Below are positions 1 through 64,000 of a stretch of DNA of 64,000 bases, in pieces. The position numbers and the translations under genes are program-made. Position 1 is the stretch's first letter; the number at the start of each line of letters is the position of its first letter. The stretch lies in the NCBI GenBank assembly GCA_964449195.1, contig CAYUYL010000001.1:289-64288 (forward strand), in the 5' to 3' direction. This DNA is from an uncultured Filomicrobium sp. (GTDB lineage Bacteria > Pseudomonadota > Alphaproteobacteria > Rhizobiales > Hyphomicrobiaceae). The notes under the pieces were generated by a model. It was not told the DNA's origin and searched no databases. It saw only the letters and a list, made by a program, of their open reading frames with translations.

Positions 1-330
1 AATCAAGGCTGAGCAGGTATAGGTTGTACCTCCATTACCAATAAGTTTGAAGGGATGGTCGTTCAAGGAAACTTCGGTAATGTGGTCCATTACAACCTCG
101 GTGCCGCAATTGATGGCCTGGGCTTCCATCTGCTGCATCAGCCAGGGCCCCTGGATCGGATCGGCAAAACCGGGATAATTCTCTACATCCGTTGTAATGG
201 TCAACTGGCCACCAGGCTGAATGCCCTGGATCACCAGCGGCGACAGCATTGCTCTGGACGCATAGACCGCGGCCGTGTATCCCGCCGGGCCAGAGCCTAA
301 AATAATCACGTCCCTATGCTGATGTTCCAT
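1..330 (-). CDS. trxB: thioredoxin-disulfide reductase, N-terminal part (gene runs off the left edge)
   Basis: Reverse translation from the ATG at 330 gives MEHQHRDVIILGSGPAGYTAAVYASRAMLSPLVIQGIQPGGQLTITTDVENYPGF... It has the GSGPAG FAD motif and the GGQL..TT.VENYPGF block typical of TrxB. It is absent from the ORF track because no stop lies inside the window. Confidence 0.9.
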   Translation of the reverse strand, partial: MEHQHRDVIILGSGPAGYTAAVYASRAMLSPLVIQGIQPGGQLTITTDVENYPGFADPIQGPWLMQQMEAQAINCGTEVVMDHITEVSLNDHPFKLIGNGGTTYTCSALI

Positions 331-715
331 TGGCTTCAGCCTTCTTGAAATTGTGCGTAAATAAAACTTAATCGATAGCAGGACAACTTGAAGTCTGTTG
401 GTGCTTACGAGATTCGTGCCTTGGACATCAACAGTGCTAATGCTGAATAGCGTGACTCAATTTGCACACGCCTTGCGCATTACAACTCAAAGCAGGACAG
501 CTGCGCAAACACAACAATCAAACTGCGTGATAGATATGTGAGTCATCCTATGCGAAATCCAGGCAAAGCAAACGATTACCATATAACAAATCAAGTCTTT
601 TTGAAGTTTTGTTTTCTCAAACTGTCATGATGACCGATATCGTTTTTCATGAGAGCATGGAAAGTTATATCAACACTATATCTTGCGATACGCAACGCAT
701 GTAAATGAGGCGGTC

Positions 716-1720
716 ATGAGCCAAAACCCACGCTTCAAGCAAACCTCAGGGATGCAAATACCACGCTTTGCCGGCGTTCCAACATTTATGCGCTTACCAG
801 TTATTGACCTTGACAACGAACTGGCTGCCGAAGTGGACATTGGCCTTATTGGCATTCCGTGGGATGGCGGAACGACCAATCGCCCTGGCGCACGCCACGG
901 ACCGCGGCAGCTGCGTGATGCATCAACCATGATACGCGCCGCCCACCCTCGCACAGGTATCAAGCCGTTTGAAATGACCAATTGCGCCGATCTTGGCGAC
1001 TGTCCGGTTAATCCTGCCTCAATCGATGACACACTGGAGCGCGTGACAACCTTCTACAAACAGCTGCGAAAGTTGAATATCGCGCCGGTGACGGCTGGTG
1101 GCGACCATCTGATCTCCTTGCCAGTGCTACGGGGCATTGCTGGCGATACGCCACTCGGTATGATCCACATTGATGCCCATACCGACCTGTTCGACAAATA
1201 TTACGGCGACTTTATCTATACGCACGGCACTCCCTTCCGCCGTGCCATAGAAGAAGGTCTTTTGGACCCGAAGCGTGTCGTGCAGATTGGTATTCGCGGC
1301 TCACGCTACGATAATGCCGATATCAACTGGGGGCGCCAACAGGGCGTGCGCATCTTTACCATCGACGACGTGTATGAGCGCGGCCTCGCCGACATCATGG
1401 AATCAGCACGGCAAGCCGTCGGCGACGCACCGACGTACGTCAGTTTCGATATCGATGCCATCGACCCTGCCTTTGCGCCGGGCACCGGCACACCGGAAAT
1501 CGGCGGCTTTACATCCTATGAGGCACAGCTCATTGTTCGCCATCTAGCGGGCCTAAATCTGGTTGGTGCCGATCTTGTCGAAGTTTCTCCGCCCTACGAT
1601 CCCGCCGGCGGCACGGCCTTGGTTGGTGTTTCCATCATGTTTGAATTGCTATGTGTGCTTGCGCCCGCCGTAGCCGGACGCCATGCTTCAGTCAGTCAAT
1701 CTGAGGAACAAACGGAATAA
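716..1720 (+). CDS. agmatinase-family ureohydrolase (agmatinase / guanidino-acid hydrolase type)
   Basis: ORF 683..1720. The likely start is MSQNPRF at 716, with GAGG upstream. Arginase-fold metal motifs are present: GGDHLISLP, IHIDAHTDL, SFDIDAIDPAFAPGTGTPE. Confidence 0.85.
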   Translation: MSQNPRFKQTSGMQIPRFAGVPTFMRLPVIDLDNELAAEVDIGLIGIPWDGGTTNRPGARHGPRQLRDASTMIRAAHPRTGIKPFEMTNCADLGDCPVNPASIDDTLERVTTFYKQLRKLNIAPVTAGGDHLISLPVLRGIAGDTPLGMIHIDAHTDLFDKYYGDFIYTHGTPFRRAIEEGLLDPKRVVQIGIRGSRYDNADINWGRQQGVRIFTIDDVYERGLADIMESARQAVGDAPTYVSFDIDAIDPAFAPGTGTPEIGGFTSYEAQLIVRHLAGLNLVGADLVEVSPPYDPAGGTALVGVSIMFELLCVLAPAVAGRHASVSQSEEQTE

Positions 1721-1756
1721 GACCATTTTGAAACCTAAAAAAATACGGCCCTTACC

Positions 1757-2218
1757 ATGACGACGTCGAAGATCCTATTCCTGTGTACCGGCAATTATTA
1801 TCGAAGCCGATTTGCGGAGGAATATTTCAATTATCGTGCACCTGCTGTTGCTGCCACCTAGCAGGCATTTTCCCGAGGGCTGGCCACGCAAGCTGACATG
1901 AATGGCTCTTCCGGAAATCCAGGTCCAGTATCAATCCACACCCTGCATTATCTGGGGCTCTACCAGATCAAGACGCAGGATCACTTCCGCTATCCCCAGA
2001 GCGTGACTGAAGCAGACCTGGAAACCGCTGACCGTGTCATTGCGTTATCGCAATCCGAGCATGAGGACATGATAAGGACAAAGCATCCCGGCCACGCGCA
2101 CCTTGTGCACTATATGCAGATCGAGGACATCCATATCCACAAGCCTGCATATGCTATTCCGCGGTTGGTGCACAGTCTTGACCAGTTGATGCGTGAGTTA
2201 CAAGCGGCAGAGATATGA
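1757..2218 (+). pseudogene. low-molecular-weight phosphatase (LMW-PTP/ArsC-like) interrupted by one in-frame TAG at 1859-1861
   Basis: ATG at 1757 gives MTTSKILFLCTGNYYRSRFAEEYFNYRAPAVAAT, which contains the CX5R(S) P-loop, then TAG. The same frame continues QAFSRGLATQADMNG... into ORF 1898..2218. Confidence 0.75.
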
Positions 2219-2558
2219 GGAAATTTGTGTCCTGCGCAAGCTGTATAACTATACATTTATAGAAATGATCTCAGAGCGGAAAGGAACAGGTGGTAATACC
2301 CGCTCCATCACGATAAGAGTTTGGTTAAGTCGGCCACAAGACAGGATTTTTCCAAATAAACAACTGTAAAGCGAGGCAGACAGGATAATCCTGTCCGCTT
2401 CAGCCTTATCTATCCGAAAGAATGTTTAGTGTTTCATATCTACCAACATTCCAGATCCGAAATGTTTTGCCGAAAAAGGAAGTAATTTTTTGCTTTTGCC
2501 ATGGTTTCACAAACGCTTGGCGAGCTTGGCTCAGAAGCTAAGCGTTTCATCCGGAACA

Positions 2559-3050
2559 CTAGCTGACACTACTCCAAGTGCCGTCAGGATTGCGGCAGGC
2601 TGTACCACGCATCGCTTGCGATCGCCCATCGATATAGACCCTGTGCGTATACTCACGGCAATCCGTTCTACCGCGCCTAAATGGCGGACTTGGAGTAACT
2701 GCACCATAACGTCCACTATCTGGATTGCGCCATTCAACTGGCTCACCAGAACGCCCGTTTTCAAGCGCATTATACTCTGCACGCTGTGCATACTGCCGAT
2801 CGATTTTATCAAGTGAGCGGCCAATTTCATTGCCTATAACACCGCCTACAAAGGCCCCCACGATCGCAGCAGGAATGCGCCCGTTTCCACGCGCAACAGC
2901 GCTCCCCAACAAACCACCGGCGACCGCACCAACAGCCAAACCGCTATCTGCCTTATTCGGCCCACCAGCGCTGCAGCCTGCCAGAATGACACTTGCTGCA
3001 AACGTTATTGCAATTGCCGTCATTGCAGCGCACCGCCCACGGTTTCCCAT
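2559..3050 (-). CDS. outer-membrane lipoprotein, 17-kDa surface-antigen / glycine-zipper family
   Basis: ORF 2559..3089. The likely start is MGNRGR at 3050, with GAGG upstream. It has a lipobox (VILAGC), a Gly-zipper (GAVAGGLLGSAVARG...GAFVGGVIGNEIG) and a Cys-containing C-terminal domain. Confidence 0.75.
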   Translation of the reverse strand: MGNRGRCAAMTAIAITFAASVILAGCSAGGPNKADSGLAVGAVAGGLLGSAVARGNGRIPAAIVGAFVGGVIGNEIGRSLDKIDRQYAQRAEYNALENGRSGEPVEWRNPDSGRYGAVTPSPPFRRGRTDCREYTHRVYIDGRSQAMRGTACRNPDGTWSSVS

Positions 3051-3153
3051 CAAATTGACCTCACTATGTCGTTTATCGAAAGTAAGCATAACAACCCATT
3101 ATACACGTATCTGACTTGATTCGGGCAAAACTTCGTCGGCGGGTATACCTTAT

Positions 3154-4596
3154 CTAGAGATAATCATCCGCTGCCGGCAAGGTGACGCAAACTTGCAGAC
3201 CGCCGAGTTCGGAATCTGAAAGCGTGAACGTGCCTCTATATGATGTTGCGAGATCATTAACAATTGATAAACCCAATCCTGTACCCGGTATTGTTTCATC
3301 AAGGCGGGCGCCGCGCTTACCAATTTTGTTGCGCTCCTCGGCCGTCAGTCCGGGCCCGTCGTCTTCAATGAGAAACTCCAGTATTGCAGCGTTACCCTCT
3401 CCGGCTGCCCGCCTGCTAATCCGCAAGCGAACATCGCGAACACACCATTTGCAAGCATTGTCCAAAAGATTTCCAAGAATTTCTTCAAGATCGTGCTGCT
3501 CCCCACTGAAACGCGCGCCTTTACTCCCCTGCAGGGTGATACGGACATTCTTATCGCGGTAAATACGCTCAAGAGCACGTTTCAGCGGCTCGGTCACAGC
3601 ATGGACATCACAAACCCGGCCAACCGTGCCAACACGCGCTGCCACATAAGCCCGGTCCAGATAATAAGTAATCTGAAGGCGCATCACCCTGGCCTGCTCG
3701 GCCACCTTTTGCGCAAAGGCCGTGCGCTCATCACCAGCTTCATTAATAATCACGGCCAGCGGTGTCTTCAACGCATGTGCAAGATTGCCTACTTTGGTGC
3801 GGGCGCGCTCAATAATGTCCTGATTGGCATCGATAAGCGCATTTAATTCAGCCTGGAGAGGTTCAATCTCAGCAGGGAATTTGCCTTCAAGTTTTTCAGC
3901 CTGGCCGGAACGCACACGAGACAACCCCGCCTTTATAGCCCGCAGCGGAAAAAGCCCGAAATGAATCTGGAGAAATGTGGCAATCAATAATCCCAGCGCA
4001 GCAAGCCCGAGCGCCATCGTCAATTCCCAGGCGAAGGATGCAATCTTTTCATATTCTAAATCAAGCGGTCCGGCGACAATAAAGGAATACTGAGGCGCAC
4101 CAGACTCACCACCCAAGGGCCCGATCTGCTCAAAAAGCCGGACAAGCTGCCCATCAGGCGCAATTGCATCCATTTTCCTGAGACCAGGCTCAATCTCAGA
4201 AATCGCCTTATCAGCGGGCGATGGCAGCCACCCATCCGCAAGTGACATGGAGACAAGGCGTATACCTTCACTCTTCACAACGGGTTGTATTTGCCAATAC
4301 CATCCGGAATTCGGGAATGAAAAACCAGACTCCAAAAGATATTCAGGCTTAGCAGGCGTTTTTTTATCTATATTCTGAGCTCTAATACTTATAACATGCA
4401 ACCGAATACTTCTTTCAAAATTGGAAATGATATTCTGGTTATAATTGTAATAGAGGATAAATCCGACAACCGGCAGTGCCAATACCGTCCACGCGACTGA
4501 TGTCGCAAACAAACGGAAAGCAAGAGAGTGAAACCGAAACTGTCTTATCGATGACAGAACATGCTCAACCGCGTCATCAATCGTTGTCTTGGTCAA
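3154..4596 (-). CDS. sensor histidine kinase (HAMP-HisKA-HATPase)
   Basis: H-box NLAHALKTPLAVI, N-box LGNLLDNACKW, G-boxes EDDGPGL and GTGLGLSIV, with two TM segments flanking a periplasmic domain. The ORF is open to 4746, but an in-frame TTG at 4596 overlaps the regulator's stop by about 20 nt and is the more plausible start. The start is uncertain. Confidence 0.85.
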   Translation of the reverse strand: MTKTTIDDAVEHVLSSIRQFRFHSLAFRLFATSVAWTVLALPVVGFILYYNYNQNIISNFERSIRLHVISIRAQNIDKKTPAKPEYLLESGFSFPNSGWYWQIQPVVKSEGIRLVSMSLADGWLPSPADKAISEIEPGLRKMDAIAPDGQLVRLFEQIGPLGGESGAPQYSFIVAGPLDLEYEKIASFAWELTMALGLAALGLLIATFLQIHFGLFPLRAIKAGLSRVRSGQAEKLEGKFPAEIEPLQAELNALIDANQDIIERARTKVGNLAHALKTPLAVIINEAGDERTAFAQKVAEQARVMRLQITYYLDRAYVAARVGTVGRVCDVHAVTEPLKRALERIYRDKNVRITLQGSKGARFSGEQHDLEEILGNLLDNACKWCVRDVRLRISRRAAGEGNAAILEFLIEDDGPGLTAEERNKIGKRGARLDETIPGTGLGLSIVNDLATSYRGTFTLSDSELGGLQVCVTLPAADDYL

Positions 4597-5248
4597 CGCG
4601 AATGCGATAACCCAGGCCGCGTACAGTTTGGATAATATCGGCTGGAATTTTTTTACGCAGACGGCCGATAAATACTTCGATCGTATTCGAATCCCTGTCA
4701 AAATCCTGATCATAAAGATGCTCGACCAATTCGGTGCGCGAAACAACGCGCGTGTTGTGGTGCATAAGATAGGCGAGCAAGCGATACTCGTGCGAAGTCA
4801 ATTTTATGGTTTGACCATTGCAGGTGACACGTGCGGCTTTGGTGTCAAGGCGCACTGGTCCACACTCTATTTCACTTGTCGCATGGCCTGTCGCACGGCG
4901 CACCTGCACACGAACCCGGGCAAGCAATTCCTCCATATGAAACGGCTTGGCGACATAATCGTCAGCGCCGGCATCCATACCCGCCACCTTGTCGCTCCAG
5001 CGATCGCGCGCCGTGAGTATAATGACCGGCATATTACGGCCCGATCTGCGCCATTGTTCCAAAACGGAAATTCCATCCATTTTTGGCAGTCCGAGGTCAA
5101 GAATAACTATATCATAAGGTTCCGTGTCACCTAGGAAACAGCCTTCTTCGCCATCAAATGCAGTGTCTACTGCAAACTCAGCGTCACGCAACGCAGAGAC
5201 AACTTGCCTATTGAGATCGGGATCATCTTCAATGATCAGGGCACGCAC
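4577..5248 (-). CDS. OmpR/PhoB-family response regulator
   Basis: Receiver domain: MRALIIEDDPDL..., DIVILDLGLPKMDG, ILTARD. C-terminal winged helix: LTSHEYRLL...TVRGLGYRI. Confidence 0.92.
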   Translation of the reverse strand: MRALIIEDDPDLNRQVVSALRDAEFAVDTAFDGEEGCFLGDTEPYDIVILDLGLPKMDGISVLEQWRRSGRNMPVIILTARDRWSDKVAGMDAGADDYVAKPFHMEELLARVRVQVRRATGHATSEIECGPVRLDTKAARVTCNGQTIKLTSHEYRLLAYLMHHNTRVVSRTELVEHLYDQDFDRDSNTIEVFIGRLRKKIPADIIQTVRGLGYRIRVDQDND

Positions 5249-5740
5249 AGGTCAACCCTCTTATGTTATGACATCTCAATTTCATGCTTTGCACCATAAT
5301 ATCTATGTTCTCTCATCCATCTAACAGATGAGGACTCAAGCAAGTCCATGCCGCATCATAAATTCATCGGCAGCGGCGGCAAACCATAATCATTATAGCC
5401 ACTCTAGATGCAAATGAGCAAACCAGCACTGAGCTTACCGCATTCTGCATCCAGCTGCCATCACGCAGCATAATGCAACATGGTCCTTCAGCATCTCAAA
5501 CTCTTAGAGGTCTGGCAATTTGCATCTAAGAACGCGAAATATCAGCGCACTTTGCCTTATATTGAGCCCCTCATATTAGCAAGAGCACACCCTTGGCATG
5601 ACGCACGCATTAAGCACTGCATACACTATCACTGATTGACCTTTGTTTTGTCTGAAAATTCACATCACAATGCTGTACAAGGCGTATTTATCACTTTATG
5701 AATAAGTTAAGTCATTACGCCTGCAGAGGATATTCCGGCG

Positions 5741-6649
5741 ATGGACAATACGCCGTTTCACCATTCACCAGCACAGATTTTGCAGGACGCCCAACGCGCA
5801 GAAAGCAGCGGCGTTGCACCACTGGCCCAGCAACTCTATGTGCAAGTTGTAGAATTATATCCAACTTCACCTGAAGCCGTTGTGGCGCAGGAAGGGCTGT
5901 CGCGTGTTATGAGCAGCCAGCAGGCAGCTTCAGCCGCGCCACATGCCATGCAAACACCCGACATGCATCAGGCCAATGCCGCGCTTCATCGCGCAAATGG
6001 ACAACAAAATCAGCCTGTGGCTCCTGCAGCACATTCGCTTCCTTCCCCTCAGACTGCACCGAAAGGCACATTCCCACATAACGCCAGATTGCAATCAGAT
6101 GCAGGCACGCCGTCGGGACACACGTTGCCTCAATTCGCGCCGCAGCCTGCACAAACTCAACCCGATACAACATTAACAGGGTCATTCCATAATCCAGGCC
6201 CAAACCAACACACCAGCCACCCTCAACAGGTATACCACGGTGAAGCCAATATTTCACAACGCGCCCGCATAGCACCTGCACACAATAATCTGAATTTGGA
6301 ACCAGCCGCCAATGCTGAGGTTCCCAAACGCCAAGCGGCGCTCAAAGAACCCAAATTACGTCGTTATTCAACCGGCAGCATCTTAGCAACGACCATGATT
6401 GTCACCGGCACCTTTATCATGATCATAGGTTTTGCTTTGTTTATGTTTGTTACTTTCGCATCACAATTGGCAAGCGCCCTGACCGGCGGCTCTTCCATAT
6501 CAATAGCAGCCACAGCGCTTGCTTTATTGGTACTTGGCATTGTCATCATCGTTAACGGACTTGTTGCACGCGCGGTCTTTGCGAACGCACGTGCTTTACA
6601 CAGTCTGGAATTCTCTGAATTTCAGCGCCAAACGGCATCAAGACTATAG
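5741..6649 (+). CDS. hypothetical Pro/Gln/Ala-rich protein with two C-terminal TM helices
   Basis: 302-aa ORF. It has a short helical N-terminus, about 150 aa of low-complexity P/Q/A/H-rich sequence, then ILATTMIVTGTFIMIIGFALFMFVTF and IAATALALLVLGIVIIVNGLV. No domain was recognised. Confidence 0.55.
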   Translation: MDNTPFHHSPAQILQDAQRAESSGVAPLAQQLYVQVVELYPTSPEAVVAQEGLSRVMSSQQAASAAPHAMQTPDMHQANAALHRANGQQNQPVAPAAHSLPSPQTAPKGTFPHNARLQSDAGTPSGHTLPQFAPQPAQTQPDTTLTGSFHNPGPNQHTSHPQQVYHGEANISQRARIAPAHNNLNLEPAANAEVPKRQAALKEPKLRRYSTGSILATTMIVTGTFIMIIGFALFMFVTFASQLASALTGGSSISIAATALALLVLGIVIIVNGLVARAVFANARALHSLEFSEFQRQTASRL

Positions 6650-6716
6650 CTGCAGCCGGCTCTTTAAAGTGCCATTCAAACACTGCTTTTGCGCTAGGAC
6701 CATTCCTACCAGCTGA

Positions 6717-7247
6717 TCATTTCTCCAGCATCCGAGGCATGATGGAAACAAAATTGCAAGGCCGGTGGCGGCTATCCAATTGCCATTTCAATATTTCGTT
6801 CCAGCCATCACGGCAAGCATTGGGAGATCCGGGCAGACAGAAGATGTAAGTACCGCTGGCAACGCCGGCACACGCCCGTGACTGCAATGTCGAGGTTTTG
6901 ATTTTCTCATAAGAGATCATGTGGAACACAACCGAAAAGCCATCGATGTGTTTTTCGAAGAGCGGCATCAACGCTTCCGGCGTGATATCCCGGCCGGTGA
7001 AACCGGTTCCTCCTGTCGTTAGCACAACATCAATGTCAGACTGCGCAATCCATCCGGCCACCTGCGCACGGAGAAGCGCAATGTCATCTACCACAACAGC
7101 TCTGCCCGCATTGCGGTGTCCTGCCTGCTCAAGCAGGCTGACGAGCAAATCGCCAGACTCATCGTCTTCCAGTGTCCGTGTATCCGAAACCGTCAAAACG
7201 GCAATATTGAGCGGGACGAAAGGCTTAGTCGCATCAATCTGAGGCAT
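6717..7247 (-). CDS. moaB: molybdenum cofactor biosynthesis protein B
   Basis: MoaB/MogA fold motifs: LTVSDTR, VLTTGGTGFTGRDITPEA, CLPGSPNAC. Confidence 0.88.
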   Translation of the reverse strand: MPQIDATKPFVPLNIAVLTVSDTRTLEDDESGDLLVSLLEQAGHRNAGRAVVVDDIALLRAQVAGWIAQSDIDVVLTTGGTGFTGRDITPEALMPLFEKHIDGFSVVFHMISYEKIKTSTLQSRACAGVASGTYIFCLPGSPNACRDGWNEILKWQLDSRHRPCNFVSIMPRMLEK

Positions 7248-7286
7248 CCTAGATCCTCTATAAGCTGTTATATGCTGGCATATTCA

Positions 7287-8162
7287 TTATTCTGACTTGC
7301 TCTCACCTCTCAGGGCCTCTTGAACAGACAGCAGATCACGCCACGCCAGGCGCTTGGAAGCGGGCGTACGCAACAGATAAGCGGGATGAAGGGTTGGCAT
7401 AACCTGCACGTTAGCACCGCCTGAGGTTGAAATTGTGACCCATTTACCGCGTGATTTCATAATACCTTGCGTGGTGTCTAAAATCGCTTTTGCCGCAGGT
7501 CCGCCAACAGTGATCATAATCTCAGGTGCTACAAGATCAATCTGACGCTCAAGGAAAGGCCTGCACACAAGCACCTCTTGAGGGGTCGGAGTACGGTTGC
7601 CGGGCGGGCGCCAATATACCACATTGGTAAAGTGCACCTGGCTTTCATCAAGATTGATGGCAGCCAGCATTTTGTCTAGTAATTGCCCTGCACGCCCGAC
7701 GAAAGGCTTGCCTGATAGGTCTTCATCTCGACCGGGGGCTTCGCCGATAACCATAACGCGTGCCTCCTCAGCACCGCGAAAAAAGCAGAGGTGTTTGGCT
7801 GTTGCCTTTAAGCCGCACCCATCAAAATCAGCGAGCACATCCTGTAATGCTTGAAGCGTTTGTGCACTGCGGGCAGCCTCCCTTGCCCCGGCTTCATTGG
7901 TATTCTGAAAAGATGTGACGGGAGGTGACTTCTGCAACGTTTGAGGCACAGTCCCCGGGTGTCTAGTCGTTGTGTCAATATTAGCTGGATGTCGCGCCGC
8001 CGCGGTTATACGCGATGGAGGGCGATCCCCGCGCGCCAGCCAATTAACGGTATCAGCCCCAACTGCTGTATCAACACCCATGGCACGATACCATGAAAGT
8101 GTTGCAAGCAACGCATTGCGCTCTGTATCTTTATTGTCTTTATTGCACTGAAAATCGCTCAT
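7287..8162 (-). CDS. uracil-DNA glycosylase, family 4, with a roughly 120-aa N-terminal extension
   Basis: GEAPGRDEDLSGKPFVGRAGQLLDKML and HPAYLLR motifs lie in the C-terminal two thirds. The N-terminal part is low-complexity. Confidence 0.85.
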   Translation of the reverse strand: MSDFQCNKDNKDTERNALLATLSWYRAMGVDTAVGADTVNWLARGDRPPSRITAAARHPANIDTTTRHPGTVPQTLQKSPPVTSFQNTNEAGAREAARSAQTLQALQDVLADFDGCGLKATAKHLCFFRGAEEARVMVIGEAPGRDEDLSGKPFVGRAGQLLDKMLAAINLDESQVHFTNVVYWRPPGNRTPTPQEVLVCRPFLERQIDLVAPEIMITVGGPAAKAILDTTQGIMKSRGKWVTISTSGGANVQVMPTLHPAYLLRTPASKRLAWRDLLSVQEALRGESKSE

Positions 8163-8456
8163 AAATTGAGTTTAACTTTCTGCACCATAAATTGCACCTG
8201 TATAATGCATCGGATGCGTGCCGCTTTCGCGCGCAGCAAAGGCCAAATGTATTGGTTTAATTCACAGGCTGCCCGCAAAATTGGTGCAACCACTTGTATT
8301 GAGACGCCTTAAAGAATGACGTACAGATGATCTGGCCAATTCCTGTCAAAAACTACTTATGATTTAGGCGCGTATCTTCGACGCGATCCCCTTGACGCTA
8401 ATGCCGCACCGCGCATTAATCTCACATATGCTTGTATAAATCGGGAGTTTTGCGCT

Positions 8457-10139
8457 ATGGCCGAAAATGGCTCAGCCTTGCCAGAGCGCGAGGCTATGGA
8501 ATGTGACGTTGTCATTGTTGGTGGCGGTCCAGCCGGGCTTGCAGCCAGTATACGATTGATGCAAATGGCGCATGCAGCCGGCAAAGAGCTGTCTATCATC
8601 GTATTGGAAAAAGGCTCTGAAATCGGTGCACACATTTTATCCGGTGCAGTTATTGATCCCGTTGGCTTAAACCGCTTGATCCCCGATTGGAAGGACAAGG
8701 GCGCGCCCATCACAACCGAAGTCACAGAAGACAGATTTTTATACCTCGGACCTGCCGGTGACTTACAACTGCCCAATTTCCTCATGCCACCGCTGATGAA
8801 CAATCACGGCAACTATATCGTCAGTCTGGGAGATGTCACCCGCTGGCTGGGCGAGCAAGCCGAAGCGCTCGGAGTCGAGATTTTTCCAGGCTTTGCCGGC
8901 AGCGAACTTCTATATGATAAAAACGGCACCGTAACAGGCATTGCAACCGGTGATATGGGCGTTGGTAAAAGCGGCGAACCAAAAGACAACTTCGAGCGCG
9001 GCATGGAATTGCATGCAAAGTATGTGCTGCTTGCGGAAGGTGCACGTGGTTCGCTGTCCAAGCAAGCAATCCAGAAATTTGCACTCGACAGTGATGCCGA
9101 ACCGCAAAAGTACGGCATTGGTCTGAAAGAGCTTTGGCAGGTCAAACCTGAAAAGCACAAACCCGGTCTTGTCCAGCACAGCTTTGGCTGGCCTTTAAAC
9201 AACACAACAGGCGGCGGCTCATTCCTTTACCACTATGGTGAAAACCTTGTTGCCGTTGGCTTTGTGGTGCACCTCAATTACACCAATCCGTATTTGTCAC
9301 CCTACGACGAATTCCAACGCTATAAGACACACCCGGCGATTTGCGGGACATTTGAGGGCGGCAAACGCATAGCCTACGGTGCACGCGCGATTACAGAAGG
9401 TGGCTGGCAGTCTCTTCCCCAGCTTGCTTTTCCCGGTGGTGCACTATTGGGGTGTGCGGCGGGGATGCTCAATGTCCCGAGGATTAAGGGCAGCCACAAC
9501 GCCATATTGTCCGGCCTTCACGCGGCAGAAGCTGCATTCGCGGCACTGGAAAACAATCGCCAGCACGATAGACTTACAGCTTATGAGACAGCAGTGCGCA
9601 ATGGCCCCATTGCGGCGGACCTCAAGAAAGTACGCAATGCGAAACCGCTATGGTCGAAATTCGGCACCATCGTGGGGATCGGTCTTGGCGGCATCGATAT
9701 GTGGCTCAATACAATCATTCCAGGCATTGGCCTTGGCTACACGATGAAACACAGCAAGCCGGACCACGAAGCTTTAGCCCGGGCGGCCCAGTCCAATCCT
9801 ATCGAATATCCAAAACCGGATGGCGTACTCACATTCGACAAGCTGACGAATGTTTCTTTTTCTGCAACCAACCATGAAGAAGACCAGCCGGTTCATCTTC
9901 AACTCAAGGATCAAGAGATACCCATCAAGGAGAACCTGCCTGAGTATGCTGAACCTGCCCAGCGCTATTGCCCTGCCGGTGTCTACGAAATCATAGAAGG
10001 CACTGATGGGAACAAGACATTTCAGATTAATGCGCAAAACTGCGTGCACTGTAAAACCTGCGATATCAAGGACCCGTCGCAGAACATCAACTGGGTCTGC
10101 CCGGAAGGCGGCGGCGGACCGAACTACACCGGAATGTAG
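8457..10139 (+). CDS. electron-transfer flavoprotein:ubiquinone oxidoreductase (ETF-QO)
   Basis: FAD motif DVVIVGGGPAGLAA. C-terminal 4Fe-4S region CPAGVYE...NCVHCKTCDIKDP...WVCPEGGGGPNY. Confidence 0.93.
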   Translation: MAENGSALPEREAMECDVVIVGGGPAGLAASIRLMQMAHAAGKELSIIVLEKGSEIGAHILSGAVIDPVGLNRLIPDWKDKGAPITTEVTEDRFLYLGPAGDLQLPNFLMPPLMNNHGNYIVSLGDVTRWLGEQAEALGVEIFPGFAGSELLYDKNGTVTGIATGDMGVGKSGEPKDNFERGMELHAKYVLLAEGARGSLSKQAIQKFALDSDAEPQKYGIGLKELWQVKPEKHKPGLVQHSFGWPLNNTTGGGSFLYHYGENLVAVGFVVHLNYTNPYLSPYDEFQRYKTHPAICGTFEGGKRIAYGARAITEGGWQSLPQLAFPGGALLGCAAGMLNVPRIKGSHNAILSGLHAAEAAFAALENNRQHDRLTAYETAVRNGPIAADLKKVRNAKPLWSKFGTIVGIGLGGIDMWLNTIIPGIGLGYTMKHSKPDHEALARAAQSNPIEYPKPDGVLTFDKLTNVSFSATNHEEDQPVHLQLKDQEIPIKENLPEYAEPAQRYCPAGVYEIIEGTDGNKTFQINAQNCVHCKTCDIKDPSQNINWVCPEGGGGPNYTGM

Positions 10140-10260
10140 TACAACCCAACTTACGCATCATTGAATTTAATGATGCTGCACAATGCAGAACAGAACAGCT
10201 GTATATGATGCACGTGTGAGCGGATGACTTCATTTGCCCACACCGCATCCCGTAGTGGCA

Positions 10261-11475
10261 TCAACTTCGGCGTGGAAAAAGGCGCGCATCCTGTGGTGTC
10301 GGATCGGCTGGTAATTTGGCCCTTTCAGCTTCATCAATGGCTTCTGCAATCAGCGCATCAAGCAGATCGGCAAACAGCAACGGCTGTTCACCGAAAGCCT
10401 CCCAGAGAAAATAACCAAAAGACCCGGGGCAAGGATTGACCTCATTCAGCCAGACCTCACCCGTTGCCTCGTTCCCGATAAAGTCAATCCGTGGCGCACC
10501 GCTGCCACCAACTGTCTCGAAGGCAATCTCAGCCCATGTCCGAATCTGATCCTCACGGCCATCTGGCAGTTGCGGATTAAGCTCACGCGTCAACGACAGC
10601 ATACCCTGGCTTGCTGACTGCCCCGGCGCTTTGCTGCCGCCGTTTTTCTTCACACCACCTGACAAATACTTTTGTTTGAAGTCAAGAAGTTCACTCGAAC
10701 GCTTCGGCCTTTCGATGGCGGACGTACGTACACCGCCAAAAGCTTTAGCAACGGCGATATTATATTCCACCATATTATCAACAAACGGTTCCAAAATCGC
10801 AGCTGTATCGTATTTGAAGATCTCAGGCAACACATCTGAGATCTCCTGCAGGCTTTCTGCACGTGCTACGCCGATACTGCTGCCAAGATGGCTTGGCTTC
10901 ACACACCAAGGGCCGGAAAAATCGCCAATGCATTCTGCTAACTCTGCCTCGGTAAGAAGCAGGCCTTCCAGCGGACGGCGAATTTCCCGATATGGCAGCA
11001 CAGGAATGTCCGTGCTGCCCAAAATACGTTTAGTCGCAACTTTGTCCATCAGCACCGCCGATGCCATTGTCCGCATGCCCGTGTAGGGAATGCCGGCCGC
11101 TTCAAAGGTCCCCTGGATTTGACCATCTTCACCGATCAGACCGTGAAATGCCGGCAGGGCTATATCAAACTCAAATTCAGCCGGACGGCGTAAAAGTGAT
11201 GCATGACGCCCAATCAGAGCTGCCCTGCCCGATGCCGTCATATCGAGTGTCACCTGCGTCAGCTGCGCGAATTGATCAGGCCCTGGCAGATATGTCTCAC
11301 GATCGCGCAAGCCATCACCACACCACCATGACCCGTTGGTGGCTAGGTAAACCGGCAGCACATCATAGACATCTGGGTCGAGGGCCGCCATGACCTGCTG
11401 CGCGGTTACCACGCTGACGTCATGCTCGGGCGAACGCCCACCGAAGAAAACTGCAATTGTTTTTTTGCCTGCCAT
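10261..11475 (-). CDS. D-alanine--D-alanine ligase family ATP-grasp protein (long form, 404 aa)
   Basis: N-terminal IAVFFGGRSPEHDVSVVTA. ATP-grasp core VKPSHLGSSIGV... and RIDFIG...WLNEVNPCPG. It has an extended Gly/Ser/Lys-rich insert after the KY motif. Confidence 0.85.
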   Translation of the reverse strand: MAGKKTIAVFFGGRSPEHDVSVVTAQQVMAALDPDVYDVLPVYLATNGSWWCGDGLRDRETYLPGPDQFAQLTQVTLDMTASGRAALIGRHASLLRRPAEFEFDIALPAFHGLIGEDGQIQGTFEAAGIPYTGMRTMASAVLMDKVATKRILGSTDIPVLPYREIRRPLEGLLLTEAELAECIGDFSGPWCVKPSHLGSSIGVARAESLQEISDVLPEIFKYDTAAILEPFVDNMVEYNIAVAKAFGGVRTSAIERPKRSSELLDFKQKYLSGGVKKNGGSKAPGQSASQGMLSLTRELNPQLPDGREDQIRTWAEIAFETVGGSGAPRIDFIGNEATGEVWLNEVNPCPGSFGYFLWEAFGEQPLLFADLLDALIAEAIDEAERAKLPADPTPQDARLFPRRS

Positions 11476-11693
11476 ACCTGCCTGCTGTCTGTTTGCTTCG
11501 TACGGTTTACACGTTAGCTCTGTTGATATTTAACATGTGACAAACGTCAATAGACCTTGGATCTTTTTAACATTCATCGTGCGAGAGCTGGTGAGCGGAA
11601 ATTACCAAGCCATTCATGCATTCCACAAGACAAAAGCGAGCCTGCAGCAATTGTAAGCTTGCATGAATGCGCCGTAGACGGGATAAGGCCATC

Positions 11694-12488
11694 ATGCAAC
11701 TCGAAAATTACGACATCACGCAATTTGCGCACGATACACAGGCTGGGCCACAGACAGGCAGCCAATGGCGCTTTGTATGGGGACACGGCTGGGGACAGAA
11801 CCGGCACGCGATGGCTGGTTTGGCGCAGTCGCTGGCATCACTTGGCAGCCATGTCCTCTTCGACTTTCCAGGATTTGGGGAATCTCCTACACCCGATACC
11901 CCGTGGACAACAGCCGACTACGCTGATCTTGTGGCTTTGTATCTTAATGCAAATCTGCATGCCGGGCCAACCGTCTGGCTCGGCCATTCCTTCGGCGGCC
12001 GTGTCGGCATTCAGCTTGCCGCACGCCATCCTGAACTTGTTGACAAACTCGTACTCATTGCCGCAGCCGGACTGCCACGCCAACGCTCTTTGATTGATGG
12101 TGCGAGGGTCAAATCCAAAATCTACACATTCAAGGCGCTCAAGCATCTCGCGCCTGTTCTTAAACTCGATGTTGACAAACTACGTAGCCGGTTCGGCAGT
12201 ACTGATTACAAAAGTGCCGGCGACATGCGCGAAATCCTTGCCAACGTTGTGCGGGAAGATCTCAGTGACGCCGCGAAGCAAATCACCTGCCCAACACGCC
12301 TGATCTACGGTGAAAAGGATTCTGAAACGCCCCCGGAAATTGGAGAGCGCCTCGCCAAATTTATCATCAACGCCGACTTGAGCGTTCTTCCCGGCCAGGA
12401 TCATTACTCACTTCTCGGAGAAGGCCGGCATCAAGTTGCCAAGCGCATTCGCGATTTCCTCGCACATGGTGAGAAGCAGGCGGTATAA
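11694..12488 (+). CDS. alpha/beta-fold hydrolase
   Basis: ORF 11667..12488. The likely start is MQLENYD at 11694. It has the nucleophile elbow WLGHSFGG (G-x-S-x-G), a late D (GEKDSETP) and H (GQDHYSL). Confidence 0.8.
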   Translation: MQLENYDITQFAHDTQAGPQTGSQWRFVWGHGWGQNRHAMAGLAQSLASLGSHVLFDFPGFGESPTPDTPWTTADYADLVALYLNANLHAGPTVWLGHSFGGRVGIQLAARHPELVDKLVLIAAAGLPRQRSLIDGARVKSKIYTFKALKHLAPVLKLDVDKLRSRFGSTDYKSAGDMREILANVVREDLSDAAKQITCPTRLIYGEKDSETPPEIGERLAKFIINADLSVLPGQDHYSLLGEGRHQVAKRIRDFLAHGEKQAV

Positions 12489-12503
12489 ACCGGAGCCCAG
12501 TCT

Positions 12504-14105
12504 ATGGCCGAATTCCTATCCCTCGCTGCATTCGCAGCTTTTGCTTTTTTCTGCCTGCGCAGGATGCTGCGCTATTTGCACATCTTCCAGCAGGATGAAT
12601 ATGACGGCGCACGTTTCCTGCTGTGGCTGATCCAAAAAATGGCCTTTGACAAACGCATCTCTGCAGGCTTGATCCTGCTTGCTATATTCATGTTCATCAT
12701 GAAAAACGCGGTTTTTGTTTCCGCCCCTCTGGAAACAGGTTTAATTGCGCTCTTATTTACGATAGCCGGGTTCTTGGAAGCGGACCCTCGTAAAGCCGCC
12801 AAAAAGAAACTTGTGCTCACCAACCGCGCAAAGCGCATTTTCGCCACCGGCTCAGCCTTGGCGTTAGCCGCAGGTCTTATAGCGGCAATTACGGGCGGCA
12901 GCCTTGCGTGGCTTATCGCCGTGCAGGTCGTTCCGTTCGCCATGGTGATCGGCAACCGGCCTCTACAACCATTTGAAACCCGTATTCAAAAAGGATTTCA
13001 GATCGCTGCTGAAAAACGGTTGAGTGAGGTGAACCCCTGGATCATCGGCATTACAGGCTCCTTTGGCAAAACGTCGGTCAAACATATTCTCGGCCATGTT
13101 CTGCAAATGAATACAAATGCACTGTTTACCCCCGGCAGTGTGAATACCGTGATGGGGATCTCCCGCATTATCAACGAACGCCTGGCCAGCAACTGCCGCT
13201 ATTTCCTGGTTGAAATGGGCGCCTATGGCATCGGCTCCATAGCCCGTCTATGTGCGTTTACGCCACCGCACCACGGGATTATCACGTCCATCGGCGAAGC
13301 CCATTATGAGCGCTTCAAAGATCTTGAAACGGTTGCCAAGGCAAAGTTTGAACTGGCTGAAGCCGTCAGCGCTCACCGTGGCAAAGTCGTCATCGCCGAA
13401 AGCGTTCTGGACCGGGCATACGCGCGCGAGTTTGTCGAGCAAAACCGGGCCATGTTCATCCTTGTGGGCCAGGGGAATATGGCTGATGTCCAAATCTTAT
13501 CGCTGGAGCAGACAGCAGAAGGACTGCATGTCAACGTCAGGCAAGGCAACCATGAACATACACTTTTTGCGCCGCTCTACGGCTTGCATCACGGCCGCAA
13601 TATGGCGCTGGCTTATGCGCTGAGCTCTAACCTTGGTTTCACACCCGATCGCATTATTCAGGCCATGCGCACGACCCCACAAATTGCACATCGCCTTGAA
13701 GTTAAACAGCATCCCACCGGCGCTACATATATTGATGACGCATATAATGCCAATCCTGCCGGGATTTCAGGCGGCCTCGATCTTTTGCAAACCTTGCGTA
13801 AAGACGGCGGCAGACGTGTGTTCGTGACGCCAGGCGTTGTTGAGCTTGGCACAAGACACGATGAGATTCACCGTGAACTCGGGGCCAAGGCGGCACACAG
13901 CACAGATATTACGATTGCCGTGCGGCCGGATCGTATTACAGCGTTTGTCGAAGGTTTCAAAACTGCTGGCGGGAGAGGCGAACTGCTGACATTCAACCAG
14001 TTTTCAGAGGCGCAGAAATGGATCAATGAAAACCTGCAATCCAATGATGTTCTGCTGATCGCCAATGATCTGCCGGATTTACTGGAGCGCACATTCGTGA
14101 GTTAG
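12504..14105 (+). CDS. Mur ligase family protein, MurF-like, with an N-terminal polytopic membrane domain
   Basis: Residues 1 to about 165 are hydrophobic (about 4-5 predicted TM helices). Then come the Mur-ligase P-loop IGITGSFGKTSVKH, the central domain, and the MurF-like DDAYNANPAG C-terminal domain. Confidence 0.85.
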   Translation: MAEFLSLAAFAAFAFFCLRRMLRYLHIFQQDEYDGARFLLWLIQKMAFDKRISAGLILLAIFMFIMKNAVFVSAPLETGLIALLFTIAGFLEADPRKAAKKKLVLTNRAKRIFATGSALALAAGLIAAITGGSLAWLIAVQVVPFAMVIGNRPLQPFETRIQKGFQIAAEKRLSEVNPWIIGITGSFGKTSVKHILGHVLQMNTNALFTPGSVNTVMGISRIINERLASNCRYFLVEMGAYGIGSIARLCAFTPPHHGIITSIGEAHYERFKDLETVAKAKFELAEAVSAHRGKVVIAESVLDRAYAREFVEQNRAMFILVGQGNMADVQILSLEQTAEGLHVNVRQGNHEHTLFAPLYGLHHGRNMALAYALSSNLGFTPDRIIQAMRTTPQIAHRLEVKQHPTGATYIDDAYNANPAGISGGLDLLQTLRKDGGRRVFVTPGVVELGTRHDEIHRELGAKAAHSTDITIAVRPDRITAFVEGFKTAGGRGELLTFNQFSEAQKWINENLQSNDVLLIANDLPDLLERTFVS

Positions 14106-14135
14106 GCCCCTTGATCTCAATCGAGCTGGAATTGC

Positions 14136-14645
14136 ATGAGCCAGGATCAACATCACTATAAAACTGCTGAAGACAGCCGCCCCTCATCCAGACCGACACG
14201 CGTGCCTTGGCCGCCACTTCTGCTTGCAGGCGCCATAGCAGGGGCAATCATACTGCAAGAACTACTGCCGATGAACTGGCCAGGGCTTGACGATACGCCG
14301 TCGCGCATCGTTGGACTTGGCATTGGCCTTGCGGGCATCCTGCTGATATCGTGGGCTGCTTATTATCTATGCCGTGCCGGCACCACCATTCTTCCGCACA
14401 AAGGCGCAAATACACTTGTGACCGGCGGGCCTTTCACCCGCTTCCGCAACCCAATCTATTTGGGAGACGTCATGATTTTGCTCGGCACAGCCGAACTCAC
14501 TAAAAATATTTGGTTTGTTGCAGCCGCCGCCGTTTTCGCCATCATCGTGACATTTCTTGCTATTCTACCGGAAGAGCATCACTTGGCAGAAAAGTTTGGA
14601 AATGAATATAAAGCCTATAAAGCCCGTAGCCGCCGATGGATTTAG
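14136..14645 (+). CDS. ICMT/PEMT-like membrane methyltransferase family protein
   Basis: Four hydrophobic segments and the GGPFTRFRNPIYLGD...LPEEHHLAEKFGNEY signature of isoprenylcysteine carboxyl / phospholipid methyltransferase-like proteins. It starts 31 nt after the Mur ligase stop. Confidence 0.8.
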   Translation: MSQDQHHYKTAEDSRPSSRPTRVPWPPLLLAGAIAGAIILQELLPMNWPGLDDTPSRIVGLGIGLAGILLISWAAYYLCRAGTTILPHKGANTLVTGGPFTRFRNPIYLGDVMILLGTAELTKNIWFVAAAAVFAIIVTFLAILPEEHHLAEKFGNEYKAYKARSRRWI

Positions 14646-14804
14646 GACGTACCTTCGGCGCCGCGTGGCAACTGGCGGCACGGCCCGAGAAAAAAACAGC
14701 ATAATATTTTGCAGTTTCAAATCATCCGACCGGGAAAGCGCCCTATTTCACCTTATCTTAGGCCTGTAACAACCGGGAAGATCCCAGGTAAAGGTAAATT
14801 AATT

Positions 14805-16157
14805 ATGGGCATTTTCTTGCAAAAGCAGCAACGATTATTAGCTTCGATTATAATTTTGGCCTCAGGGCTTTTAGTATCACCTGCGCAAGCACAAATCAGC
14901 TATACGGATCAAATTGCAGAATGGCTTGGTACGCATAATACTGGCGAGGTGAGCGGGCAAACACAGTCCACCACCTCAAATGGCTCGGCCGCAAACGCAC
15001 CAGCCACGGGCAGCCTGCCTGCTCAGCCAAAAGACACTGATCCGCGTGCTGGCGATAAAAATTACGAACAAGCCAAGCGGCTGATGAAAGCTATCGATGC
15101 TATTCTGTCCAAGACGGCAAAGGAGCGTACAGCCGCTCAAAAACTGCCATCTAAAAAGGAATTTATGCTCCCGCCCCTTTGGACGGAGACCAAAGAGGAC
15201 CGTGAGACACATATTCGAGATTTACTGGATTCTGCTCTGGGCATCGTGTCTGATGTGCCGGTTGTGGATTTGCAGAAACGCATTGAACAACGCCGCAAAA
15301 CAATTCGCGAACTTGAAGACCTGATCGCTCAGTGGCGTGAAAAGCAGCTTAGCGCACCACAAAGTTCGATTATGCCGGGTGTCGTCGCTGACACCGTCTC
15401 CAGCCTCGGCCAACAGATTATCGATGCAGAAAAACGCATAACCAAGAATCAAGAAGACATTAAAGCAACCAAAGGTGAAATTCGGTCTGCGCTGAAGAAA
15501 TCAGGTATTGAGCTATCCAGTGATCAGGTCGACCTGCTGATTGGCGGTGTTCTGTCCAGCGACCTGGTCCGTCTCGTGGCGGCGTTCAATTCGGCCAAGC
15601 TAATTGATCAGCAGCTTGGTGATCGCATGGCTGCGAGCGGTGAGAACATCAAGGCCGCGCGTAAATACTTTGCCATGCATGCAGCACTGTTTGCCATGCT
15701 TGTGCATGCGCAAGACACCGTTATTGAGAAAATCGACAAGCAGTATCTTCCCAAATTGAAAGCGATTACAAAGGATTTGCGTAAAGCACGCAAACAAACA
15801 AAGCAACTGCTTCGGCACAAAAACCGCCCGGACCAGAAGCGTATTTTAGAATCAAACCTACGCAGCCAGGACATGGCGCAACGCGCAGCACAACGCTATC
15901 GCAATTACCTGCTGCAGCAGCGCGAACAGATTGCTGTGGCGCGCAAACGCTCCGCACATGATTTATCAATTGCTGACAACACCTATTCGACCGTTGAGGT
16001 CAGCTTTCAGTTGCGCAATCTGATGAAAAGCACACAGTCAACCTTTGAAGCTCTGCAACGTATGGATTCGCCCACATTCGAGCAGATCTTCAAAAACGAA
16101 GAATTACGCCGGGAATTCGAAAACCTAACCAAAAAGCTTGAGGTGCCAACAAGTTGA
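14805..16157 (+). CDS. hypothetical secreted coiled-coil protein
   Basis: ORF 14709..16157. The likely start is MGIFLQKQQRLLASIIILASGLLVSPAQAQ at 14805 (signal peptide). The rest is Lys/Glu/Gln/Arg-rich and helical. No enzymatic motif was recognised. Confidence 0.65.
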   Translation: MGIFLQKQQRLLASIIILASGLLVSPAQAQISYTDQIAEWLGTHNTGEVSGQTQSTTSNGSAANAPATGSLPAQPKDTDPRAGDKNYEQAKRLMKAIDAILSKTAKERTAAQKLPSKKEFMLPPLWTETKEDRETHIRDLLDSALGIVSDVPVVDLQKRIEQRRKTIRELEDLIAQWREKQLSAPQSSIMPGVVADTVSSLGQQIIDAEKRITKNQEDIKATKGEIRSALKKSGIELSSDQVDLLIGGVLSSDLVRLVAAFNSAKLIDQQLGDRMAASGENIKAARKYFAMHAALFAMLVHAQDTVIEKIDKQYLPKLKAITKDLRKARKQTKQLLRHKNRPDQKRILESNLRSQDMAQRAAQRYRNYLLQQREQIAVARKRSAHDLSIADNTYSTVEVSFQLRNLMKSTQSTFEALQRMDSPTFEQIFKNEELRREFENLTKKLEVPTS

Positions 16158-16212
16158 GTATGAGGTTTGCCGAACGCAGACAAACGACATCGCAGCTACT
16201 CAGAAAGATCTT

Positions 16213-16830
16213 TTATTGCGATGCCGCCGCAATTTCGCGAAGGTCTTTAAAATGAGCCCTTAAATATTTTCCGGGACAACTTGTGGCAGCATGATCGTTG
16301 TGAGCAGTAATCTTGTGAACAGGGATTTTATGCTTTTTGACCAGCCACACAACAAGACGATGAAGCGACGCTAACTGCCGTGCATTCGGCTTTTCGATTT
16401 CAAAATTACCTTCGAGTACGATTTGAAGGCGATTACGCGTGTCGTACCTGGTATTCGTATTGCCTGCAAAATTAACATTCAAGCCTTCCGCAATGCGGCC
16501 GCTCACACCAATGTAAAAGTGATAGGGAACATCCCCCCACGCCGGCTTGATACGGCTGCCAACTTTTCCGGTACGCTGCGAAAAAGACTGTAACCCGCGC
16601 ATTTTGCGTTCCAAAGACACCCCTGGCTGCTGCCGGACAGATGTATGATGGATAATAATTTCTCGTGGCACCTGCCGTCTTAACAGGTCTGCTCTAGCCG
16701 GTTTTGCCTTCCAATCATTACGCGACATAAGATCAGGCTGAGCAAGCACCATTCCATACGAAAAAATCAAGCATAGCACGCCAATCAACGCCAAAGCCCC
16801 ACGACGGCATAAGCAGCATCGCACCACCAC
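16213..16830 (-). CDS. N-acetylmuramoyl-L-alanine amidase (Amidase_2/PGRP fold), secreted
   Basis: N-terminal hydrophobic signal. IIIHHTS..., WGDVPYHFYIG, AHNDHAATSCPG motifs of the zinc amidase_2 family. Confidence 0.85.
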   Translation of the reverse strand: MVVRCCLCRRGALALIGVLCLIFSYGMVLAQPDLMSRNDWKAKPARADLLRRQVPREIIIHHTSVRQQPGVSLERKMRGLQSFSQRTGKVGSRIKPAWGDVPYHFYIGVSGRIAEGLNVNFAGNTNTRYDTRNRLQIVLEGNFEIEKPNARQLASLHRLVVWLVKKHKIPVHKITAHNDHAATSCPGKYLRAHFKDLREIAAASQ

Positions 16831-16913
16831 TGTCTCCTTTGTATATATACACGCCCAATCTGCGCAACCTGGAATTCGCAGCGCAAAGAAGGGCGGAAAA
16901 TGACGTCAGGTTT

Positions 16914-17297
16914 TCAGCAAGAGCTTTTTGCGTAAGCCGACGAAGAAATGCCGGCCCGTCGCATGTTTCGTGCTGTTGCCATCGCTGCCCCCCGGGATTT
17001 AGGTCCAGATACCGCGCAAAAATATCCCGGCGCAAAGTTTGGATACTCAGAACTGCTCGTATCGACGACATAACCTTCGCCCCAACGATTGACAGCACGC
17101 TGAGCCTTTCTGAACGTCGTCGAACAAACAGAGATTGCAAACCAGCCACACACCTGAGCAACTTGCGTCGAACCTGCAGAACCTGAATGTTTTGTGCTCA
17201 CATTGGTTGCTCCTGAGGGTTGGTATGTTGCATGCGCCGATGCAGACAACATGGCAACAAACAAAGCACCGCCAACAACAATTGCACGAATAGACAT
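16914..17297 (-). CDS. small secreted protein, possibly SPOR-like fold
   Basis: Signal peptide MSIRAIVVGGALFVAMLSASAHA. The C-terminal roughly 75 aa (WFAISVCSTTFRKAQRAVNRW...YFCAVSGPKSRGAAMATARNMRRAG) follows the beta-alpha-beta-beta pattern of SPOR repeats. This assignment is weak. Confidence 0.5.
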   Translation of the reverse strand: MSIRAIVVGGALFVAMLSASAHATYQPSGATNVSTKHSGSAGSTQVAQVCGWFAISVCSTTFRKAQRAVNRWGEGYVVDTSSSEYPNFAPGYFCAVSGPKSRGAAMATARNMRRAGISSSAYAKSSC

Positions 17298-17473
17298 GAG
17301 CCGCTCCCACCCAAAACCAACACTATGTTAGGTAGCCATAAGATAAGAAGTTGCGCAATCCAGTGCCGACATTTGCGACCAGACGCTGAATGGGTGTGCC
17401 ATGATGGCTGCACCAAAAACCCCGCGCTGCATATGGCGTGGGCTGCGATAAAGCTCGTTGGTTACAACTGATA

Positions 17474-18484
17474 TTAAATGTTTCTTACCGCTGCGGTTCG
17501 CGAAAAACTGTTGTTTTTCGATTCATGCATCAATTCTATGGCCTGTCTCAGAACCTCAATCTTCCCATCCCTGGCGTTTTCAGTGACATGACGCCGAAAG
17601 GCCCGGGCACCAGGCTGGTCATGGAAAAGTCCAAGCATATGGCGGGTTACATCTTGAAGCCGCCCACCACCATCGATGTGCTCCTGCGCATAATCGAGCA
17701 TCGCCTCAACCACCGCTTCACGCGAACGGGGAATGCCCGCCTTGGAGAAATACCGCTGGTCGACTTCGGCCAGCAGATATGGCGTGTGATAAACTGCCCG
17801 GCCAAGCATGACACCATCAACACGGTTCAAATGCGCTGTAACCGCATCATGATCGCCAATTCCACCGTTGATCACAATGTTCAGATCAGGCCTTGCAGCC
17901 TTAAGCCGATAAACACGATCGTAATCAAGCGGCGGAATATCGCGATTTTCTTTCGGGCTCAACCCCTTCAGCCAAGCCTTACGCGCGTGCACGATAAAAA
18001 CCCTACAGCCGGCACAGGCAACCACATCAATGAAACGGGCAAAATCCTCTTCGCCATTCTGATCATCAATACCGATACGGCATTTAACGGTCACAGGGAT
18101 GTCAACGGCCGCCTGCATGGCGGCGACACAGGCACTAACCAACTCCGGCTCGGCCATCAAGCACGCGCCAAAGCGGCCAGACTGTACACGATCCGAAGGG
18201 CAGCCAACATTGAGGTTGATCTCATCATATCCCGCATCCGCGCCAATCCGCGCGGCCTCAGCAAGGCGTTCTGGTTTCGAGCCACCAAGTTGTAGAGCCA
18301 CAGAATGCTCAGCTTCCGAGAAACCAAGCAGGCGCTTACGATCACCATGAAGCACAGCATCCGCTGTCAACATTTCAGTGTAAAGCAAGGCGTGCTGCGA
18401 CAATTGCCGATAAAAAAAACGGCAATGACGATCCGTCCAATCCATCATCGGTGCAACGCAGAATTTATGTGATTGATATTGCAT
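17474..18484 (-). CDS. dusA: tRNA dihydrouridine(20/20a) synthase
   Basis: FCVAPMMDWTDRHCRFFYR, TIM-barrel FMN motifs, and the catalytic Cys in INLNVGCPSDRV. The likely start is MQYQSH at 18484 inside ORF 17474..18547. Confidence 0.9.
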   Translation of the reverse strand: MQYQSHKFCVAPMMDWTDRHCRFFYRQLSQHALLYTEMLTADAVLHGDRKRLLGFSEAEHSVALQLGGSKPERLAEAARIGADAGYDEINLNVGCPSDRVQSGRFGACLMAEPELVSACVAAMQAAVDIPVTVKCRIGIDDQNGEEDFARFIDVVACAGCRVFIVHARKAWLKGLSPKENRDIPPLDYDRVYRLKAARPDLNIVINGGIGDHDAVTAHLNRVDGVMLGRAVYHTPYLLAEVDQRYFSKAGIPRSREAVVEAMLDYAQEHIDGGGRLQDVTRHMLGLFHDQPGARAFRRHVTENARDGKIEVLRQAIELMHESKNNSFSRTAAVRNI

Positions 18485-18689
18485 ATTTTTATACTTAGCC
18501 GATGACGCGCGCAGAAGCTGTGTGCCATAAAGCCGGGTGACATCCACATATTATGGATATTCTGCCGCGAGTCATATCTGACACATAAAAGAATATGTTT
18601 GAGACTGCTGACCTGCTTTTAGTAAAATTTTTGTGATGTTGTGCGAAAGTTCTGTTGGAACGGCTGAGGTTGCGCTTATATGTCTTACT

Positions 18690-18835
18690 AGAAGACGGCA
18701 TCAATCCTACCTCGGTAGTGTCCCCCGTCTAGCCGATGATGCCGATCTGATGCGCTGGTATCCCTCCCGGCGCCGCGCTCAAAGCGCTTGGCGCCTGACA
18801 CTCTTCCCCCCTTGAGTGTCAGGCGTATTCTTGAA
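18690..18835 (+). ncRNA. candidate small RNA (orphan promoter-like element plus intrinsic terminator, C-rich motifs)
   Basis: TTGGAA (18655-60), a 16-nt spacer, then TATATG (18677-82). Structured sequence follows with CCCUCCC (18761-67) and ends in the hairpin 18793-18824. Both flanking genes are on the opposite strand. No family was recognised. Confidence 0.3.
18793..18835 (+). terminator. rho-independent terminator-like hairpin
   Basis: GCCTGACACTC (18793-18803) pairs with GAGTGTCAGGC (18814-18824). The loop is TTCCCCCCTT, followed by GTATTCTTGAAATT. The U-rich tail exists only on the plus strand. Confidence 0.55.
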
Positions 18836-18905
18836 ATTCAAATAAATATCATATTATTAGCATTTTTAAGTACATACAGCTTCGTTGGCTTAGCAAATTA
18901 AAAAA

Positions 18906-19391
18906 CTATGCCGCGGCTCTCGCGGGTTCCATGCCATAATCTTGAAGTAGCTTTTCAATTCCACTCACAACAGAGGACACTTCAGACAGTCGTCCGGCAA
19001 CCTTGTCTATGAAGCGTTCTGCAAGCTCCCGATCCTCTTCCATTAGTTTCAACATCACATTGCGATCAATCAGCAACGCCTTGACACGACTGGTTGCAAC
19101 AAACGTCGAGATATGCTCGAAATCATCAATAAACATTGCCATCTCGCCAATTGCAGTACCTGTCTGGCAGTCGGTAAAACTTTTGCCTTTTCCAATGCCG
19201 TCAGTGCATTCAAAGCTGCCATCCACAATAATTGCAGTATGATCGCTGTATGCGCCTTTTTGGGCGATGGTGTCGCCCTTATCAAAGACTTTGCGATGCG
19301 CGTGCAATGCAATTTTAACAAGCTGCTCATTCGTTAAATCGGAAAAAATATCGGCGCGGCGCATATGCTGCGCAAGCATAGTTTCTGACAT
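18906..19391 (-). CDS. cyclic-nucleotide-binding domain protein (stand-alone cNMP domain)
   Basis: 161 aa. Beta-barrel cNMP pattern: FDKGDTIAQKG...IIVDGSF...GTAIGEMAMF...ATSRVKALLI. No DNA-binding HTH follows. Confidence 0.75.
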   Translation of the reverse strand: MSETMLAQHMRRADIFSDLTNEQLVKIALHAHRKVFDKGDTIAQKGAYSDHTAIIVDGSFECTDGIGKGKSFTDCQTGTAIGEMAMFIDDFEHISTFVATSRVKALLIDRNVMLKLMEEDRELAERFIDKVAGRLSEVSSVVSGIEKLLQDYGMEPARAAA

Positions 19392-19739
19392 TGGCCAACC
19401 TGTGGTGCGTTAAACGCTTAAGAGAGCCCGCGCACGCAATACAGAATGGGCTTATCAAATATGAATTGTCACAATTGCGCCTGATTCACCTTTTTTTGTC
19501 CAGTCATTATGAATATTATCTGTGGCAAAACATGATATTTCGCAGAGGGTTAAAGCGTGACGCCAGCCAGAGAACATACATTTCCCCAAAAGCTCAAACA
19601 GTTTGCCCTCATCGTTTTGACTGCGCAGGAAAGACGGGAAGTAACTTTTTATGTACCGCAACCGCCATTCTATTGCAGGCGAACAAGCGCTTATTGACTG
19701 CCACCCCGCCATTGCTGCTTTTACACCCGCGAGGTCTCA

Positions 19740-20630
19740 TTGCCCGAACTTCCTGAAGTGGAAACAGTACGCCGGGGTCTTGCGCCGGCCATGGAAGACG
19801 CCACCTTCAAAACCGTCGAGCAGCGCCGGCCAGATCTACGTTTTCCATTTCCTGACAATTTTACATTGCGTATCACCGGCAGCCGCTTGCTGGCTTTGCG
19901 CAGGCGTGCAAAGTATCTCTGCGGATATTTATCAACAAATGAGGTGCTCATTATGCACCTTGGTATGAGCGGCCGTTTTCATATCGATTGGCCAGATACC
20001 GGCAAGCCGCGCAGGCCAGATCATTTTTTTCATAATCAGGGGGGCAAGATGGCCCATGATCACGTTGTATTCACCATGTCGAACGGCGCACGGATTCTTT
20101 ACAATGATGCCCGCCGCTTCGGTTTCATGGATCTTGTGCCTGCCAAAAACCTGAATACATGCAGGCATTTCTCGGACATGGGCGTTGAACCGCTCAGCAC
20201 AGCACTCAATGCAACCTACATCGCAAAATGTGCCGCCAGACGCAAACGAGACCTCAAGGCTTTTTTGCTTGATCAAAGCCTAATTGCCGGCCTTGGGAAT
20301 ATCTATGTCTGTGAAATCCTGCACAGGGCGGGCCTCAGCCCCAAACGCCAAGCCTCCTGTCTGGCTAAAACCAACAACAGCACACCATCAGGCCGAGCGA
20401 CAAGGCTTGTGCCGATCATTCAGGATGTTCTTAACGAGGCTATAGCAGCAGGCGGCTCAACCTTGCGGGATTATGCTGGCGCAGACGGCACATTGGGATA
20501 TTTTCAACATGCATTTCGGGTTTATGGTCGCGAAGGCGAGGCTTGTGTCACCAAAGGATGTGCGGGTACGGTAAGCCGGATTACCCAGGGCGGGCGCTCA
20601 ACATTTTACTGTGGTCACTGCCAGCGCTGA
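19740..20630 (+). CDS. mutM: formamidopyrimidine-DNA glycosylase
   Basis: A TTG start is followed by [14 protein letters not shown]2TH region, then a C-terminal zinc finger CVTKGC...FYCGHC. Confidence 0.93.
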
Positions 20631-20682
20631 CAGAAACAGACTTTGTTGGCCGTGCCTTGAAAGATTGAAGGAAAGCAATCGC

Positions 20683-21456
20683 ATGGATTACGTAAACATT
20701 ATCAGCGAAACACGCGGCAACATCGGTGTGATCACACTGAACCGGCCAGAAGCGCGCAATGCTCTCAATCCGGCACTCATTGACGAATTGAACCACGCCC
20801 TTAACAGCTTTGAAGCAGATCTGAGCATCGGTTGTATTGTTTTGACGGGGTCTGAAAAAGCCTTCGCGGCTGGCGCAGACATCAAGGACATGAAGTCCAA
20901 AACATACATGGACGCCTATATGGGCGACTTCATCAAAAAATGGGAACGCATTGTTGAGGCCCGCAAGCCCGTTGTTGCTGCCGTCGCCGGATATGCACTC
21001 GGCGGAGGCTGCGAACTTGCAATGATGTGTGACTTTATTATTGCCGCCGATACGGCCATGTTCGGGCAGCCGGAAATTAAGCTTGGCGTCATGCCGGGCG
21101 CAGGCGGCACCCAGCGCTTGACGCGGTTTGTAGGCAAATCGAAAGCCATGGAAATGTGTCTGACAGGGCGTCTCATGGACGCGGAAGAAGCCGAACGTGC
21201 CGGACTTGTCTCGCGGATCGTGCCTGCTGCTGATTTAATAGAGGATGCCGTTAAAACAGCACAAACCATCGCCGAGATGTCAATGCCCATTGCAATGATG
21301 ACAAAGGAAACCGTCAATCGTGCCTATGAGACAACCTTGGCAGAAGGCATCCGTTTTGAGCGCCGTGTCTTTCATTCCATGTTTGCAACAGAAGACCAGT
21401 CCGAGGGCATGAGGGCATTTGTAGAAAAACGCAAAGCAGAATTTAAGAACAGGTAA
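20683..21456 (+). CDS. enoyl-CoA hydratase (crotonase family)
   Basis: The likely start is MDYVNII at 20683. [44 protein letters not shown]. Confidence 0.9.
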
Positions 21457-21626
21457 AGGCACAAACGCACATTGCTGTTTTTTACAAATGTTGTTGTCGA
21501 GACGAACATATCAGGATTGGTCTCAGCTTTTTTTCATCCCACCAGTTCGCGGGACGATATGCCGAGGCCGTACAGCAAGCCTTTTAAAATTGCCAGATCA
21601 TGTTCCAGGCGCAATGCGCGATTTTC

Positions 21627-21833
21627 TCATACAGCGTGCTGCACTTCACTCTTTAACAGGGTGGCTTGCTCCACACAGATATTTAGCACAGCATCAATGA
21701 GATGTGCGTGAATTTTCTGCGCTTCGAGTTCACTTATCGGGCCAATGACATTGCATGTCTGGCCATCTCGCAACTTTACATAGTAACACTCTTGATCTTT
21801 CTCGATCCATATATCCGCACTAGCTAAACGCAT
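21627..21833 (-). CDS. hypothetical small protein (68 aa)
   Basis: ATG preceded by AAGGA at about -10. No recognisable domain. Coding status is unverified. Confidence 0.4.
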   Translation of the reverse strand: MRLASADIWIEKDQECYYVKLRDGQTCNVIGPISELEAQKIHAHLIDAVLNICVEQATLLKSEVQHAV

Positions 21834-22012
21834 GACTGCTGGTCCTTATATTTTCTGCAAGTCATGTCATGGTGCGACTAATTATGCGTATCGGCTATCT
21901 CAATCGTGCTAGTTTTCCTCGCTTTTCACAGATGACGAACGGAATTTCCCTATCTGCTTGAGGGATCGGGTATTTTCGTTCCAACTTTTCCACTCTGCCC
22001 CAAGCTGTAACA

Positions 22013-22864
22013 TCAAAAACGTGGCAGTCTCGGATGACGGTTGACATCTTTATAAAGGAGATAGCGGAATTTGCCCGGGCCACCGGCATAGCAGGCCTGT
22101 GGGCAAAACGCGCGGAGCCACATGAAATCACCGGCCTCCACTTCAATCCAGTCCTGGTTCAAACGGTAGACGGCCTTGCCCTCAAGAATATAGAGGCCAT
22201 GCTCCATCACATGGGTTTCCAGAAACGGAATGACGGCACCTGGCTGCAAGGTCACGATCGTCACGTGCATATCATAGCGCAGATCTTCCGGATCTATAAA
22301 CTTGGTCGTCGCCCACTTACCGTCTGTGTCCGGCATTGGGTCCGGCTGCACCGCCTTGTCACTGCTGACAACAGGCTCCGGCGGCTCCATGCCATCGAGA
22401 GCCTCAAATGCCTTGCGTATCCAATGGAACTTAACTGGTTTTTTGCCCTTATTCTTTACGGTATATGCAAGCCCCGCAGGAATAAAGGCAAAGCCTCCCG
22501 TTCTGAGGCGATGTTTCTGACCGGCAAATTCCAGCGTCAACTCCCCTTCAACGACAAAAACAGCAGCTTCAGCATGATCGTCAGTCTCCGGACGGTCACT
22601 GCCACCGCCCGGCGCGACCTCCACGATATATTGTGAAAACGTTTCAGCAAATCCCGTCATTGGCCGTGCCAGAATCCATGCCCTCGTATCAGTCCAGAAG
22701 GGCAGCTTACTGACGACAATATCCTGCATCACGCCTTTCGGGATGACAGCATATGCATCAGTGAACATCGCACGGTCGGTCAGCAGTTGCGTTTGCGGCG
22801 GATGCCCGCCCTTAGGTGCATAGTAGTTTTGCTTTGGCACGTTAGTGTTGCCTTGTACTATCAC
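22013..22864 (-). CDS. bicupin, (S)-ureidoglycine aminohydrolase / allantoin-catabolism cupin family
   Basis: 283 aa with two cupin barrels (EAAVFVVEGELTL...GGFAFIPAG and HVMEHGLYILEGKAVYRL...GDFMWL). It lies directly downstream of puuE. Confidence 0.75.
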   Translation of the reverse strand: MIVQGNTNVPKQNYYAPKGGHPPQTQLLTDRAMFTDAYAVIPKGVMQDIVVSKLPFWTDTRAWILARPMTGFAETFSQYIVEVAPGGGSDRPETDDHAEAAVFVVEGELTLEFAGQKHRLRTGGFAFIPAGLAYTVKNKGKKPVKFHWIRKAFEALDGMEPPEPVVSSDKAVQPDPMPDTDGKWATTKFIDPEDLRYDMHVTIVTLQPGAVIPFLETHVMEHGLYILEGKAVYRLNQDWIEVEAGDFMWLRAFCPQACYAGGPGKFRYLLYKDVNRHPRLPRF

Positions 22865-22878
22865 AGAAACTTAAGTTT

Positions 22879-23808
22879 TTACGAGGGGGCAGGATAAAGC
22901 GCGCTCCAATGCCGGGCAATATCGATACGGCGGGCAAACCAGACTTTGTTATGCGATTGAGCATAGTCAAGGAAGCGGCGCACCGCCATCATCCGCCCCG
23001 GACGCCCGGCAAGGCGGCAGTGCAGACCAATCGACATCATTTTGGGCGCCCCATGCTCGCCCTCCATATAAAGAGCATCAAAAGTATCCTTGAGGTAAGC
23101 GAAGAACTGGTCGCCGGAGTTAAAGCCCTGTGGCGTTGCAAAGCGCATATCATTCGCATCAAGCGTATAAGGCACAATCAATTGCGTTCTGCCGCCATGC
23201 GTATGCCAGTAGGGCAGATCATCAGCATAGGAATCCGCTACGTAATGAAAACCGCCCATCTCTGTTACAAGGTTAACAGTATTCATAGAACATCGCCCAG
23301 TGTACCAGCCGAGTGGCAGGGCTCCGGTTGTCTCTTCATGCAACCGCATGGCCTGTTCAATGTGGGCGCGCTCCTGCGCTTCAGAAAAACCTCTGTACTC
23401 AATCCATTTCAAGCCATGACTGGCAATTTCCCAATTTGCAACCTTCATGGCTTCGACTTGCTCAGGTGAACGCGCGAGCGCCGTGGCCACCCCGAAAACC
23501 GTGACCGGCACAGCCTTTTCCGTGAACAGCCGATGCAGCCGCCAAAAGCCAGCGCGCGCGCCATATTCATAGATGGTTTCCATATTCCAGTGACGCTCAC
23601 CGTGCCAGGGTTCAGCACCGACAATCTCTGACAGAAAAGCTTCTGAATGAGGGTCGCCGTGGAGGAGGCAGTTTTCGCCGCCCTCTTCATAATTGAGTAC
23701 AAACTGAACCGCGATGTTGGCTTGTCCCGCCCCTTTGGGGTTAGGCCATTTGGGATCAGGCGGCGTTGGCCCATACCCCAACATATCGCGAGGATAATTT
23801 TCTGCCAT
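22879..23808 (-). CDS. puuE: allantoinase PuuE (polysaccharide-deacetylase fold)
   Basis: YPRDMLGYGPTPPDPKWPN..., VQFVLNYEEGGE, HGERHW, characteristic of the metal-independent allantoinase. The likely start is MAENYPRD at 23808. Confidence 0.85.
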   Translation of the reverse strand: MAENYPRDMLGYGPTPPDPKWPNPKGAGQANIAVQFVLNYEEGGENCLLHGDPHSEAFLSEIVGAEPWHGERHWNMETIYEYGARAGFWRLHRLFTEKAVPVTVFGVATALARSPEQVEAMKVANWEIASHGLKWIEYRGFSEAQERAHIEQAMRLHEETTGALPLGWYTGRCSMNTVNLVTEMGGFHYVADSYADDLPYWHTHGGRTQLIVPYTLDANDMRFATPQGFNSGDQFFAYLKDTFDALYMEGEHGAPKMMSIGLHCRLAGRPGRMMAVRRFLDYAQSHNKVWFARRIDIARHWSALYPAPS

Positions 23809-23846
23809 GGTCTTCTCCGCACGTATGTTTTGCCATTTTACTGACA

Positions 23847-24704
23847 TCAGCCGAGTTCGAATGTGGTGATGCCGAATGTCTTATTAATGGGCAACCCAGG
23901 CGCTGATCCTTTATACATTCTGGCTGTCTCAAAATTGGCCTCAAACCCAAGTGCATGCACCATTTGCCCAGCCGCCTGATTGTCTTCCGGAACATCAATT
24001 GTAATTTTGCTGTCAACGGGCAGCCTTTCGCAAAGACCTGCTAAAATTGCTTCAGCAACATCGCGGCTTTCCGCAAACAAAGGGCCAACCTTGTAGCCCT
24101 GCTTGCAGGCACGGATAACACCGAAGCCTTGCAGCCCATCTTTGGTTTTACTCAAGACACCCCATCTACGGCCTGGATCTGCCGACTGCATCCATTGCAT
24201 CATAAATGCCGTGCGGTCATCAGCAAAAAAACGGCGATCGTACTCAGTGACGTCTAATCGCGTCGCATGTGTTATCGGTTGGGTATCTTGCGCCGGGTAA
24301 TTTGAAAGAGCCTCAATGGTACCAGTGTATCTCACATTACGCCCGGCGAGAACAAAGCCGCTTTTACGATAATTCTCCTGCTGGGCGACGACACCATCCA
24401 AGCCCACAACGCGTCCTGCAAGATGTTGTAGACCGGCCTGCCAGATTTGGAAGCCATAACCCTGGCCGCGATATTCCGGCAGTACAATATAAAACCCTAA
24501 AAACCCAAAGTCTTGACCATAGCGCACAACGGATATCGATGAGACCGGCCTATCGTCCAGATAACCCATGAGAAATCCCTGTGGATCTGCTGCGTGAAAA
24601 GCTGGAAGATCCTCCAGGCCAGGGTTCCAGCCCTCGCGGGCAGCCCAGTCGACGGCAATTGAGAATTCATTTTGTGTTGCAGCCCTGATGCGGAATTTAC
24701 TCAT
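23847..24704 (-). CDS. GNAT family N-acetyltransferase (two-lobed, YitH-like)
   Basis: The likely start is MSKFRIRAAT at 24704. Acetyl-CoA motif YRGQGYGFQIWQAGL. A C-terminal second lobe is present. Confidence 0.8.
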   Translation of the reverse strand: MSKFRIRAATQNEFSIAVDWAAREGWNPGLEDLPAFHAADPQGFLMGYLDDRPVSSISVVRYGQDFGFLGFYIVLPEYRGQGYGFQIWQAGLQHLAGRVVGLDGVVAQQENYRKSGFVLAGRNVRYTGTIEALSNYPAQDTQPITHATRLDVTEYDRRFFADDRTAFMMQWMQSADPGRRWGVLSKTKDGLQGFGVIRACKQGYKVGPLFAESRDVAEAILAGLCERLPVDSKITIDVPEDNQAAGQMVHALGFEANFETARMYKGSAPGLPINKTFGITTFELG

Positions 24705-24705
24705 G

Positions 24706-25383
24706 CTAGCCAGGATTGTTGCGTGGTTGCGATGTTGTTGTACAGATCGTCTCGCACAGTCCGACAGCCGCAGCCACACCATCAATGACGGGCTTTTCGA
24801 ATTTGGCCGTTAGCCGCCCTGCAAGGTTGGCCATGCCGGCGCAACCGAGCACAACCGACTGAACGCTATCTTCAGAAAACGCGCGTCCAACTTCATCTTC
24901 AATCCGGGCAAAAGTCTCAGTACTATCTGTCTCCAACACCGGCACTCCGGATGCGCGCACGCGGGCACATCTACCTGCAAAACCATACGTCCTTATATTG
25001 TCTTCAAGCACCGGCACTGAGACGGCCAGCGTGGTCACCACAGAAAAACGCTGTCCCATCAGCATCCCCAAATGATAACCGGCTTCACCGATGCCGACGA
25101 CCGGAACAGGTGACTTTTTCCGCAATTGCCATAGCCCGGTATCGTCAAAACAGGCGACGATGACAGCATCACACGTGAGATTTTCAAGAACTTCTTGATC
25201 AAAGAGCTGAAAAAGCCCCGGCAGTGCACGTTCGCCATCTTCAGGGCCTTGGATTGATGCTGGACCCGTTGCAGGGTTGAGAGCCCTGATTTGATCAGGA
25301 TACCTGGCGCACTTCTGTGCAGCACCGGCAATGGCTTCGGTCATTTCCGCGGTCGTATTTGGATTGATAATTAACAGCCGCAT
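24706..25383 (-). CDS. Asp/Glu/hydantoin racemase family protein (hydantoin/allantoin racemase-like)
   Basis: MRLLIINPNTTAEMTE. Two catalytic-Cys contexts, VIVACFDDTG and VVLGCAGMANL. Confidence 0.8.
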   Translation of the reverse strand: MRLLIINPNTTAEMTEAIAGAAQKCARYPDQIRALNPATGPASIQGPEDGERALPGLFQLFDQEVLENLTCDAVIVACFDDTGLWQLRKKSPVPVVGIGEAGYHLGMLMGQRFSVVTTLAVSVPVLEDNIRTYGFAGRCARVRASGVPVLETDSTETFARIEDEVGRAFSEDSVQSVVLGCAGMANLAGRLTAKFEKPVIDGVAAAVGLCETICTTTSQPRNNPG

Positions 25384-25398
25384 AGTTTTGGCCCTATC

Positions 25399-26244
25399 CT
25401 AAACCATGCCCTTGCCGGCATCCGAACCAAGCCTTTGGCGCCGCCGCCGCATAATGATGGCAAGGCATAGAAAGGTGAGAATAACCAACATCGAAAATGC
25501 CGTTGTCAGTGTGCCGAGAGCATAGAGCACCGGAGTTGTGACATTCGTTGTCATCCCGAATATTTCGAGCGGCAGCGTATTGTACGATCCGGCTGTCAAC
25601 AACGTCCGCGCGAACTCATCGTAAGAGAGTGTAAAGCCAAAAAGCGCAACTCCAATCAGACTGGGAGCAATCATTGGCAGCACAACATGCCGGAACGTTT
25701 GCCACCTACCGGCACCGAGATCTCTTCCAGCTTCCTCGTATGATTTGTCAAAACGATTAAAGACGGCAAACATAATGAGCAGGCCGAATGGTAAAGTCCA
25801 GGTCAGTTGTGCGCCCAACCCCGACGTTGACCAATGAACCGACAGATCGAGAATATTGAAAATTAATCCGATACCGAGAGAAACAAGAATGGAGGGGATC
25901 ACCAGAGAAGCGATAACCAGATAAAAAACGACATCGGAACCGCGAAATTTATTGCGAAACGCCATGCCGCCCGTCACAGACATGACGACTGTCACAACCA
26001 TGACCATCAGCCCGAGCACGAACGAGCGCCCAAACGACCCCCATATATCGCCAACGGCCTGCTCCCTGAACAAATCATAGAACCAATGCACCGACACCCC
26101 GTTCATCGGGAAGGTCAGCCCGCCGTTTGGCCCCTGAAACGACAGGATCGCAATCGTCACTATCGGGCCGTAGAGAAACAGCACAAACACCCCGAAGAAC
26201 AAGGCTAGCATATAGAAGGACAGACCGCGGCGCTCCATGCTCAT
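25399..26244 (-). CDS. ABC transporter permease (PotC-like)
   Basis: Six TM segments. EAA-type loop YEEAGRDLGAGRWQTFRHVVLP. The ATGA start/stop overlap with the upstream permease is at 26241-26244. Confidence 0.88.
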   Translation of the reverse strand: MSMERRGLSFYMLALFFGVFVLFLYGPIVTIAILSFQGPNGGLTFPMNGVSVHWFYDLFREQAVGDIWGSFGRSFVLGLMVMVVTVVMSVTGGMAFRNKFRGSDVVFYLVIASLVIPSILVSLGIGLIFNILDLSVHWSTSGLGAQLTWTLPFGLLIMFAVFNRFDKSYEEAGRDLGAGRWQTFRHVVLPMIAPSLIGVALFGFTLSYDEFARTLLTAGSYNTLPLEIFGMTTNVTTPVLYALGTLTTAFSMLVILTFLCLAIIMRRRRQRLGSDAGKGMV

Positions 26245-27137
26245 AACTCCTTCCGGATGTCGACGTAGCGCAACATAATCGAAATCATGATCAGAACCGT
26301 GCACAGCAGAACAACCGCGCTTGCTGCGGCAGCAGGATACTGCAGCAGGCTGATTTCATTTGAAATAACCCTGCCGACCGAAGCGCTTTGACCACCAGAC
26401 ATAAAGCGGACGGTTATAAAATCCCCCATGACCAGCGTGACGACAAAGATTGATCCAATCATCAAACCAGGTTTGCTGAGCGGGATGATCACGTTGGTAA
26501 GGATCTGAAAACCGCTGGCGCCGGCATCCCTGGCAGCCTCGATAAGCGATTTGTCAATGCGCATCATCGTATTGAACACCGGCACGACCATGAACAGGAC
26601 ATAGAGATGCACAAAAGCCAGAACGACGGCAAAATCTGAAAACAACAGCCATTCCAAAGGCTGATCAATCACGCCCATATCAAGCAACATGGAATTAGCA
26701 ATACCATTGCGGCCAAGAAACGGAATCCAAGATATCATGCGGATAATATTGGACGTCCAGAACGGTATAGTGCAAATCAAAAATAATGCGATTTGCCATG
26801 TCAAAGAATGCACATGAAAGGCCAGGAAATACGCAACCGTAAAGCCGATGACCGTACAGAAAAACCAGGTCAGAACCGTAAACTGCAATGTTTTTAGGTA
26901 TGTATCCAACGTCACCTTTGACGTCAGCAGATACTCATAATTGTCAAATATAAAGGCTGGAAAAAAACTGAATTCGTTATAATCCCAAAAACTTACCATG
27001 ACGATGGTAAGAAGGGGAAGAATAAGAAAAAAGGACAGGATCAGAATGAACGGACTGATCAAAGCCCAGCTTGCACGTTCGTGCCGCCCCTGTAACTGCC
27101 GTTCGCGTGACACGTCCTCTGCCTCGTCATTTTGCAT
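26241..27137 (-). CDS. ABC transporter permease (PotB-like)
   Basis: Six TM segments. Loop LIEAARDAGASGFQILTNVIIP. The ORF is open to a TTG at 27155, but the ATG at 27137 is more likely. Confidence 0.88.
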   Translation of the reverse strand: MQNDEAEDVSRERQLQGRHERASWALISPFILILSFFLILPLLTIVMVSFWDYNEFSFFPAFIFDNYEYLLTSKVTLDTYLKTLQFTVLTWFFCTVIGFTVAYFLAFHVHSLTWQIALFLICTIPFWTSNIIRMISWIPFLGRNGIANSMLLDMGVIDQPLEWLLFSDFAVVLAFVHLYVLFMVVPVFNTMMRIDKSLIEAARDAGASGFQILTNVIIPLSKPGLMIGSIFVVTLVMGDFITVRFMSGGQSASVGRVISNEISLLQYPAAAASAVVLLCTVLIMISIMLRYVDIRKEL

Positions 27138-27193
27138 GCCGCCCGGTCCCCACAAAGGACCGGACGGTATTGTCGTATTGATATGAGCGAGCC

Positions 27194-28492
27194 TTAAGCG
27201 GCGATGAACTCATTCCACTTGCGGACCATGTACTTGTTTTCATCCATAACGGCGTTCCAGCAGGCCACAGCGCCCATACGGTCATTGAAAGAGCCACCGT
27301 CACGAACAGCGCCTTTCTTTTCCATGACTTTGCCCTGCGGGTTTTTAATATCACCCTTGGCTGCCTTGCCTTCAAACCAGAAGCCCCATTCATCTTCTGA
27401 CATGAAGTTTTTGGACGTTTCAGGAACAGCTGAATAGTAGCCCTGGCGCATCAGGAAGCCGCCAACCCAACCGGAGAGGTACCAGTTGATGTAGTCATAG
27501 GCTGCATCAAGTTCACGGCCCTTCAGGTTCGCTGATAATCCAAGACCGCCCCCCCATGAACGGTAGCCTTCCTTGAGTGGCTGGTAGACACACGGGATGC
27601 CCTTTGAGCGTACAGCGGTGATCGCAGGAGACCACATGGACTGGATGACAACTTCGCCAGACGCCATCAGGTTGACGCTTTCGTCAAACGACTTCCAGAA
27701 CGCGCGGAACTGACCGGCCTTTTTAGCCTCGGTAAAGATCTTCATCGTTTTGTCGATCTCTTCCTTGGTCATATTCCCCTTATCGCCGTACTTGATCTCA
27801 CCCATGGATTCACAAACCATGGCAGCATCCATGATGCCGATGGATGAAATATCAAGAATAGACGCTTTACCCTTGAATTCAGGATTCAAAAGCTCTGACC
27901 AATTTTCAATCGGACGTTTGATCAGATCAGGGCGAATACCGAGCGTGTCAGCGTTATAAATGGTCGGGATCAGCGTCATCCAACCGGTTTCCTTGCCGGC
28001 AAATTTTTTGCCGTTGACACTGTCAACGAAACCAACAGTGTGCGGTGCAGTGCCCTGGGCAATCACAGAGTCTGGTGTTAGCTTGCCAGACTTAAAGATG
28101 CCGACAATCTTGTCGTAATTCTTGATTTTGGACGTATCCATAGCCTGGAGGTTGCCAGCACCCCAAACTTTTTTACAGATCCAGTATTCTATATCAGCGA
28201 TGTCGAAGCTTTTCGGCTGGGTTGCGGCACGTTGTGTTACGCTATCTGAATCCAGCGCAGTCATCTCAAGCGTGAAGCCAAGGTCTTCCTTCACCTTCTT
28301 GGCAACTTCATTCAAGTTGGACACGCCGGTGCCGAACTGACGCAATACAATGTTCTTGTTTTCTTGCGCCCATACGGTTGGAAAACCAGTTACAGCACCA
28401 CTGCCAGCCGCAATCGCTGCTGTCGCCGCTGAACCTTTCAGCAATGTTCTACGACTGACACCCTTGGTTTTGCCTGTAATATTTTTCGTCAT
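27194..28492 (-). CDS. ABC transporter periplasmic substrate-binding protein (PotD/PotF-like), Tat-type signal
   Basis: N-terminus KGVSRRTLLKGSAATAAIAAGSGA (twin-arginine-like). 432 aa, type II SBP size and pattern. Confidence 0.85.
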   Translation of the reverse strand: MTKNITGKTKGVSRRTLLKGSAATAAIAAGSGAVTGFPTVWAQENKNIVLRQFGTGVSNLNEVAKKVKEDLGFTLEMTALDSDSVTQRAATQPKSFDIADIEYWICKKVWGAGNLQAMDTSKIKNYDKIVGIFKSGKLTPDSVIAQGTAPHTVGFVDSVNGKKFAGKETGWMTLIPTIYNADTLGIRPDLIKRPIENWSELLNPEFKGKASILDISSIGIMDAAMVCESMGEIKYGDKGNMTKEEIDKTMKIFTEAKKAGQFRAFWKSFDESVNLMASGEVVIQSMWSPAITAVRSKGIPCVYQPLKEGYRSWGGGLGLSANLKGRELDAAYDYINWYLSGWVGGFLMRQGYYSAVPETSKNFMSEDEWGFWFEGKAAKGDIKNPQGKVMEKKGAVRDGGSFNDRMGAVACWNAVMDENKYMVRKWNEFIAA

Positions 28493-28543
28493 GTGAGCAG
28501 TCTCCTTGGTTGCATTAGGTTAACAGAGATTAAAAACGCGATT

Positions 28544-29542
28544 TTACCTTGAAAGCCGATGGACATCATGTTCCGCCCATTGGAGCCCGACGGATTGGCC
28601 GAGAGTACATGGTTGGTCTGCAAATGCGATATCCGGCATCGTTACCGTCAGTTCAGGCATATCACCGCTCTGAATGGTGACATTCACGGTCATGCCAAGA
28701 AAGGAAACATCGCGAACCACACCGGACATCTGTGTGTTTGCACTTTTATCGTCCGGCACAATGCGGATGCGGTCGGCGCGGATTGCAACTGGCCCGGAGC
28801 CAGTTGGAACAACGTTATGACCACCAATAAAACGGGCAACAAACTCTGTTTCGGGACTATTGTAGACATCGACCGGCGGGCCTGCCTGCTCTATTACGCC
28901 TCCATTCATGACGATAATTTCGTCAGCAAGCGCCATCGCTTCATCCTGAGAGTGCGTCACATGGATAAAGGAAATGCCTAGCTCACGTTGCAGGCGTTTC
29001 AACTCCACGCGCATGCGAAGCCGCAGGAACGGATCAAGCGCCGACAGCGGTTCATCGAGAAGCAAAACACTTGGTTTCGTGATGAGCGCGCGGGCCAGCG
29101 CAACACGCTGCTGCTGGCCACCGGAAAGCTGGCTCGGCAACCGCTCACCATAGTCGGACATGTCCACCAGTGCGAGCATATCGCGCGCCTGATTTTCGCG
29201 CATACTACGGTTGACACCGCGCATTTTCAGACTGAATGCCACGTTGTCGGCAACAGACAAATGCGGAAACAACGCATAATTCTGAAACATCATGGCTGTA
29301 CCGCGCGCTGCGGGCGCCATATCCGTGATTTTGAGGGAATCTAAAAAAATATCCCCGGACGTCACAACTTCATGCCCGGCAATCATCCTGAGCGTGGATG
29401 ACTTTCCACAACCTGAGGGGCCGAGCAAACAAGAGTACGTCGCGTGCGCAAACGTATGATTAATGGCACGTACGGCGGTCGTGCCAGCATAAGCCTTGGT
29501 AACAGATACAAGCTCAAGAGCAGACGACGATGTCATGTACAC
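28544..29542 (-). CDS. ABC transporter ATP-binding protein (PotA-like)
   Basis: Walker [10 protein letters not shown], signature [15 protein letters not shown], Walker [13 protein letters not shown]-terminal TOBE-like domain. The start is GTG at 29542 or ATG at 29536. Confidence 0.92.
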
Positions 29543-29550
29543 AACGCTGT

Positions 29551-29572
29551 GTTAATAGAACTTTGTATTAAC
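29551..29572. promoter_or_regulatory. inverted repeat GTTAATA-N8-TATTAAC just upstream of the ABC importer operon (candidate operator)
   Basis: Perfect 7-bp arms at 29551-29557 and 29566-29572, 9-30 nt upstream of the first codon of the ATPase gene. Confidence 0.3.
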
Positions 29573-29845
29573 GCTAATGTGAGCAAACTCCGTACCAATT
29601 TGCAAGAAAAACTTAACACTTTGCAATCGTGTATTTATTTTTTACTTTGGACTTGCTGCCCCCAGCTTCTGCATGGTCTTGCGGCAGCGCTGCACATAAA
29701 ACAGGCATTCAAAGCCTGTGCACCATGAGAAATGAATTGCCGGAGCAACAAAGTGAGCAATAACAAAAAAACTCTGCTCTTGATCCCGCCTGATTGCCCG
29801 GCTGTATGCGCTGGCACTCAAGATTTTCTCTGATTATACCACCAC

Positions 29846-29997
29846 CTTGTCATCCCGGCATTTGTTGCCGTGGTCCGCCGCTCAACAAGCGTGATGTTCG
29901 AGGGGGGGGCATATACCGCAAGATTTAAGCCGACGCCACCAGGCAAGCGTTTTCCCGTTTCATGACTGGTTGCCGGTGACAAGCACTGGCATGACAG
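29846..29997. repeat. imperfect long-range inverted repeat (MITE/REP-like intergenic element) enclosing a G8 tract
   Basis: CTTGTCATCCCGGCATTTGTTGCCG (29846-70) versus the reverse complement of CCGGTGACAAGCACTGGCATGACAG (29973-97). The TGTCAT..CC.G...TTGT..CCG skeleton is shared, at about two-thirds identity. G8 is at 29902-29909. Confidence 0.3.
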
Positions 29998-30319
29998 AGT
30001 TTATGGCCACGGCCTGAGAACTTTCAAAATCCTGTCGCATGTATCTGGGTCATGAGGTGATCCCATACCGCTTAAAGGAGTGGGAGGGGTATAGGCCCCT
30101 ATTGGGGGCTCTAAAAGACAGCTGTAGTGCATTTATTAGGACTTATATCCATCCTATATATGACCTGATGGCCAATCGCTGACACAATTGAGATGGCATA
30201 TACTCATATTCCGGCAATCTGCGCCATTCCCGAGTGTCAAGCACAAGCTATTTTTTAAATTCTGCCATCTATATATGTATGCATAATAGTTTTTCTTATT
30301 TTTGATGATGAGGATTTGA

Positions 30320-31453
30320 ATGCCCTGTCCTAGCGAAACACGCGTTGTTGTTGCCATGTCCGGTGGCGTCGATTCGTCTGTCACCGCCGGGCTCATGAAG
30401 CAGCAAGGCTATGATGTCGTCGGTATCACATTGCAGCTCTACGACCATGGGGCGGCCACCGCCAAAGCGGGGTCATGTTGCGCGGGACAGGATATTCATG
30501 ACGCGCGCCGTGTAGCCGAGCAGCTCGACATCCCGCACTATGTACTGGATTATGAAACACGGTTCCGTTCCGCTGTTATCGAAACTTTTGCCGATGCATA
30601 CGCCGCCGGTGAAACCCCAATTCCCTGTGTCGCCTGCAATCAGACGGTCAAGTTTCTTGATCTTCTGGATACAGCACGCGAGCTTGGCGCAACCGCTTTG
30701 GCAACCGGCCATTATATTCAGCGGCAGGAAACTCCCAACGGCCCAGCCCTTTATCGCGGTCTGGACCAAGACCGTGATCAGAGTTATTTCCTGTTTGCCA
30801 CAACACGCGAACAATTAGCACAGCTGTGGTTTCCGCTTGGACACATGCATAAAGCACAGGTGCGGCAGCTGGCGCTTGATATGAAGCTGCCGGTTGCGAA
30901 GAAAAGTGACAGCCAGGACATCTGCTTCGTACCATCCGGACGCTATGCCGATGTTGTCTCAAAGCTCAGGCCAGATGCTGTCAAACCGGGAGAAATCGTT
31001 GATTTGGACGGCCGACCGATTGGTGAGCATCAGGGGATCATCAATTTCACCATAGGCCAGCGGCGTGGTCTTGGCATTGCCTCAGGCGATCCCCTTTATG
31101 TTGTGCGCATCGACGCATCGCGGCAGCAGGTCGTGGTCGGCCCGCGCTCCGCTCTACTGACAACGCGTCTGCATCTGCGTGACGTCAATTGGATTGGCGA
31201 TGGACAATTTGGTGATTGGGCACCGGAAAGTCTGGAAATTGCTGTCAAGGTGCGTTCATCACAACCGCCTCGGCCGGCGCACCTCCACTATGATAACGAT
31301 AAACAAACCACCATCGTTGATCTCGTTGGCGGAGAGCATGGTATTGCTCCGGGCCAGGCCTGTGTCTTCTACGATGACGACACAGACGAAGCGCGGCTAT
31401 TGGGCGGAGGCTGGATTGCCGCAACAGGCCGGGATGTGGCCGCAGCAGCATAG
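30320..31453 (+). CDS. mnmA: tRNA 2-thiouridine(34) synthase
   Basis: PP-loop [13 protein letters not shown]. Catalytic Cys contexts PCVACNQ and SQDICF. Confidence 0.93.
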
Positions 31454-31533
31454 CATTTTGCATCTGCCCAACTCTGCCTGGACATATTGAATTATTGTAT
31501 GCCCAGGCCAGCGCGCCGTTTCATGAGCCCTTA

Positions 31534-31854
31534 TTAATGATGGCGGCGGAAACGGTGCCAATGCCGGTGACAGTGGCGATAGCGAATATTGCCACGGCGC
31601 CAATAATGGCAGTGACGGTGAATATGGCGGCGCGGACGGTAATAACGGCGGCATGCCCTAACATGGCGGTGACCATAAACCCAACGGCAATGATAACCGT
31701 GGATTTTTTTAACCGGCTGTTCCGCCTGCTTTTGTGCTAATTTCCCAACAACGCCTGATGCAGGCATCGCCGGTGCAGCAGCAGCAGGCAACAAACCTGC
31801 AAAGAGTGTACATAAGGCCATAACTATAGCCACCGCAATCGATTTACTTTTCAT
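31534..31854 (-). CDS. secreted His/Arg/Cys-rich mini-protein
   Basis: Signal peptide MKSKSIAVAIVMALCTLFAGLLPAAAAP. In the C-terminal 58 residues I count 14 His, 17 Arg, 6 Tyr, 4 Cys and 3 Trp (HGYHCRW...RHCHYW...RHCHRHWHRFRRHH). Confidence 0.55.
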   Translation of the reverse strand: MKSKSIAVAIVMALCTLFAGLLPAAAAPAMPASGVVGKLAQKQAEQPVKKIHGYHCRWVYGHRHVRACRRYYRPRRHIHRHCHYWRRGNIRYRHCHRHWHRFRRHH

Positions 31855-32049
31855 AAGCCCACTCGCCTCACTCGAACGCATTTCAATGTTATGGAAGTGT
31901 AAACAACGCGACTACCCTCTCTGGTTGTGCAACATGCGTCAAGATGGTTAATGCATCTTATTATTGTGCACTTGAGAAAACACTCAGCGTTATACGGCAA
32001 ACCGAAGCTCATCCAGAAGCTCCCCTAAGCTCCGTACGGTCATGACTTT

Positions 32050-33060
32050 TTAAGGTTTTCTTAAAAAATGATCGAAGCCGTTTCCTCCCCAGTCAAGCGG
32101 CGCACCGGAAGCATCCAGCAATTGCATTTCAGGTTGGGAAGAAAATGCTCCGATTTCTGTAACAGAAACGCCACCTGCATCTGCCGCCGCAATAAACTGG
32201 CCGCAATTTTCAGGCGGCACCGCGCAGAGGATTTCATAGTCATCGCTACCAGCGGCCAGTGATATGGCCCGCTCGACGTCAGCTGCAGCAACACTTTGCA
32301 TGGCCGCGCTTAATGGCAATGCGCCGGAGTGAATTGAAGCTCCAAGCCCGGAGAGCCTGCACATGCGGCCGAGATCTTTGGGCAGGCCGTCGGAAATATC
32401 CATGGCAGCGCGTGCAAACCCGCGCAGGGCTGAACGCAGTCCCAAACGCGGTTGGGGCCGGAGATAGCGCGCAAGCACCGAGTCAGCGTGCGCGGCGGTC
32501 TGACGCGCGCTTTCAGGTTGCATGCGCAGCTGCAGACCCAAAGCTGAGTCGCCCAAAGTCCCCGATACAAAAACCCTGTCTGCGGGCTGAACAGTGCCGC
32601 GCTGAAGCATCTGTCCGCGCGGTGTTTCCCCAAAGATCGTAACTGCAACTGACAGCGGCCCATCGGCCCGATCCGTATCTCCCCCAATCAGCACGCACCC
32701 AAATGCGTGCTGCGCTTCCGCCAATCCCGCTGCAAAAGCTTGAAGCCAGAGACGTGCCGGAGCTTCAGGAAAAGACAGCGCCAGAGTGTAGGCGAGAGGC
32801 CGTGCGGCTTTAGCAGCCAGGTCTGATACATTGACTGCCAATGCTTTCCACGCAATGTCGGCTGGATCGTCATCGGCAAAAAAGTGCAGCCCGGCCCGAA
32901 CTGGATCGGTTTTGACAATAATATCCTGTCCGGGCGCTGGTGTCAGCGCAGCACAATCATCACGCAAATGATATGCACCAGGCCACGCATCAGCCAGTGG
33001 CCTCAGGTAATTTTGAATAATATCTTCTTCGCTGCCGGCATTTAAGCCATCTTGCACCAT
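32050..33060 (-). CDS. thiL: thiamine-monophosphate kinase
   Basis: PurM-like fold: LRDDCAAL, VKTDPV, IGGDT, AMDISDGL motifs. The start is Met at 33060 or 33075. Confidence 0.88.
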   Translation of the reverse strand: MVQDGLNAGSEEDIIQNYLRPLADAWPGAYHLRDDCAALTPAPGQDIIVKTDPVRAGLHFFADDDPADIAWKALAVNVSDLAAKAARPLAYTLALSFPEAPARLWLQAFAAGLAEAQHAFGCVLIGGDTDRADGPLSVAVTIFGETPRGQMLQRGTVQPADRVFVSGTLGDSALGLQLRMQPESARQTAAHADSVLARYLRPQPRLGLRSALRGFARAAMDISDGLPKDLGRMCRLSGLGASIHSGALPLSAAMQSVAAADVERAISLAAGSDDYEILCAVPPENCGQFIAAADAGGVSVTEIGAFSSQPEMQLLDASGAPLDWGGNGFDHFLRKP

Positions 33061-33149
33061 TGCATGCCTCCCCAATCAAACCCATGAAAGCCTCCAGCAG
33101 TCAGCCCTCAAGCCCGGCCAATGACTTGGTCCGCACGCACCGGTAGCTC

Positions 33150-33842
33150 TCACCCCCTGGCCGCGGGAATATATATTTTTTTGCTCTGGCATCCATACTG
33201 CCGCCTGGTTTGAGGACAGTTTTGAAATTCGCTATTTTTACCGAAACAAATACGCACTTCGCGGAGTTGATTGGCATTCCCCCGTCTGCAAACAATTTTG
33301 ATCATATCCGCACTAAGGTTGGCATTCGCGGCAACAAAATCGCTTACGATATCCTCACGCATGCGCAGTTGGGCATCTTTGGGCGCAAAATAGGGTGGCG
33401 GAATTTTCACGCGCTCATACATGGCCCGGCTGAGCTTGAAATAACCGGCAGGCGCCTTGCCTGAACAGGTGCCGTGCTTTCTGTATTGATGAATAATCAA
33501 GCGGCGGCTTGGCATGATGTCCATCATACTACCGATCACAGCCTCGGGCACAAAAGGGCGTTGTTGCGTTCGACAGAATTTAGGAAAACCACGCTGATAT
33601 TGAGGCCATAACCCATGGACGACAAACGCAAACGGACGCGCGCGTTTGGAGCCGCATTGGGTGTCTTTCGGACTGTGGTTTCTGCTCTGGCAATACGTTG
33701 GGCTCCAAGAGAGCGCCAGCATATAGTAATCAAATTGACCAGGCCGGTCATTTGAGCGGGCTGGCCCGTGAAACCAGATCAATGTGATAAGTGTGAGAAC
33801 CAACTTCATCGTTATTATTTTTTTTAAAGTCAGACCCATCAT
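33150..33842 (-). CDS. ribonuclease T2 family protein, secreted
   Basis: Signal peptide. CAS I FVVHGLWPQ and CAS II HQYRKHGTC. FDYYMLALSWSPTYC. Confidence 0.88.
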   Translation of the reverse strand: MMGLTLKKIITMKLVLTLITLIWFHGPARSNDRPGQFDYYMLALSWSPTYCQSRNHSPKDTQCGSKRARPFAFVVHGLWPQYQRGFPKFCRTQQRPFVPEAVIGSMMDIMPSRRLIIHQYRKHGTCSGKAPAGYFKLSRAMYERVKIPPPYFAPKDAQLRMREDIVSDFVAANANLSADMIKIVCRRGNANQLREVRICFGKNSEFQNCPQTRRQYGCQSKKIYIPAARG

Positions 33843-33899
33843 GGATAATACTTACACCTCTCTTCTTTTACAACTGACTGCATGCATGCCAACCAAACG

Positions 33900-35342
33900 C
33901 TAACCTTCCGGTTTCATAGGCATCATCTGAGAAAGCTCCGCAAAGATGCGCACCCAGGAGCGCGCGCCATGCCTGAAACAAGTAAGATTGTATTTCTCAT
34001 TTGGCGAATGGATCCGATCATCATCCAAACCAAAACCAACCAAAAGCGTATCCATGCCAAGTTCGTCCTTAAATGCCTTGACTATGGGGATAGAACCGCC
34101 ACTGCCCAGCAGAACTGCAGCTTTTCCCCACTCCTCTTGCAAGGCTTTTGCAGACGCCTTGATGTGCGGTGCATTGACATCGAAGGCAACGGCGGCATTC
34201 GCGCTGCGTCCTTGAAAGCGCACTGTGCACTCGGGCGACAGGCGATCGCGAATATGGGCTTCGAGATTATCGAGGATTTGCTCCGGGAACTGCCCCGACA
34301 CCAACCGGCAGGTGATTTTGACGGACGCTTCAGACGGAATGATTGTCTTTGCACCAACGCCCTGATACCCGCCAGAAATTCCGTTGAACTCAAGTGTCGG
34401 CCGTGCCCACAATTGTTCAAGCACGCTATAGCCCTGTTCGCCGGCCGTATCTTTCAGACCGACGTCACCCAGAAAATCGTCCGCATTAAAATCAAGCCTA
34501 GCCCATTGCTCGCGTTGGGCGGTATCCGGCGGAACAAGTCCATCATAAAAGCCGCTGACGTTGACCCAGCCGTCCGCATCATGCAGGGAAGCAAGGGTTC
34601 TGGCGAGTTCACGAATTGGATTGATAGCACTGCCGCCATACATGCCGGAATGCAAATCCCGGTTCGGGCCGGTTACAATGACCTCAAGGCTCGCCAAGCC
34701 ACGCAACATTGTTGTGATGGCGGGGGTTGATCTGTTCCACTGGGCCGTATCGCAGACAAGGGCAAGATCTGCCGCCAATTGATTTTTTTCAGCATCCAGA
34801 AAAGCCGGCAGACTCGGACTGCCAGTCTCCTCTTCTCCCTCAAGCATCACGGTCACAGCCACAGGCAATTCGGAATTGACCGCACGCCAGGCACGCAATG
34901 CCTCAAACATCGTCAGCATCTGGCCTTTGTTATCTTGCGCCCCACGTGCAACAATCACGTCACCATTCTTCGGATCGTTGACAATGTGCGGCGTAAAAGG
35001 ATCGCTTGTCCACAGCTCCAAAGGATCGGCTGGCTGTACATCATAATGGCCATAGATCAGGACATGCAGCTTGTTGTCAGCAGCTGTATCGCGGTCATGG
35101 GCCACCACCATCGGGTGCCCCTGCGTCGGATAAAGTTGCGCTTCAAGCCCGATCTCCCGCAATTGATGCGCGCACCACTGCGCCGCCTCAACGCAATCAT
35201 CAGCGAATTGAGGGTCCGTGGAGATGCTCTTAATTCGGAGAAACTCAAACAAGCGCTCCAATGCCTCAGGGCTATTGGCCTCCACCGCTTTAAGCGCAGC
35301 TTCAAGATCGAGTTTCATGCGCATATTCTCCAGGGCGGTCAA
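33900..35342 (-). CDS. M20/M25/M40 family metallopeptidase (dipeptidase-like)
   Basis: [32 protein letters not shown] metal-ligand motifs. 480 aa. Confidence 0.85.
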
Positions 35343-35498
35343 GCATGGCTTTTAACGTTTGCATCACTGGACTGGCTTCGGCCCAGCGATCGCGTCAAAC
35401 GGCCCTGAGACAAATGCCCGTAAGCTAAGGTACGCTATCAGAATACAGATAGCCATTTGATTTTATAAGCATCCGTGACAAAAGAAAAATAACGGACT

Positions 35499-37220
35499 AT
35501 GGCCGAAGCGACGATGCAATCAGCAGCAAAGATGGTATATTCCTTTGGCAAAGGCACAGCCGAAGGCAGATCTTCAATGGAAGGTCTGCTTGGCGGCAAA
35601 GGAGCAAACCTTGCTGAAATGACCAGCATGGGCCTACCGGTTCCACCAGGTTTCACCCTGACAACCGAAGCATGTAAACTCTATCATACACAAGAGCATC
35701 AAGCCTTGACTGTGATTAAAGCGCAGGTTCGTGAGGCTCTCAGGCGGCTGGAGCAAGACACTGGCGCAACTTTTGGCGATCCGGAAAAGCCGCTTCTGTT
35801 AGCTATTCGCTCCGGCGCACGCGCATCAATGCCTGGCATGATGGATACCATTCTCAATCTTGGTCTTAACGACCACACCGTAGAAGGACTTATAAAACAA
35901 TCCGGCAACGAACATTTCGCCTACGATAGCTATCGCAGTTTCATTCACGCGTATGCGGAAGTCGTACTTGACCTCGGCACAAACGCTTTTGAAGAGATTT
36001 TAGATCCTTTTAAAGACGGTATAGGGCTGGATGATAATGTGAATTTAAGCGCTGCAGACCTGAAAAATATTATTCAGGCCTATAAAGATGCGGTTCACAG
36101 TGAAACGGGCCGGCCATTTCCGCAAGATACGCAAACGCAACTTTGGCAGGCTATTCCTGCTGTCTTGGCTTCATGGCAGAATGCCAGGGCACAAACTTAT
36201 CGCACGCTCCATCATATTCCTGAAGACTGGGGAACTGCGATCACCATTCAAGCCATGGTCTTCGGCAATAGAGACCAAAGCAGCGGAACAGGTGTTGCAT
36301 TCACACGCAACCCCTCAACCGGCAGCAAAGAGGTTTATGGGGAGTTTTTATTGAATGCCCAGGGCGAAGACCTTGTAGCCGGCCTCCAAACACCGCACCC
36401 GATGACAGAGGCAGCCCGCCAGTCGGCCGGCGAAACGCATACTTCATTCGAAGCGCTGATGCCGGAGGCCTTTGACAAACTAGTCAACACCTTACAGACA
36501 TTGGAATATCACTACCGCGACCTGCAGGATGTTGAATTCACCATCGAAGCAGGCCGTCTGTGGATACTGCAGGCTCGCCCCGGCAAACGAAGTGCAGCCG
36601 CAGCGGTCAAAATTGTCGTTGATCTTGCACTTGAGGGTGTGTTGACACAGGATGAAGCCGTTATGCGCATTGAGCCGGGCACGCTGGAGCGCATGATGTT
36701 GCGAACCGTCGATCCGTCTGCTGCGCTGCAGCTCATTGCAACCGGACTTCCAGCTTCTCCAGGGGCTGTCACGGGAGAAATTGTTTTTCATCCCGATGAT
36801 GTCAAAGCCCGCAAAGAGCAGGGTTACAATGTCATTCTTGTGCGCAATGACACTGCACCCGAAGACATACACGGCATGCATGCCGCAGACGGCATCCTGA
36901 CCGCGCGAGGCGGTATGACAAGCCATGCAGCCGTTGTCGCCCGAGGAATAGGACGGCCTTGTGTTTCAGGCGCAGGCGCTTTGCGGATCGACGAAGCTGC
37001 CCAGAGCATGACGGTAACGGGGCAGACATTTCAACTCGGCGATACCCTTACCATTGACGGTGCAACAGGCGAGGTTTTCAAAGGTGCTGTTCAACTGCGC
37101 CGGCCCAAACCCACTCCTGAAATGCGAATACTCATGGAATGGATTGAAAAAACACGCCATCATTGCACGCGGTATTCCGCAAATGACCTGCACCGCACAA
37201 ACCAAGCCTATATCGAGTGA
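35499..37220 (+). pseudogene. ppdK: pyruvate, phosphate dikinase lacking the C-terminal PEP/pyruvate-binding domain (truncated)
   Basis: N-terminal ATP-grasp (VYSFGKG...GGKGANLAEM) and the phospho-His swivel domain (TARGGMTSHAAVVARG) are intact. The ORF stops at residue 573, just as the TIM-barrel domain should begin. Only about 290 nt remain before mtnA. Confidence 0.7.
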
Positions 37221-37509
37221 TACTCAAGCCGCAAAACCACCCAACGCGGCATTCTCCTCGTAAATTATCATGGCCAGCTCTTCACCAAGCCCCTTCCATT
37301 AGCCGCATGATCTACCAGCGCTTGCTTATACTTATGGACCGGCCCAACAGGCGAAACCGCTTGACGCTGAGAGGATTTACCATAAGACAACATCAGCCAG
37401 ACCGTTGGGTAGATCATATCTGCTAGTACGACCTGGCGCCAAGAGCCCGGCAAAGCACTCTGCTGCACGCTTTAATCCCTGTGCTCCCCATATCCAATTG
37501 AGGTTCATC

Positions 37510-38613
37510 ATGAAAATAGACGGCAAACACTACCGCACAATATGGGTCAATTCCGATGGCTGGTCTGTCAACACCTTCGATCAGACCTTGCTGCCGCATA
37601 AGTTTGAAATCATAACGCTGATAACGATCGATGATGCCGCACGTGCCATTAAAACAATGCAGGTAAGAGGCGCACCATTGATTGGCGCGACAGCGGCTTA
37701 TGGTATCTGCCTGCAGATGCGTGATGATGCTTCTGACAATGCGCTTCATGCAGCGATTGCATATTTGGCCGAGCAGCGTCCAACGGCTGTGAATCTGCGC
37801 TGGGCGCTGGATCAAATGCATGCCGCACTTAAGAACGTGCCGCAAAATGAACGCGTGGCGGCTGCCTATAAGCGCGCGGCTGAGATCTGCGATGAAGACG
37901 TTGAAACCTGCCGTATGATTGGCGTTCACGGCCTTGAAATTCTCAAAGAAATTGCAGCGCGTAAACCTGCCGGAGAACCTGTGAATATTCTCACACACTG
38001 CAATGCCGGCTGGCTTGCGACCGTTGACTGGGGCACCGCAACATCACCGGTTTATCAGGCTTTTGACGCAGGCCTCAAAGTGCATGTCTGGGTGGATGAA
38101 ACACGCCCACGCAATCAGGGGGCATCCTTGACAGCCTACGAACTTGGCTGCCATGGCGTGCCACATACAATTATTGTCGACAATGCCGGCGGTCATCTGA
38201 TGCAACACGGGCTTATTGACGTTTGTATTGTTGGCACCGATCGCACGACCGCCACAGGCGATGTTGCCAATAAAATCGGAACGTATCTCAAAGCACTTGC
38301 CGCTCAGGATAACGGCATCCCTTTCTACGTTGCGCTGCCATATTCGACCATCGACTGGGCAATGGAAGATGGCATGACAATTCCAATTGAAGAGCGCTCC
38401 GCGGACGAAGTTCTCCAAATGACGGGACGCACGGTTGGTGATAATGCGGCACGCGTGGTTACGGTAGATATTGCCGCTCCAAATTCGCCTGCCTACAATC
38501 CGGCATTTGATGTCACGCCAGCACGCCTTGTCACCGGCTTGATTACGGAACGCGGTGTTACCAAGGCAACCAAGGAAGGGCTTTTAGCTTTATACGCAGA
38601 GCATCAAAGTTAG
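37510..38613 (+). CDS. mtnA: S-methyl-5-thioribose-1-phosphate isomerase
   Basis: The likely start is [12 protein letters not shown] at 37510. eIF-2B/MtnA motifs [43 protein letters not shown]. Confidence 0.9.
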
Positions 38614-38878
38614 CAATTCAATCACTGCCGCAGACAGCTGCCATAAGAATAAGTGCCAGCGCATCAGTTTTTGAAATATACAGTGGAATTGAAATAGCCC
38701 GAGCAAGCAACCATAACTCTTGAAAAAAGTGTTTTGGCACGTCTCAAGCTTTTTGAGCTAAAAACATCAAATTAGCGACGAAAAAAACGTGCAGCTTTTC
38801 TGAAAAATATGCCTCACAGCCGCCTGATCTTTTTTGATTTTCCGCTTGCTCCAGCACAAACTGCACGGCTTGGCCTGG

Positions 38879-40516
38879 TCAGCGGCCTCGAGGCGCAACT
38901 GATATGATATAATTCCACTCGGTCTGACGGTAGCCTGTGTCATAAAAGACGTGTCTCCACGGCGCAATAAACGTGCGAATGGGCAAAGTCAAACCAGCCG
39001 CATCCAAACGCTGGCGCATTGCTTGCCTCGATACTTTAATGCCATGCTTGCCGCCAACCTGCCAAACAACAACATAAGATCCCCCGGCCTGCATCTGCTG
39101 CCAGAGTGTATCCGGATAGGCCTGGCCTGGAACAGAAATTTCAGAGGATGGAAAATACATTCTAAGATTACCGGCAAGATCAGGCTCAAGCCCTACAATA
39201 CGGCCACGTTCAAAGCCTGCCGATTTCAGCTCCAGCGCTAACTGGTCATAAGGAATCCCCCAGCGACACAATTTGCAGAACGGCTCCATGATGAACATGT
39301 TGGCAGCGCGCGCAACAAACGCAAAGGCCAGGACGCTCATGGATATCAGCGCCCAACGCCGGATATCATTGGCGGTTTGTCCGGATTGAAAAATCAACGC
39401 AAATAGTAAAACCAGCGTTGGCAGCATCATGGATAGCAAGTCATGGGAGGCATACTTCACATGTGAGAAAGCCATACCAGCTAATAATAATAATCCGTGT
39501 ACGGCAATAAAGTAGCAGCCGAGGAAGCACAGCAGCGGATACGCGCCCCAACGGATGTCTGGCAAAATATCAAAACGCCTGTTGCAGGCGATACGCCCGA
39601 TAGCTGCAAACAGCAGAAATAGCAATAATGACCAGTAAAAAAGGAATGGCGCAGCAAATGTCTTCTTTATGACACGCCATGCATCAATGCGTGGATCGGG
39701 ATGTGTGAAGGCGCTGTAGACAGACGAGACTATGTTCAAACGTTGCGGATCGCTCACAATCCAAACGATGTGGGGCGCAATCAATACCAGGCAGATCCCC
39801 GCGCTGAGCAGCAACTTAGCGCAAAAGACATGTTCGCGGACATCCCTGACCGCCACAGCCGCCAGCACAAAAGCGCCAAGTCCAATAACAAAGCTATATT
39901 GCGAGAGCAAACCCAAGCCGCAAGCAAAACCAAGCCCCGCATAATCACCAATCCGTTGGCGCTCAACAATACGCAGAATAAATAGCAATACCAACACTGA
40001 GCAAAGCATTGCCGGTATCAATCCGGCAAAGCCTTCGTGGAAGCGCCAGCCAACATGGTAGATCAATGTCAGGGACTCTGCAGTCACAAGCGCCCAGACT
40101 GCGCTTTTCGTAATAGCGTACGCGCACCAAAACAGGGCTCCCACAGTCGCAATTAACAAAGCGTATTTTGCGAGTTGAAAACTAACCAGATACGGCCCTG
40201 TCAAGAGTTGAATGCCATAGATAAGCCATGTGAATAAGGGCGGCTCATCGAGACCGTACCCAAGTGCAAGTTGCTGTGTGTAGAGGTTGATTAATGGGTC
40301 GTCCTCACCCAGATTGGGCGAGGCCAGCACACGTGCAACGATATGTGCAAAACTATATACTGTGACAATTGCAACCGCATACCGGAAACAGTGCTTGGCA
40401 CGTTCGGTTTCGCGACCGTCGCTCCGAGTTGACGGCCGGAAGGCATCCAAAGAAGTTACCATTATTCCATTGCCTATGCTGGCCACCGAAGTGTCATGCC
40501 GGAACCTCAACGTCAA
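38879..40516 (-). CDS. GT-C fold glycosyltransferase (family 39/83, ArnT/PMT-like)
   Basis: About 12 TM segments. First-loop motif GEDDPLINLYTQQLALGYGLDEPPLFTWL resembles the DE..Y...GY.DHPPL signature. A soluble C-terminal domain is present. Confidence 0.75.
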   Translation of the reverse strand: MTLRFRHDTSVASIGNGIMVTSLDAFRPSTRSDGRETERAKHCFRYAVAIVTVYSFAHIVARVLASPNLGEDDPLINLYTQQLALGYGLDEPPLFTWLIYGIQLLTGPYLVSFQLAKYALLIATVGALFWCAYAITKSAVWALVTAESLTLIYHVGWRFHEGFAGLIPAMLCSVLVLLFILRIVERQRIGDYAGLGFACGLGLLSQYSFVIGLGAFVLAAVAVRDVREHVFCAKLLLSAGICLVLIAPHIVWIVSDPQRLNIVSSVYSAFTHPDPRIDAWRVIKKTFAAPFLFYWSLLLFLLFAAIGRIACNRRFDILPDIRWGAYPLLCFLGCYFIAVHGLLLLAGMAFSHVKYASHDLLSMMLPTLVLLFALIFQSGQTANDIRRWALISMSVLAFAFVARAANMFIMEPFCKLCRWGIPYDQLALELKSAGFERGRIVGLEPDLAGNLRMYFPSSEISVPGQAYPDTLWQQMQAGGSYVVVWQVGGKHGIKVSRQAMRQRLDAAGLTLPIRTFIAPWRHVFYDTGYRQTEWNYIISVAPRGR

Positions 40517-40533
40517 TGATAACCACTGTTTGC

Positions 40534-41433
40534 CTAGAACTTGCTACCATCCTGCTGATCTGAAGCGGCAGCATCATCTGCCTGCGGCTCACCTTCGAAA
40601 CTCTCGATATTGTCCAATGTTTCAGCATCGCCGCTCTCCTCCTCAGGACGCCCCATACTCTGCAGACTTGCAAGAACACGTGCCTCTTCCTCAAGTTTAA
40701 CGGCTTCCTCAGCATCCGGGAGGGAGGGTGCTGCTTCTCCGAACACATCATCAGCGGAGATCTGATCACTGTCAGAAAAAAGTTGCTGTTCAATCCCCTC
40801 CGGCGGGCTCATCGGGTTGAAAGCTGTGGTCTCACTGGTTGGCAGCAGCGTGCCGGTCGCCTCTATTGGCGGCAAGCCGGAGGCGATGCGCTCCTTCTCA
40901 CGTTGTTTAACCGCTTTATCTACTTCTTTATCCAGCTCGATCTGCTTGCACAGACCAAGCGTTACGGGATCCTGTGGCACCAGGTTTGCCGAGTTCCAAT
41001 GGCTGCGATCCCGGATCTGCTGAATTGTCGGCTTGGTTGTCCCCACAAGACGACCGATCTGGCTGTCTTTCAGTTCGGGATGGTGCCGCAACAACCAGAC
41101 AACGGCATTGGGGCGATCCTGGCGCCGTGAAACCGGCGTATACCGTGGTTTTTTCTTAGCCTTTGTTGCGGGAATTTTGACTTTAGACGTGATAAGATGG
41201 AGACGCTTATCCGGGTCGTCTTCAGCTTCCTTGATTGATGCGCGCGTCAATTCCCCTGCTGTTACAGGATTTTTGCCACGAATGCTGGCTCCAACATCAC
41301 CGTCAGCGATACCTTTGATTTCAAGAATATGCATCCCACAAAAATTGGCAATTTGTTCAAATGTTAAAGACGTGTTGTCAACAAGCCAAACGGCGGTCGC
41401 CTTCGGCATCAGAGGATAACCAGTATCGCCCAT
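40534..41433 (-). CDS. trcR: DUF1013 protein (cell-cycle transcriptional regulator TrcR family) with an acidic C-terminal tail
   Basis: MPKATAVWLVDNTSLTFEQIANFCGMH..., RQDRPNAVVWLLRHHPELKDSQIGRLVGTTKPTIQQIRDRSHWN. The final roughly 110 aa are Asp/Glu/Ser-rich. Confidence 0.8.
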   Translation of the reverse strand: MGDTGYPLMPKATAVWLVDNTSLTFEQIANFCGMHILEIKGIADGDVGASIRGKNPVTAGELTRASIKEAEDDPDKRLHLITSKVKIPATKAKKKPRYTPVSRRQDRPNAVVWLLRHHPELKDSQIGRLVGTTKPTIQQIRDRSHWNSANLVPQDPVTLGLCKQIELDKEVDKAVKQREKERIASGLPPIEATGTLLPTSETTAFNPMSPPEGIEQQLFSDSDQISADDVFGEAAPSLPDAEEAVKLEEEARVLASLQSMGRPEEESGDAETLDNIESFEGEPQADDAAASDQQDGSKF

Positions 41434-41674
41434 TTATTATTCTCCTCATTATTGCGACACGGCACACGCAACCGCGTGCACAGATAAATTCATATACGTT
41501 TTAAGGGGGGGTAATATTGTTCATATAAGCCGTTATGCGGTTTGGTGCAAGGCGCACACCTTGCAGACGCCGGATAACACTTGGCTTACGCACATCAGAA
41601 TATGAAATTTATTCAAACATGGCAGCTTGTATGATACTTTATGCACGTGTGAAAGTTATCGGAGAGGTGCAATC

Positions 41675-42208
41675 ATGATAGATCCAAATCCGGAAGAACT
41701 TGAGCACTCTTTAATCTGGCAGCATTACTTTCCATTTTCTGCTGGTGCCCAACTTTCAGCCCAACTTACCGTACCTACTCTTTTAGGGCGCGCAACCGCA
41801 AATGGAACTGCAGAAGTCCAAACCAATTCAGCTCGCATGCTGGATTTTGAATTGACTATTCCAAAACAGTGGCTTTCAATCAAACGTGTGCCTGCAAGCC
41901 TTTTAAAGTTTGCAATTGAGTTTCGTGCTGACGGCCTGGGAAACTCCGGAACAATATCCGGCAACCTTGGAGATTACAAAGTTGATGTCGAAGACAATAA
42001 CTTAAGCATACTATCTTATCCAAAATCAAAGCGGCGCCGCATTGATCCTAGCCTTGACTTACCTTCAGGCGATTTAAGATTTGACCTTGTTGAGACATCG
42101 CAGAGCGGCACATCCTCTGTTGAAATTCAGGATATCCAAGGCACCGAGCTGCCATCGGCCTCAACTATCAGAATTTGGAGTGACGCTACAGATCACCGCA
42201 CAACCTAA
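41675..42208 (+). CDS. hypothetical protein (orphan, AT-richer than its neighbours)
   Basis: ATG at 41675 preceded by GGAGAGG. 177 aa, no signal peptide, TM segment or motif recognised. Three 60-nt lines I counted give 24-30 G+C, against about 35 in the flanking trcR. Confidence 0.55.
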   Translation: MIDPNPEELEHSLIWQHYFPFSAGAQLSAQLTVPTLLGRATANGTAEVQTNSARMLDFELTIPKQWLSIKRVPASLLKFAIEFRADGLGNSGTISGNLGDYKVDVEDNNLSILSYPKSKRRRIDPSLDLPSGDLRFDLVETSQSGTSSVEIQDIQGTELPSASTIRIWSDATDHRTT

Positions 42209-42401
42209 TGTTCAGATCAAACGCCTGTGTCCCGTGCGGCGGCCCGCAAGCTTTTGAATTTTGAGCACAGACAAGAACTTAGCTCAAGAATACATGATAC
42301 TCTCATGTATCTATCTGAGCACACTCAAGCCGGCATGATGCTATTGTTGGCTCTTGCACCTATATAGAGAACAAAACAACACTTTTGCAGCTTGGTATCA
42401 G

Positions 42402-43052
42402 ATGTGTAATCTCTATGCACAAACAGCTTCCCGTCAGCTCCTTCTGGAACTTTTTGGTGTTGGCGACAACCGCGCGTGTACGTTCACCTCTCAGGATGCA
42501 ATTTTTCCTGGAAATAATGGAATTACCGTGCGGAATACAAGTGACGGTGTACGTGAGTGCGTCCCAATGAGTTGGGGCTTTGTACTGAATTTAAAAAATC
42601 AGGCGCCGAAACGCGCTACCAATTTTCGTGATGACAAGTTAGACAGTCGCTTCTGGTCTTCCGCATTCAACGAGCGGCGCTGTCTTATCCCCGTTACAAG
42701 CTTTGCCGAACCCAAAGGCAAGAGCCCTGCGACCTGGCATTGGTTTGCACTGAGCAAGCTTCGCGAGCCCTTTTCCTTTGCCGGCATATGGAGCCCCTAC
42801 AAAGGTCAGCTCAAAAAAGATGGAGACACTGTGGAAATCGATGTCTACAGCTTCATGACGACAGCCCCCAATAGCCTTGTGGCGACCATTCACCCGTCAC
42901 GCATGCCGGTTATGCTTGTTGGGAAAGACATGCATGACCAATGGCTCAACGGCAATCCAAACGATGCACGCAAACTGGTGCACAGCTACCCTTCAGAACA
43001 CATGGCAATCATCCAATCCAATGAGGAACGGCGCGACCTTGAAGCGTGCTGA
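42402..43052 (+). CDS. SOS-response-associated peptidase (SRAP/YedK family)
   Basis: Starts MCNLY (Cys2 nucleophile). MSWGF, CLIPVTSFAEP, FAGIW, RMPVML motifs. Confidence 0.88.
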   Translation: MCNLYAQTASRQLLLELFGVGDNRACTFTSQDAIFPGNNGITVRNTSDGVRECVPMSWGFVLNLKNQAPKRATNFRDDKLDSRFWSSAFNERRCLIPVTSFAEPKGKSPATWHWFALSKLREPFSFAGIWSPYKGQLKKDGDTVEIDVYSFMTTAPNSLVATIHPSRMPVMLVGKDMHDQWLNGNPNDARKLVHSYPSEHMAIIQSNEERRDLEAC

Positions 43053-43152
43053 ACTTGCGCCGACCAGGCTCACACAAAACTCTATTGTCTCTGGCTATGA
43101 AAAATGTCAATCCAGAGCCTGTAAAAGGCCCTGGATATCTCTGGTGAAAAGA

Positions 43153-44526
43153 TCAGTTCTGCTTAGCGCTTGTTGTGTCTTGCTTTTTGCCTTCAACGCC
43201 ATCGCTATACTGCCGAGCGGTAATATCTGTTGGCAGTCCGCGCAACTTAGCGATAGCATATTGAAGTTGTGTATCTTTTTCCTTCTCACGCGGCACATAC
43301 GCCATGGAGCCTGACTTTTCCTTACCGTCCTTACTTTCCGTTCTCAGGTGTCCACGCAGGCTTGCCTCGCCGCGCGGCTGGCGATTACCGAGACGCTTTT
43401 TGACATCTTCCGGCAGTTCCTGCTCCACAATCAGATCAGGATCAATACCACGCGCCTGAATTGAACGGCCCAGTGGGGTATAATAGCGAGCTGTCGTTAA
43501 ACGAATTGCACCATTGCTTTCAAGCGGAATAACCGTCTGCACTGATCCCTTACCAAATGATCTCGTGCCGATGATAGTGGCACGCTTATGATCTTGAAGC
43601 GCACCGGCAACAATCTCAGAAGCCGAGGCGGAACCACCGTTAATCAAAACGTAAATCGGCATCCCGTTCGTCAGATCGCCCTGCCTCGCCTGGGCGCGCT
43701 GTGTCTCCTGCAGGTTGCGGCCCTTGGTCAAAACGATTGCGCCGCGCTCTAGAAAATCGTCCGTAACAGCAATCGCCTGGTCAAGCAGACCGCCGGGATT
43801 ATTACGTAAATCGATAATAAACCCTTTTAGCTTGTTGCCAGCGCTGTCTTTAAGGTTTTGCAGACCTTTGGCCAAGTTCGTATGGGTTTGCTCATTGAAT
43901 GTCGAAATTTTGACATATCCAACTTCGCCATCGCCTTCCAGACTTGCCTTAATGGCATTAATCTTGATGATATCCCGGAAAATTTCCAAGTCGAACGCAT
44001 CTTCACGCCCTTCGCGCATGATGGTGATAACGATCGGCGTCTTAACCCGGCCGCGCATCTTTTCAACGGCCTGCTCAAGCGTGAGGCCGGTAATCTGCTC
44101 GCCATCCAAATGCGTGATCAAGTCATTCGCCTGGACACCTGCGCGATGTGCTGGTGTCCCATCAAGCGGTGCCACAACCTTCACAACGCCCTTGTCCATT
44201 GTGACTTCTATGCCAAGACCGCCAAATTCTCCCCGCGTCTGAACCTGCATATCACGAAAATGGCGTGGACTTAGATAAGCGGAGTGGGGATCCAGGGCCG
44301 CCAGCATGCCGTTAATCGCTGATTCGATAAGCTCTGAATCATTGGGTTTTTCAACATAATCGCTACGCACACGTTCAAGGATGTCACCGAAAATATCGAG
44401 CTGTTTATAGATCTCGGAATTCGGAGTTGTGGCAGAGTACGTCTTGGTCACATTCATGATTGTCGTCAAGCTGGCAATACCAGCCATAACCATGAAGCTC
44501 CAGAACGCGAAATCTGACTTGCGCAT
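43153..44526 (-). CDS. ctpA: carboxy-terminal processing protease (S41) with PDZ domain
   Basis: FGGLGIEV, PDZ GDLITHLDG, catalytic LINGGSASASEIVAGAL and TFGKGSVQ. The TAATG overlap with the upstream gene is at 44524-44528. Confidence 0.92.
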   Translation of the reverse strand: MRKSDFAFWSFMVMAGIASLTTIMNVTKTYSATTPNSEIYKQLDIFGDILERVRSDYVEKPNDSELIESAINGMLAALDPHSAYLSPRHFRDMQVQTRGEFGGLGIEVTMDKGVVKVVAPLDGTPAHRAGVQANDLITHLDGEQITGLTLEQAVEKMRGRVKTPIVITIMREGREDAFDLEIFRDIIKINAIKASLEGDGEVGYVKISTFNEQTHTNLAKGLQNLKDSAGNKLKGFIIDLRNNPGGLLDQAIAVTDDFLERGAIVLTKGRNLQETQRAQARQGDLTNGMPIYVLINGGSASASEIVAGALQDHKRATIIGTRSFGKGSVQTVIPLESNGAIRLTTARYYTPLGRSIQARGIDPDLIVEQELPEDVKKRLGNRQPRGEASLRGHLRTESKDGKEKSGSMAYVPREKEKDTQLQYAIAKLRGLPTDITARQYSDGVEGKKQDTTSAKQN

Positions 44527-45956
44527 TAGCTTTGTATCCTATTCTTGTTGTTCTTGATCCACCATGGTTTTGGATCAATAGGTTTCCCATTTTTGCGAAA
44601 TTCAATGTAGAGCACTGGATCTGTCGGCCGCGCGCTCCCGCGGCTAACACCCGCCATCGCTCCGACAGGCTCAGCGGCCAATACAAACTGCCCCAGTTCA
44701 ACATCCAGCCGCGATAGGTTCGCGAGTAAGACATGGTATCCCCCGCCCGCATTGATGATGAGGAGCTGGCCATAACTGCGAAATGCACCAGCGTACACGA
44801 CCCAACCATCACATGGGGACGTCACCGCAGCGCCGTGACGCGTTTTGATAACAATCCCCTTAGATCGCCCGCCACGCGGAGTTGTATCTCCAAAATTAAT
44901 AACACGCGGGCCACGCGCAGGAAAGGGAAGCCGCGCCTTTGCCAATTGAAACGGAATTGCGGGCTCCAAACGGCCTGGACTGGCTGCACGTCCCGGACCG
45001 ACCGGCGCAATCCTGATCAAACTTGTTTGAGAGCCGGTATTAGGTTGAGTTAAGCGGCCTGCAATATCTAACTGTGGCGCGACTGGTTTGGCAGGCGCTA
45101 GGAGGCGGCGTGCAGACGATTTTGCGTCTGCAAGAGCACGCTCAGCAGCCTTGGCAGCCTCTGCTTTTTTACGGTCATAGGCCCCAAGCTTTGTATTGTC
45201 AGCAACAGCTTTATCATTCTTGGCAATACGTTCATTAAGCGAGTCAATTTGGCGTGCTGCGTTTTTGGCTGCTTGGCGAACCTTTTTTAAGTCTTGGCGA
45301 TTGGTAACAAACGACGCTTTTTTAGTTTCGATTAAGGCAGCGAGGCGTGTTTGCTCTGTTTTCAGGCGCTGATCTTCTTTAAGTGTATTTTCCTGGGCAC
45401 GCTTTGTCTCTCTACGCACCGACATAAGAGCAAACAATTCCTCACGGAGCTCTTTGATCTCGCCTTGAAACTTTGGAAACAAATAACGCAGCTGCATGCC
45501 GCTGCGCACCATCGACAAGGCATCGGAGCGGCGCGTCACAATAACTGGAGGAGGATTTCGCCCCATTCTCTGGGCTGCCGCCAAAAGCTTCGAAATCGAC
45601 TTATTTTCAATCGCCAGCTTCTTGCGGATGCGCGTCTCTTTCACACCAAGTTTTTTGAGCTTTTCTTCAAGCTCGGTTAGACGCTGCTCTGTATTTTGTA
45701 CATCCTGCCCGGTATCGATCAATTGCTCATTTAAAGCGGAAAGTTCGGTTTCGATCTGCTTTTTCTGTGCCGTCAGCTGACCTTCGCGCTGCTTACTTGT
45801 TTGAAGCTCAGATTTCTGAACTTGAAGTTTGTCGGAAACAGAGGTCTGAGCCTGAACTGCAATACTGGTAAAAGCGTAGCATATGGATGCAAACATACTT
45901 ACAAAGCAAGCAGCAGCGGGGCTGGCTTTAGCGAATACCGGTTGCTTCATCACCAT
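44526..45956 (-). CDS. murein hydrolase activator, EnvC-like (coiled coil plus M23/LytM domain)
   Basis: Signal peptide, about 250 aa of coiled coil, and a C-terminal M23 fold (GIVIKTRHGAAVTSPCDGWVVYAG...GQLLIINAGGGYHVLLANL). Confidence 0.85.
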   Translation of the reverse strand: MVMKQPVFAKASPAAACFVSMFASICYAFTSIAVQAQTSVSDKLQVQKSELQTSKQREGQLTAQKKQIETELSALNEQLIDTGQDVQNTEQRLTELEEKLKKLGVKETRIRKKLAIENKSISKLLAAAQRMGRNPPPVIVTRRSDALSMVRSGMQLRYLFPKFQGEIKELREELFALMSVRRETKRAQENTLKEDQRLKTEQTRLAALIETKKASFVTNRQDLKKVRQAAKNAARQIDSLNERIAKNDKAVADNTKLGAYDRKKAEAAKAAERALADAKSSARRLLAPAKPVAPQLDIAGRLTQPNTGSQTSLIRIAPVGPGRAASPGRLEPAIPFQLAKARLPFPARGPRVINFGDTTPRGGRSKGIVIKTRHGAAVTSPCDGWVVYAGAFRSYGQLLIINAGGGYHVLLANLSRLDVELGQFVLAAEPVGAMAGVSRGSARPTDPVLYIEFRKNGKPIDPKPWWIKNNKNRIQS

Positions 45957-46403
45957 ATTGCACGTCTGCCTTTCTTAACCGTTAAGGTCTGACAACAAAT
46001 TCGCATGAATATGATATCACGGGCTGGCCACGTTGATCTTTCTTATGCAGAGCAGCCGTAGTTTACAAATCGCACCATACTATCATTAGAAAATTAAGGC
46101 GTTTATGGTGCGGCACCATGATCCACAAATGAATTTGCTCTAAATATAAGATCGACACGTAGATTTATAGTGAATTGAGTAAAATGATCATGAACAATTG
46201 TTAGGGCATGTTGGCGTTTATAAGATGCAGTGGTGAATTTAGATCGATGATTCCCTACTTTTATCGTGCCTTACCGATCAAATGCATGACACATGCGTGT
46301 GCCTGGTAAGCGCATTTCTGAATTCAAGCTTTGATTGCGGCGCCTTATATCCTATTCCGTCCGTCGCATATCAGCAGCTTTCCAAACCGGAGTGATAGAC
46401 AGA

Positions 46404-46592
46404 GTGTCTTACATCTTTGATTATACAGCGACGATTGCCGTTTTTTTTGTGCTTGGTGTTCTACTGGCTGGGCTGTGGACAATGATGCGGGGAAAAAATG
46501 CGAATTTATCTCAAAAATTGATGCGCTGGCGTGTTGGTTTACAATTTGTCGCGATCATTGCCATCATGATCGCGATCTACTTCAGAGGATAA
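46404..46592 (+). CDS. twin-transmembrane-helix small protein (HIG1 domain)
   Basis: IAVFFVLGVLLAGLWTMMRG...SQKLMRWRVGLQFVAIIAIMIAIYF. The ORF is open from 46335. The GTG at 46404 gives the usual size. The start is uncertain. Confidence 0.7.
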   Translation: MSYIFDYTATIAVFFVLGVLLAGLWTMMRGKNANLSQKLMRWRVGLQFVAIIAIMIAIYFRG

Positions 46593-46593
46593 A

Positions 46594-47178
46594 ATGGTTA
46601 CACTCAATAAAATATATACACGTACGGGTGATGACGGGAGCACAGCCCTTGGTACCGGCGAGCGTGTTCGCAAAGACAATCTCAGGGTTACGGCCTACGG
46701 TACGCTAGACGAAACAAACTCGACCATCGGGATTGCGGTCACAGCTCTGACAAAAAAAGACGTGAAGCTGATCACAATACTCCAGCGCATCCAAAATGAT
46801 TTGTTTGATGTTGGCGCCGACCTGTGCGTTCCTGATCGCGGCGAAGAGTTGTCTTATGAGCCGTTGCGGGTCACGGAAGCTCAGGTGGAAAAGCTTGAAC
46901 GTGACATAGACGAACTCAACAGCGATCTTGAGCCGCTCACATCATTTGTGCTGCCCGGTGGTACGCTAGCTGCAGCTGTCCTGCACCAGGCACGCACCGT
47001 ATGCCGCCGCGCAGAGCGGGCTATCGTCACTCTTTCTTCTGAGGACGACGAACCTGTGTCGGCTGAGGCTTTGCGTTACGTCAATCGTCTCTCCGACTTT
47101 TTATTCGTAGCGGCACGCTTTGCCAACAACCGTAGCCAAACGGACGTACTGTGGGTACCCGGTAAAAACAGAGAATAA
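46594..47178 (+). CDS. ATP:cob(I)alamin adenosyltransferase, PduO type
   Basis: IYTRTGDDGSTAL, NDLFDVGADL, LPGG..AAA.LHQARTVCRRAER. Confidence 0.9.
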   Translation: MVTLNKIYTRTGDDGSTALGTGERVRKDNLRVTAYGTLDETNSTIGIAVTALTKKDVKLITILQRIQNDLFDVGADLCVPDRGEELSYEPLRVTEAQVEKLERDIDELNSDLEPLTSFVLPGGTLAAAVLHQARTVCRRAERAIVTLSSEDDEPVSAEALRYVNRLSDFLFVAARFANNRSQTDVLWVPGKNRE

Positions 47179-47391
47179 GGCGCTTACGCGCGCATATCCG
47201 GCTGTTTCTTTCGCAAAGCCCCACTTAATAAGCCAGCCGGAGCTCAATTGGAGACGAACTTACATCTCCTGCGGTCTTTAATAAGACTATTGGGAACTAA
47301 ACAGTTGAGTTTGAACGTGGCGGACAATATCAGCAGAGCTTGAACAATATCATGAAATGAGACCAGATACTATGTTTGCCGGCCATAATTT

Positions 47392-48825
47392 TTAGCTCGG
47401 CAAGTCCGTTTTACCCATAAGGGCTTTATCAACGGCATGAGCCACCTGGCGCCCCTCGCGGATAGCCCAAACAACCAAGGACTGACCGCGGCGCATATCG
47501 CCTGCGGCAAAGACCTTGTCCTTCGAGGTTTGATAATCGCTGTCGTTGGCATGCACGTTGCCACGCTCATCCAACTCAACCTTCATATCAGCGAGCATGC
47601 CCTCATGAACCGGGTTGGTAAAGCCCATCGCCAGCAACACAAGATCGGCCTCAATCGCAAATTCGCTGCCTGCGACCTCTTCTAAGCGGCCCTCTTTAAA
47701 CTCAACACGGCAACAAATCAGCTTATTAACACGGCCCGTGTCATCGCCCTCGAAACGCTTTGTCATGACGGCAAATTCACGCTCAGCACCTTCAGCTTGT
47801 GACGATGATGTCCGCATTTTCATGGGCCAATGCGGCCACGTCAGCTCTTTATTTTCCTGCTCCGGCGGAGCCAGCATGATTTCGAGTTGCACAACTTTTT
47901 CAGCGCCCTGGCGGAATGATGTGCCAATACAGTCCGAACCGGTATCTCCACCACCGATGACGACAACCTTACGGCCCTCGGCAAGTTCTTTTGTGCCTGC
48001 ATCGCTGAGCGGCTCACCAGAAACACGGCGATTTTGCTGCGTTAAAAAATCCATGGCAAAATGAATACCGTCCAGATCACGCCCCGGCACAGGCAAATCG
48101 CGAGGGATCTCAGAGCCGCCAGCCAAAATAACGGCATCGTGAGATTTTGTGATCTCTTCCATTGATCTGTCGATGCCAATATGAACGTTACAGTGGAACG
48201 TTACGCCTTCAGCTTCCATCTGCGCAACACGACGTGCCACGATCGTCTTTTCCAGCTTGAAATCAGGAATGCCGTAGACCATCAAACCACCAGGGCGTGC
48301 ATTTTTCTCAAAAACATGCACATCATGGCCGGCACGCGCCAATTGCTGAGCCGCAGAAAGACCTGCAGGCCCCGAACCAATCACAGCCACAGTCTTGCTG
48401 GTTTTAACCTCTGCCGGTTGCGGCTCAATCCAATCTTCGTCCCATGCTCTGTCTGCAATCGCACGCTCAATTGTTTTAATGGCAACCGCAGAATCCGTAT
48501 AATATAATGTACAGCCTGTTTCGCAGGGTGCCGGACAGACGCGGCCGGTAATCTCAGGAAAATTATTTGTCGAATGAAGATTGCGTGATGCTGTCTTCCA
48601 ATCACCATTATAGACGAGGTCATTCCAGTCAGGGATCTGATTATGAACCGGACATTGGCTATGGCAATATGGAATACCGCAATCCATACAACGCGCAGCC
48701 TGATCGCGTGTTTTTTTCTCGCTCAGCGGAACGACAAATTCTTGCCAATGCTTGGTCCGCTCCGCCACCGGTTTATAAGAACTGTCTTCACGCTCGATTT
48801 CCAAAAAACCAGTGACTTTGCCCAT
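47392..48825 (-). CDS. gltD: glutamate synthase small subunit
   Basis: The likely start is [13 protein letters not shown] at 48825. Fe-S Cys clusters CMDCGIPYC and [21 protein letters not shown]. Confidence 0.93.
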
Positions 48826-49005
48826 GGTTCGTTTCCTAAATATTTTAAATGGCGAATTCAGCGGCACGTGAATGCCGGACTTGCAAACAAGATAAATCCC
48901 CCGCAGCACGATTGTACCGCAGATTTAATGAGACCTAGCGGCAACAACCAGACCAACCTATAGCGGATCGATGAATGATGCCTTTTTTATACGCTGCTGC
49001 CAACG

Positions 49006-52000
49006 TCAGGCATCCTGCGCCGTAGCATTTGACATCGCGTCAATCGGGCTCTTGCCGTGTATATCTGCTGGCTTTTTCGTGGCCCTACGCTTTATCTCCT
49101 TCACCTGCGGCTCAAGCGGGACAACGACCTTTTGCATTGCCTCTTGCGCTTCAAGAGCACGGCGATAGTCTACAGGTATAACCTTTTGGAACTTCGGCAG
49201 ATAATTAGGCCAGTCTTTGAGAATCTCTTCGGCACGCGAAGAATTTGTATGACGGGCATGGCTTTCAATCAGAGCATACAGCCGTTCTGCATCATGGTTC
49301 AGAATGTCATGCATTATGTTGTCCAAGCCGATCGCGCTCTTTTGGGTCTCGTTTTCTGGTTTAATCGCCTCAAGTTCGACCATCCCCTTGTTGCAGCGCT
49401 GAGGGAAATCGCCAGCTTCATCCAAGACGTAGGCTACGCCACCAGACATGCCGGCCGCGAAATTCCGTCCTGTATCCCCTAAGACAACAACAATACCGCC
49501 AGTCATATATTCACAACCGTGATCGCCAACGCCTTCAACGACGGCTACGGCACCTGAGTTCCGCACGGCGAAGCGTTCACCAGCAACCCCACGGATGTAA
49601 CTGCTCCCGCTAATCGCACCGTACAAAACGGTATTACCAACAATGATACTGTCTTCAGCGACTATTTTTGCATTCGCGCATGGACGCACAATTAACTTAC
49701 CGCCGGAAAGGCCTTTGCCGACATAGTCATTGGCTTCACCTATGAGATCAAGGGTCACGCCATGGGCACACCATGCACCAAAGCTCTGACCAGCAGCTCC
49801 ACGGAATGTCAACCAGACTGTATCCTCAGGCAGCCCCTGATGACCATAGCGCTTGACGAGACGCCCTGAGAGCATTGCTCCCGTCGCGCGATCAGAGTTG
49901 GATATGGCGACTTCGTATTCAACCGGCTTTTTCTTTTGCAGCGCGGGTTTCGCCGCTTTGATGAGCTCAACATCAAGGACTTGTTTTAAGCCATGCTTCT
50001 GACGCTCACGATTGTAAACCGCAACGCCTTTGCCAACTTTTGGTTGATGGAAGAGCTTACTAAAGTCGAGGCCCTGCGCCTTCCAACTCATAATTGCGTC
50101 GTCTTTGTCAAGCACCTGCGATTGCCCGATCATTTCGTCAAAAGTCCGGAACCCCGTCGCGGCCATCAGTTCACGAATTTCTTCCGCAACGAAGAAGAAG
50201 AAGTTGATCACATGTTCCGGCTCGCCATTAAACTTCGCACGCAGCCGCTCATCCTGCGTCGCGATACCAACCGGGCAGGTATTGAGATGGCATTTACGCA
50301 TCATGAGACAGCCGACGGAAATCAAGGGCGCGGTTGAAAAGCCGAACTCATCGGCCCCGAGCAGAGCCCCAATAACGACATCGCGCCCTGTTCTGAAACC
50401 TCCGTCGACCTGCAACTTCACGCGGCCACGCATCTTATTCAAGACCAACGTCTGCTGGGTTTCAGCCAAGCCAATTTCCCATGGCAGACCGGTATGTTTG
50501 ATCGATGTTGACGGCGCGGCGCCGGTGCCGCCTTCAAATCCGGAGATTGTAATGTGGTCTGCCTTACACTTTGCAACGCCAGTTGCAATCGTCCCAACAC
50601 CAACTTCCGAAACCAGCTTAACCGAAACATCACCATCAGGATTAACGTTCTTCAAGTCATAAATCAGCTGAGCAACATCTTCGATCGAATAGATGTCGTG
50701 ATGCGGTGGTGGCGAGATTAAGCCGACACCGGGTGTTGAGTGCCGCAGCCTGGCAATGGTTTCATCAACTTTCTGACCGGGCAGCTGACCACCTTCACCT
50801 GGCTTCGCGCCCTGTGCCAGCTTAATTTGCATCATGTCAGAGTTGACAAGATATTCAGTCGTCACGCCGAAACGGCCGGAGGCAACCTGCTTAACGGCTG
50901 AACGCATCGAATCGCCGTTCTCCATAGGCTTGAAACGAGCCGGATCTTCGCCACCTTCGCCTGTATTAGATTTCGCGCCTATGCGGTTCATGGCCAGCGC
51001 AAGAGTTGTATGCGCCTCTTTTGAGATAGAACCGAGAGACATGGCACCGGTTGCAAAGCGCTTGACGATTTCAGATGCCGGCTCGACCTCATCAAGAGGC
51101 ACGGTCTGACGTCCAAGTTCTTCCGCAGATTTGATGCGGAACATCCCGCGCAGCGTTGTCAAATATTCAGATTGCTCGTTGATCTGCCGAGCATACGCGC
51201 GATATTTCTCAGGCAGTTTGGCGCGCACTGCATGCTGAAGGTCGGCCACGACAGGCGCTGTCCAGACATGCTTTTCACCACGCACACGCACAGCGTAGTC
51301 TCCGCCAACATCAAGCGCCTGCTCCAGATGGGGAACATCGCCAAAGGCAAGGCGATGACGCTCCATCGTCTCCCGAGCGATTTCGTCAATTCCTATGCCC
51401 CCAATTTGCGAACGCGTGCCATAGAAATAGGTGCAAACGAAACCTTCATCTAGCCCCACAGCGTCAAAGATTTGCGCCCCGCAATAGGATTGGTACGTCG
51501 AAACGCCCATTTTGGACATGACCTTGAGCATGCTTTCATTCACAGCAGCAATATAGTGCCTGTTCAGATCATCCACGCTCAAATCCGCAGACATATCCCC
51601 AAGGCGGTCTTCAATTGTTGCAAAGGCCAGGTACGGATTAATGGCCTCAGCCCCATACCCTGCCAGCGTGCAGAACTGATGCACCTCATGCGCCTCTCCT
51701 GTTTCAACAACAATGCCAACAGCCGTTCGAAGGCCTTTATTGATAAGGTGATGATGCACTGCAGACGTGACCAGCAGTGACGGGATTGGAAGACGATCAG
51801 GGCCCGCCAGACGATCTGACAAAATAATAATGTTATACTGCTTAGCGATCGCTTTTTCGGCTTGATAGCAGATGGTTTCAAGCGCGCTTTCCATCCACTC
51901 AGGGCCGGCCTCGATTGGATAGGTGATATCCAGCGTGAGGGAACGGAACTGGTTATGAGAAACATCGCCAATGTGACGGATACGTTCGAGATCATCGTTG

Positions 52001-53754
52001 GTCAGGATGGGCTGTTCAATCTCAAGGCGTTGCAGCTTTGACGATCCTGTAAAATTGAGAATATTAGGCCTCGGCCCAATGAATGAAACCAGAGACATGA
52101 CCAATTTTTCGCGAATTGGATCAATGGGTGGATTTGTTGCCTGCGCAAAGTTTTGCTTAAAATACGTGTGTAGGAGTCTTGATTTGTTCGACAGCACGGA
52201 TACCGGCGTATCGGTGCCCATGGAGCAGACGGTCTCATGCCCCGTCTGCGCCATCGGCTCTATGAAAAACTTGATGCTTTCCTGCGTATAGCCAAAAGCC
52301 TGCTGCAGATCGAGCAAAGACCCCTGAATTTGCGGCGCCTTTGTGGAGCCCTCTGGCAGTTCCTCTACCCTGATCTGTGTTTTATCAAGCCAAGTCTGGT
52401 ATGGGTGCTGCGCAGCAAGGTCGGTTTTCAATTCATCGTCGGAAACGATACGGCCTTCTTCAAGGTCAATGAGCAGCATTCTCCCGGGCTGCAGGCGCCA
52501 TTTCTCTACAATCTCTTCTTCAGGTGTCGGCAGCACGCCCGCTTCAGAGGCCATAACCACCAGACCACCTTTGGTCCTGAAATAACGCGCGGGGCGCAGA
52601 CCATTGCGATCCAATGTCGCCACGATTTGACGCCCATCTGTAAACGCAACTGCAGCCGGACCATCCCATGGCTCCATCAAAGCTGCGTTATATTCATAGA
52701 ATGCGCGGCGATCATCGCTCATAAACGAATTGTGTTCCCACGCCTCGGGAATCAGCATCGTCGCCGCATGTGCCAGCGAATAACCGCCCATGATAAGGAA
52801 CTCAAGCGCATTATCAAAACACGCCGTGTCCGATTGCCCCTCGAACGAAATCGGCCAGATTTTGTCGAGGTCATCGCCGAACAATTCTGATGACGCAGAG
52901 CCCTGCCATGCTCTCATCCAGTTAAAGTTGGAGCGGGCGGTATTAATTTCGCCGTTGTGCGCAACCATCCGATATGGATGCGCCAACTCCCATGACGGGA
53001 ACGTGTTTGTCGAAAATCGCTGATGCACCAAGGCAATCGCTGATTTAAAGCGCAGCTCGGTCAAATCCGGGTAATAGGCAGAAAGCTGGTCGGACAGAAA
53101 CATGCCTTTGTAGACAATCGTTCGACTTGAAAGCGAAACGATATAGAAATTATTGTCCTTCGCACTACGGCCAGACGTTGAAATTTTCGCTTCAATGGCG
53201 TTGCTCACCACCTTGCGCACAACGTAAAGCTTGCGCTCAAAGAGTGCGTCATCCTCGACATCGGGGCCTTTACCGATAAAAACCTGACGGTGAACAGGCT
53301 CAACGGATATGGTCGGCGGCGAAAGGCAACTGTTATCGGTTGGCACATCGCGCCAACCAAGCAGAACAAGCCCTTCCTGCCTGCATGCCTGCTCAAACTT
53401 TGTCTCGCACTCTTTGCGGAGCCGTCTTCCCCGCGGCATAAAGACATGGCCGACGGCATAATCACCAGCTTCCGGCAGCTCAAACTCTGTATCAGCGCGA
53501 AAAAATTCATCGGGTATTTGAACCAGCATTCCGGCGCCATCACCGGATCTTGGATCTGCCCCTACGGCTCCGCGATGGGTAAGGTTTGCCAGTATCTGCA
53601 AGCCATCCGTGATAATTTTATGCGACTTTTTTGCGCTTAGATCCGCGACAAACCCAACTCCACAGGCATCATGCTCATTGCGTGGATCATATAGCCCTTC
53701 GCAATCATGGTGATGGGAACGCGTGTTATTGTAAGCGCGCGCACTTCTTATCAT
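49006..53754 (-). CDS. gltB: glutamate synthase large subunit
   Basis: Ntn amidotransferase HDACGVGFVA, FMN/3Fe-4S central region, and the C-terminal GXGXG beta-helix domain (GDHGCEYMTGG). 1582 aa. Confidence 0.95.
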   Translation of the reverse strand: MIRSARAYNNTRSHHHDCEGLYDPRNEHDACGVGFVADLSAKKSHKIITDGLQILANLTHRGAVGADPRSGDGAGMLVQIPDEFFRADTEFELPEAGDYAVGHVFMPRGRRLRKECETKFEQACRQEGLVLLGWRDVPTDNSCLSPPTISVEPVHRQVFIGKGPDVEDDALFERKLYVVRKVVSNAIEAKISTSGRSAKDNNFYIVSLSSRTIVYKGMFLSDQLSAYYPDLTELRFKSAIALVHQRFSTNTFPSWELAHPYRMVAHNGEINTARSNFNWMRAWQGSASSELFGDDLDKIWPISFEGQSDTACFDNALEFLIMGGYSLAHAATMLIPEAWEHNSFMSDDRRAFYEYNAALMEPWDGPAAVAFTDGRQIVATLDRNGLRPARYFRTKGGLVVMASEAGVLPTPEEEIVEKWRLQPGRMLLIDLEEGRIVSDDELKTDLAAQHPYQTWLDKTQIRVEELPEGSTKAPQIQGSLLDLQQAFGYTQESIKFFIEPMAQTGHETVCSMGTDTPVSVLSNKSRLLHTYFKQNFAQATNPPIDPIREKLVMSLVSFIGPRPNILNFTGSSKLQRLEIEQPILTNDDLERIRHIGDVSHNQFRSLTLDITYPIEAGPEWMESALETICYQAEKAIAKQYNIIILSDRLAGPDRLPIPSLLVTSAVHHHLINKGLRTAVGIVVETGEAHEVHQFCTLAGYGAEAINPYLAFATIEDRLGDMSADLSVDDLNRHYIAAVNESMLKVMSKMGVSTYQSYCGAQIFDAVGLDEGFVCTYFYGTRSQIGGIGIDEIARETMERHRLAFGDVPHLEQALDVGGDYAVRVRGEKHVWTAPVVADLQHAVRAKLPEKYRAYARQINEQSEYLTTLRGMFRIKSAEELGRQTVPLDEVEPASEIVKRFATGAMSLGSISKEAHTTLALAMNRIGAKSNTGEGGEDPARFKPMENGDSMRSAVKQVASGRFGVTTEYLVNSDMMQIKLAQGAKPGEGGQLPGQKVDETIARLRHSTPGVGLISPPPHHDIYSIEDVAQLIYDLKNVNPDGDVSVKLVSEVGVGTIATGVAKCKADHITISGFEGGTGAAPSTSIKHTGLPWEIGLAETQQTLVLNKMRGRVKLQVDGGFRTGRDVVIGALLGADEFGFSTAPLISVGCLMMRKCHLNTCPVGIATQDERLRAKFNGEPEHVINFFFFVAEEIRELMAATGFRTFDEMIGQSQVLDKDDAIMSWKAQGLDFSKLFHQPKVGKGVAVYNRERQKHGLKQVLDVELIKAAKPALQKKKPVEYEVAISNSDRATGAMLSGRLVKRYGHQGLPEDTVWLTFRGAAGQSFGAWCAHGVTLDLIGEANDYVGKGLSGGKLIVRPCANAKIVAEDSIIVGNTVLYGAISGSSYIRGVAGERFAVRNSGAVAVVEGVGDHGCEYMTGGIVVVLGDTGRNFAAGMSGGVAYVLDEAGDFPQRCNKGMVELEAIKPENETQKSAIGLDNIMHDILNHDAERLYALIESHARHTNSSRAEEILKDWPNYLPKFQKVIPVDYRRALEAQEAMQKVVVPLEPQVKEIKRRATKKPADIHGKSPIDAMSNATAQDA

Positions 53755-54032
53755 AAGATAGCCTCATCCTTCCTATATGCCGTGTGGGTCAGCCTTATAT
53801 CGTGATACGTGATGCACCCATCGTCAGCACACAACGTACACTTACTTCCAGCATGCCGGATACCCATTCCGACGTATTTTCAACGTATTTATGTGCTCAT
53901 CGGACTTAAGCAACCAAATATCTTACGCCGTTCAGCATTTCACTTTGCGACCGTATCAAACTCACAGTTGGCATCTAAGGCCGCTTCATCAGAGACACAA
54001 CGGTAGCGCCCAACAAAATGACATACATAAAA

Positions 54033-54065
54033 CCGTAATTTATATGCTAAAATTGCATAAATTAC
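54033..54065. promoter_or_regulatory. perfect 10-bp inverted repeat CGTAATTTAT-N13-ATAAATTACG between lysK and gltB (operator or AT-rich lysK terminator)
   Basis: Arms at 54033-54042 and 54056-54065. On the minus strand it is followed by GTTTTATG. It lies about 280-310 nt upstream of the gltB start. Confidence 0.3.
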
Positions 54066-54201
54066 GCGGGTTTATAAAAACACTATTTGCAAAACACACC
54101 CTGCAACCCTATGAAATTTCTTTAGCCACAAATGACGTTCACAAGTGTTTTACTCTAAAGAGTTTTATTGCAATCAAACGGAAACGTCAACATTGTTGAC
54201 A

Positions 54202-55818
54202 TTACGATAGACGTGACGCAATCAGAGCGCGGGTTTCCTCTACGCCATAAAGCTCAATAAATGAGCCGAACCGAGGCCCTTGCGATTGTCCAAGCAAAAC
54301 CTCGTAGATTGCCTTAAACCAATCACGCATCCTATCTTCAAAGCCTGCTGAGCGACCGACATCGTAAACGATTTGCTGCAATTCCGCTCCGCTCGAACGA
54401 GAACCAGCCTCTGCCAGCTTATTTTCCAGGGCAAGCAGGGCCGCCTGCTCTACCTCGCTTGGCGCTCTGAACACTTTTGCCGGCTTCACGAAGCTGTCGA
54501 AATATTCGATCGCATAGCCGACCATTTGATCAAGCAGTGGATGTGTTTCGGGCGTGACATCTTCGGACATGCGGCGAATAAAGCCCCACAGCACGGCCTT
54601 ATCATGCGCATTAGAAGCCGAGACAAGGTTTAAAAGGAGTGTAAAACTGACCGGCACCTGCGCAACCGGCGGCGTGCCGCCATGAATATGCCAGACCGGA
54701 CTGTCGAGACGCTTGTTTCCATCGATCTCAGGATACTTGGCGAGAAACGTCAGATACTCATCAACGGTCTTCGGAATGATATCAAAATAAAGCTTTTTGG
54801 CTGCTTTCGGCTTGTTGAACATATAAAGCGTAAGGCTTTCAGGAGACGCGTATGTCAGCCATTCATCTATTGTCAGCCCGTTGCCCTTAGACTTCGAGAT
54901 TTTCTCGCCCTTCTCATCCAAGAACAATTCATAGCTAAATCCCTCGGGCGGCGCGCCGCCCAACGCGCGGCAGATCTTGGAAGACAACGCCACAGAGTCG
55001 ATCAGATCCTTGCCGGCCATCTCATAATCAACGCCCAGCGCCGCCCAACGCATGGCCCAGTCTGCCTTCCACTGGCATTTGACGCGCCCGCCCGTGACCG
55101 CCGTTTCAACTTTTTCGCCCGTTTCCGGATCATCGTATGTAACGGTGCCTGCTGCAACATCGCGCGCAATCATCGGCACCTGTAATACGTGGCCGGTGCG
55201 TGAGCATATGGGTAGAAAAGGAGAGTACGTCTGCTGGCGCTCAGGACCAATCGTCGGCAGGATAATATCCATCACCTTATCATAAACGGATAGCATTTTA
55301 AGCAGCGTCTCATCCATCATACCGGATTTGTAGCATTCAGTGGCCGAAAAAAATTCGTATTCAAATCCGAAACGGTCCAGAAAGCTGCGCAACCTTGCAT
55401 TGTTGTGGTGGGCAAAACTTTCGTATTCAGAAAAGGGATCGGGCACACTTGTCAACGCCTTGCCAAGATGCTTGGCCAGAAGTTCTTGATTTGGCACGTT
55501 GCCTGGAACTTTGCGGAAACCGTCCATATCGTCCGAGAAGCAGATCAGACGTGTCGTGTAACGGCCTTCAGTGAGAACTTCAAACGCCTTGCGCACCATG
55601 GAAGTCCGCGCAACTTCGCCAAATGTACCGATGTGCGGTAATCCAGACGGACCATATCCCGTTTCAAAAACAACTGTTCTTTCCTCAGTCCCGGATGAAC
55701 GCTCAAGCCTTTTGACAAGCCGGCGCGCCTCTTCAAATGGCCACGCCTTGGACGTTTGGGCAAGTTCGGCAAGGCTGGCGGTCATAGCTGCATCGGTTGC
55801 AGAGGCGGCTGTCATCAT
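54202..55818 (-). CDS. lysK: lysine--tRNA ligase, class I
   Basis: [17 protein letters not shown] (HIGH-type) and KISKSKGNG (KMSKS-type). 538 aa, the class I LysRS architecture common in Alphaproteobacteria. Confidence 0.92.
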
Positions 55819-56168
55819 AATAAACCATTCGTCGTAAAAAAGTTATATTTTAGGCCCGTCGTGCCATTTCGCGTCTTTTTGCAACAAGCCTCATTACTCC
55901 ACCGGTCCACTCCCACTCCCGGCCAACCAACGGCGTAATCTCATGGCTGGCTGGACGAGAGAGTAGGATGGTCAAACTGAAACGAAAACACTCCAGGCTA
56001 GCGACGATGTAGCCGCAGTCAATACAATTCGTCAAATGCCTGAGCTTGAAGTATATATGTGTTTCAGGTGCATATTATTGTCGTGCTGTTCATCCGACTG
56101 GCCCTTGCGCAAGGGCTTTAAATCAATACATAGCGTCTATAAATGATAAGTTAAATTTAGGGAAGGTC

Positions 56169-56582
56169 ATGACCGATCAACTCACACCGCAGCAAGCTAT
56201 TATTTATGCCATGATCTCAGCGTCGGCCGTCGACAATCAAATGAGTGATGTTGAACTGGCACGCATCGGATGGATCGTGCAGGAACTGCCTGCATTCGAG
56301 AGTTTTGATCCAGACAACCTGGTGATGGAGGCACAAGCCTGCAGCCGCGTTGTTTCAGGCCCTGACGGCCTCAACAAGGTTCTCGATATGATTTCCGAAG
56401 CCCTGCCGCTACACATGCGCGAAACGGTGTTCGTATTGTCAGCAGAAATCGCAGCATCCGATCAGAAGGCAAGTCCGGAAGAACGCCGTTTTCTGCAGCT
56501 TTTAGCCCAACGCCTTGGCCTGGATCCCTTACTTGTAGCAGCCCTGACGCGCGCAGCTGTTGCACGTCATTACACGGCTTGA
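56169..56582 (+). CDS. TerB-family (tellurite-resistance-like) protein
   Basis: ATG at 56169 after GGAAGG. LTPQQAIIYAMISASAVDNQMSDVELARI...LRETVFVLSAEIAASDQKASPEERRFLQLL. Confidence 0.75.
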   Translation: MTDQLTPQQAIIYAMISASAVDNQMSDVELARIGWIVQELPAFESFDPDNLVMEAQACSRVVSGPDGLNKVLDMISEALPLHMRETVFVLSAEIAASDQKASPEERRFLQLLAQRLGLDPLLVAALTRAAVARHYTA

Positions 56583-56657
56583 TGAGTACTTATACGCGCA
56601 TGTGAAGCGGCCACTGCATAAATTGAGTTATCATACAAAACGATGAGCTGAAATCTG

Positions 56658-57077
56658 ATGCCAACCACAGATCTTTTTCCGCCTCGCGGCTCCAAAGCCG
56701 AGATTGAAGAAGGACACCTGTTCCAGCCAAAGTTCGATGCGGATGGGCTTATCCCGGCGATCGTGCTTGATATCAACAGCAGGGATGTAGTGATGTTTGC
56801 GTGGATGAGCGCAGAAGCACTGCAAATCACGATAGAATCCGGCGAGGCACATTTTTGGAGCCGGTCGCGCGCGAAGCTCTGGAAAAAAGGCGAAGACAGC
56901 GGCAATACACTACGGGTGGCTCGTATCCGTACGGACTGCGATCAGGATGCCATTCTACTTGAGGTTAACGTCCTGGGTACGGGCAATGCATGCCACACCA
57001 GCCGCCATACGTGCTTTTATCGCGATATTAAAGAAGACAAGGCAAGCTCCACATTTCATCTTGAATTTAAAGAATAG
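56658..57077 (+). CDS. hisI: phosphoribosyl-AMP cyclohydrolase
   Basis: DGLIPAIVLD...WMSAEAL..T...GEAHFWSRSR.KLWKKGEDSGN...IRTDCDQDAILL...G.ACHTS..TCFYR. Confidence 0.92.
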   Translation: MPTTDLFPPRGSKAEIEEGHLFQPKFDADGLIPAIVLDINSRDVVMFAWMSAEALQITIESGEAHFWSRSRAKLWKKGEDSGNTLRVARIRTDCDQDAILLEVNVLGTGNACHTSRHTCFYRDIKEDKASSTFHLEFKE

Positions 57078-57187
57078 CATAACATCCTGCATTCGCAGAA
57101 TAGGGCATTCTCCAGCGGTTTCAGCTGCATTTACCGCACGCAGCAGACGACCAAAGCCTATCTCGCTTTTGAGAAATTGGGCAGCGT

Positions 57188-57910
57188 TCAACCTGCCAAA
57201 CCCTCACTATTCCCGCGATCAACCAAACCAAAGAGCAAAAAACCAGCTATAAAACCGCCAAGATGTGCTTCCCAGGCAATGCCCCCACCGGCAAAAAGAG
57301 CAGGCCCGGCGAGCGCAAACAGGAAATTCATGGCGATCCAAACACCCGTTGCAAGCATAGTCTGGCGATGCCGCAACGCTGCCCCTAATGAAAGCCTTGG
57401 AATTCTTAATGGGTAATGCTGCAAAACCGCTATACCACCGTATTGCCGGGCTGTGAAAATAAGACGAAAAGCACAGCCCATAAGGCCGGAAACCGCCCCC
57501 GACATCCCGACAACAACCGTTTGCGCAAAGCCATTGACCACCACATATGTCAATCCGCCGGCAACCGCACAGGCAACGAACATGAGCAGAAAGCCTGCGG
57601 CTCCTGCGCGCCTTGCGACCAGCGATCCGAAAGCGAGCAACCAGGCGCTATTAATGAACAAATGCACCCAGTCGCCGTGCAGAAGCGTGTGTGTTGCAAG
57701 CGATGTAACACCAACAAGAAAGCCACCTGGAACGCCAGCACCATCCGGCCCTAGCCGATAAGGATAGAGCGATAGATAGGTAATCAATTCCTGATTGAGA
57801 AGTGGACCGCTCAAAGAGCGCAACGCATGCATCACCGCCACAACGGCAAGCACTATAACCACAACACCCGGCGCGTTCACAATCGGCTCGCGCCTGTAAG
57901 TATCTCCCAT
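57188..57910 (-). CDS. rhomboid family intramembrane serine protease
   Basis: The likely start is MGDTYRRE at 57910. Six TM segments. HGDWVHLFINS, GMSGAVSGLMG (catalytic GxSG) and AHLGGFIAG. Confidence 0.85.
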   Translation of the reverse strand: MGDTYRREPIVNAPGVVVIVLAVVAVMHALRSLSGPLLNQELITYLSLYPYRLGPDGAGVPGGFLVGVTSLATHTLLHGDWVHLFINSAWLLAFGSLVARRAGAAGFLLMFVACAVAGGLTYVVVNGFAQTVVVGMSGAVSGLMGCAFRLIFTARQYGGIAVLQHYPLRIPRLSLGAALRHRQTMLATGVWIAMNFLFALAGPALFAGGGIAWEAHLGGFIAGFLLFGLVDRGNSEGLAG

Positions 57911-58095
57911 GGCAGCCCTTAACCTTTTCGCCAACTGCGCGCTGACTTTAACGCAACAAACCGGTAAATGGCATACTTCCTGCTCTTTAGTACGCCGCTC
58001 TATCAGGCAACAACGCCGTCCCCGACAAAGGCGATGCATCGATGCGCCATACCTTGGAACAAGATTATCGGCAGACGCAAGGACAACCTATATAA

Positions 58096-58716
58096 ATGCA
58101 ACATGAAACAAACCGGGTACTCTTTGCATATTGGGACCAATTGCGAAACGGGCGCATTGCCCCAAAGCGAAACGAGATTGATCCTGCACGCATATCTACA
58201 ATTTTACCGCAAGTCATGATGCTGGATTGCCAAACCCCCGGCAACTATTGCTTCCGGATTGCAGGCACGAAACTATGCCGGTATTTCGATGCAGAATTGC
58301 GCGGATATAATTTTTTAAATCTGTGGCATCCCTTTGACCGCAAATCTATGCGCGACAAACTTGCAGCTATTAGTGAACATGGCAATCCAGCCACTTTTGA
58401 TGTACAATCACATAACACCTTTGGTGAGACTGTCTTTTCAGAATTGCTTATTTTACCGCTGACACGGCCGGATGGAAAAATTTACCGCCTCCTTGGAGCC
58501 TGGAGCCTGACTGAGGATTTTTCCTGGCGCAACGCTACCCCACTGTCCAAACATTCCCTGGTTGAGACGGGACAGACGCCACGGTTACACACACTGACCG
58601 ACCGGATATTTACCCCCCTTGATCAAGTAAAAGATACCGGCATTCATCTACATAATGAACATCAGACAAACTCACCCAAACGCCGTTTTAGAGTCTATGA
58701 CGGCGGGCGCCCGTAA
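58096..58716 (+). CDS. PAS domain protein (PAS_5/DUF1457-like)
   Basis: LFAYWDQLRNGRIAPKRNEIDPARISTILPQVMMLD...FRIAGTKLCRYF, typical of the alphaproteobacterial stand-alone PAS_5 family. Confidence 0.75.
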   Translation: MQHETNRVLFAYWDQLRNGRIAPKRNEIDPARISTILPQVMMLDCQTPGNYCFRIAGTKLCRYFDAELRGYNFLNLWHPFDRKSMRDKLAAISEHGNPATFDVQSHNTFGETVFSELLILPLTRPDGKIYRLLGAWSLTEDFSWRNATPLSKHSLVETGQTPRLHTLTDRIFTPLDQVKDTGIHLHNEHQTNSPKRRFRVYDGGRP

Positions 58717-60008
58717 GACGGCGTTTCCCGTGCTTCATGCCTTTCGAAAATACCCGCCTCCGTTTGCCCTGCTTGATAGCGAATGAGCCATAATGAAGCC
58801 AAGACCATAGCCAGGGCGACCGGCAATACAGTAAGATTTAAGATGCTCCATCCAACTTTTGCTTGAAGAAGACCGGAAAGCCCCGCCGCTGAGGCTGTCA
58901 TTGCAAAAACCATAAAATCATGACTTGCCTGCACTTTCGCGCGCTCGGATGGCTGATAGGTTTGTGTCAGCAACGACGAACCACCAATATACGTGAAATT
59001 CCACCCTAGACCGACGAGAACATTGGCAATAAAAAAGTTCATAAACTCAAGGCCAGCAGCATTCACTAAAGCGCATACGCCCTGCATCAGCACACCGCAG
59101 GCAATAATGAGCAGGGCCCCAAAGCGCCCAATTAAATAGCCGGTAAAGAACGAGGGTAGAAACATCGCGATAACATGCGCCTGAATAACAGTTGCGCTGG
59201 AATTGAAATCAAAACCACAAGCAAGCATAGCAAGCGGCGTCGCCGACATCACCAACGCCATCACACCATAACCGAACATAGATGAGATTACGGCAACAAG
59301 ATAAGCCGGCTGCCGGACAATCAAACGCATTGGTCTGCCGCTAGACTTGCGCTCCTGGGCCGTGAGGCCTGGAATTCTGAGGCCTTGAATGAATAACAAC
59401 AGGAGTGCAGAATATACGATGACCATGACGTAAACGCCGGCAAACGTCACAGGCTCAAACCAGTCAACAACATATTTGGCCGTTTGTGGACCAAGAAAAC
59501 CGGCGAATACACCGCCCGCCATAACCAGCGAGATAGCTTTTGGGCGGAATGCAGCATCGACAGTGTCCGCGGCGGCGAAACGATAATAGATGGCAAAGGC
59601 TGCTGAACACCCCATCAGCATCAGTCCAGCACACAACCACAGAAAATCCTGCTGAAAGATTGCTGCGGCAGATAGACCGCCTGACCCCACGCCGATGACG
59701 GCGCCCAGTGAAAAACCGGCGCGGCGTCCGATGCGAGCCATCAATAGCGAGGCCGGCACCGTCATGATCATAATGCCAACATGGTAAAGCATGAGCGGCA
59801 GGGTGGCCATAGCTTTATCAACCTCGAGCAACGCATGGCCGGCCAGCGGTGTTGTGGAGACCGCAAGTGTTGTTACACACATATACAATGCCTGGCAGAC
59901 CGCCAACCAAGATACATTGCGCCTGGTATCATCTGGAAGCGACGGCTTCGGCATGCTGTCTGCAATCATTGAGCCCTCCGTTTTCGCGCCAACGCAGATA
60001 TTGCACAT
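58695..60008 (-). CDS. MFS transporter
   Basis: Twelve hydrophobic segments and the loop motif MARIGRRAGF between TM2 and TM3. An alternative start at 59969 is possible. The 3' end overlaps the convergent PAS gene by 22 nt. Confidence 0.85.
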   Translation of the reverse strand: MCNICVGAKTEGSMIADSMPKPSLPDDTRRNVSWLAVCQALYMCVTTLAVSTTPLAGHALLEVDKAMATLPLMLYHVGIMIMTVPASLLMARIGRRAGFSLGAVIGVGSGGLSAAAIFQQDFLWLCAGLMLMGCSAAFAIYYRFAAADTVDAAFRPKAISLVMAGGVFAGFLGPQTAKYVVDWFEPVTFAGVYVMVIVYSALLLLFIQGLRIPGLTAQERKSSGRPMRLIVRQPAYLVAVISSMFGYGVMALVMSATPLAMLACGFDFNSSATVIQAHVIAMFLPSFFTGYLIGRFGALLIIACGVLMQGVCALVNAAGLEFMNFFIANVLVGLGWNFTYIGGSSLLTQTYQPSERAKVQASHDFMVFAMTASAAGLSGLLQAKVGWSILNLTVLPVALAMVLASLWLIRYQAGQTEAGIFERHEARETPSYGRPPS

Positions 60009-60287
60009 ATCTTATAACCTCAGTTCCCTTTGAAATCTCAGGCAATGCGCAATGGAGCTGGCTCACAACAAAGGCCGGTATTGTTGTATATCTATCTCAT
60101 GATCTTAAGGCCGGCCATATTCAGGATGCGCCCGGTCTCAACTGTCAATAGTGTTCCCGGTCGTTCAGTCAGATTGATACAAAAAGACTCTCAATCATAT
60201 ACTTCCCCCAATTTGGCGGAAAGCGTTGCGCCGGTGATAAAGGACGCGTCATCGGAGGTCAGGAAGGCAACACATAAAAATCTGGGA

Positions 60288-60590
60288 ATGCTCGAAAAAG
60301 CCTTTGCAACGTGGGCACCGCAAGCCGACGGACCGCAAGATGACAAAGACACAGCCAGTCATAACGCGCACAATATGAAGCCTGAAGTGCCGGATACAGG
60401 TAAAGACAAAGCAGCCAACGAGCACGATATGAGCGAACAGCCCTCAGACGACATTGCTAAAACTACTGCCGCTCCCTTCCCTGACAAAGAAGAGGAAGTG
60501 CATCAGGATAAAATGTCCGAAGTTAACCAGCTGAAAGTCGAACTTGCTGCGATGCAGGCAAAAATCAAAAAAATTTCAAGGCTGAGTTAG
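60288..60590 (+). CDS. hypothetical acidic protein with a C-terminal coiled-coil heptad stretch
   Basis: The frame is open from 60030, and the start is undetermined (GTG 60234 or ATG 60288). It is Asp/Glu/Lys-rich and ends EVNQLKVELAAMQAKIKKISRLS. No domain was recognised. Confidence 0.35.
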   Translation: MLEKAFATWAPQADGPQDDKDTASHNAHNMKPEVPDTGKDKAANEHDMSEQPSDDIAKTTAAPFPDKEEEVHQDKMSEVNQLKVELAAMQAKIKKISRLS

Positions 60591-60694
60591 GGCCTGTTGA
60601 ATTCTCCACCGGCCCCTGTTGCCGCTCCCGATGCCCGAATAAGATAACCTTCATTTTGAAGGCGCCATTTTCTCGTCAGGAAAACGCAAAAAGC

Positions 60695-60717
60695 GCTGCC
60701 TAAATCACTTAGACAGC
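60695..60717 (-). terminator. rho-independent terminator of the rpmF-proximal membrane-protein gene
   Basis: GCTGCCTAA / TTAGACAGC stem (one mismatch) with loop ATCAC. On the minus strand it is followed by GCTTTTTGCGTTTTCC. It lies 36 nt after the stop at 60753. Confidence 0.55.
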
Positions 60718-60752
60718 ACTTCTTGCAAAACCCCAAAATTTACAGGTCTTTC

Positions 60753-61172
60753 CTAGCCTTCAATAGTAAGATCGCGGCGGGCAACCCTGATGCCAATCGT
60801 ATAGCCGGCAATCACATCGATCAGAGTTGCGATCACGATAAAGAAAAATACAGATGTCTGTGCTTGACGTACCATAAGAAATTCAATGAGGCAGACCACA
60901 AACACAGCCATCGACAACCCGTGATCGATGAGTGATGTGCTGGATGTATAGGTTGCTTTAAGCAATTCAAAGAAAAGAAGTACAAGCAGGGCAAGAGTGA
61001 TAAGATCACCCGTCGTTAAGATCCATGTGTGACCGTTAAGCATTGGCAGTGGAAGCAGGTGATAATCAAGCACCTTAAGTGCATCATCAGGATTACTTCC
61101 AGCACCAATCAAGACAACAGCGTTGTACATTAAGAATACAAAAAACAGCAACGGTATAGCACGGATTGACAT
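60753..61172 (-). CDS. hypothetical integral membrane protein (4 TM)
   Basis: 139 aa with four hydrophobic helices. No motif recognised. It lies downstream of rpmF on the same strand. Confidence 0.65.
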   Translation of the reverse strand: MSIRAIPLLFFVFLMYNAVVLIGAGSNPDDALKVLDYHLLPLPMLNGHTWILTTGDLITLALLVLLFFELLKATYTSSTSLIDHGLSMAVFVVCLIEFLMVRQAQTSVFFFIVIATLIDVIAGYTIGIRVARRDLTIEG

Positions 61173-61260
61173 GTCCCACCTCTGATTCCAAAACGTTAAG
61201 CCTACCTATAGAACAGGATTATGGCAGTCATTCAAACCAAACGCTGCATAGCTCAAAAAG

Positions 61261-61446
61261 TTATGCATCGTCTTTTGGCTCGAGAATTTGACGCCCCCGA
61301 TACATACCGGTTTTTAAATCCAGGTGATGCGGACGCCGCAGCTCACCGCTTTCCTTATCTTCAACGTAGGTTGGTTTTTGGAGCGCATCAGCGGACCGGC
61401 GGAAGCCGCGCTTCATAGGGCTAACTTTTCGTTTTGGAACAGCCAT
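61261..61446 (-). CDS. rpmF: 50S ribosomal protein L32
   Basis: [22 protein letters not shown], the canonical L32 N-terminus. 61 aa. Confidence 0.95.
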
Positions 61447-61726
61447 AGAAATAACTTTCTCGCAAAATACTAAAGCTCGGAACGCCAGAAAAGGCTGCTC
61501 TCACGAGCGTGTGTACGATCCATTAAAGGGATTGATTTTGACGATCTGCAACACGCAGAAGATTATCCCGCGTGCCTTCACATAGGTCTTTTATAGCTAT
61601 ATAGCGGTATTTCATCGCCTTGGCTAGTCTTCAGTGTCGTATAACATACCACCAGCATAAAGTCGGTGTGTTTCATGCATCCCGCCAATGATTGCTGGCA
61701 AGACCTGTTAAAACTCATCCTTTTAG

Positions 61727-62704
61727 TTACTGAGATAGATGTACGGCACCTGGCTGATGGCGCAGCATCACACCGGCGATGCCGTGATGCGAGGCCAATG
61801 TCGTCGTTAAACGGCCTCCAGGCGGCTTTTCACCTCTCCACCAGCTGGAAAACTGCCGCCATAGATCTGTCACCAGAAGCCATCCATAAGGTTCATGCGA
61901 CAGCGGTACATCATAAGGCGCATAACTGAATTTATACTCCAGAAAAACTGAAGCGCGGCCGAGTTGAATTTCCAGACCGGCAAGCCCCTGACCAACAAAA
62001 CCCGCATACTGATATTCGTATGTTCGTGCATTCTTCTTGTGAATACCCACTTCAGTATGGGGTAAGGAAATCCCTGCACCAGCACCAAAATAAGGGCGAA
62101 AACGGCTCCATATGGGCGCCAGGCGGGCTAGTCCATTCAGGGTAAGCATATTGTGGCCATGACTGAATTCAAGATGCCGGAAAACATCGCCGATGCGCTG
62201 CTTCTCTTCCAGCTTTTCACCGTCCAGCTTACCAGAAAATGTTGCGATATCTTCGCGTTTGGCGATTGCTTTGGCATGTGTAAAATCCAGCATCGTGCCG
62301 AATTGCCCCGCATTTTGCCAGCGCTGAATACGTACGCCATAATAAACTGGCGCTTTGAACGGCCTGCCGATCCAAGTGAAATCCTTAACGGTCATATCCG
62401 TGCGGCCGGGATTTTTGATTTCAACATCTGATGGGTGCGTATAAGAGACACCACCATAACCACCAAAGGCCCATTCAGAAGCGGTTTGAGCCGGCAATTT
62501 CACACCTGTTTTTTGCGCCGCATCATGACTGCCAGCCTGCTCATTGATATTCTCTGACAAGACAAAAGCGGGGATCACACTCGCAATGCCCATGATGGCA
62601 AGCGCCACAATACCAATGCAGGCGTTAATCTTGCTATACTGCAGCCCTGAAGTTTGACGCCCCCAATAAAGCGTTTGCACTACACCGGCAACATTGCTTG
62701 TCAT
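61727..62704 (-). CDS. outer-membrane beta-barrel protein (LpxQ/PagL-like; assignment tentative)
   Basis: The likely start is MTSNVAG at 62704 after AAGGAAG. It has one N-terminal hydrophobic segment, alternating beta-strand pattern, PVYYGVRIQRW, and a C-terminal aromatic-rich strand. Confidence 0.6.
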   Translation of the reverse strand: MTSNVAGVVQTLYWGRQTSGLQYSKINACIGIVALAIMGIASVIPAFVLSENINEQAGSHDAAQKTGVKLPAQTASEWAFGGYGGVSYTHPSDVEIKNPGRTDMTVKDFTWIGRPFKAPVYYGVRIQRWQNAGQFGTMLDFTHAKAIAKREDIATFSGKLDGEKLEEKQRIGDVFRHLEFSHGHNMLTLNGLARLAPIWSRFRPYFGAGAGISLPHTEVGIHKKNARTYEYQYAGFVGQGLAGLEIQLGRASVFLEYKFSYAPYDVPLSHEPYGWLLVTDLWRQFSSWWRGEKPPGGRLTTTLASHHGIAGVMLRHQPGAVHLSQ

Positions 62705-62864
62705 GCCTTTAGCTTCCTTTTCAGGCCACGCCGCCCAAGGCGACGTATAGCCAAACAGACGTAATGCAGATTGATCTTGCTGCACAAAATTTAACCGGCA
62801 AAAAGCCACAAGCGAACCGCTCCCAGCGTCGCAGGCGCATAATGCAATAAGTTGTAGAATGTCA

Positions 62865-64000
62865 TCACGGTGTTCGCAGACGCACCGTAACCTGATCGGC
62901 ACGACCGCGGCCGTCGACCACAGAAAGCTTCACGAAGCCCGATTCAGCCTGACGCCAGACAAACTGGCGCTGACGTACCGTGCGTCCAATCGGATGACCA
63001 TTGGCATACCATGACAAGGGCAGCACACCACCGCTCACCTTAAAAACGATAGGCATATCGCCATCAGTCAGCTCAACAACCGAACGATCCAGGGGAAACG
63101 CAATACGAACCGGACGTTCAAGATACCCCCTCGCCGCGAATGTCTCACGCTCCCGTTCAAACCGTTTCAAAGGTTCTGGCAGTTTGGCTCCGGATGTTTT
63201 CAAGGCCTCTTGTGGCATAGATCCGAGCGGCACGCGCCGTTCGGAAATCCGCTGAAAGGTATCAAAAAGTATTGGTGCCGCAGCGGTCCGCCCGGTCAAG
63301 CCGGGTGTCGCTGCAGCGTCAGGCCGGCCAACCCACACAACGACGGTGTGACGGCCATCATACCCGGCAGCCCAGGCATCGCGGTACCCATAGGACGTCC
63401 CGGTTTTATAAGCGATTTGGCCACGTTTTGCATGATCAGGCCCTGGCGCGTCCTTCAGGATTGACGTCACGTAAGCACTGGCAACCTTGCTCAAGAGCTG
63501 TCTGCGTGAATCTTTCCCAAGCAGCATATGGGACTTTTGCATCATAAGGCTCTTAATGACGACAGGCGCTCCCCCGCGGGCCAGAGCAGCATAGAGATAC
63601 GCTATATTCTGCAAAGAAATGCCAAGCCCGCCCAACGCAACGGCCAGCGAAGGCTCAGCCTCCTGCGGCAAAGCAACGGCAACACCTGCCTGCTGCAAAC
63701 GCGCAATCATGCGGCCCGGCCCAACAGCATCGAGCACCTTGACCGCAGGCACATTCAGGGATTTCTGCAGCGACTCACGAATACTGATCGTGCCGCGGTA
63801 AATCTCATCGAAATTTTGAGGGCTATAAGTTCCAAACCGTACCGGACGATCATCAATCAAGGTTTCCGGATGGATAATGCCAAATTCAAACCCGAGACCG
63901 TAGACGACAGGCTTCAAGGCCGACCCCGGAGACCGCACGACACGTGTCATATCAATGGCACCGGAGCGCTTGGTATCAAAATAACCTGCTGATCCCACCT
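62865..64000 (-). CDS. pbpC: penicillin-binding protein 1C, C-terminal part (gene runs off the right edge)
   Basis: Transpeptidase motifs RSPGSALKP (SxxK) and KTGTSYGYRDAW (KTG), followed by the PBP1C-specific C-terminal beta domain. Confidence 0.88.
   Translation of the reverse strand, partial: VGSAGYFDTKRSGAIDMTRVVRSPGSALKPVVYGLGFEFGIIHPETLIDDRPVRFGTYSPQNFDEIYRGTISIRESLQKSLNVPAVKVLDAVGPGRMIARLQQAGVAVALPQEAEPSLAVALGGLGISLQNIAYLYAALARGGAPVVIKSLMMQKSHMLLGKDSRRQLLSKVASAYVTSILKDAPGPDHAKRGQIAYKTGTSYGYRDAWAAGYDGRHTVVVWVGRPDAAATPGLTGRTAAAPILFDTFQRISERRVPLGSMPQEALKTSGAKLPEPLKRFERERETFAARGYLERPVRIAFPLDRSVVELTDGDMPIVFKVSGGVLPLSWYANGHPIGRTVRQRQFVWRQAESGFVKLSVVDGRGRADQVTVRLRTP

What the first reader, a model, noticed from the sequence alone, without database searches (positions are those of the whole stretch)
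10261..14645. Divergent cluster: Ddl-like ATP-grasp ligase / alpha-beta hydrolase / membrane-anchored MurF-like ligase / ICMT-like methyltransferase, a candidate uncharacterised peptide-ligation system
Seen: a 404-aa Ddl-family ATP-grasp gene on the minus strand faces a tightly packed plus-strand trio across about 200 bp of shared promoter space. The trio is an alpha/beta hydrolase, a Mur ligase 15 nt downstream, and a membrane methyltransferase 31 nt further on. No dcw/mur genes (mraY, murC/D/E/G, ftsW, ftsQAZ) are nearby. Established: the two amide-bond chemistries (ATP-grasp plus Mur-ligase fold) co-occur in peptidoglycan stem-peptide synthesis and inside cyanophycin synthetase (G and M domains). 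Membrane-anchored Mur-ligase-type enzymes include the poly-gamma-glutamate synthetase PgsB/CapB. Inference: these are probably paralogues of the housekeeping ddl/murF. They may build or attach a short (D-)amino-acid peptide on a membrane-proximal acceptor, with the hydrolase trimming or releasing it and the ICMT-like enzyme methylating a carboxylate. I do not know of an assigned function for this four-gene arrangement.
Basis: partly seen in the sequence, partly recalled or inferred. Interest (0 to 1): 0.72.

Follow-up and report, generated by a model that had tools for sequence, protein, structure and literature searches.

The report
Membrane-anchored MurF variant with Ddl and hydrolase
Three of the four flagged genes (a variant D-Ala-D-Ala ligase, an esterase-type hydrolase and a MurF-type ligase with membrane helices in place of its nucleotide-binding domain) form a widespread, undescribed module tied to cell-wall precursor synthesis; the methyltransferase is only a chance neighbour.

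Summary
The four ORFs exist as described, but only three form a unit.

**The trio**
- The Ddl-like gene (Ddl*), the alpha/beta hydrolase (ABH) and the membrane-anchored MurF-like gene (MurF*) are co-inherited across several phyla.
- ABH lies directly upstream of MurF* in 74/74 loci. Ddl* is divergent in 61/66.
- Starting from Ddl* in an independent collection, ABH is present in 50/53 loci and MurF* in 28/28.
- The PEMT/ICMT methyltransferase is syntenic in 0/80 loci, and is missing even in a 73%-identical relative.

**The proteins**
- Ddl* keeps the DdlB catalytic residues. It has S281F and a conserved insertion after the omega-loop.
- MurF* keeps the Mur-ligase invariants and the MurF fold. 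Five membrane helices with invariant cytoplasmic loops replace UDP-binding domain 1, and this module occurs in no other architecture.
- ABH has an intact Ser-Asp-His triad.

**Link to peptidoglycan**
- 15/80 genome loci and about 17/80 metagenome loci sit inside dcw clusters: murB-[MurF*,ABH]-ddl*-ftsQAZ.
- The murE-mraY slot lacks murF in 6/6 loci that reach it.
- 18/80 loci add a VanX-type dipeptidase.

**Reading**
This is best read as a membrane-tethered branch that makes and adds the terminal dipeptide of the peptidoglycan stem. It is a new variant of a known kind. I could not test whether this genome also has canonical murF and ddl.

The parts
10261..11475 (-). Ddl*, a D-alanine-D-alanine ligase variant (404 aa) of the long DdlA-like type. 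It has a conserved insertion of about 25 residues after the omega-loop K-Y (motif S-[EQ]-G-M-L-S-L-T-R-E-[LI]-N-P) and F in place of DdlB S281.
   Evidence: Pfam Dala_Dala_lig_N and _C. All NCBIfam Ddl models score below cutoff. It aligns end-to-end with solved Ddl structures. DdlB residues E15, H63, K97, K144, S150, K215, Y216, R255, D257, E270, N272, G276 and L282 are kept in 61-62 of 62 family members, while S281 is F in 56 and Y in 5. It lies divergent to ABH-MurF* in 61/66 loci.
11476..11693 (.). Divergent intergenic region between ddl* and the ABH-MurF* operon. It presumably holds both promoters.
   Evidence: Sequence read. The sigma-70 and terminator consensus scans gave no site here and were no better than shuffles. 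No Rfam match anywhere in the window. The promoter function is inferred only from the divergent gene arrangement.
11667..12488 (+). ABH, a cytoplasmic alpha/beta-fold serine hydrolase of the esterase/lipase type. It is 264-273 aa depending on the start (11667 or 11694) and is the obligate partner of MurF*.
   Evidence: Pfam Abhydrolase_1/6 and Hydrolase_4. The HGW oxyanion motif, the G-H-S-x-G nucleophile, Asp in G..D..TPP and the catalytic His are invariant or nearly so across the family, along with a family-specific lid motif FGS.DY...G..R. AF2 pLDDT is 91.2. Foldseek finds only generic carboxylesterases, BioH and monoacylglycerol lipases. It lies directly upstream of MurF* on the same strand in 74/74 loci.
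12504..12998 (+). N-terminal membrane module of MurF* (aa 1-165). It has five helices, N-terminus out and C-terminus in. Two basic cytoplasmic loops carry invariant motifs: R20, Y24-L25-H26, Q29-Q30, Y33, W41, D49; and E92, P95, K100-K101, T106, R108, R111. It replaces MurF domain 1, the UDP-binding domain.
   Evidence: Invariant columns in alignment A1. Helices H2-30, H50-69, H74-91, H107-130 and H133-176 in the AF2 model. Hydrophobicity and positive-inside analysis. The solved-MurF alignment starts only at residue ~160, which corresponds to E. coli MurF ~84. The module has 284 representatives among 1.84 billion proteins, and all full-length ones are ~520-570 aa with this same architecture.
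12999..14105 (+). Catalytic core of MurF* (aa ~166-533): the Mur-ligase middle (ATP-binding) and C-terminal domains, of MurF type.
   Evidence: Pfam Mur_ligase_M and _C. The best NCBIfam model is murF TIGR01143, at 203 bits and below its cutoff. The P-loop TGSFGKTS, E237, H267, K281, N366, R397, D411/D412 and the MurF-type DDAYNANP are invariant. The top 10 Foldseek PDB hits are all MurF, with ~370 aligned columns.

Best explanation
The unit is a three-gene module, not four. It most likely forms a membrane-tethered branch of peptidoglycan precursor synthesis that makes and attaches the terminal dipeptide of the stem peptide.

**Shown**
- Ddl* is a catalytically intact D-Ala-D-Ala-ligase-family enzyme.
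- MurF* is a catalytically intact MurF-type Mur ligase. Its UDP-binding domain 1 is replaced by a five-helix membrane module with conserved, basic cytoplasmic loops.
- ABH is an intact serine hydrolase, always encoded immediately upstream of MurF*.
- The three genes are co-inherited across phyla. They often sit in the dcw cluster and are sometimes joined by a VanX-type dipeptidase.

**Inferred**
1. Ddl* makes D-Ala-D-Ala. Because of S281F and the omega-loop insertion, the product could instead be a D-Ala-D-X variant.
2. MurF* activates the free carboxylate of a MurNAc-tripeptide precursor as an acyl phosphate and adds the dipeptide at the inner face of the membrane.
3. The acceptor is either UDP-MurNAc-tripeptide, held by the new cytoplasmic loops next to MraY, or a lipid-linked tripeptide.
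4. ABH hydrolyses an ester or amide on a substrate, product or mis-made precursor, acting in editing or release. Its exact substrate is unknown.
5. Where present, the M15 enzyme controls the D-Ala-D-Ala pool.

**Role in different lineages**
In Micavibrio-like lineages the module probably does the housekeeping job. In this Hyphomicrobiaceae genome it is probably an accessory or alternative branch acquired as a unit.
For: **Synteny**
- ABH directly upstream of MurF* in 74/74 loci; divergent Ddl* in 61/66.
- From the Ddl* side, in an independent collection: ABH 50/53, MurF* 28/28.

**Link to peptidoglycan**
- 15/80 genome loci and ~17/80 metagenome loci are arranged murB-[MurF*,ABH]-ddl*-ftsQ-ftsA-ftsZ.
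- The neighbouring genes are confirmed as murE, murB and ftsQ by NCBIfam.
- All six loci that reach murE go from murE to mraY with no murF between.
- A VanX-type M15 dipeptidase (PF01427, 57-95 bits, above cutoff) is inserted in 18/80 loci, always between ddl* and ABH.

**Enzymes intact**
- Ddl* catalytic residues are conserved.
- MurF* keeps the Mur invariants, the MurF motif and the MurF fold.
- The ABH triad is conserved.

**Membrane module**
- It is family-specific, and its conserved loops are cytoplasmic and basic.
Against: - No biochemical or genetic data exist for any member, and I found no paper on the family.
- All NCBIfam Ddl and MurF models score below curated cutoffs.
- MurF* lacks the domain that binds UDP, so the acceptor may not be UDP-MurNAc-tripeptide.
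- Ddl* S281F touches the site that holds the second D-Ala in DdlB (from my own knowledge of DdlB structures), so the product may not be D-Ala-D-Ala.
- ABH has no obvious role in the canonical pathway.
- A dipeptidase that destroys D-Ala-D-Ala in the same operon is odd for a plain biosynthetic route.
- Absence of murF from a dcw cluster does not show absence from the genome. Related alphaproteobacterial MAGs keep a canonical murF elsewhere, next to nrdR-nusB-def.
- In the window the module is far from any dcw gene.
Confidence: 0.55

Rival explanations
1. Plain housekeeping genes. In this genome Ddl* and MurF* are the only Ddl and MurF. The module is simply an unusual form of the essential pathway, and ABH is a passenger or scaffold.
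For: In Micavibrio-like dcw clusters ddl* occupies the ddlB slot, co-directional with ftsQAZ. The murF slot is filled by an unrelated 153-aa ORF in 8 loci. Catalytic residues are intact.
Against: - The family is patchy: at least 561 species among 185,579.
- Identity does not follow phylogeny. The window proteins are as close to Acidobacteria and Desulfobacterales (MurF* 47-50%, Ddl* 55-59%) as to alphaproteobacterial Micavibrio (46%, 55%). Canonical MurF pairs compared here are 32-41% identical. This fits lateral spread of an accessory unit.
- Labrys carries M15-ABH-MurF* with no Ddl* within 10 kb, so it probably has another Ddl.
- L063 carries a further MurF that passes the TIGR01143 cutoff right beside the module.
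- Canonical murF can lie outside the dcw cluster.
Confidence: 0.2
2. A van-like editing system for the stem-peptide terminus. Ddl* makes an alternative dipeptide or depsipeptide (D-Ala-D-X). The VanX-type enzyme removes ordinary D-Ala-D-Ala. MurF* is the dedicated adding enzyme. The esterase-type ABH trims an ester-linked terminus or a mis-made precursor. The result is peptidoglycan with a modified terminus, for example for resistance to agents that target D-Ala-D-Ala or Ddl.
For: - A VanX-type M15 is co-operonic in 18/80 loci.
- Ddl* deviates at S281 and carries an omega-loop insertion, the region that sets second-substrate specificity in Ddl/Van ligases (the role of this region is from my own knowledge).
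- ABH is esterase-like.
- Some glycopeptide-producer clusters carry a dedicated murF2 next to vanHAX (from my own knowledge, not checked here).
Against: - No VanH-type dehydrogenase, serine racemase or VanRS regulator recurs in the neighbourhood; beyond the core trio no family recurs in more than 14/80 loci.
- Y216 is kept in 61/62 members, which in DdlB goes with D-Ala-D-Ala rather than D-Ala-D-Lac.
- M15 is absent from about 78% of genome loci, including the window.
- The carriers appear to be mostly diderm lineages (my own knowledge), for which glycopeptide resistance would have little value.
Confidence: 0.12
3. A non-peptidoglycan product. MurF* attaches the Ddl* dipeptide to a carboxylate on a membrane lipid or another envelope molecule, and ABH acts as a lipase or esterase on that molecule.
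For: - The UDP-binding domain is lost and replaced by a membrane module.
- ABH resembles lipases and monoacylglycerol lipases as much as any other esterase.
- In the window, and in most loci, the module lies outside dcw clusters.
Against: - The module is embedded in the dcw cluster in about 20% of loci, with ddl* in the ddlB slot.
- A VanX-type dipeptidase is associated with it.
- The core is MurF-type rather than CapB-, FolC- or CphA-type.
- No lipid-synthesis gene recurs nearby.
Confidence: 0.1

Closest known systems
MurF (UDP-MurNAc-tripeptide:D-Ala-D-Ala ligase; TIGR01143; e.g. PDB 1GG4, 4CVK, 4QF5)
   Same: - Same middle and C-terminal domains and the same fold; the top 10 Foldseek hits are all MurF.
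- Mur-ligase invariants and the MurF-type DDxYNANP motif are kept.
- It is genomically paired with a Ddl.
   Different: - Domain 1, which binds UDP, is missing and replaced by a five-helix membrane module with its own invariant motifs.
- It scores 203 against the 288.6 cutoff.
- It is never located at murE-murF-mraY.
- It is always translationally adjacent to an alpha/beta hydrolase.
DdlA/DdlB D-alanine-D-alanine ligases (e.g. PDB 2I87, 2DLN)
   Same: Both Pfam domains are present. It aligns end-to-end with solved Ddl, and all the catalytic residues tested are conserved. In some lineages it occupies the ddlB slot of the dcw cluster.
   Different: - It has a conserved insertion of about 25 residues after the omega-loop K-Y.
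- S281 is replaced by F or Y.
- It scores below every NCBIfam Ddl cutoff.
- In the loci examined, members at or above 50% identity were almost never found without ABH-MurF*.
vanHAX-type clusters (Ddl variant plus VanX dipeptidase, sometimes with a dedicated murF)
   Same: It combines a variant Ddl with a VanX-family M15 dipeptidase (in 18/80 loci) and a dedicated MurF-type ligase.
   Different: There is no VanH, VanT or VanRS. Y216 is retained. M15 is optional and is absent from the window. The MurF is membrane-anchored, and an alpha/beta hydrolase is obligatory.
MurT/GatD (a Mur-ligase-family enzyme acting on lipid II)
   Same: It is a precedent for a Mur-ligase-fold enzyme that works on a membrane-bound precursor rather than a UDP-linked one (PMC6113224, seen only as title and abstract).
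   Different: No MurT-type model is among the NCBIfam hits of MurF*, and I saw no GatD-like glutaminase partner in the neighbourhoods examined. MurT is soluble, while MurF* is itself membrane-embedded and clearly of MurF type.
PgsB/CapB poly-gamma-glutamate synthetase and cyanophycin synthetase
   Same: PgsB/CapB is a membrane-anchored Mur-type ligase. CphA combines ATP-grasp and Mur-type chemistry.
   Different: No PgsB/CapB or cyanophycin-synthetase model is among the NCBIfam hits (E <= 0.01) of MurF*. No PgsC/PgsA-like partner was seen among the recurrent neighbours. The ATP-grasp partner is a true Ddl, not a CphA G-domain.

Membership tests
MurF (TIGR01143 / canonical D-Ala-D-Ala-adding enzyme) | Mur_ligase_M and Mur_ligase_C domains with the Mur-ligase invariant residues | tested here: met
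   Pfam E 9e-30 and 6e-11. The P-loop, E237, H267, K281, N366, R397 and D411/412 are invariant.
MurF (TIGR01143 / canonical D-Ala-D-Ala-adding enzyme) | N-terminal domain 1 (PF01225-type) that binds the UDP moiety | tested here: not met
   No PF01225 hit. Alignment to solved MurF starts at query residue ~160, which is E. coli residue ~84. Residues 1-165 are five membrane helices.
MurF (TIGR01143 / canonical D-Ala-D-Ala-adding enzyme) | Score above the curated family cutoff | tested here: not met
   203 bits against a cutoff of 288.6. The equivalog models score 103-162 against 544-1023.
MurF (TIGR01143 / canonical D-Ala-D-Ala-adding enzyme) | MurF is the closest fold among Mur ligases | tested here: met
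   Foldseek ranks 1-10 are all MurF, E 6e-20 to 2e-17.
MurF (TIGR01143 / canonical D-Ala-D-Ala-adding enzyme) | Catalyses addition of D-Ala-D-Ala to UDP-MurNAc-tripeptide | not testable with these tools
   This needs an enzyme assay or complementation of a murF(ts) mutant.
D-alanine-D-alanine ligase (Ddl) | Dala_Dala_lig_N and _C domains with the DdlB catalytic residues (E15, S150, K215, Y216, R255, D257, E270, N272) | tested here: met
   Pfam hits. The residues are conserved in 61-62 of 62 members.
D-alanine-D-alanine ligase (Ddl) | Residue equivalent to DdlB S281 at the second-substrate site | tested here: not met
   F in 56 members, Y in 5 and I in 1 of 62.
D-alanine-D-alanine ligase (Ddl) | Score above a curated NCBIfam Ddl cutoff | tested here: not met
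   The best scores are 218 against 262 and 215 against 245.65.
D-alanine-D-alanine ligase (Ddl) | Position in the dcw cluster between murB and ftsQ | tested here: inconclusive
   Met in 15/80 genome loci and ~17/80 metagenome loci. Not met in the window.
vanHAX-type resistance cluster | A VanX-type dipeptidase, a VanH dehydrogenase (or VanT racemase) and a ligase with an altered omega-loop Tyr | tested here: not met
   A VanX-type M15 occurs in only 18/80 loci and not in the window. No VanH or VanT was seen among the recurrent neighbours. Y216 is retained.
PgsB/CapB or cyanophycin synthetase | Match to the family model and presence of the partner genes or the fused G-domain | tested here: not met
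   No such model is among the NCBIfam hits (E <= 0.01) of MurF*. No PgsC/PgsA-like partner was seen among the recurrent neighbours.
   0/80 loci by tblastn at E <= 1e-5. It is absent in the 73%-identical relative and in L001, L002 and L004.
Alpha/beta-fold serine hydrolase | Nucleophile elbow G-x-S-x-G, acid and His triad, and oxyanion HG motif | tested here: met
   HGW, GHSFGG, D209 and H237 are invariant in A2 and in 78 loci. The fold is confirmed.

The most novel reading that the evidence does not exclude
MurF* does not use a UDP-linked acceptor at all. Its membrane module and basic cytoplasmic loops bind undecaprenyl-pyrophosphate-linked MurNAc-tripeptide (lipid I/II-tripeptide), so the D-Ala-D-Ala is added after MraY. 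In lineages whose dcw cluster lacks murF (Micavibrio-like), this would be the main route. That would reorder the textbook peptidoglycan pathway, with ABH as a lipid-linked precursor editing enzyme.
Probability: 0.12. Interest if true: 0.9.

Novelty: new variant of a known kind. Interest (0 to 1): 0.68.

Why it matters
MurF and Ddl catalyse essential steps of bacterial cell-wall synthesis that have been studied in depth and are drug targets, and MurF is treated as a soluble enzyme that recognises UDP.

This family keeps the MurF chemistry but swaps the nucleotide-binding domain for a membrane module. It is always paired with a serine hydrolase and a signature Ddl, and at least 561 species in several phyla carry it. 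In some lineages it appears to stand in for the canonical genes inside the dcw cluster.

If confirmed, it would reveal one of two things. One is an unrecognised way of organising the last cytoplasmic step of precursor synthesis at the membrane. The other is a new stem-peptide editing or salvage branch. Either way, it would flag many genome annotations ('MurF', 'pimeloyl-ACP methyl ester carboxylesterase') as misleading.

Tried and rejected
1. **Methyltransferase, 482-aa protein and Amidase_2 as system members.** Rejected: 0/80 syntenic.
2. **Cross-matching contig lengths** to prove that a canonical MurF coexists on module-bearing contigs. No matches appeared among the 120 hits listed, so this is uninformative.
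3. **The L063 'canonical' MurF as proof of a housekeeping copy.** Weakened: that clade is itself an unusual paralogue, always paired with a tandem double-Ddl fusion.
4. **Absence of murF from the dcw cluster as proof of replacement.** Weakened, where a canonical murF lies outside the dcw cluster in related MAGs.
5. **Plasmid search.** No family member is on any of 72,556 plasmids.
6. **Rfam and promoter/terminator scans.** Nothing above chance.
7. **Fold and sequence searches for a specific function of ABH.** Only generic esterases were found.
8. **Other architectures of the N-terminal module.** None found.
9. **Apparent similarity of the E-x-D-P-R...KKLVLT loop to the MurF/MurE 'DSR' uridine-binding motif.** I considered it, but D and R are not invariant in the family, so I treat it as chance.
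10. **Literature.** Six full-text searches and two papers read gave no description of the family. One older paper on amidoligases (PMC3268129) is not held.
11. **My first guess that DdlB S150 was replaced.** It came from misplacing the residue by eye, and the alignment corrected it.

Full report
**1. Observation**

- a 404-aa Ddl-family gene on the minus strand (10261-11475)
- an alpha/beta hydrolase (11667-12488; gene callers start it at 11694)
- a 533-aa Mur ligase (12504-14105)
- a 169-aa PEMT/ICMT-type methyltransferase (14136-14645)

The gaps between them are about 191-218 bp, 15 nt and 30 nt. Pfam and NCBIfam confirm the families. Every curated Ddl and MurF model scores below its cutoff: Ddl 218 against 262, and murF TIGR01143 203 against 288.6. 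The ORF list of the window showed no dcw cluster, but I annotated only the ORFs around the finding. There are no Rfam matches.

**2. The real unit is three genes**

The MurF-like protein (MurF*) belongs to a large family of constant length, about 530 aa. A scan of one genome per species found relatives in at least 561 species. These include Hyphomicrobiaceae, Stellaceae, Acidobacteriaceae, Terriglobia, Bryobacteraceae, Desulfobacterales, Lacipirellulaceae, Micavibrio, Pseudobdellovibrionaceae and cultured Labrys.

| Test | Collection | Result |
|---|---|---|
| Hydrolase (ABH) directly upstream of MurF*, same strand | genomes | 74/74 loci with room |
| Ddl-like gene (Ddl*) divergent within 2.5 kb | genomes | 61/66 |
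| Methyltransferase, 482-aa protein or Amidase_2 nearby | genomes | 0/80 |
| Divergent ABH, starting from Ddl* | JGI metagenomes | 50/53 |
| Divergent MurF*, starting from Ddl* | JGI metagenomes | 28/28 |

The closest relative with flanks (73% identity) has the trio, followed by an SH3 gene on the other strand. Beyond the trio, no gene family recurs in more than 14/80 loci. No copy is on a plasmid.

**3. Anatomy of the three proteins**

*Ddl\**
- It aligns end-to-end with solved Ddl structures.
- It keeps DdlB residues E15, H63, K97, K144, S150, K215, Y216, R255, D257, E270, N272, G276 and L282 in 61-62 of 62 members.
- It has F or Y for S281, and a conserved insertion of about 25 residues (…S-E/Q-G-M-L-S-L-T-R-E-L/I-N-P) just after the omega-loop K-Y.

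*MurF\**
- It aligns to solved MurF only from residue ~160, which matches E. coli MurF ~84. Domain 1, the UDP-binding domain, is therefore missing.
- The core keeps the P-loop, E237, H267, K281, N366, R397, D411/412 and the MurF-type DDAYNANP.
- The AF2 model is confident (pLDDT 85.5, pTM 0.75), and its ten best PDB matches are all MurF.
- Residues 1-165 form five membrane helices, N-terminus out and C-terminus in. The periplasmic loops are 3-4 residues long. Two basic cytoplasmic loops carry invariant motifs: R-Y-L-H-x-x-Q-Q-x-x-Y, and E-x-x-P-x(4)-K-K-x-L-x-x-T-x-R-x-x-R.
- This module has 284 representatives in 1.84 billion proteins and is never found in another architecture.

*ABH*
- It has an invariant HGW oxyanion motif, a GHSxG nucleophile, the Asp and His of the triad, and a family-specific lid motif.
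- Its model (pLDDT 91.2) matches only generic carboxylesterases, BioH and monoacylglycerol lipases.
- Its best sequence match to a solved structure is 47 bits.

**4. Link to peptidoglycan**

- In 15/80 genome loci (Micavibrio-like and Pseudobdellovibrionaceae-labelled MAGs) and about 17/80 metagenome loci, the trio sits inside the dcw cluster: ftsW-murG-murC-murB-[MurF*,ABH on the opposite strand]-ddl*-ftsQ-ftsA-ftsZ. NCBIfam confirms murE, murB and ftsQ in L078.
- In all six loci that reach murE, murE is followed by 450-540 bp and then mraY, with no murF between. That slot holds a conserved ~153-aa ORF with no Pfam match.
- In 18/80 loci a cytoplasmic VanX-type M15 dipeptidase lies between ddl* and ABH. 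It hits PF01427 at 57-95 bits, and the WDAYRP, H-x-x-G-x-A-x-D and EFWHFD motifs are visible. Labrys has M15-ABH-MurF* without Ddl*.

**5. Housekeeping or accessory?**

I could not settle this. The window comes from an uncultured organism, and I had no whole-genome access.

For a housekeeping role, at least in Micavibrio-like lineages:
- ddl* sits in the ddlB slot.
- The murF slot is empty.

Against generalising that:
- Canonical murF lies outside the dcw cluster in related alphaproteobacterial MAGs, next to nrdR-nusB-def.
- The family is patchy.
- Identity does not follow phylogeny. The window proteins are as close to Acidobacteria and Desulfobacterales (MurF* 47-50%, Ddl* 55-59%, ABH 47-54%) as to alphaproteobacterial Micavibrio, while the canonical MurF pairs compared here are 32-41% identical. 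This points to lateral spread of the unit.
- L063 carries another MurF above the TIGR01143 cutoff beside the module, although that clade is itself unusual.

**6. Mechanism**

*Shown:* three intact enzymes, strict co-inheritance, a membrane-tethered MurF core facing the cytoplasm, and recurrent association with the dcw cluster and a VanX-type dipeptidase.

*Inferred:*
- Ddl* makes D-Ala-D-Ala, or a D-Ala-D-X variant given S281F and the insertion.
- MurF* adds it to the free carboxylate of a MurNAc-tripeptide precursor at the membrane surface.
- The new cytoplasmic loops replace domain 1 in holding the diphosphate-bearing part of the acceptor, whether UDP- or undecaprenyl-PP-linked.
- ABH hydrolyses an ester or amide on a substrate, product or mis-made precursor.
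- M15 tunes the dipeptide pool.

I put about 0.55 on this peptidoglycan terminal-dipeptide reading.

| Alternative | Confidence |
|---|---|
| Sole housekeeping copies in this genome | ~0.2 |
| van-like terminus editing | ~0.12 |
| Non-peptidoglycan acceptor | ~0.1 |

**7. Comparison and novelty**

MurF* works like MurF but fails two defining tests for membership: it has no domain 1 and it scores below the cutoff. Ddl* is a Ddl-family enzyme with a deviant second-substrate site. The PgsB/CapB and cyanophycin analogies are not supported. MurT/GatD is the nearest precedent for a Mur-fold enzyme acting on a lipid-linked precursor (PMC6113224, seen as title and abstract).

Six full-text searches found no description of the family. 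Source annotations are automated guesses such as 'MurF', 'Mur ligase family protein' and 'pimeloyl-ACP methyl ester carboxylesterase'.

**Verdict:** a real, widespread, uncharacterised three-gene module. It is a new variant of a known kind, with an interest score of about 0.68.

Noticed in passing
L078 19475-19933 (-); also L034, L048, L065, L068, L075, L080, L082: In Micavibrio-like dcw clusters the slot between murE and mraY, where murF normally sits, holds a conserved ~153-aa ORF (32-80% identity among 8 loci). It has no Pfam match.
   Followed up: partly
L086 7573-11437; L087 7568-11407; L063 4473-8305: A small clade of MurF proteins (P0121-P0137) is always preceded by a tandem double-Ddl fusion of about 806 aa (Ddl_N-Ddl_C-Ddl_N-Ddl_C). 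In L063 this pair lies directly upstream of M15-ABH-MurF*. It looks like a separate unusual Ddl/MurF pairing.
   Followed up: partly
L171 10001-11323; L172 10001-11317: In some alphaproteobacterial MAGs the canonical 440-aa murF (with PF01225) is not in a dcw cluster. It lies in a conserved murF-nrdR-nusB-def arrangement.
   Followed up: no
window 14136-14645 (+), 14709-16157 (+), 16213-16830 (-): Three genes lie downstream of the module: a PEMT/ICMT-type membrane methyltransferase 30 nt away, a 482-aa protein with no Pfam match (gene callers give 450 aa), and an Amidase_2 (N-acetylmuramoyl-L-alanine amidase family) gene. None is syntenic with the module elsewhere, but two are envelope-related.
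   Followed up: partly
L038 3199-5164: In a Desulfobacterales MAG an AAA_21 (AbiEii-type ATPase) plus RloB gene pair is inserted between MurF* and Ddl*. Here Ddl* lies downstream on the same strand.
   Followed up: no
L041 7602-11532: In a Lacipirellulaceae MAG the Ddl* match is broken into several short pieces, and the ABH and MurF* matches are partial. This suggests a decaying copy of the module.
   Followed up: no
L074 7540-8310: In Labrys okinawensis an IS200-like (Y1_Tnp) gene sits immediately upstream of M15-ABH-MurF*, where Ddl* would be expected.
   Followed up: no
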